Virus record (IMG/VR): IMGVR_UViG_3300027760_000001
DNA: 20,000 bases
DNA from: an uncultured virus (IMG/VR IMGVR_UViG_3300027760_000001)
Taxonomy: Duplodnaviria; Heunggongvirae; Uroviricota; Caudoviricetes
Reading direction: 5' to 3' (one strand)
Part shown: in pieces, positions 1 to 20,000 of the stretch
How positions within the stretch are numbered: position 1 is the stretch's first letter
Layout of the letters: every line of letters begins with the position of its first letter
The notes under the pieces: model-generated
What the model saw: the letters and a program-made list of their open reading frames with translations, nothing else
What the model was told of the DNA's origin: nothing
Databases searched by the model: none
Program-made: the position numbers and the translations under genes

Positions 1-1
1 T

Positions 2-1630
2 GCAGAGCAGTCCACGCGCAAAGGCTTCAAAGTATTGTTTGGTGGAGAAGGTGCCGCAGCAGAAGAAGTGGTGGGCATCGAGCAGGTGATTGAAGACTTG
101 TATATCCTTGAAAACCTTGGTTTGGCTTCTAAAAATGCAAGACTCTTTGGTGGTGCCGTTATTCTTCTTTACATTGATGATGGAAGGTCAGCAGATCAGC
201 CAGTTAATTATTCAAACATTCGTTCAGTTGAGGGAATGGAAGTATTAGATCGCTGGCAAATTGCGCCAGTAATCAATGAAGAAAGTCTTTATGACTATTC
301 CAAGGCAACTTACTATCAAATTATTAGTGGAGATTTAATCAGGCAGCCACAGTTAGCAAAAATTCATAAAGATAGGATTCTGCGTTTTGATGGAGAATGG
401 CTTCCTTATCGCATCAGGCAAAGGAACTATGGGTGGGGAATGAGTACGTTGCAAACTGTATATGACAGTTTCCGCTTTTATTCCAGCGGTATTAGCTCTG
501 CCGCAACGCTTCTAACTGAATTTGATATTTTTGTCCACAAAATTAGGGGCCTTGCCTCCATGCTTGCTGCTGGCAAAGAAGGAGATGTACGTAATCGCCT
601 GATTGTCAACGATATGAGCAAAAGTGTTTATCGAGGCTATGCCATTGACGCCGAAAAAGAAGAACTAGCTTTCATTAGCCGCAACTTTGGCGGCATTGGA
701 GAAATCTTGGAAAAGCTTCGCGTTGATATTATTGGTGCTTCCCAGATTCCCCATACGATTCTCTTCGGAGAAAGCCCTGGTGGACTTGGCTCGACTGGTC
801 GCAGTGAAGAGCGTGATTTTGCCAAGCACCTAGGAGATTACCAAGCATCACATTACAAGCGTCCGTTGCAGCAGCTCATGAAAATGATCATGCTCAGCAA
901 AAAGGGTCCGACCAATGGCAGTGTCCCTGAATCTTGGCGCATTAAGTTCAATGATTTGTTTGAGCTTAATGAAAGGGAAAAAGCTGACGTACGGGCGCGA
1001 GTGGCAGCCGTGGATGGGCGTTACGTGCAGCTCGGCATTCTCCACCCGAAGGAAGTAGCAGAAGCCCGCTATGGAGGCAGCGAGTGGTCAATGGAACTCA
1101 CTCTTGATCCATCGCTTCCCCGTGAACTGCCTGCGCAGAAAGGCCAGCAGAATGTTCCTCCTGGCGGCAGAGACCCCCTGAACCAAGAGAATGGTACGTT
1201 GCCCATGGATGGCAGCAGGCAAGTGCAAGATGAGGCTGGGCTTTACTTGCCCCAAGATCTTGAAGCCATCAAAGAAGACGCCACTTTTGTCGATAAAAGC
1301 CTTCATGAGCAGGCTATTGCGTCAGCAAAGACGAAGTTCAAAGTGTGGCCCAGTGCAGTTGCCGGTGCTTACGTGTCGCGTAAGTATCAAGAGCTATACA
1401 AGCGCAAGCATGGATCCCTAGAAGGAGCCTTTAAGGGGAAAAAAGAGCAAGCTGAGTATTTTAAGAAACAAGATGCGATTGATGCCGTAAAAATCGGAGG
1501 CCTACTGCTGGAAAAGGTGGACGAAACTGCCTTCATCTCAGACAATGACATTGAGCGGGCCATGAAGGAATGGAAGGAAGAAGCTCCTGCTCGTTTCAAG
1601 GACATCTTGGAAGCCGAAGATGCTGAATGA
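2..1630 (+). CDS. Phage portal protein (DUF1073/HI1409-like), 5'-truncated, with C-terminal extension
   Basis: Frame is open from base 2 (AEQSTRKGFKVLFGG...), so the start is upstream of the window; motifs ARLFGGAVI, IHKDRILRF, GWGMSTLQ, IPHTILFGESPGGL, F.DLFELNEREKA typical of DUF1073 portals. Confidence 0.9.
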   Translation, partial: AEQSTRKGFKVLFGGEGAAAEEVVGIEQVIEDLYILENLGLASKNARLFGGAVILLYIDDGRSADQPVNYSNIRSVEGMEVLDRWQIAPVINEESLYDYSKATYYQIISGDLIRQPQLAKIHKDRILRFDGEWLPYRIRQRNYGWGMSTLQTVYDSFRFYSSGISSAATLLTEFDIFVHKIRGLASMLAAGKEGDVRNRLIVNDMSKSVYRGYAIDAEKEELAFISRNFGGIGEILEKLRVDIIGASQIPHTILFGESPGGLGSTGRSEERDFAKHLGDYQASHYKRPLQQLMKMIMLSKKGPTNGSVPESWRIKFNDLFELNEREKADVRARVAAVDGRYVQLGILHPKEVAEARYGGSEWSMELTLDPSLPRELPAQKGQQNVPPGGRDPLNQENGTLPMDGSRQVQDEAGLYLPQDLEAIKEDATFVDKSLHEQAIASAKTKFKVWPSAVAGAYVSRKYQELYKRKHGSLEGAFKGKKEQAEYFKKQDAIDAVKIGGLLLEKVDETAFISDNDIERAMKEWKEEAPARFKDILEAEDAE

Positions 1631-2297
1631 CACTGCTCATTTCTCTGAGACTTTGCTCTCCGAAAGGTTTGATGCGGCATGGTCTTACGACAGGAAGACT
1701 GGTCGTTACCGCGATGAACGTGGACGCTTTCTAAGCAAAGCTGCAGTAGGCAAGCTTGTTGATGGTCGCATTTACAAGTTAGAAGCGCAGTTGAAGCAGT
1801 TCACTCGTATGCTCATAGATAATTCCATCACCTTGGAACAATGGCAAGGAAGTGTTCGTGAAGCTATCAAAAACGCCCATATTCAGGCTGGCATTATTGG
1901 CCATGGCGGAAAAGCAAGCATGGGCAGTACGCAATATGGTCGAATCGGCCAGCGGCTTCGTGCAGAATACGCTTATCTACAAGGCTTTGTTCGTGACCTT
2001 CTTGATGGTCGCATGTCTGCTCCCATGGCTCTTGCTCGTATCGGCCTTTACGCTCAAAGTGTACGAGGATCTTACTGGGAAGGAACTGAAGCACGAGAAC
2101 AGCAGCGAGGCTTTTCGCTGATGCGAAGAATCTTGGACGCCCAGGCAGAACATTGCCAGGAATGCATTGACTATGCTGCCCGTGGGATGGTTCCCATCGG
2201 CAGTCTCCCCATGCCAGGACAGCGATGTTCTTGCAGATCTAGGTGTAAATGCTCTGTCACTTACTATCGCCAGCAAGCTCCTGTGGTGCCAGTGTAG
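1620..2297 (+). CDS. Minor head protein, MuF/SPP1 gp7-like
   Basis: Directly follows portal; C-terminal EHCQEC...LPMPGQRCSCRSRCKC cysteine motif; N-terminal RYRDERGRF motif. Confidence 0.75.
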   Translation: MLNDTAHFSETLLSERFDAAWSYDRKTGRYRDERGRFLSKAAVGKLVDGRIYKLEAQLKQFTRMLIDNSITLEQWQGSVREAIKNAHIQAGIIGHGGKASMGSTQYGRIGQRLRAEYAYLQGFVRDLLDGRMSAPMALARIGLYAQSVRGSYWEGTEAREQQRGFSLMRRILDAQAEHCQECIDYAARGMVPIGSLPMPGQRCSCRSRCKCSVTYYRQQAPVVPV

Positions 2298-2335
2298 AAA
2301 GACCATCTATCATCTGACAAGTTCTTGAAACGCCT

Positions 2336-3556
2336 GTGGCTCGGATTCTTTACTGCGGAGACTGTGGAGTACAAACTGGGTTTGGACGTGTTGCTGAGTA
2401 TTTGATTCCAGCACTGGCCCAGGAGCATGAAGTGCATGCTTTGGCAGTCAACTACCATGGCGACCCTAATGAAATGCAGAAGCATTGCTTCATGTATCCA
2501 GCGATGGTACATGGCAATGACCCCTTTGGCTCGCACCGCATTGGTGAACTCATTCAAACCATTAAGCCAGATTTGGTGTGGGTGACCAACGATCTATGGA
2601 TTGCTGCAAACCTATGGGAAGCAGTTAAGCCACTGTGGGAGAAGATGGACTTCAAATTCTTTGTTTACACTCCCATTGATAGTTATGGCATCTTCCCTGA
2701 AATGGCAACATCTGCCAATGAATGGGACGGCTTGGCCACCTATACAGAGTTTGGCAAAATCGAACTTGAGACAATGGGCTACAACAAGCCCATCCATGTG
2801 ATTCCCCATGGTACGGACTTTTCAAAGTTCTTTTCCATGGACAAAAAGCAATGCAGGCAAGAGCTTGGCATTCCAGAAGATGCCTTCATTGTTTTCAATG
2901 GCAACAGGAATCAACCACGTAAACGAATTGATTTGACAATCAAAGGCTTCATTAAGTTTGCAAAAGGCAAGCCTGATGCAAGGCTTTGGCTTAACATGGG
3001 CGCCAGGGACATGGGATGGGAGTTGATCCCCTTGTTCAATCGAGTGGCGCGTGATGAAGGCTATGATCCTCAAGGCAAACTAATCTTGACCAGTCCACAT
3101 TTCTCTACCAGCAACTGTCTTCCCATTGAAAAGCTCAATCAAGTGTATAACGCTGTAGATGTTGGCGTTAACACTTGTATTGGAGAAGGATGGGGCCTAG
3201 TAAATACAGAGCATGCCGCCACTGGAGTGGCTCAAGTTGTACCGAACCATACAAGCCTGAAGGAAATTTTCCATGGCATTCAACGTATTCAGTGCAATGC
3301 ATCAGAAACCGATAGGAACTATGGACTAGAGCGCATGCTGCCAGATCCAGATAGCCTTGCGGAAATCCTGAACAATTACTATTCCAATCACATGGCACTT
3401 AACGTTGCCAATAGCTGGTGTTACAAGCGAGTGCATGAAGAGCAGTTTACTTGGCCTAAGATCACCAAGAAAATGCTTGATATTGTTGGTTCTGTTTTAG
3501 AGCAAAGAAAGCAAACAGAATTCAAAGGCTTTGGCACTCCTGCTCGTATTGGTTGA
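2336..3556 (+). CDS. GT-B fold glycosyltransferase (GT4-like)
   Basis: TGFGRV N-terminal motif, NRNQPRKRID, EGWGLVNTE (EX7E) motif. Confidence 0.9.
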   Translation: MARILYCGDCGVQTGFGRVAEYLIPALAQEHEVHALAVNYHGDPNEMQKHCFMYPAMVHGNDPFGSHRIGELIQTIKPDLVWVTNDLWIAANLWEAVKPLWEKMDFKFFVYTPIDSYGIFPEMATSANEWDGLATYTEFGKIELETMGYNKPIHVIPHGTDFSKFFSMDKKQCRQELGIPEDAFIVFNGNRNQPRKRIDLTIKGFIKFAKGKPDARLWLNMGARDMGWELIPLFNRVARDEGYDPQGKLILTSPHFSTSNCLPIEKLNQVYNAVDVGVNTCIGEGWGLVNTEHAATGVAQVVPNHTSLKEIFHGIQRIQCNASETDRNYGLERMLPDPDSLAEILNNYYSNHMALNVANSWCYKRVHEEQFTWPKITKKMLDIVGSVLEQRKQTEFKGFGTPARIG

Positions 3557-3561
3557 TCATC

Positions 3562-4272
3562 ATGAACATCTCGCAGATTTTTCTTTCTGACACCGACAAG
3601 GAGCTTTCTCCTTTCCTAAAGTTTGCCACTGGAACCATTGACCAATGCTTCCCTGGCTGTGACCATACTATTTATAACAAAGAAACTCTTCGGCAGTTTA
3701 TTGATGAAAACTTCCATCAGTCAGTTGTAGATGCCTATGACTGCCTAAAGCCATATTCCTATAAGGCAGACTTGGGACGCTTTTGCTTGCTCTACAAGCT
3801 TGGCGGATGGTACATGGACATTGCAGTTCGCGCAGTAAATGGAGTGGAGATTGGCAATCAAATTGAATTCCTTGCCTTTAGGGATATTCAGCGATTCAGT
3901 TATACTTCTTGGGCTTGCGCTACAACTGTGCTCTATTCAAAGCCTGGCAATAATGCGCTGATGACTGCCATTGAAATGATTATTGATAATTGCGCTGAGA
4001 AGTATTATGGCATTACGCCATTGTGCCCCACCGGCCCAACTCTTCTTGGTGCTGCTTTGGCAGCAAATGGTGGCAATACCAATTTCGTTTATGGCGACTA
4101 CTTGGAGCTAACTCCTACACATGAAAACAAGAATCGTGCCTTTGTTCTGCCAGATGGCACAATCATGGCATGGAGCAAGCCCTCTGGAGGGGGTGATTTA
4201 ACTGGTGTTGGCGCTAAGGGCGTGAACAACTACAACGAACTGTGGGCAGCGAGGAACGTATATGCAGGCTAA
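3562..4272 (+). CDS. GT-A glycosyltransferase, GT32/Gly_transf_sug-like
   Basis: YKADLGRFCLLYKLGGWYMD and C-terminal PTGPTLL motifs; ATG at 3562 chosen over TTG at 3553. Confidence 0.8.
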   Translation: MNISQIFLSDTDKELSPFLKFATGTIDQCFPGCDHTIYNKETLRQFIDENFHQSVVDAYDCLKPYSYKADLGRFCLLYKLGGWYMDIAVRAVNGVEIGNQIEFLAFRDIQRFSYTSWACATTVLYSKPGNNALMTAIEMIIDNCAEKYYGITPLCPTGPTLLGAALAANGGNTNFVYGDYLELTPTHENKNRAFVLPDGTIMAWSKPSGGGDLTGVGAKGVNNYNELWAARNVYAG

Positions 4273-4975
4273 GGATCTCAGCATCTATGCAGTGGGAACG
4301 AAGGACCTTCCCATGCGCTATGAATCAGTGGCAACACTTAAGCAACTATGCGCCCATTCCTCGGCTTTGCTTTCAGAAGAAAGAGAAGCACTGAGAGCGC
4401 GGGGATGGTACTTTGATGACGAAGGAGACAACATCTCTGCTCTTAATCCATGGTGGGGCGAATTAACTGGAGTGTATTGGCTTTTACGTAATACCAATGA
4501 CCTTCTAGTGGGAAATGCTCAATATCGAAGATACTGGGTAAATGAAGGCATTGAGCATTCCAGCGAAAGTCAACTATATGTATCGGGCACTTGCCTGTTT
4601 AATTGCTCTTTGGCTGATCAGTTTAGAGGAGGTCATTCCTTCAGGGGAATTGAAATGACGATGGAGGCAGCAGAGCGCGGCAAGTTACCATTCACCGTTA
4701 ATGAGATGCGTTCTGTTTGGGAGCAAAATCACTTCTTTGGTGGTCCTATGGCGAGAGGACCTCGCAAGGATTATACGGCCTTGATGACGGTGCTTTTTGA
4801 TTGCTTGTGGCCCATCTGGGAGGACAATAAAGACGAAATTAAGGCACTTTCTGGCTATGATCAACGCGCTATGGCTTTCCTAAGCGAACGACTACTTGCA
4901 GGCGTTGTCTTGCTTCGTGAGAAGTTCTTTGGAAACATGTCTATCCTTTGCGCTCCGATGAGCTTCATTCCATGA
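4262..4975 (+). CDS. DUF4422-like putative glycosyltransferase
   Basis: GDNISALNPWWGELTGVYW, VGNAQYRRY and RAMAFLSERL motifs resemble DUF4422 proteins. Confidence 0.75.
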   Translation: MQAKDLSIYAVGTKDLPMRYESVATLKQLCAHSSALLSEEREALRARGWYFDDEGDNISALNPWWGELTGVYWLLRNTNDLLVGNAQYRRYWVNEGIEHSSESQLYVSGTCLFNCSLADQFRGGHSFRGIEMTMEAAERGKLPFTVNEMRSVWEQNHFFGGPMARGPRKDYTALMTVLFDCLWPIWEDNKDEIKALSGYDQRAMAFLSERLLAGVVLLREKFFGNMSILCAPMSFIP

Positions 4976-6114
4976 CTCGCACTATTCTCGATCTTGGCCA
5001 ACAGCCCCTTGTCAATAATCTTTGCCAAGACGAAGCGTCCTCCCTTGCAGCCGAACAGTTTCCTCTCAAGGCGATTCTGGAAGATGATCTAACCATCCAT
5101 TTGGACTATGCAGTCGATCCGTCTGTCTTATATGGCAACTATTTGTATCATTCCTCGACAAGCAAGCCATATCTTGAGCATTGCAAGCAAATGTTTAGGA
5201 GCTTTTGTTTTCTAAGGCATGATGTGGTTATAGATATTGGCGGCAATGATGGATCTTTGCTGAAGCAAATTAAAGAGAATAGCAAGCAAAAGCCAGTCTT
5301 AATTAACGTAGATGCAAGTCCCACCTTCAAGGAGGAAAACGAGAAGGAAGGCATTATTTTTGTCAATGATTTCTGGGGAGACCATCTATCCCTGCCAAAG
5401 GCAAATATAATCACTTCAACTAATGTTTTTCAGCATACAAAAGACATTCATGCTTTCATGCGTGGCATCGAAAGATTCCTGGATGGAGTGTGGATCCTGG
5501 AATTTCCCTACGCAGCGGAAACCATTCGGACTGATCAATTTGACCAGTTTTACCATGAGCATTATTACTACTGGCTGCTAACTCCTCTTGAAGCACTGTT
5601 TAAGCAATATGGGCTAAGGATTATTCATCATGAAATGCAAGACATTCATGGTGGCACAATGCGGCTATGGATGACAAATAGAGAAGTTGGAGCGCCAACT
5701 TGTGACCTATCTTCTTATAAAGATAAAGAAAAAGAACTAATGTATGATGCCATTTTAGGCTTAAATATTAGAAGCCTTAAGCGGCAGTTTGCTTCAATGT
5801 CAGAAAACGTTGAATCATTCGGGAAGATCGCCTTCTTTGGAGCTGCCGCGAAGGGATGCGTCTTCCTGAACGCTCTAGGAATCAACTCAGCCAACAATGG
5901 GCCTTCTTTCGTGATTGACGACACGAAGAGCAAGCAAGGGCTGTACGTACCTGGTACGGGCTTTCCAGTGGTAGATCGCAGCCATCTTTCGCAGTGCAAT
6001 ACCATCATCATCCTTGCCCATAACTTTGCAGATCACATTGCAAAATCATTGCGACAAGACGGCTTCAATGGTCGAATTGTCGCTATGCTTCCTTGGTATC
6101 GGGAGTTTGATTGA
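4972..6114 (+). CDS. NDP-sugar C-methyltransferase-like protein (TcaB9/NovU/TylCIII-type)
   Basis: LDLGQQPLVN, DIGGNDG (SAM-binding), TNVFQH, FYHEHYYY, IHGGTMR, FGAAAKG, ILAHNF motifs; ATG at 4972 overlaps the previous stop (ATGA). Confidence 0.85.
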   Translation: MTRTILDLGQQPLVNNLCQDEASSLAAEQFPLKAILEDDLTIHLDYAVDPSVLYGNYLYHSSTSKPYLEHCKQMFRSFCFLRHDVVIDIGGNDGSLLKQIKENSKQKPVLINVDASPTFKEENEKEGIIFVNDFWGDHLSLPKANIITSTNVFQHTKDIHAFMRGIERFLDGVWILEFPYAAETIRTDQFDQFYHEHYYYWLLTPLEALFKQYGLRIIHHEMQDIHGGTMRLWMTNREVGAPTCDLSSYKDKEKELMYDAILGLNIRSLKRQFASMSENVESFGKIAFFGAAAKGCVFLNALGINSANNGPSFVIDDTKSKQGLYVPGTGFPVVDRSHLSQCNTIIILAHNFADHIAKSLRQDGFNGRIVAMLPWYREFD

Positions 6115-6719
6115 TGCAACTATCTACAGAAGCGCCTGGCATTGATGCCATTCTTAACGCGCAAAGCATCAATGGGTTTGAATGGCCAGGTGGCACCGAC
6201 AAGCAAACTCTCCATTCGTATGGGCCTGTCTACGAAAAACTGCTTTCCCCATTGAAGGACAAGAAAGCAACCATCCTTGAAGTGGGAGTGCAGCTAGGTG
6301 GATCGCTCCTGCTTTGGCACGACTTCCTGCCTCAAAGCGTCGTGATTGGCGTTGATAATAAGAATACCATTGACCCTAGCATCATGCCCCGCATGGATCC
6401 ATTGCGCTGTGCAGTGCTGTTCATGGATGCCTATGCCAACGACACTGTTTCAAAAGTACAGCAGTTGGCAATCAATGGAATTGATTTTGCTATTGATGAT
6501 GGCCCGCATTCGCTAGAAAGCCAAAAACGCTTCTTGGAGCTGTACTTGCCATTGCTCAATGAAGGCGGCATTGCCGTGATTGAAGACATCCAAGACTACG
6601 GATGGTTTGAAGAGTTAATTCCATTGGTCAGTGATCAGTATGTCTATGAAATAGTTGATTTACGTGGCGTGAAGGGAAGGTATGATGACTTGATGCTTGT
6701 TGTCAAAAAAATAAGATGA
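6114..6719 (+). CDS. Class I SAM-dependent methyltransferase (sugar O-methyltransferase-like)
   Basis: GTDK..HSY..VYE, LEVGVQLGGS, IDDGPH, GGIAVIEDI motifs; TGATG overlap with upstream stop. Confidence 0.85.
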   Translation: MQLSTEAPGIDAILNAQSINGFEWPGGTDKQTLHSYGPVYEKLLSPLKDKKATILEVGVQLGGSLLLWHDFLPQSVVIGVDNKNTIDPSIMPRMDPLRCAVLFMDAYANDTVSKVQQLAINGIDFAIDDGPHSLESQKRFLELYLPLLNEGGIAVIEDIQDYGWFEELIPLVSDQYVYEIVDLRGVKGRYDDLMLVVKKIR

Positions 6720-7432
6720 GCTTGCGCCCATTGTTTATTGTTTACCATTTGTTTCAAGCGGAACGATGGGAGCAAATATATTGCGAACAGATGGGCGCGA
6801 TGATGCTTAGCGGATTGCTTGATCACGCACATTTAACCATTGGAATCAATGGTGATCAAGGCATTGATGCTCCTAGCAATTGCAAGATAATCCGCCATTG
6901 TGATGGTTTCTCTGAAAAGCCTTCATTGTTACTGGCTCGTCAAATTGCAGAAGAATATCCAACTGCCTCAATCCTGTATTTGCACAGTAAAGGCATTTCT
7001 CATGCCACTAGAAATCAAGATGATTGGAGAATGATGATGCAGCACTTCCTAATTGTCAATTGGGAAAAAGCTGTTGATCTTCTTGATGATTATGATGTGG
7101 TATCAGTGAATTGGCGTACTTTCCCAGTTGCTCATCCATCGGGGAATTATTGGTGGACAAGGGCTTCTCATTTGCTGAATTTAGATCCAGCTTATTTGGA
7201 CTCGACAGATAGATGGAGGCAAGAATTCTGGATGGGCTCTGTTCCATGTAAAGTGGCAAATATGCACGAAACAGAATTGGATCATTACAACGAAGAGTGT
7301 CCTTCTTCTAAATATTGTCAATCATATTTTTGTCGTTATCGAGGAGGCTCACTGCGTCTTAGCTTTTCCTCAAGAGCCAAAGCAATAGAAGAAGGGCGAC
7401 TGTCTCCAGTGGCTAAGATAGACTTTTTCTAG
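6716..7432 (+). CDS. Hypothetical protein, possible divergent glycosyltransferase
   Basis: ILYLHSKG, WRMMMQHF, GNYWWT, QEFWMG motifs resemble uncharacterised GT-like proteins in viral glycosylation clusters; ATGA-coupled to the methyltransferase. Confidence 0.5.
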   Translation: MSLRPLFIVYHLFQAERWEQIYCEQMGAMMLSGLLDHAHLTIGINGDQGIDAPSNCKIIRHCDGFSEKPSLLLARQIAEEYPTASILYLHSKGISHATRNQDDWRMMMQHFLIVNWEKAVDLLDDYDVVSVNWRTFPVAHPSGNYWWTRASHLLNLDPAYLDSTDRWRQEFWMGSVPCKVANMHETELDHYNEECPSSKYCQSYFCRYRGGSLRLSFSSRAKAIEEGRLSPVAKIDFF

Positions 7433-7460
7433 GAAAAAACTGAAATTATGGTCAATAATC

Positions 7461-8003
7461 TCACTCATTGTCAGAGTAATTTTTATCACTCCACAAAGAA
7501 AGCTCTTTTTTCTGATGCTCAGAATTGCTGAGAATTTCTAAATTGTCAATATGGTTGTTCAAGCAATTGCCGTCAATATGATGAACGTGTTCCCATTTTT
7601 CAAGCTTGCGTTTTAAGTGTTGCTCCATTATCCATCGATGTTCCCTAACTTGCTCTCCGTCGACCATAATGGTGGCGTACTGACGAGCTGGCTGATTCTT
7701 TTGCCTTAAAGATTCTGATCTGCGCATTAGTGGCGAATTTCTTCTTGCTTTTTCTCCTATTTCAGGATGATTCAATGCCAAGCACCTGCGAGAGCAGTAT
7801 TTCGCTGTATTGGATCTATATGCTGGAACATAGAAAATAACACCACAATGCAAACAGCTACAGGTAGCGCCTTTTTTCTTTCTGTCTGGAATTTTGCCCG
7901 ATCTTTTTAAGTGACCAGTCTGGCAACTGCGACAGCAATAAACATTTGTCTTCCTCCTGGGGGCAAAAAGCTTGCTACAGTTAAGACATGGCCGGGTATC
8001 CAT
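7461..8003 (-). CDS. Free-standing HNH endonuclease with two N-terminal Cys-rich zinc-binding repeats
   Basis: EHRWIME...HVHHIDGNCLNNHIDNL HNH motif; CLNC...YCCRSC and CLHC...YCSRRC repeats; antisense to flanking genes; ATG at 8003 (TTG at 8009 is an alternative). Confidence 0.88.
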   Translation of the reverse strand: MDTRPCLNCSKLFAPRRKTNVYCCRSCQTGHLKRSGKIPDRKKKGATCSCLHCGVIFYVPAYRSNTAKYCSRRCLALNHPEIGEKARRNSPLMRRSESLRQKNQPARQYATIMVDGEQVREHRWIMEQHLKRKLEKWEHVHHIDGNCLNNHIDNLEILSNSEHQKKELSLWSDKNYSDNE

Positions 8004-8046
8004 GGTCAAAAGATCAACTTCCCATTACTATAGCACTTTCCGAGTC

Positions 8047-8316
8047 ATGGCCACTGAGATCCTAAAAAAAAAGCAAGCAAAAATAGCTCGCGTAATGAGA
8101 GAGTTCAAGGCTGGCACCTTAAAGGGCAGCGGTGGAGATAAAATTACCGATCGTCGCCGTGCAATTGCAATTGCTCTGTCGGAAGCTGGCATGACCATGA
8201 AGGGTAAGAGCGATGCTTATATTGATGCCTATGTAGACACTATGATGTGCATGGAAATGGAAGAACCAGAAGAAGAAACCATGCAACAAGGCATGGATGG
8301 CCAGGGAAAGTCCTGA
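8047..8316 (+). CDS. DUF6496-like small basic protein with acidic tail (89 aa, unshifted product)
   Basis: KIARVMREFKAGTLKGSGG.KITDRRRAIAIALSEAG matches the DUF6496-type pattern; ATG at 8047 lies outside the HNH gene. Confidence 0.75.
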   Translation: MATEILKKKQAKIARVMREFKAGTLKGSGGDKITDRRRAIAIALSEAGMTMKGKSDAYIDAYVDTMMCMEMEEPEEETMQQGMDGQGKS

Positions 8317-8341
8317 GGGGAGATGCCGAGTCATTCTCCCC
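8304..8341 (+). promoter_or_regulatory. Putative programmed -1 ribosomal frameshift signal (G GGA AAG + 6-nt spacer + hairpin)
   Basis: In-phase X XXY YYZ heptamer at 8304-8310, one sense codon (TCC) before the stop; hairpin GGGGAGATG/CAT-TCTCCCC at 8317-8341; -1 frame open to 8663. Confidence 0.8.
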
Positions 8342-8663
8342 ACCATCGTCTGTAAGGGCCGCAGCGCGTCGCGGGCTAGAACTACGCGAGAAGTATGGCA
8401 AAGGCGGCTTGACGACGCAGGAAGCGGGCAAACAGGGCATTGGAAGCGGAGTGGCGAGGGCCGCAAGTCTTGCCAATGGTGAAAAACTGAGCTACGAAAC
8501 CATCAAGCGCATGGCAGCTTTCTTTTCTCGTCATGAGAAAAATAAGACTGGTGGTGAGAATGACGCTGGCTACATCGCCTGGAAATTATGGGGAGGAGAT
8601 TCTGGCAGGGCTTGGGCGAATCGGATCATTAAGATGGTTGAAACTCGCAACCAAAACCAGTGA
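8310..8663 (+). CDS. Conserved phage head-associated domain, probably expressed as the -1 frameshift extension of 8047
   Basis: FSPPSSVRAAARRGLELR...GVARA..LANG..LSYETIKRMAAFFSRH...GYIAWKLWGGDSGRAWA; no start codon between 8304 and the domain; the 8247-8303 N-terminus in the ORF track looks like off-frame translation. Confidence 0.75.
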   Translation, partial: VLRGDAESFSPPSSVRAAARRGLELREKYGKGGLTTQEAGKQGIGSGVARAASLANGEKLSYETIKRMAAFFSRHEKNKTGGENDAGYIAWKLWGGDSGRAWANRIIKMVETRNQNQ

Positions 8664-8965
8664 GCGAATACGTGCAGGTGGTCGAAGAGGAAGAGGACGG
8701 CATTGGCATCATGAAGGCCCTGGCTGTTCTTTCTTCAAATGAGCACAGGGATACTTGTCATTGGCGGCTGATAGAAGAGCAGCATTTCAAAAATGGAAGG
8801 CTTGATGAAACTCATATTTTTGTAACAAACCACTACGAAAAGCCGCATGAAATTTTTGCTCCCATTAAGCTCCTAGTCTTTGAAGCAGAAGCGCTTGCCA
8901 ATGCTTACATCATGGAAAACATTGAGAACCAGTTGGCAGAGATTCGCGGAGAAAATGATGACTAA
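8660..8965 (+). CDS. Hypothetical acidic protein
   Basis: 101-aa ORF; GTG start overlaps the TGA of the upstream ORF (GTGA). Confidence 0.7.
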   Translation: MSEYVQVVEEEEDGIGIMKALAVLSSNEHRDTCHWRLIEEQHFKNGRLDETHIFVTNHYEKPHEIFAPIKLLVFEAEALANAYIMENIENQLAEIRGENDD

Positions 8966-9258
8966 TCTTCTACTGCGGATGCCACAAATGTTGGATAACC
9001 CAGCAAGTACAAGATAGAAAGCTGAAAAAGAGAACTAAGTACACGAATTTGTCCACAGTCAGGCGATATTTGCCCACGCTCCATTCTCGATATTGTTGTT
9101 TGATCGCAGTGGATGGTTTTTGCGATATCCGACTGCGACAATCCACAGTTTAAGCGAGCTTGCCTGAGTCTGTCGCCAATAATTTTCCTGCTTTCTTGAA
9201 TGGTGACAATGGGGGCGTTAAGCTTCTTGGTGATCCGTCGTTGTTGAGTGTGCTGCAT
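8962..9258 (-). CDS. XRE/Cro-C1 family helix-turn-helix regulator
   Basis: IGDRLRQARLNCGLSQSDIAKTIHCDQTTISRMERG HTH; ATG at 9258 avoids overlap with DUF2213. Confidence 0.88.
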   Translation of the reverse strand: MQHTQQRRITKKLNAPIVTIQESRKIIGDRLRQARLNCGLSQSDIAKTIHCDQTTISRMERGQISPDCGQIRVLSSLFQLSILYLLGYPTFVASAVED

Positions 9259-9319
9259 TTTTAGGCAGTATATCCTAAATACCATTATTCTACACAATAA
9301 TTTCAGATAAAGTAGAGGC
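9259..9319. promoter_or_regulatory. Divergent promoter region with two palindromes (candidate operators)
   Basis: TTTAGG-N8-CCTAAA (9260-9279), ATTATT-N6-AATAAT (9284-9301); -10-like TAGAAT on minus (9292-9287) and TAAAGT on plus (9308-9313). Confidence 0.5.
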
Positions 9320-10507
9320 ATGAGCGACACATGCTTTCGCTACGACGTAGCTCCCATTGACAAGTACGAAGTAACCCCAGAAGGTTACCTTCGCGCTTGG
9401 GCGACCATTGCCCGCACTGGCGTACAACAGTACACCGATGCTGATGGTTCCATTCGCCGGGAGTATCGTCCTGAAAGTGAAGTGGCGTCTCCTTCAAGCT
9501 TGGCCTCGTTTGCGGGCAAAGCAATCACCCTTGAGCATCCTCCAGTCCTTCTAGATAGCGCCAATACAAAGGACTATCAAGTTGGATTTAGTGGCACTGA
9601 AGTGGTTTATGACGACGGCTTTGTTCGTGCAGTCATGACTATCACTGATGAAGAAGCCATTAAGCGCATCATGCGTGGAGATGCAAAAGAAGTCAGCGCT
9701 GGTTATCGCGTTAACTATGAGGCAACTCCTGGTGTAACTGATAGCGGTGAGAATTACGATGGCATCCAAAAGGAAATCAGCGGAAATCACATTGCTGTTG
9801 TTCGTAGAGGCCGTGCTGGCCCGCAGGTCAAGCTTCATCTAGATCGTCTGGATGCCGCTGATCCTTCTCTAATTTCTCCTATTGAGGAACCATCTATGAC
9901 TGCAAAAGTCAATTTTGATGGCGCCGAGTTTGAGGTGACCGAGAGCGTAGCTCTGGCGATCACCAAAGAACGGGAAGACGCCAAGATGTCCTTTGAGGAC
10001 ATGAAGAAGAAATATGACGAGCTTAAGGCTGCGTCTGATTCTATGAAGTCCGAAATGGATGCCATGGAAAAGAAAATGAAAGGCCAATGCGATTCTGCTG
10101 AAGGTCGTGCCGATGCTCTTTCTGAAGAACTGAACAGCCTCAAGGCCGACCTTGAAGTTGCTCAGCAAGTGAATGTTGACAGCCTTGTTGAAGAGCGCGT
10201 TGCGTTGATCGACAAAGCTCGCACTTCTCTTGATTCTGCCTTTGATTTCTCTGGCAAAACTGCCCGTGAGATCATGGAAGCTTCTGTGAAGGCTGTTCGT
10301 GGTGATGTTGATCTTTCGGAGCGTTCCGACGATTACATCACTGCCATGTTCGACACTCTGGCTGATGTTTCCCGTAGCGATTCAACCACTGATGAGCTGC
10401 GTAAGGCTGTTGCCTCCATCAATTCCCCATCGTCTGCTCCTTCGTCCTACATGGACAAGTTGCAAAACGCTTGGAAATCCCCCCTCTCCGTTTCTAAGGA
10501 GCGCTGA
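9320..10507 (+). CDS. DUF2213 protein: prohead protease domain fused to coiled-coil scaffold
   Basis: TPEGYL, IARTGVQQY, ITLEHP, EVSAGY, NHIAVVRRGRAG motifs; acidic coiled-coil C-terminal half; located upstream of decoration and capsid genes. Confidence 0.9.
   Translation: MSDTCFRYDVAPIDKYEVTPEGYLRAWATIARTGVQQYTDADGSIRREYRPESEVASPSSLASFAGKAITLEHPPVLLDSANTKDYQVGFSGTEVVYDDGFVRAVMTITDEEAIKRIMRGDAKEVSAGYRVNYEATPGVTDSGENYDGIQKEISGNHIAVVRRGRAGPQVKLHLDRLDAADPSLISPIEEPSMTAKVNFDGAEFEVTESVALAITKEREDAKMSFEDMKKKYDELKAASDSMKSEMDAMEKKMKGQCDSAEGRADALSEELNSLKADLEVAQQVNVDSLVEERVALIDKARTSLDSAFDFSGKTAREIMEASVKAVRGDVDLSERSDDYITAMFDTLADVSRSDSTTDELRKAVASINSPSSAPSSYMDKLQNAWKSPLSVSKER
9896..10507 (+). CDS. Probable nested in-frame scaffolding protein (203 aa)
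   Basis: TGAGGA SD (9883-9888) 7 nt before an in-frame ATG at 9896, at the protease/coiled-coil boundary. Confidence 0.6.
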   Translation: MTAKVNFDGAEFEVTESVALAITKEREDAKMSFEDMKKKYDELKAASDSMKSEMDAMEKKMKGQCDSAEGRADALSEELNSLKADLEVAQQVNVDSLVEERVALIDKARTSLDSAFDFSGKTAREIMEASVKAVRGDVDLSERSDDYITAMFDTLADVSRSDSTTDELRKAVASINSPSSAPSSYMDKLQNAWKSPLSVSKER

Positions 10508-10510
10508 CCC

Positions 10511-11071
10511 ATGGCTGTAACTTTTACTACGTCGGGGACTGCTTCCGTTGGTGGTGTGCAACAGAGCTACGCTCTGACTCATACCGCTATTCAGGAAGGT
10601 CAACTTTCCGATATTCGCGACAATACGGTTAATACTTGCATCAATGAGACTGCCGTTGTGCAGCCCTTCGGCGATTTGCAAGTGTATAACCTGGCTGGCA
10701 CCGTTGCAAACTCTGCTACCACCATTTCTGGCGCCACTGGCACGGTCCTTGGCGTTAATATTCTCACCTATGTTGACGAAACTGCTCGCAATAGCGACGG
10801 TCGTCCTGGTGTGAAAGTTGCCCAAGCAATGAACGTTGCTAGCGAAGGCGCAGTTGCCGTCTATGTGACTGGCGCTGTCAACCCTGCCTCGACTGTCCGT
10901 GTGCTGTATTCGGCTAGTGGCACTGGCAAGGCTGGTCAATTCAGCCACGCTTTTGCTTCGGGCAAGACCGTTCGCCTTTCCAATGCTCGCTTCCTCACCA
11001 CTACTACTACTAGCGGTGTTGCGATTCTGGAACTGAACGGCCCGAGTTTCACTCTCTCTGCTGATTCTTGA
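10511..11071 (+). CDS. Head decoration/cement protein
   Basis: Between scaffold and capsid genes; T/S/G/A-rich beta-type sequence; AAGGAG SD at 10496-10501. Confidence 0.75.
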   Translation: MAVTFTTSGTASVGGVQQSYALTHTAIQEGQLSDIRDNTVNTCINETAVVQPFGDLQVYNLAGTVANSATTISGATGTVLGVNILTYVDETARNSDGRPGVKVAQAMNVASEGAVAVYVTGAVNPASTVRVLYSASGTGKAGQFSHAFASGKTVRLSNARFLTTTTTSGVAILELNGPSFTLSADS

Positions 11072-11085
11072 TAGGAGGCCCTCTA

Positions 11086-12000
11086 ATGTCTGATTTCCGC
11101 ATGGATGACGCTGGGCTTTTCCTGCAGCGTCAGCTTGAGTACATTCGTCCCCAAGTATTTGAGATCACTTACGCTGACATCAAATACCCCGCCATCCTGC
11201 CTGTTACCAGCGAAGCTGGCCCTGGCGCACAAACCTTCACCTACCGCATCCTGGACTCCACTGGTGAGTTCAAGCTGATTGCGGACGCTGCTGCTGATCT
11301 GCCCCGTGCCGACATCAGCCAAGTGGAGAAGAGCATCAACATTCGTTCTTTTGGCGGCAGCTTCGGCTACACCGTTCAAGAGCTTCGTGCTGCACAAATG
11401 GCCAATGTTGCTCTTGAGCAACGTCGTGCTGCTGCTGTTCGTCGCGCTTACGAAGAGAAAGTTGAAAGCGTTGCAATGTTCGGTGAATCCACCGTCAACC
11501 TTGCTGGCTTCTTCAACAACTCGACTGTTGACATCATTGCGGCTGATAAGTGGTTCACCACTGCTGCTGTGACTGCTCAGGAAATGATTGAACTGCTGAA
11601 CTATGGCGTTAGCGCCATCATCAATGGCTCAAACATGAAGGAGCAGCCCGACACGATCCTGCTGGCCTACGAGGATTACAACAAAGTCAGCACCACTCGC
11701 TTCTCCGATTCTTCGGACGTGACCGTGCTGGAATACTTCCTCCGCACCAACCCCTACATCCGTAACGTTGAGCCCATCAACCAACTGACCAAGGGTAAGA
11801 ACGGTGGCAAGCTGAACACCAGCCGGATGGTTGTTTACAAGCGCGATCCTGAGAAAGTGCAACTGCACATCCCTCAGCCGCTTGAGTTGTTCCCGCCCCA
11901 ACAGCGTGGTCTTGAGTTCATTGTCCCTGCTCACGCTCGCGTGGGTGGTGTGGCTCTGTACTATCCCAAGAGCATGATCTACGTTCAAGCTTCGTCTTGA
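11086..12000 (+). CDS. Major capsid protein (DUF2184-like, HK97 fold)
   Basis: AGGAGG SD (11073-11078) before ATG at 11086; FLQRQLEYI, DLPRAD, YTVQELRAA, GGVALYYP motifs. Confidence 0.92.
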   Translation: MSDFRMDDAGLFLQRQLEYIRPQVFEITYADIKYPAILPVTSEAGPGAQTFTYRILDSTGEFKLIADAAADLPRADISQVEKSINIRSFGGSFGYTVQELRAAQMANVALEQRRAAAVRRAYEEKVESVAMFGESTVNLAGFFNNSTVDIIAADKWFTTAAVTAQEMIELLNYGVSAIINGSNMKEQPDTILLAYEDYNKVSTTRFSDSSDVTVLEYFLRTNPYIRNVEPINQLTKGKNGGKLNTSRMVVYKRDPEKVQLHIPQPLELFPPQQRGLEFIVPAHARVGGVALYYPKSMIYVQASS

Positions 12001-12053
12001 CCTAGATAAAGGAATGGGCGCTAAGCTATGGCCAGTTCTTTTTTGAACATCAA

Positions 12054-12440
12054 ATGTTAATTGCTTATCGCCCTGACCTTGAAAATCCGCCTCGTGAAGG
12101 TGGCTTCGGCATCATCACCGAAGGAGGCATGATTCAACTTGCGCCAGGGTTGAATCAAGATGTTCCTGAAATCCATTGGAAGGAAGCCCGTGAAAACCGT
12201 ACGGTGAAGCGACTGATCTCCATTGGTGCCATCGAGGAACTGAGGGAGCAAATAACTGTAGAAACTATTCCGCAGGATGTTGAAACCCTTATCAACATGC
12301 CAGTCATTGAAGCACTCCGCACCATCGAAATTGCCCACGACGAAGAACAACTGTCGGACTGGAAGAAACGGGAAGGGCGAGTGCGTGTACGCAATGGCAT
12401 CAATAAGCGGCTTGAAACCATTCGTTTGGGCAAAGCGTGA
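12054..12440 (+). CDS. Hypothetical protein following major capsid gene
   Basis: 128-aa ORF; stop overlaps next start (TGATG). Confidence 0.75.
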   Translation: MLIAYRPDLENPPREGGFGIITEGGMIQLAPGLNQDVPEIHWKEARENRTVKRLISIGAIEELREQITVETIPQDVETLINMPVIEALRTIEIAHDEEQLSDWKKREGRVRVRNGINKRLETIRLGKA

Positions 12441-12754
12441 TGGCTGTCACTTACGAAAGTTTCCTTGATAGGTTCCCTGAATTTATTCCCCATCCAGCGG
12501 GAATTGTGAATGGTGCCTTGCAAGAAGCCACAAGCGATGCGTCTCCTGATGTGTTTGGCAGTCAAACAGATAGGGCAGTAAAGCATCTTGCTGCTCACAT
12601 CATTGCCATTCAACTTGCTCAAATGGGTGTCCAAATTGGCGCCACTGATGGCAAAGTGTATGGCAAGGGACTTGAAGCCACTCAATATGGCCAAGAGTTC
12701 AAACGAATGCTTGAAACCGTCGCTGGTTCTCTCTCCATTGGTTTTGTTGCATGA
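12440..12754 (+). CDS. DUF4054-like head-tail adaptor
   Basis: FLDRFPEF, HLAAH, TQYGQEF motifs. Confidence 0.8.
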   Translation: MAVTYESFLDRFPEFIPHPAGIVNGALQEATSDASPDVFGSQTDRAVKHLAAHIIAIQLAQMGVQIGATDGKVYGKGLEATQYGQEFKRMLETVAGSLSIGFVA

Positions 12755-13140
12755 TCAACGGCCTCTCGCCACTAGCTAATGCCACTCTTGTGTGGTCCGT
12801 AGCTTCTGGCTATGCCGTTGATTCATCAACTGGCAACTATGTGGCACTTTCATCTGGTGTCACTTATTACGCTAGTCTCCGACAAAAGCGTAATCCGCAG
12901 TACGATTATTTGCTTGGTGCAGATAATACGGCTGTCTATATGGAAGGACGATTGACTGGGCCATTGGCTCTATCAGGAATCACTCCAGGAAGCTCCGCTT
13001 CTGCCACTATCAATGGGAGGGAAGGACGGTTTGAGCTATTGCCCAATGAACAAATTGCTGAGCATTATTGGCAGTTCTTGGGCGCACCAATCAGAGGCAT
13101 CTTTAGACTGGTTGGTAAAGGAAGCGTACAGAACGTCTGA
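12751..13140 (+). CDS. Probable head closure/stopper protein
   Basis: Size and position after adaptor; ATGA coupling; function inferred from synteny only. Confidence 0.5.
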   Translation: MINGLSPLANATLVWSVASGYAVDSSTGNYVALSSGVTYYASLRQKRNPQYDYLLGADNTAVYMEGRLTGPLALSGITPGSSASATINGREGRFELLPNEQIAEHYWQFLGAPIRGIFRLVGKGSVQNV

Positions 13141-13180
13141 CGCTTAACCATCTTCTTTTTCCCATTGTTGAGGCATTCTC

Positions 13181-13759
13181 ATGCTCTACCATCCCACAGA
13201 ATTGGTTAAGAGCCAAGACGTAATTGTACGTGTTGGCGCTATTGACGGGGTTGCCCGTCCCATCATCACTCAAAGTGGCGCCACCTTCACCGTGAGCGGC
13301 GCCCCGACTCTCTATACGCTGCAAGCTGCCACGACGGCTTCTGTGGCCTTCAACGACGGCAACACTGAGTTCTACCTGCTCGGCGGCGGTGGCTACGCTG
13401 ATAGCGTGATTGTCACCTCTCAGGCCACTGCTTCCGTTACGTCCTACTTCCAGAAGGATGTTGACGGTACAGTGTTCATTCCGAACAGCTTTGACGAAGC
13501 CTTCCAAGTTATTGCCGCCACTCGGTATAACAAAGCTCAAGAAGTGTACGTTGAAATTAACAAGCAGCTTGGTGTTAGTGGCACCACGTTCTACTATGAC
13601 CGGGTGGCCTATACGGCTTGCGTCATGAACTACAGCGAAAGCTATCCTGCCGATAATCTCGTTGAAGTGACCTTCGACCTGATCAGCCGTGGTCGTATTG
13701 GCATCCACCAGAATGCCACCAATACTGGCTCGATCATCCCCGTTGCTCCTAACACTTGA
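13181..13759 (+). CDS. Major tail (tube) protein
   Basis: 192 aa, beta-rich, YSESYPADNLVEVTFDLISRG C-terminal motif; TGAGG SD upstream; strong terminator downstream. Confidence 0.8.
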   Translation: MLYHPTELVKSQDVIVRVGAIDGVARPIITQSGATFTVSGAPTLYTLQAATTASVAFNDGNTEFYLLGGGGYADSVIVTSQATASVTSYFQKDVDGTVFIPNSFDEAFQVIAATRYNKAQEVYVEINKQLGVSGTTFYYDRVAYTACVMNYSESYPADNLVEVTFDLISRGRIGIHQNATNTGSIIPVAPNT

Positions 13760-13784
13760 GCATCAGTTTAGGAAATTTCTTGCT

Positions 13785-13815
13785 AGCCTCCTCTTTACGG
13801 GGAGGCTTTTATTTT
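13785..13815 (+). terminator. Rho-independent terminator
   Basis: AGCCTCCTC-TTTAC-GGGGAGGCT stem-loop followed by TTTATTTT. Confidence 0.85.
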
Positions 13816-14224
13816 GGACATCACTCAACTGCGTGAAACTGTTTTTGAACTGCTTTCCGCTTCTCCAAATCTTATCGGCAATTATGTTTTGCCAACTGGT
13901 CAGAGCGTTCCCGCTGTTTATGTAGTGGGGCAAAATGGTGTACCAAGTGAATGGAAGGCCAATGGTCTAGAAGTGACCATGCGCCAATATCCAGAACTTT
14001 TGCCCAATGCAGGAGTGGGCATAGCTGCTGTGCTTCAGCAATGGGAAGTAATCATGGTGCAATATGACACGGGAGGTCAAGAGATGGCAGAAGCAATGGA
14101 CAGAATGGTACGAAGGTTCCCGGATTGTAGCTTGCGCTATACCCCCGGTGATGACGTGGCATACGAACGTTGTCGAGCGATTATTCCTGACATGACAGTT
14201 CGAAGCCTTTACCGTAATTACTGA
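13814..14224 (+). CDS. Probable tail terminator/completion protein
   Basis: 136 aa; TTG start with GGAGG 8 nt upstream; PAVYV motif and size fit tail terminators; function inferred. Confidence 0.55.
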   Translation: MDITQLRETVFELLSASPNLIGNYVLPTGQSVPAVYVVGQNGVPSEWKANGLEVTMRQYPELLPNAGVGIAAVLQQWEVIMVQYDTGGQEMAEAMDRMVRRFPDCSLRYTPGDDVAYERCRAIIPDMTVRSLYRNY

Positions 14225-14226
14225 CC

Positions 14227-14688
14227 ATGGTCATTGCAGCTAGATTAATCAATCAAAATATTATTGAACAGGCTCTTATCCAGGCGTTTAAGACTTGGGC
14301 GGATCAAGATATAAATCAAGCTCATTGGAGTGATCAATTCAATGAAAGCAAATGGAAGCACAGTCCTCTCACAAGAAGGGAAAACGGAGAAACAGTGGGG
14401 ACGCCGCGAGATATTTATGATTTAGGGGCTCTTTACCAAAGTGGAGTGGATAGCTTCAAGTTGACACAGTCATCAAATCTTGTGGAAGCATCTTGGCATT
14501 GGAACGCCAAAAATCGAAGCGGGCAAGAATATGCTTGGTATGTTCATGAAGGCGAAGGCACCAATGACCCATACGCAAGAAAGTTCACAGACGACATTTC
14601 CATTGCATCTTCCTTTTTTAGAAAAGGGCCTGGGATTGCATTAAGATCGCGCATATCAACAGGACTAGGGAAGATCAATGCAATTTAA
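14227..14688 (+). CDS. Tail completion protein, HK97 gp10-like
   Basis: DLGALYQS and YAWYVHEG motifs resemble the DTGxLxxS / YAxxVExG pattern of this family. Confidence 0.6.
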   Translation: MVIAARLINQNIIEQALIQAFKTWADQDINQAHWSDQFNESKWKHSPLTRRENGETVGTPRDIYDLGALYQSGVDSFKLTQSSNLVEASWHWNAKNRSGQEYAWYVHEGEGTNDPYARKFTDDISIASSFFRKGPGIALRSRISTGLGKINAI

Positions 14689-14917
14689 TTATTTGAAAAG
14701 CCGCGATGGGCTCGTGCATGCCATTAACTGCCGAAAAAATGGGTTATCGCTGGAAGTCGGCATATTATGTCTTATTTCTTTCCGGGAAGAAAGCACTAGA
14801 ATCTCAAGCGAACATCAATCCTTTGTGGTTGAAGTGCCAAAAGAGTTTCGCTCCGGCAGCGAAAAAGTCAAGGTCTTCAACGCAATTCTGAACATTCTCT
14901 CCAATGAGCAAGTATAG
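14678..14917 (+). CDS. Hypothetical protein
   Basis: 79-aa ORF overlapping both neighbours and filling the gap in the operon. Confidence 0.6.
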   Translation: MQFNYLKSRDGLVHAINCRKNGLSLEVGILCLISFREESTRISSEHQSFVVEVPKEFRSGSEKVKVFNAILNILSNEQV

Positions 14918-15446
14918 CTTTCTTCTTCAAGGGCAAGAGCCTGAATATTTTGAACTACTTCCTACTCTGCGGTTGCAAAAATATGGTGGATGGCTGGTTG
15001 CAGAAGCCATTGAACAAGAAGAGGCCGGAAAGGCTCAGAGTCAAGCAACGATTCGTGCCGTTCAACTGGCAAAGCGTATTGCTAGCTCAAAGAACATCAC
15101 TCTCGATGAAGCTTTTGAAGTGCTTCAAAGCGGCTCCGGCTTAACTGAAATTGAACTGCTGGATGAGTTCACGGAAGAAACACTGGCAATGATTAGCAGC
15201 GGCGGTGGAGTGGAAATCGGCAATGCTCGTATGGCGACTACTTTCATTCGTTGCCGTGGTGAAGCATTGATTGATGGAAGCTGGAAGCGAGTGGATGATT
15301 GGTCAATGGATGACACTAAAGCCATGGGACGGCAATTGATTACTAAAACCATGGAATTTGTTTCCGAAGAACAGCAAGCGGAGGTGGAAGAGTCCATGGC
15401 AAAAAAATCGAAGACGACGAAAGCCTCTGTTACGCCGAAAAGCTAG
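14904..15446 (+). CDS. Tail assembly chaperone (gpG equivalent)
   Basis: Acidic 180-aa protein upstream of tape measure gene with slippery site near its 3' end. Confidence 0.8.
   Translation: MSKYSFLLQGQEPEYFELLPTLRLQKYGGWLVAEAIEQEEAGKAQSQATIRAVQLAKRIASSKNITLDEAFEVLQSGSGLTEIELLDEFTEETLAMISSGGGVEIGNARMATTFIRCRGEALIDGSWKRVDDWSMDDTKAMGRQLITKTMEFVSEEQQAEVEESMAKKSKTTKASVTPKS
15401..15407 (+). promoter_or_regulatory. -1 frameshift slippery heptamer A AAA AAA
   Basis: GCA AAA AAA TCG in the chaperone frame; -1 frame open from here to TAG at 15872-15874. Confidence 0.8.
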
Positions 15447-15874
15447 AACAACAAGCACGTCGTAGACTTAAAAATCTGACCAATTGGAACGAAATTTACT
15501 TTCGGCTTTCTTCGTGCGACTATAAAGATCAGCGATGGAGCGCAAAAGAATTTGGCCTTCAAACTCTTTTTGATGTGAATGCAGCATTGACGTGGATAGA
15601 AAAAAGCGACATCAATAAATACAATATCAACAGTGTTTCTACTGCCAAGTTGGGCACTGTTGTCGTAGGGGCATTGGCTGGAAAGAAGGCAAGGACAAGC
15701 ATTGAAGACTTCTTGCCTTTTGACACTAAGCGTATCAAGAAAAATACAGGCATCACGGACGAAAGCGTTAGCATTTTGCAGCATCTAATGAAAACAGAGA
15801 AAATGGACGGGAGAGTTATTGGCATGCTTGTAGAAGAACTTAAAACTGCAGCTTTGCGTAACGATGGCGAATAG
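15407..15874 (+). CDS. Tail assembly chaperone frameshift extension (gpT equivalent; fusion about 323 aa)
   Basis: -1 frame reads IEDDESLCYAEKLEQQARRRLKNLTNWNEIYFRL... and continues into the ORF-track 15575..15874 ORF. Confidence 0.78.
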   Translation: MEDDESLCYAEKLEQQARRRLKNLTNWNEIYFRLSSCDYKDQRWSAKEFGLQTLFDVNAALTWIEKSDINKYNINSVSTAKLGTVVVGALAGKKARTSIEDFLPFDTKRIKKNTGITDESVSILQHLMKTEKMDGRVIGMLVEELKTAALRNDGE

Positions 15875-15911
15875 TTGCTAAACTGCAAGGTAATAGGCTT
15901 GATGAGAAGAT

Positions 15912-18900
15912 ATGGCTGCGCCTGAACTTCGGCTGTCAGTTGGACTTGACTTGGAGTTCTTTCGTGGTCAAATGCGAAAGGCGGTTAATATTGCCCAGAG
16001 CGAGTTCACTGCTCAACTGGCAGTTCGTATAGACAGAAATAAGCTAAATACTGAATTAAATAACTTACAAAAGGCTATAAAAAGAAGGACATATCGCATT
16101 GAAATTGGCGGCAATTTAGACGCAGCTCCAAGTAAAATCAATGCGCTTAGGCAGGCTTTACAGGCCCTTGAGGGAACAAAAGCAGAAATTGGTGTTGGCG
16201 GCATTGCGTCAATCAACACAAAAGAAGCTCGCAAAATTCGCACCGCATTACGAGCATCCATGTTGGGAGCAGGCGGAAAAATCCTCATTCCCACTTCCAT
16301 TGTCCCCTCCATTACCAATGCTGATGTTACGGCATTTAAGAAAGCAGTAGAAGGAAAGCTTTCTGGCATAAAGGTAAATGTTGGAATAAAAGGGGGAGAT
16401 CCATCTGGAACTAGCACTGGTGCGGCTGGGCTTTATGAATATATGCGCGGCCAAGGCATGTCTGGCGGCAACATGCCAGGTGCCACTTCCGTTGGTAGAT
16501 CTGAGCGACTAAGGAAAGCCCTTGAAAAGCAAACAGTCAAACAATTAAATGAACTTGCAAAAGGGCAGGGATTATCAGGATACACCAAGTTAAAGAAAGA
16601 CCCGTTAATCAATAAGCTAATTGCTGAGCTTGGTAACGATGCCGCCGAGGCTTTACTTGGCAATATCAAGATGCAAATGCGCGGCGCGGGCAGCAGCCCA
16701 ATTAAGCGTTCGTTTCTTGATCAAATTGCACGAGCTGTATTTTTCATGGCAGGGGTTGATCCCTCTCAGCTTCGTGCGCAACAACAAAGAGCACTCTCCA
16801 AACGTCGAAGACTACCAAATATTGACTGGTCTAGTTCTGTTCCCCCACGACAGGGACCTTCCATTGGACCTTCTTCAACAGGAAGAGCTTTGCCTCCAGC
16901 TTGGAGAGGCTTGCCAGGCACGTCTTTCTCTTCCCAAAAGTTACTACTAGGCGATCTCTTGACTCCTTCCATGAAGGGGTCTATCAGAGATGCGGCCAAT
17001 GCTTTTGTTGATGGTATTCGCCAAAATATGAATGCCACGATTCGACAAATAAAATTTGCGGATTTAGGAGGAGTCACGCGAAGAGCATTATCTCCTCAAC
17101 ATATTGCAGGGCTTCTTCCTGCCGGAGTCGGAAGAGAAGCCCAAAGATACGCGACTGGGGCCATAGGAGGAGAATCCAGGGATCAGATGATGGCACGGCG
17201 TACAGCCGAAGCCTACGCTCGTTCTGCCTTCAGAAGCATGGATGTTATGGGAGGCGGTACTGGACGACCAGCATCTCCTTACAGCTATGCATATCGAGGG
17301 GCGCGACCACAGGGAGCTATTGTTCCCTACGCAGCGCCTGGTGCCATTGTTCCGGCGGGGACAACGGCCCAGGCGGCACCAACAGGGAGCAGAGGCGGTG
17401 GAATGGCTATGGGAGGGACTGCTGGAGGATTAAGCATTCCCAATCTTCCTGGAACTGGCATTGTGCAGTCACTTGGCACTGAGTTTGCTTTTGCTGCAAA
17501 ACAAGTGTTGTTATTCGGCACTGCATACAAAGCTTTGTCTTTCTTGACTGGCTTCCCCCAGCAAGTTGGAGATGCCGTTGGGGCATTGCAAAGCTTTAGG
17601 AATACTCTTAAGGCAATATCGCCATCAGCAGGCGAGGCCGCTGCGTCTTCCCAGTTCATCCTTGATGTTGTTCAAAAATATAATGTTCCGCTACAGTCTG
17701 CTCGCGATGGTTTTACAAAACTTTACGCTTCTATGCAGCCAGCAGGTTTTAGTGGAAATGAAATTCGCGATTTGTTCCTGAGCATTAGCCAAGCTGCTGC
17801 CACTTTTGGCATGAGTGCAGATAAAGTTGATCGCGTAAATTATGCCTTTGCTCAGATGGCTAGCAAAGGGCAAGTGATGAGTGAAGAGTTAAAAGGACAA
17901 TTGGGAGATGTTCTTCCTGGGGCCATGGCAATCTTTGCGGAAGCTGCTGGCTTCAAAGGGCCAGAGGCTATTACAAAATTCTCAAAAGCATTAGAAGATG
18001 GCGCCTATAAAGGAGTTGCGATGAAAACTCTGCTTACAAACGTAAGCATGATCATGAAGCAAGAGTTTGGCCCAGGGGCAGAAGGTGCTGCGAGAACGTT
18101 CCAGGGGTCTATGAACAGAATGCAAAACTCTCTTAAGCTTCTTTACGAAGCCTTTGAGCCAGTTGCTGTTGGCTTCTTAAATTCTGTGGTCATGCCAATG
18201 ACCGATGGAATTAAGACTATCTCTGATGGATTTACTGCATTCTTTTCTGGCGTGGCCGCAAAAACATCTGGAGGTTTTGCCATTGCTCAAGAGCTAGAAA
18301 AATTAAAACCTGCTTTTGACGGTATCAGGGCCAATGTTGCGGCACTAGCACCAACTCTGCAGGGTCTTGCGAATGTATTACTAGGAGTCAGCAAGGCTTT
18401 CCTTCAAATTGCAGGCAACCCGTTTGTTGGATACGTGGCACGAGTGTATCTCAATGTGCTGCTATTAACTACAGCCATTCAAGTGCTAAATCTACGAGCA
18501 CTTGTTCCTTTAATTGCAAGTTTTGCAAGATCAGCTTATGCTCTTATTGCTTTTAATATTCAATGCGTCCGTGCTGGGCAAGGAGCAGCTATCGCTGGTC
18601 TTCAATTCCGAACTGCTGGCTTAACTTTAAGGACATTTTTTGCGACCACTGGAGTGGGGCTAGTTCTTGTTGGCATTGGTCTTTTGATTGAGCGATTCCT
18701 GAGCATGAATCAGGCTTTAGCCGATACTAAAGAAAAAGCGCTAGGGGCCGCAAGCGCTATTCGCAATATGTCACAAACAGAAGCCAGGCAAGCTGAAAAC
18801 CAAGCTGCAATGGATGTCAAAACACTTCAAGCTTTGCAAGCAAGACCTAATCAAGGAAAAGGAGATATTGCCATTAGCAGCAAAGAAGAAGATGCACTAA

Positions 18901-20000
18901 AAAGAGCTGGTGTCAAAACCGGTCGGATGGTGATGGGATCACCCGCTGTGCCTGGATCTTTGCCAGACATAGCAGGATATGGACAAAAATCTGTAGATGT
19001 CACACAAATACAAGGCGCCATATTAGCGCGTCAGCAAATTGCAGCAACTGCTGCTAGGCAAATTACTGATTTACAGTTTCAAGAAAAGCAGGCGCAAAGT
19101 CCAGCCAATCTTTCTCCGATCTCACCATCAGCAGAAAAAACAAAGAAAGAAAGTCTTGAAAGTTATTACAGCTTTGCAGACCAACTTTCAAAGGCTCAAA
19201 TGCAAACTGATATTGAACGAATCCAGAGCGGCTTTGACCATAGATTTAAGCTTCTTAATTCCTATTACGATCTGCAAGAAGCCCGCGCTAATAGCTTCCA
19301 GAAGATTACTATTTCTTTTCAAAAAGAACTTCTCGCCATTGAACAAGAGAGACAGCAGGCTTCTATTAGCGCTCAGGCAGCAGTAATGAAAGCGCAAAGT
19401 AGTGTTGCCGGAGGAGTTGCTTCGACTGCCATGGTTGGTGGTGGAATGACGCCTGTAGTTGCAGGAAGTGGCACTGGCTTTAGTAGCGCGCAATTGCAAA
19501 GAGCAACAAGTGCAGCAGCTAAGTTTAACGGGATTGCCAATATGTGTAGCGAATCTGTCAAGACTTTTTATAAGAGCCTTGGCATTACATTGCCTGGGGT
19601 GACAGCATGGGCAGATACGGTCAGAATGGCTGGCAAAACAATGACAGACTGGAGCAAATTAAAAGCAGGCGATATTGTTGCGACTGGTCGTCCAGGTGAC
19701 ACCCCTCACGTTGGTGTTTATACCGGCGGAGAAAATGTATTTCACCAAAGTAGCAGGAGAGGCTTGAGGGCTGGAAATTATCCAGATTTGAATTATTTTA
19801 AGCAAGGTGGGTATTTTGTTAGGCCAAACGCTACCGGAGGCGCGGGCGCTCCTCGCAAAGTGCCAAGCAGTGAAAAAAGAGATTTAATGGCACAACAAGA
19901 AGCAAGTAATGCCTTAATTGATCAAGGAACGATTGAGCTTCGCGCACAAGAAATCGCGGCTAAAAAAACAGAAATTGCATTCCTAAATTATGTTGCGGCC
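15912..20000 (+). CDS. Tape measure protein (>1363 aa, 3'-truncated) with Rho-N-like and NlpC/P60 domains
   Basis: ATG at 15912 (MAAPELRLSVGLD...), open to the window end; tape-measure motif AFAQMASKGQVMSEELKGQLGDVLPGA near 17844-17924; hydrophobic segments near 18420-18700; NlpC/P60 Cys-His-His near 19545-19745. Confidence 0.93.
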   Translation, partial: MAAPELRLSVGLDLEFFRGQMRKAVNIAQSEFTAQLAVRIDRNKLNTELNNLQKAIKRRTYRIEIGGNLDAAPSKINALRQALQALEGTKAEIGVGGIASINTKEARKIRTALRASMLGAGGKILIPTSIVPSITNADVTAFKKAVEGKLSGIKVNVGIKGGDPSGTSTGAAGLYEYMRGQGMSGGNMPGATSVGRSERLRKALEKQTVKQLNELAKGQGLSGYTKLKKDPLINKLIAELGNDAAEALLGNIKMQMRGAGSSPIKRSFLDQIARAVFFMAGVDPSQLRAQQQRALSKRRRLPNIDWSSSVPPRQGPSIGPSSTGRALPPAWRGLPGTSFSSQKLLLGDLLTPSMKGSIRDAANAFVDGIRQNMNATIRQIKFADLGGVTRRALSPQHIAGLLPAGVGREAQRYATGAIGGESRDQMMARRTAEAYARSAFRSMDVMGGGTGRPASPYSYAYRGARPQGAIVPYAAPGAIVPAGTTAQAAPTGSRGGGMAMGGTAGGLSIPNLPGTGIVQSLGTEFAFAAKQVLLFGTAYKALSFLTGFPQQVGDAVGALQSFRNTLKAISPSAGEAAASSQFILDVVQKYNVPLQSARDGFTKLYASMQPAGFSGNEIRDLFLSISQAAATFGMSADKVDRVNYAFAQMASKGQVMSEELKGQLGDVLPGAMAIFAEAAGFKGPEAITKFSKALEDGAYKGVAMKTLLTNVSMIMKQEFGPGAEGAARTFQGSMNRMQNSLKLLYEAFEPVAVGFLNSVVMPMTDGIKTISDGFTAFFSGVAAKTSGGFAIAQELEKLKPAFDGIRANVAALAPTLQGLANVLLGVSKAFLQIAGNPFVGYVARVYLNVLLLTTAIQVLNLRALVPLIASFARSAYALIAFNIQCVRAGQGAAIAGLQFRTAGLTLRTFFATTGVGLVLVGIGLLIERFLSMNQALADTKEKALGAASAIRNMSQTEARQAENQAAMDVKTLQALQARPNQGKGDIAISSKEEDALKRAGVKTGRMVMGSPAVPGSLPDIAGYGQKSVDVTQIQGAILARQQIAATAARQITDLQFQEKQAQSPANLSPISPSAEKTKKESLESYYSFADQLSKAQMQTDIERIQSGFDHRFKLLNSYYDLQEARANSFQKITISFQKELLAIEQERQQASISAQAAVMKAQSSVAGGVASTAMVGGGMTPVVAGSGTGFSSAQLQRATSAAAKFNGIANMCSESVKTFYKSLGITLPGVTAWADTVRMAGKTMTDWSKLKAGDIVATGRPGDTPHVGVYTGGENVFHQSSRRGLRAGNYPDLNYFKQGGYFVRPNATGGAGAPRKVPSSEKRDLMAQQEASNALIDQGTIELRAQEIAAKKTEIAFLNYVAA

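Follow-up and report, generated by a model that had tools for sequence, protein, structure and literature searches.

The gene at positions 8047–8663 of the window, i.e., of the whole 20,000-nucleotide stretch of viral DNA analyzed, is very probably expressed by programmed −1 ribosomal frameshifting, judging from its sequence and those of its relatives, with two predicted products of 89 and 205 amino acids. Comparison of related loci shows a slippery pattern, a frame arrangement and an RNA stem that are maintained by natural selection. The occurrence of slippage, its efficiency and the function of the protein are what we infer. The short product would be a DUF6496-like protein, and the long one would carry in addition a domain here called X.

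Gene Organization and Elements of the Probable Frameshift Cassette

The window covers structural genes from head to tail of a lake cyanophage-like virus, on a contig of the siphovirus type with a total length of 40,096 bases. The stretch is present in two freshwater metagenome runs, and none of the runs listed for it is of RNA. The features relevant to the analysis are the following:

2–1630, + strand: portal gene (Phage_portal_3)
2336–7432, + strand: island of glycosyl- and methyltransferase genes
7461–8009, minus strand: HNH endonuclease
8047–8663, + strand: DUF6496-like/X gene under study
8047–8316, + strand: zero-frame ORF, 89 amino acids, predicted short product (evidence: translation; Pfam PF20106; equivalent start in relatives)
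8304–8310, + strand: slippery heptamer G GGA AAG, in phase with the zero frame
8311–8316, + strand: spacer of 6 nt, formed by the sense codon TCC and the stop TGA (8314–8316)
8317–8341, + strand: hairpin, candidate frameshift stimulator, with a 7-bp stem GGGGAGA/TCTCCCC and an 11-nt loop
8310–8663, + strand: −1 frame extension, domain X, 117 codons and stop (evidence: translation; phrog_2859; homologues; structural model)
8660–8965, + strand: ORF of 101 codons
8962–9330, minus strand: HTH repressor
9320–10507, + strand: DUF2213 head maturation protease
between the DUF2213 protease and the major capsid gene, + strand: cement protein gene
11068–12000, + strand: major capsid protein
between the major capsid and tape measure genes, + strand: tail genes
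from 15912, + strand: tape measure gene

The zero-frame ORF starts with ATG at 8047, comprises 89 codons and ends with CAG GGA AAG TCC TGA. As (8304 − 8047) mod 3 = 2, position 8304 is the third position of a codon, which sets the heptamer in the X XXY YYZ phase. The −1 frame read from 8310 continues for 117 codons up to a TGA at 8661–8663, so that the long product would consist of residues 1–88 of the zero frame plus 117, i.e., 205 amino acids. A previous sequence-only reading of the window had described the ORF, the in-phase heptamer, the spacer, the stem and the open −1 frame, with products of 89 and about 205 amino acids; all these elements were found where that reading had placed them, and the sum of 88 and 117 residues verifies the size given for the long form.

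The stop codon of X is overlapped by the next gene (GTGA at 8660–8663), in a coupled arrangement. Nine in-phase heptamers occur among the 20 plus-strand ORFs of the window, and only three of them, at 8304, 12425 and 15401, lead into a −1 frame extending beyond the gene end. The G/GT-like site of the window is the A AAA AAA at 15401, apart from the heptamer at 8304. No Rfam family was matched by the region 7900–8800 at E up to 1, no promoter-like or terminator-like sites were found on the plus strand in 7400–9400, and the search for tRNA genes in the whole window gave none.

Frame Arrangement and Slippery Heptamer in Related Loci

An IMG/VR scan with domain X gave 370 relatives, the best 80 of which were fetched. 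Together with the window and three annotated phage loci, they formed a comparison set of 84 sequences, in which both parts of the gene were located by tblastn and their frames were then compared. Having been taken from the top of the 370 relatives, at 82–100% identity in X, the 80 fetched loci represent one phage lineage. The DUF6496 ORF and X were found in the −1 arrangement in 66 of the 84 loci, including the window, Synechococcus phage S-CBS4 and the contig locus L004, which is identical to the window at this place. Both parts were in one frame in 14 loci and in a +1 relation in one (L075), while the upstream part was absent in three, i.e., Limnohabitans phage DC31, a Vibrio phage and a cut-off contig. 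In these two phages, X has an ATG of its own.

The sequence-only reading had pointed to homologous loci as the place where a conserved in-phase heptamer, or in-frame fusions of both parts, could be sought, and both were found. Each of the 66 loci with the parts in the −1 arrangement had an in-phase X XXA AAG at a single shared alignment column, and three versions of it occur: A AAA AAG (43 loci), G GGA AAG (17 loci) and C CCA AAG (6 loci). At the corresponding place of the 14 in-frame loci no heptamer was found. In addition to these 14 loci, the in-frame fused homologue P0002 contains DUF6496 and X in a single protein of 191 amino acids.

Among the three versions of the heptamer, the zero-frame residue encoded there varies between Lys, Gly and Pro, and the three identical bases change together. 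This co-variation of the bases, while the residue changes, is what selection on slipperiness predicts, and not what selection on the protein would predict. Conservation of the peptide read in the −1 frame begins right past the heptamer, in its first codons (x-L-RGDAESF), and a single codon separates the heptamer from the zero-frame stop in 64 of the 66 loci.

On a tree of 60 distinct domain sequences, 13 changes of the heptamer label were needed; when only branches with good support are counted, the minimum forced on the three types of heptamer is 4, 5 and 2 changes. These forced changes indicate that the heptamer has been swapped repeatedly, each time for another slippery one. Concerning the count itself, recombination between modules could inflate the number of label changes; every outcome is still a slippery heptamer.

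The closest cultured relative, and the only one found, was Synechococcus phage S-CBS4 (NC_016766), with 78% identity in X. Its locus is orthologous to that of the window, with matching neighbours (glycosyl- and methyltransferases, HNH, repressor and protease) and a cassette formed by A AAA AAG, one codon, TAA and the stem GGGGCGA/TCGCCCC. It differs in that the record gives two separate genes, gp018 and gp019, annotated as hypothetical proteins. Under the frameshift reading, an annotation correction would apply to S-CBS4 and to at least 64 IMG/VR contigs with the −1 arrangement, as two 'hypothetical proteins' would be one recoded gene.

Hairpin and Other Candidate Stimulators

The arms of the stem are GGGGAGA (8317–8323) and TCTCCCC (8335–8341), and the hairpin starts 6 nt after the heptamer. 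The centroid fold adds inner TG/CA pairs to the 7-bp stem of the window and leaves a 6-nt loop. Considered alone, the hairpin region of the window (57 nt, −17.5 kcal/mol) was not more stable than its shuffles (z −0.02). So, the hairpin proposed in the sequence-only reading is present as described but is not thermodynamically exceptional in the window, and its significance rests on comparison.

The comparison of the stem was run with 45 distinct 46-nt cassettes. The 7-bp stem was paired in 98.7% of the cells, versus 93.8 ± 0.9 in shuffles (0 of 500 as high), a control that ignores the kinship of the sequences. When the partner arm was slid by 1–3 columns, pairing decreased to 69–84%, and RNAalifold predicted the same stem. 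Concerning the compensatory changes that the sequence-only reading had suggested looking for, they were found at one covarying pair (18–34), which is AU in 28 cassettes and CG in 10, with 3 wobbles and 4 CU mismatches making up the rest; one pair of the stem was changed on both sides in 12 of the 45 cassettes, and four stem pairs were invariant across all of them. The two sides of the covarying pair correspond to the third base of a Gly codon and to the first base of a Ser/Ala codon. As only one pair covaries and its sides are constrained by codons, part of the pairing is explained by coding and relatedness. The covariation is real support for the stem, although modest, given the four invariant pairs, the kinship of the sequences and the coding nature of the region.

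The mean local MFE was −14.9 kcal/mol in 40 distinct −1 cassettes versus −7.1 in 6 distinct in-frame cassettes that encode nearly the same peptide, and the stem was retained in one in-frame locus (L010). The stem energy evaluated for the L004 cassette, identical to that of the window, was −12.9 kcal/mol.

An upstream Shine–Dalgarno (SD)-like stimulator of the dnaX type was also considered, and was discarded as it is absent from the window and from S-CBS4 and is variably spaced in relatives. The window showed no strong SD-like element upstream of the heptamer, the best anti-SD duplex being of −4.9 kcal/mol at 3 nt, and none was found in S-CBS4. Anti-SD duplexes of −6 or below occur in 32 of 47 distinct relatives, with spacings from 5 to 24 nt.

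Protein Parts Predicted to Be Joined by the Cassette

The upstream part matches Pfam PF20106 (DUF6496) at residues 7–47, with E 8.7e-8 and 32.9 bits versus a cut-off of 24, and in relatives the zero-frame ORF starts at an equivalent ATG. The short form consists of the DUF6496 core and a helix and, in the frameshifting loci, of an acidic, Glu-rich tail that ends in the Lys-rich residues encoded by the heptamer.

Domain X gave no family match against Pfam even at E 10, and only chance-level matches against NCBIfam. Its sole match in PHROGs was phrog_2859 (E 1.2e-17), of unknown function. Homologues of X are nonetheless abundant, with 3873 cluster representatives (50% identity clusters) at E ≤ 1e-3 in a library of 1.84 billion proteins. 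The structural model of X is all-helical, with seven helices and pLDDT 90.9. Comparisons of this model gave matches at the level of chance for helical models, both with Foldseek against PDB (best E 0.94) and with VIA-align wide (best Z 4.7), and the fused model gave no match against PDB. DUF6321 (PF19846) was evaluated as a name for X: one of 52 aligned homologues matches it (E 0.0042), and the Atlas feature score is 0.86; it is a weak lead to the identity of X. In the alignment of 52 homologues there are 17 invariant columns, including a G-x-G-S-G loop and an R-H pair.

In other phages, the place of X within the protein varies, and so does the size of the protein (115 to 1588 residues). Among 47 representatives scanned, nine contain a 2H/LigT phosphoesterase, three an InPase and three an XkdF-type protease, while LPD29, an HK97-type capsid domain, topoisomerase IB and ChaB appear in single representatives and 22 show no family. 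There were 58 BFVD matches to X at E ≤ 0.001, some of them named portal, prohead protease or Mu gp29, and in annotated phage records, archaeal tailed viruses included, X is found under portal, major capsid, prohead protease and head morphogenesis features. So, X is a very widespread and confidently folded domain, without solved relative, that has been joined repeatedly to portals, prohead proteases and enzymes of the anti-defence type.

The model of the in-frame fusion P0002 (pLDDT 89.1, pTM 0.63) shows two confident domains, with a dip of confidence to 67 at residues 71–80. These form the inter-domain linker, which holds the in-frame junction and corresponds in position to the shift site of the gene of the window.

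Beyond the S-CBS4-like lineage, no frameshift context for X was found among proteins that begin inside the domain; P0031, one such protein, gave two irrelevant loci, and four relatives of P0073 have their own ATG with GGAG ahead of it. As distant X homologues start with their own ATG, the frameshift characterizes the S-CBS4-like lineage rather than X as a whole.

Alternative Explanations of the Frame Arrangement

The DUF6496 ORF and X could be two separate genes, with X initiated at GTG 8247 or inside the domain and the heptamer being incidental. GTG 8247 is the only possible start before X in the −1 frame of the window, and in principle it could start a protein of 138 amino acids; moreover, gp018 and gp019 are listed apart in the S-CBS4 record, and more distant X homologues (L002, L003 and L086–L089) have their own ATG. 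However, in 45 of the 66 loci that have the −1 arrangement, the downstream frame contains no ATG, GTG or TTG from its upstream stop to the conserved RGD, in agreement with the sequence-only reading, which had seen no independent start of the downstream domain. The other 21 loci, with the window and its GTG 8247 included, have only GTG or TTG, at non-conserved places, and in several loci there is a −1-frame stop just two to five codons before the first post-shift codon. The next start in the −1 frame falls within the conserved domain (residues 15–68), where the annotated start of S-CBS4 gp019 is also found, a GTG that trims 13 conserved residues. This, together with a slippery pattern kept in 66 of 66 loci across three versions and with the 14 in-frame fusions, makes two separate genes very unlikely. 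Two unfused proteins could also arise if a ribosome that had terminated at TGA 8314–8316 started again close by, at a non-canonical codon of the −1 frame. In 64 of 66 loci, the stop of the zero frame falls among the first codons of the conserved −1 frame, a geometry shared by coupled genes, and the next downstream gene is itself coupled in that manner. However, there is no conserved start-like codon at or after the zero-frame stop, where the −1 codon is CTG or CTA followed by AGG, and reinitiation leaves unexplained the strict conservation of the in-phase X XXA AAG and the in-frame fusions, so that it is considered quite unlikely.

Slippage of RNA polymerase on a run of A's, with a base added to or removed from some transcripts, would give the fusion by standard translation. 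The heptamer contains six A's in 43 of the 66 loci, and the nearly identical L075 and L038 differ by one base, a G missing in L075 just before the A run; the +1 relation of L075 is read as a recent mutation or a sequencing error. Against this mechanism, 23 of the 66 loci (the window and 22 others) have GGGAAAG or CCCAAAG, with three A's only, and such short runs are not known to cause slippage of the polymerase (Atkins et al., 2016, PMC5009743). As these 23 loci have only three A's in the heptamer, transcriptional slippage is not the general mechanism; besides, the conserved feature is a phase-specific X XXY YYZ, which is relevant to ribosomes and not to the polymerase. This explanation is therefore held to be highly unlikely. 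Concerning an assembly or sequencing indel, or a decaying pseudogene, the frame break of a single contig would by itself be compatible with an indel, and L075 shows that 1-nt differences occur at this place. However, the 66 loci that share the arrangement come from many data sets with different numbers and include 45 distinct cassettes, and X is conserved to 82–100% at the protein level, which speaks against a pseudogene. In addition, two Logan assemblies, at word depths of 275 and 28, agree letter for letter with the window from 7900 to 8800 and show no indels; in runs X3 and X4 only short, diverged and uninformative pieces were found. As both Logan assemblies may be from the source sample, the recurrence in 45 distinct cassettes is the stronger argument. 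A 1-nt assembly error, which the sequence-only reading had named as a possible refutation, thus becomes unlikely with the recurrent arrangement and the two indel-free assemblies, and an artefact or a pseudogene is extremely improbable as the origin of the frame break. Even jointly, the four explanations are improbable.

Proposed Mechanism and Function

In the programmed −1 frameshift that we favor, tRNA-Gly would occupy the P site and tRNA-Lys the A site when the ribosome arrives at G GGA AAG, where it would be slowed by the hairpin 6 nt downstream and possibly also by the stop one codon further. A fraction of the ribosomes would then re-pair one base back, on GGG AAA, and read the −1 frame from 8310. 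Hosts that, like E. coli, had no tRNA-Lys with the anticodon CUU would account for the AAG found universally at the A-site position. Those that do not slip would stop at TGA 8314–8316 and release the 89-aa form, i.e., the DUF6496 core and the acidic tail, while the slipping ribosomes would make the 205-aa form, with the shared first 88 residues and the 117-residue helical X.

Concerning function, the long form might be a minor head-associated protein, probably internal to the head, with the frameshift rate determining its copy number relative to that of the short form, a proposal that is much less certain than the frameshift itself. It is suggested by the position of the gene, which has the portal gene on one side and the DUF2213 protease/scaffold gene on the other, and by the fusion of X elsewhere to portals, prohead proteases and polyvalent-protein enzymes. 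The 'head-associated' label of the sequence-only reading fits this gene position and the fusions in other phages, and stands as a deduction. More doubtful is the idea that the frameshift could be a dosing device, in which an abundant short form acts as head or scaffold carrier, the frameshift rate sets the number of X copies in the capsid, and X is a ligand-binding or enzymatic module delivered by the virion. If so, the targets of X may perhaps be nucleotides or phosphates, as for the 2H and InPase domains that accompany it. Should this be true, and should slip sites mark module borders elsewhere, recoding would be a general way of setting the stoichiometry of packaged phage effectors.

Comparison with Known Frameshift Systems

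A literature search, mostly of openly accessible journals, gave no description of a frameshift in the DUF6496/X gene, and nothing was found for DUF6496; this is consistent with the sequence-only reading, which knew of no described case in this type of gene. As far as titles and the openings of abstracts tell, the papers found on S-CBS4 plus frameshift include none on the DUF6496/X gene. A paper on cyanophage ribosomal frameshifting (PMC12846349) deals with the tail chaperone, and another that mentions S-CBS4 (PMC6157547) has no occurrence of 'frameshift'. So, in the literature found, neither DUF6496 nor the unnamed domain had been linked to recoding. As three interchangeable heptamers, in-frame fusions and one +1 variant occur in genes that are otherwise alike, the family comes with natural controls and is well suited to measurements of −1 frameshifting in cyanobacteria; to our knowledge, few −1 frameshift sites have been characterized in these organisms.

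The −1 cassette of E. coli dnaX (tau/gamma) is formed by A AAA AAG, an SD-like element about 10 nt upstream of it and a downstream stem-loop. The DUF6496/X cassette is alike in having a heptamer of the X XXA AAG class, the commonest version among relatives being A AAA AAG itself, a stem-loop about 6 nt downstream, and two predicted products with a common N-terminus. It differs in lacking a conserved upstream SD-like element and in that the shift ends the dnaX protein, while here it would add a whole domain; the gene families are also unrelated. dnaX is named in the abstracts of PMC6787027 and PMC6771820.

With lambda G/GT, the likeness extends to a gene probably involved in morphogenesis and to a short and a C-terminally extended form, presumably in a fixed ratio. 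The heptamer of the window is also identical to that of lambda, G GGA AAG, as the sequence-only reading had noted. In contrast, the gene of the window lies between the portal and the head protease genes, not between the tail tube and tape measure genes, and has no similarity to the chaperone family. The frameshift of the lambda tail assembly chaperone was described by Xu, Hendrix and Duda (2004), as cited in the PRFect paper (PMC10885494).

Frameshifts in head genes are cited for T7 gene 10A/10B and the major head protein of Lactobacillus phage A2, in PMC10885494 and PMC5009743. Those frameshifts extend the major capsid protein, whereas here the carrier would be a small DUF6496-like protein, and the part added is an independent domain that elsewhere is free or fused to other proteins.

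Atkins et al. (2016, PMC5009743) report for pea enation mosaic virus that shifting is efficient only with the stop codon located one codon past the heptamer. The same distance of exactly one codon lies between heptamer and zero-frame stop in 64 of the 66 loci considered here. The systems differ in that pea enation mosaic virus is a eukaryotic RNA virus with another heptamer; in the DUF6496/X gene, a stimulation by the stop would be just a possibility.

Polyvalent phage proteins have been argued to be packaged in the head (Iyer et al., 2017, PMC5512222), and the word 'frameshift' has no occurrence in the text of that paper. X resembles their modules in joining InPase, 2H phosphoesterase, LPD29, portal and prohead protease in multidomain phage proteins, and differs in being without a Pfam family and, in the protein considered here, in being one of two small domains only.

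So, compared with these systems, the mechanism is a textbook one, and what is new is the gene family, along with the heptamer variants and in-frame fusions that it naturally offers. The DUF6496/X gene thus adds a well-supported candidate to the phage frameshifts, beyond those of the tail chaperone and the major capsid protein.

Variant relatives of the probable frameshift cassette

Among the 84 loci compared (the window, three annotated phage loci and the best 80 of 370 IMG/VR relatives; coordinates below are those of each locus), a single relative, L075, has the two parts of the cassette in a +1 relation (1480-1515). Compared with the near-identical locus L038, one G is missing in L075 directly before the A run. 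The missing base reflects a sequencing error, or else L075 is a natural variant, in which case the A run would have to support a slip of +1 (or -2).

The presence of exactly one codon between the slippery heptamer and the zero-frame stop, seen in 64 of 66 loci with a -1 relation, has two exceptions of different kinds. In L016 (1495-1504), TAG lies immediately 3′ of the heptamer. In L050 (1489-1540), the zero frame extends 14 codons further because CGA stands in place of TGA.

In two other relatives, the DUF6496 frame is open far upstream, with 482 codons counted from the first ATG in L012 (56-1501) and 214 in L022 (860-1501). Both extended frames pass through a Cys-rich domain that is elsewhere a separate gene, and they may be either a longer natural fusion or a mere open frame.

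Sequences at the two ends of the probable frameshift gene

Early in the window's DUF6496 ORF, nine consecutive A's (8064-8072) encode Lys-Lys-Lys. The survey of in-phase heptamers in the window showed that both A AAA AAA and A AAA AAG arise in phase from this run, and that the -1 frame entered there meets a stop after about 22 codons. The run could be a source of some abortive slippage. In most relatives the Lys codons are interrupted at the equivalent place.

At the other end, the -1 frame stop of domain X, the conserved all-helical domain of the extension, is overlapped by the GTG start of the next ORF (GTGA, 8660-8663), which is a usual coupling arrangement. This ORF is 58-83% conserved in every relative where it is visible, and it gave no family match in any of the libraries searched.

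Tail genes

The heptamer survey and the profile matches, respectively, gave the following features:

14904-15446, + strand, ORF with an in-phase A AAA AAA at 15401
15912-20000, + strand, tape measure gene

Past the heptamer at 15401 the -1 frame has no stop for 155 codons and ends at 15874, shortly before the tape measure gene starts. The stretch 14904-15874 is probably a tail assembly chaperone with a frameshift of the G/GT type. The sequence-only reading had called the 8047-8663 site the second frameshift in its title, and the 15401 site is presumably the first one so implied. In the tape measure protein, the family profile search showed a Rho_N-like motif (about residues 204-237) and an NlpC/P60 peptidase domain (about residues 1212-1287).

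Genes around the probable frameshift gene

Profile matches identified the following features:

2336-7432, + strand, six genes: GT4-type and DXD glycosyltransferases, DUF4422, a C-methyltransferase, a CmcI-like methyltransferase and one unknown
7461-8009, - strand, HNH endonuclease
8962-9330, - strand, HTH (Cro/CI-type) repressor-like gene

The six-gene block lies between the portal and head genes and looks like a sugar-modification island within the structural module. The HNH and HTH genes are minus-strand genes within the head module and bracket the frameshift gene together with its next ORF. In Synechococcus phage S-CBS4, the closest cultured relative, a shorter version of the glycosyl-/methyltransferase block occupies the equivalent position, and the opposite-strand HNH/HTH arrangement is the same.
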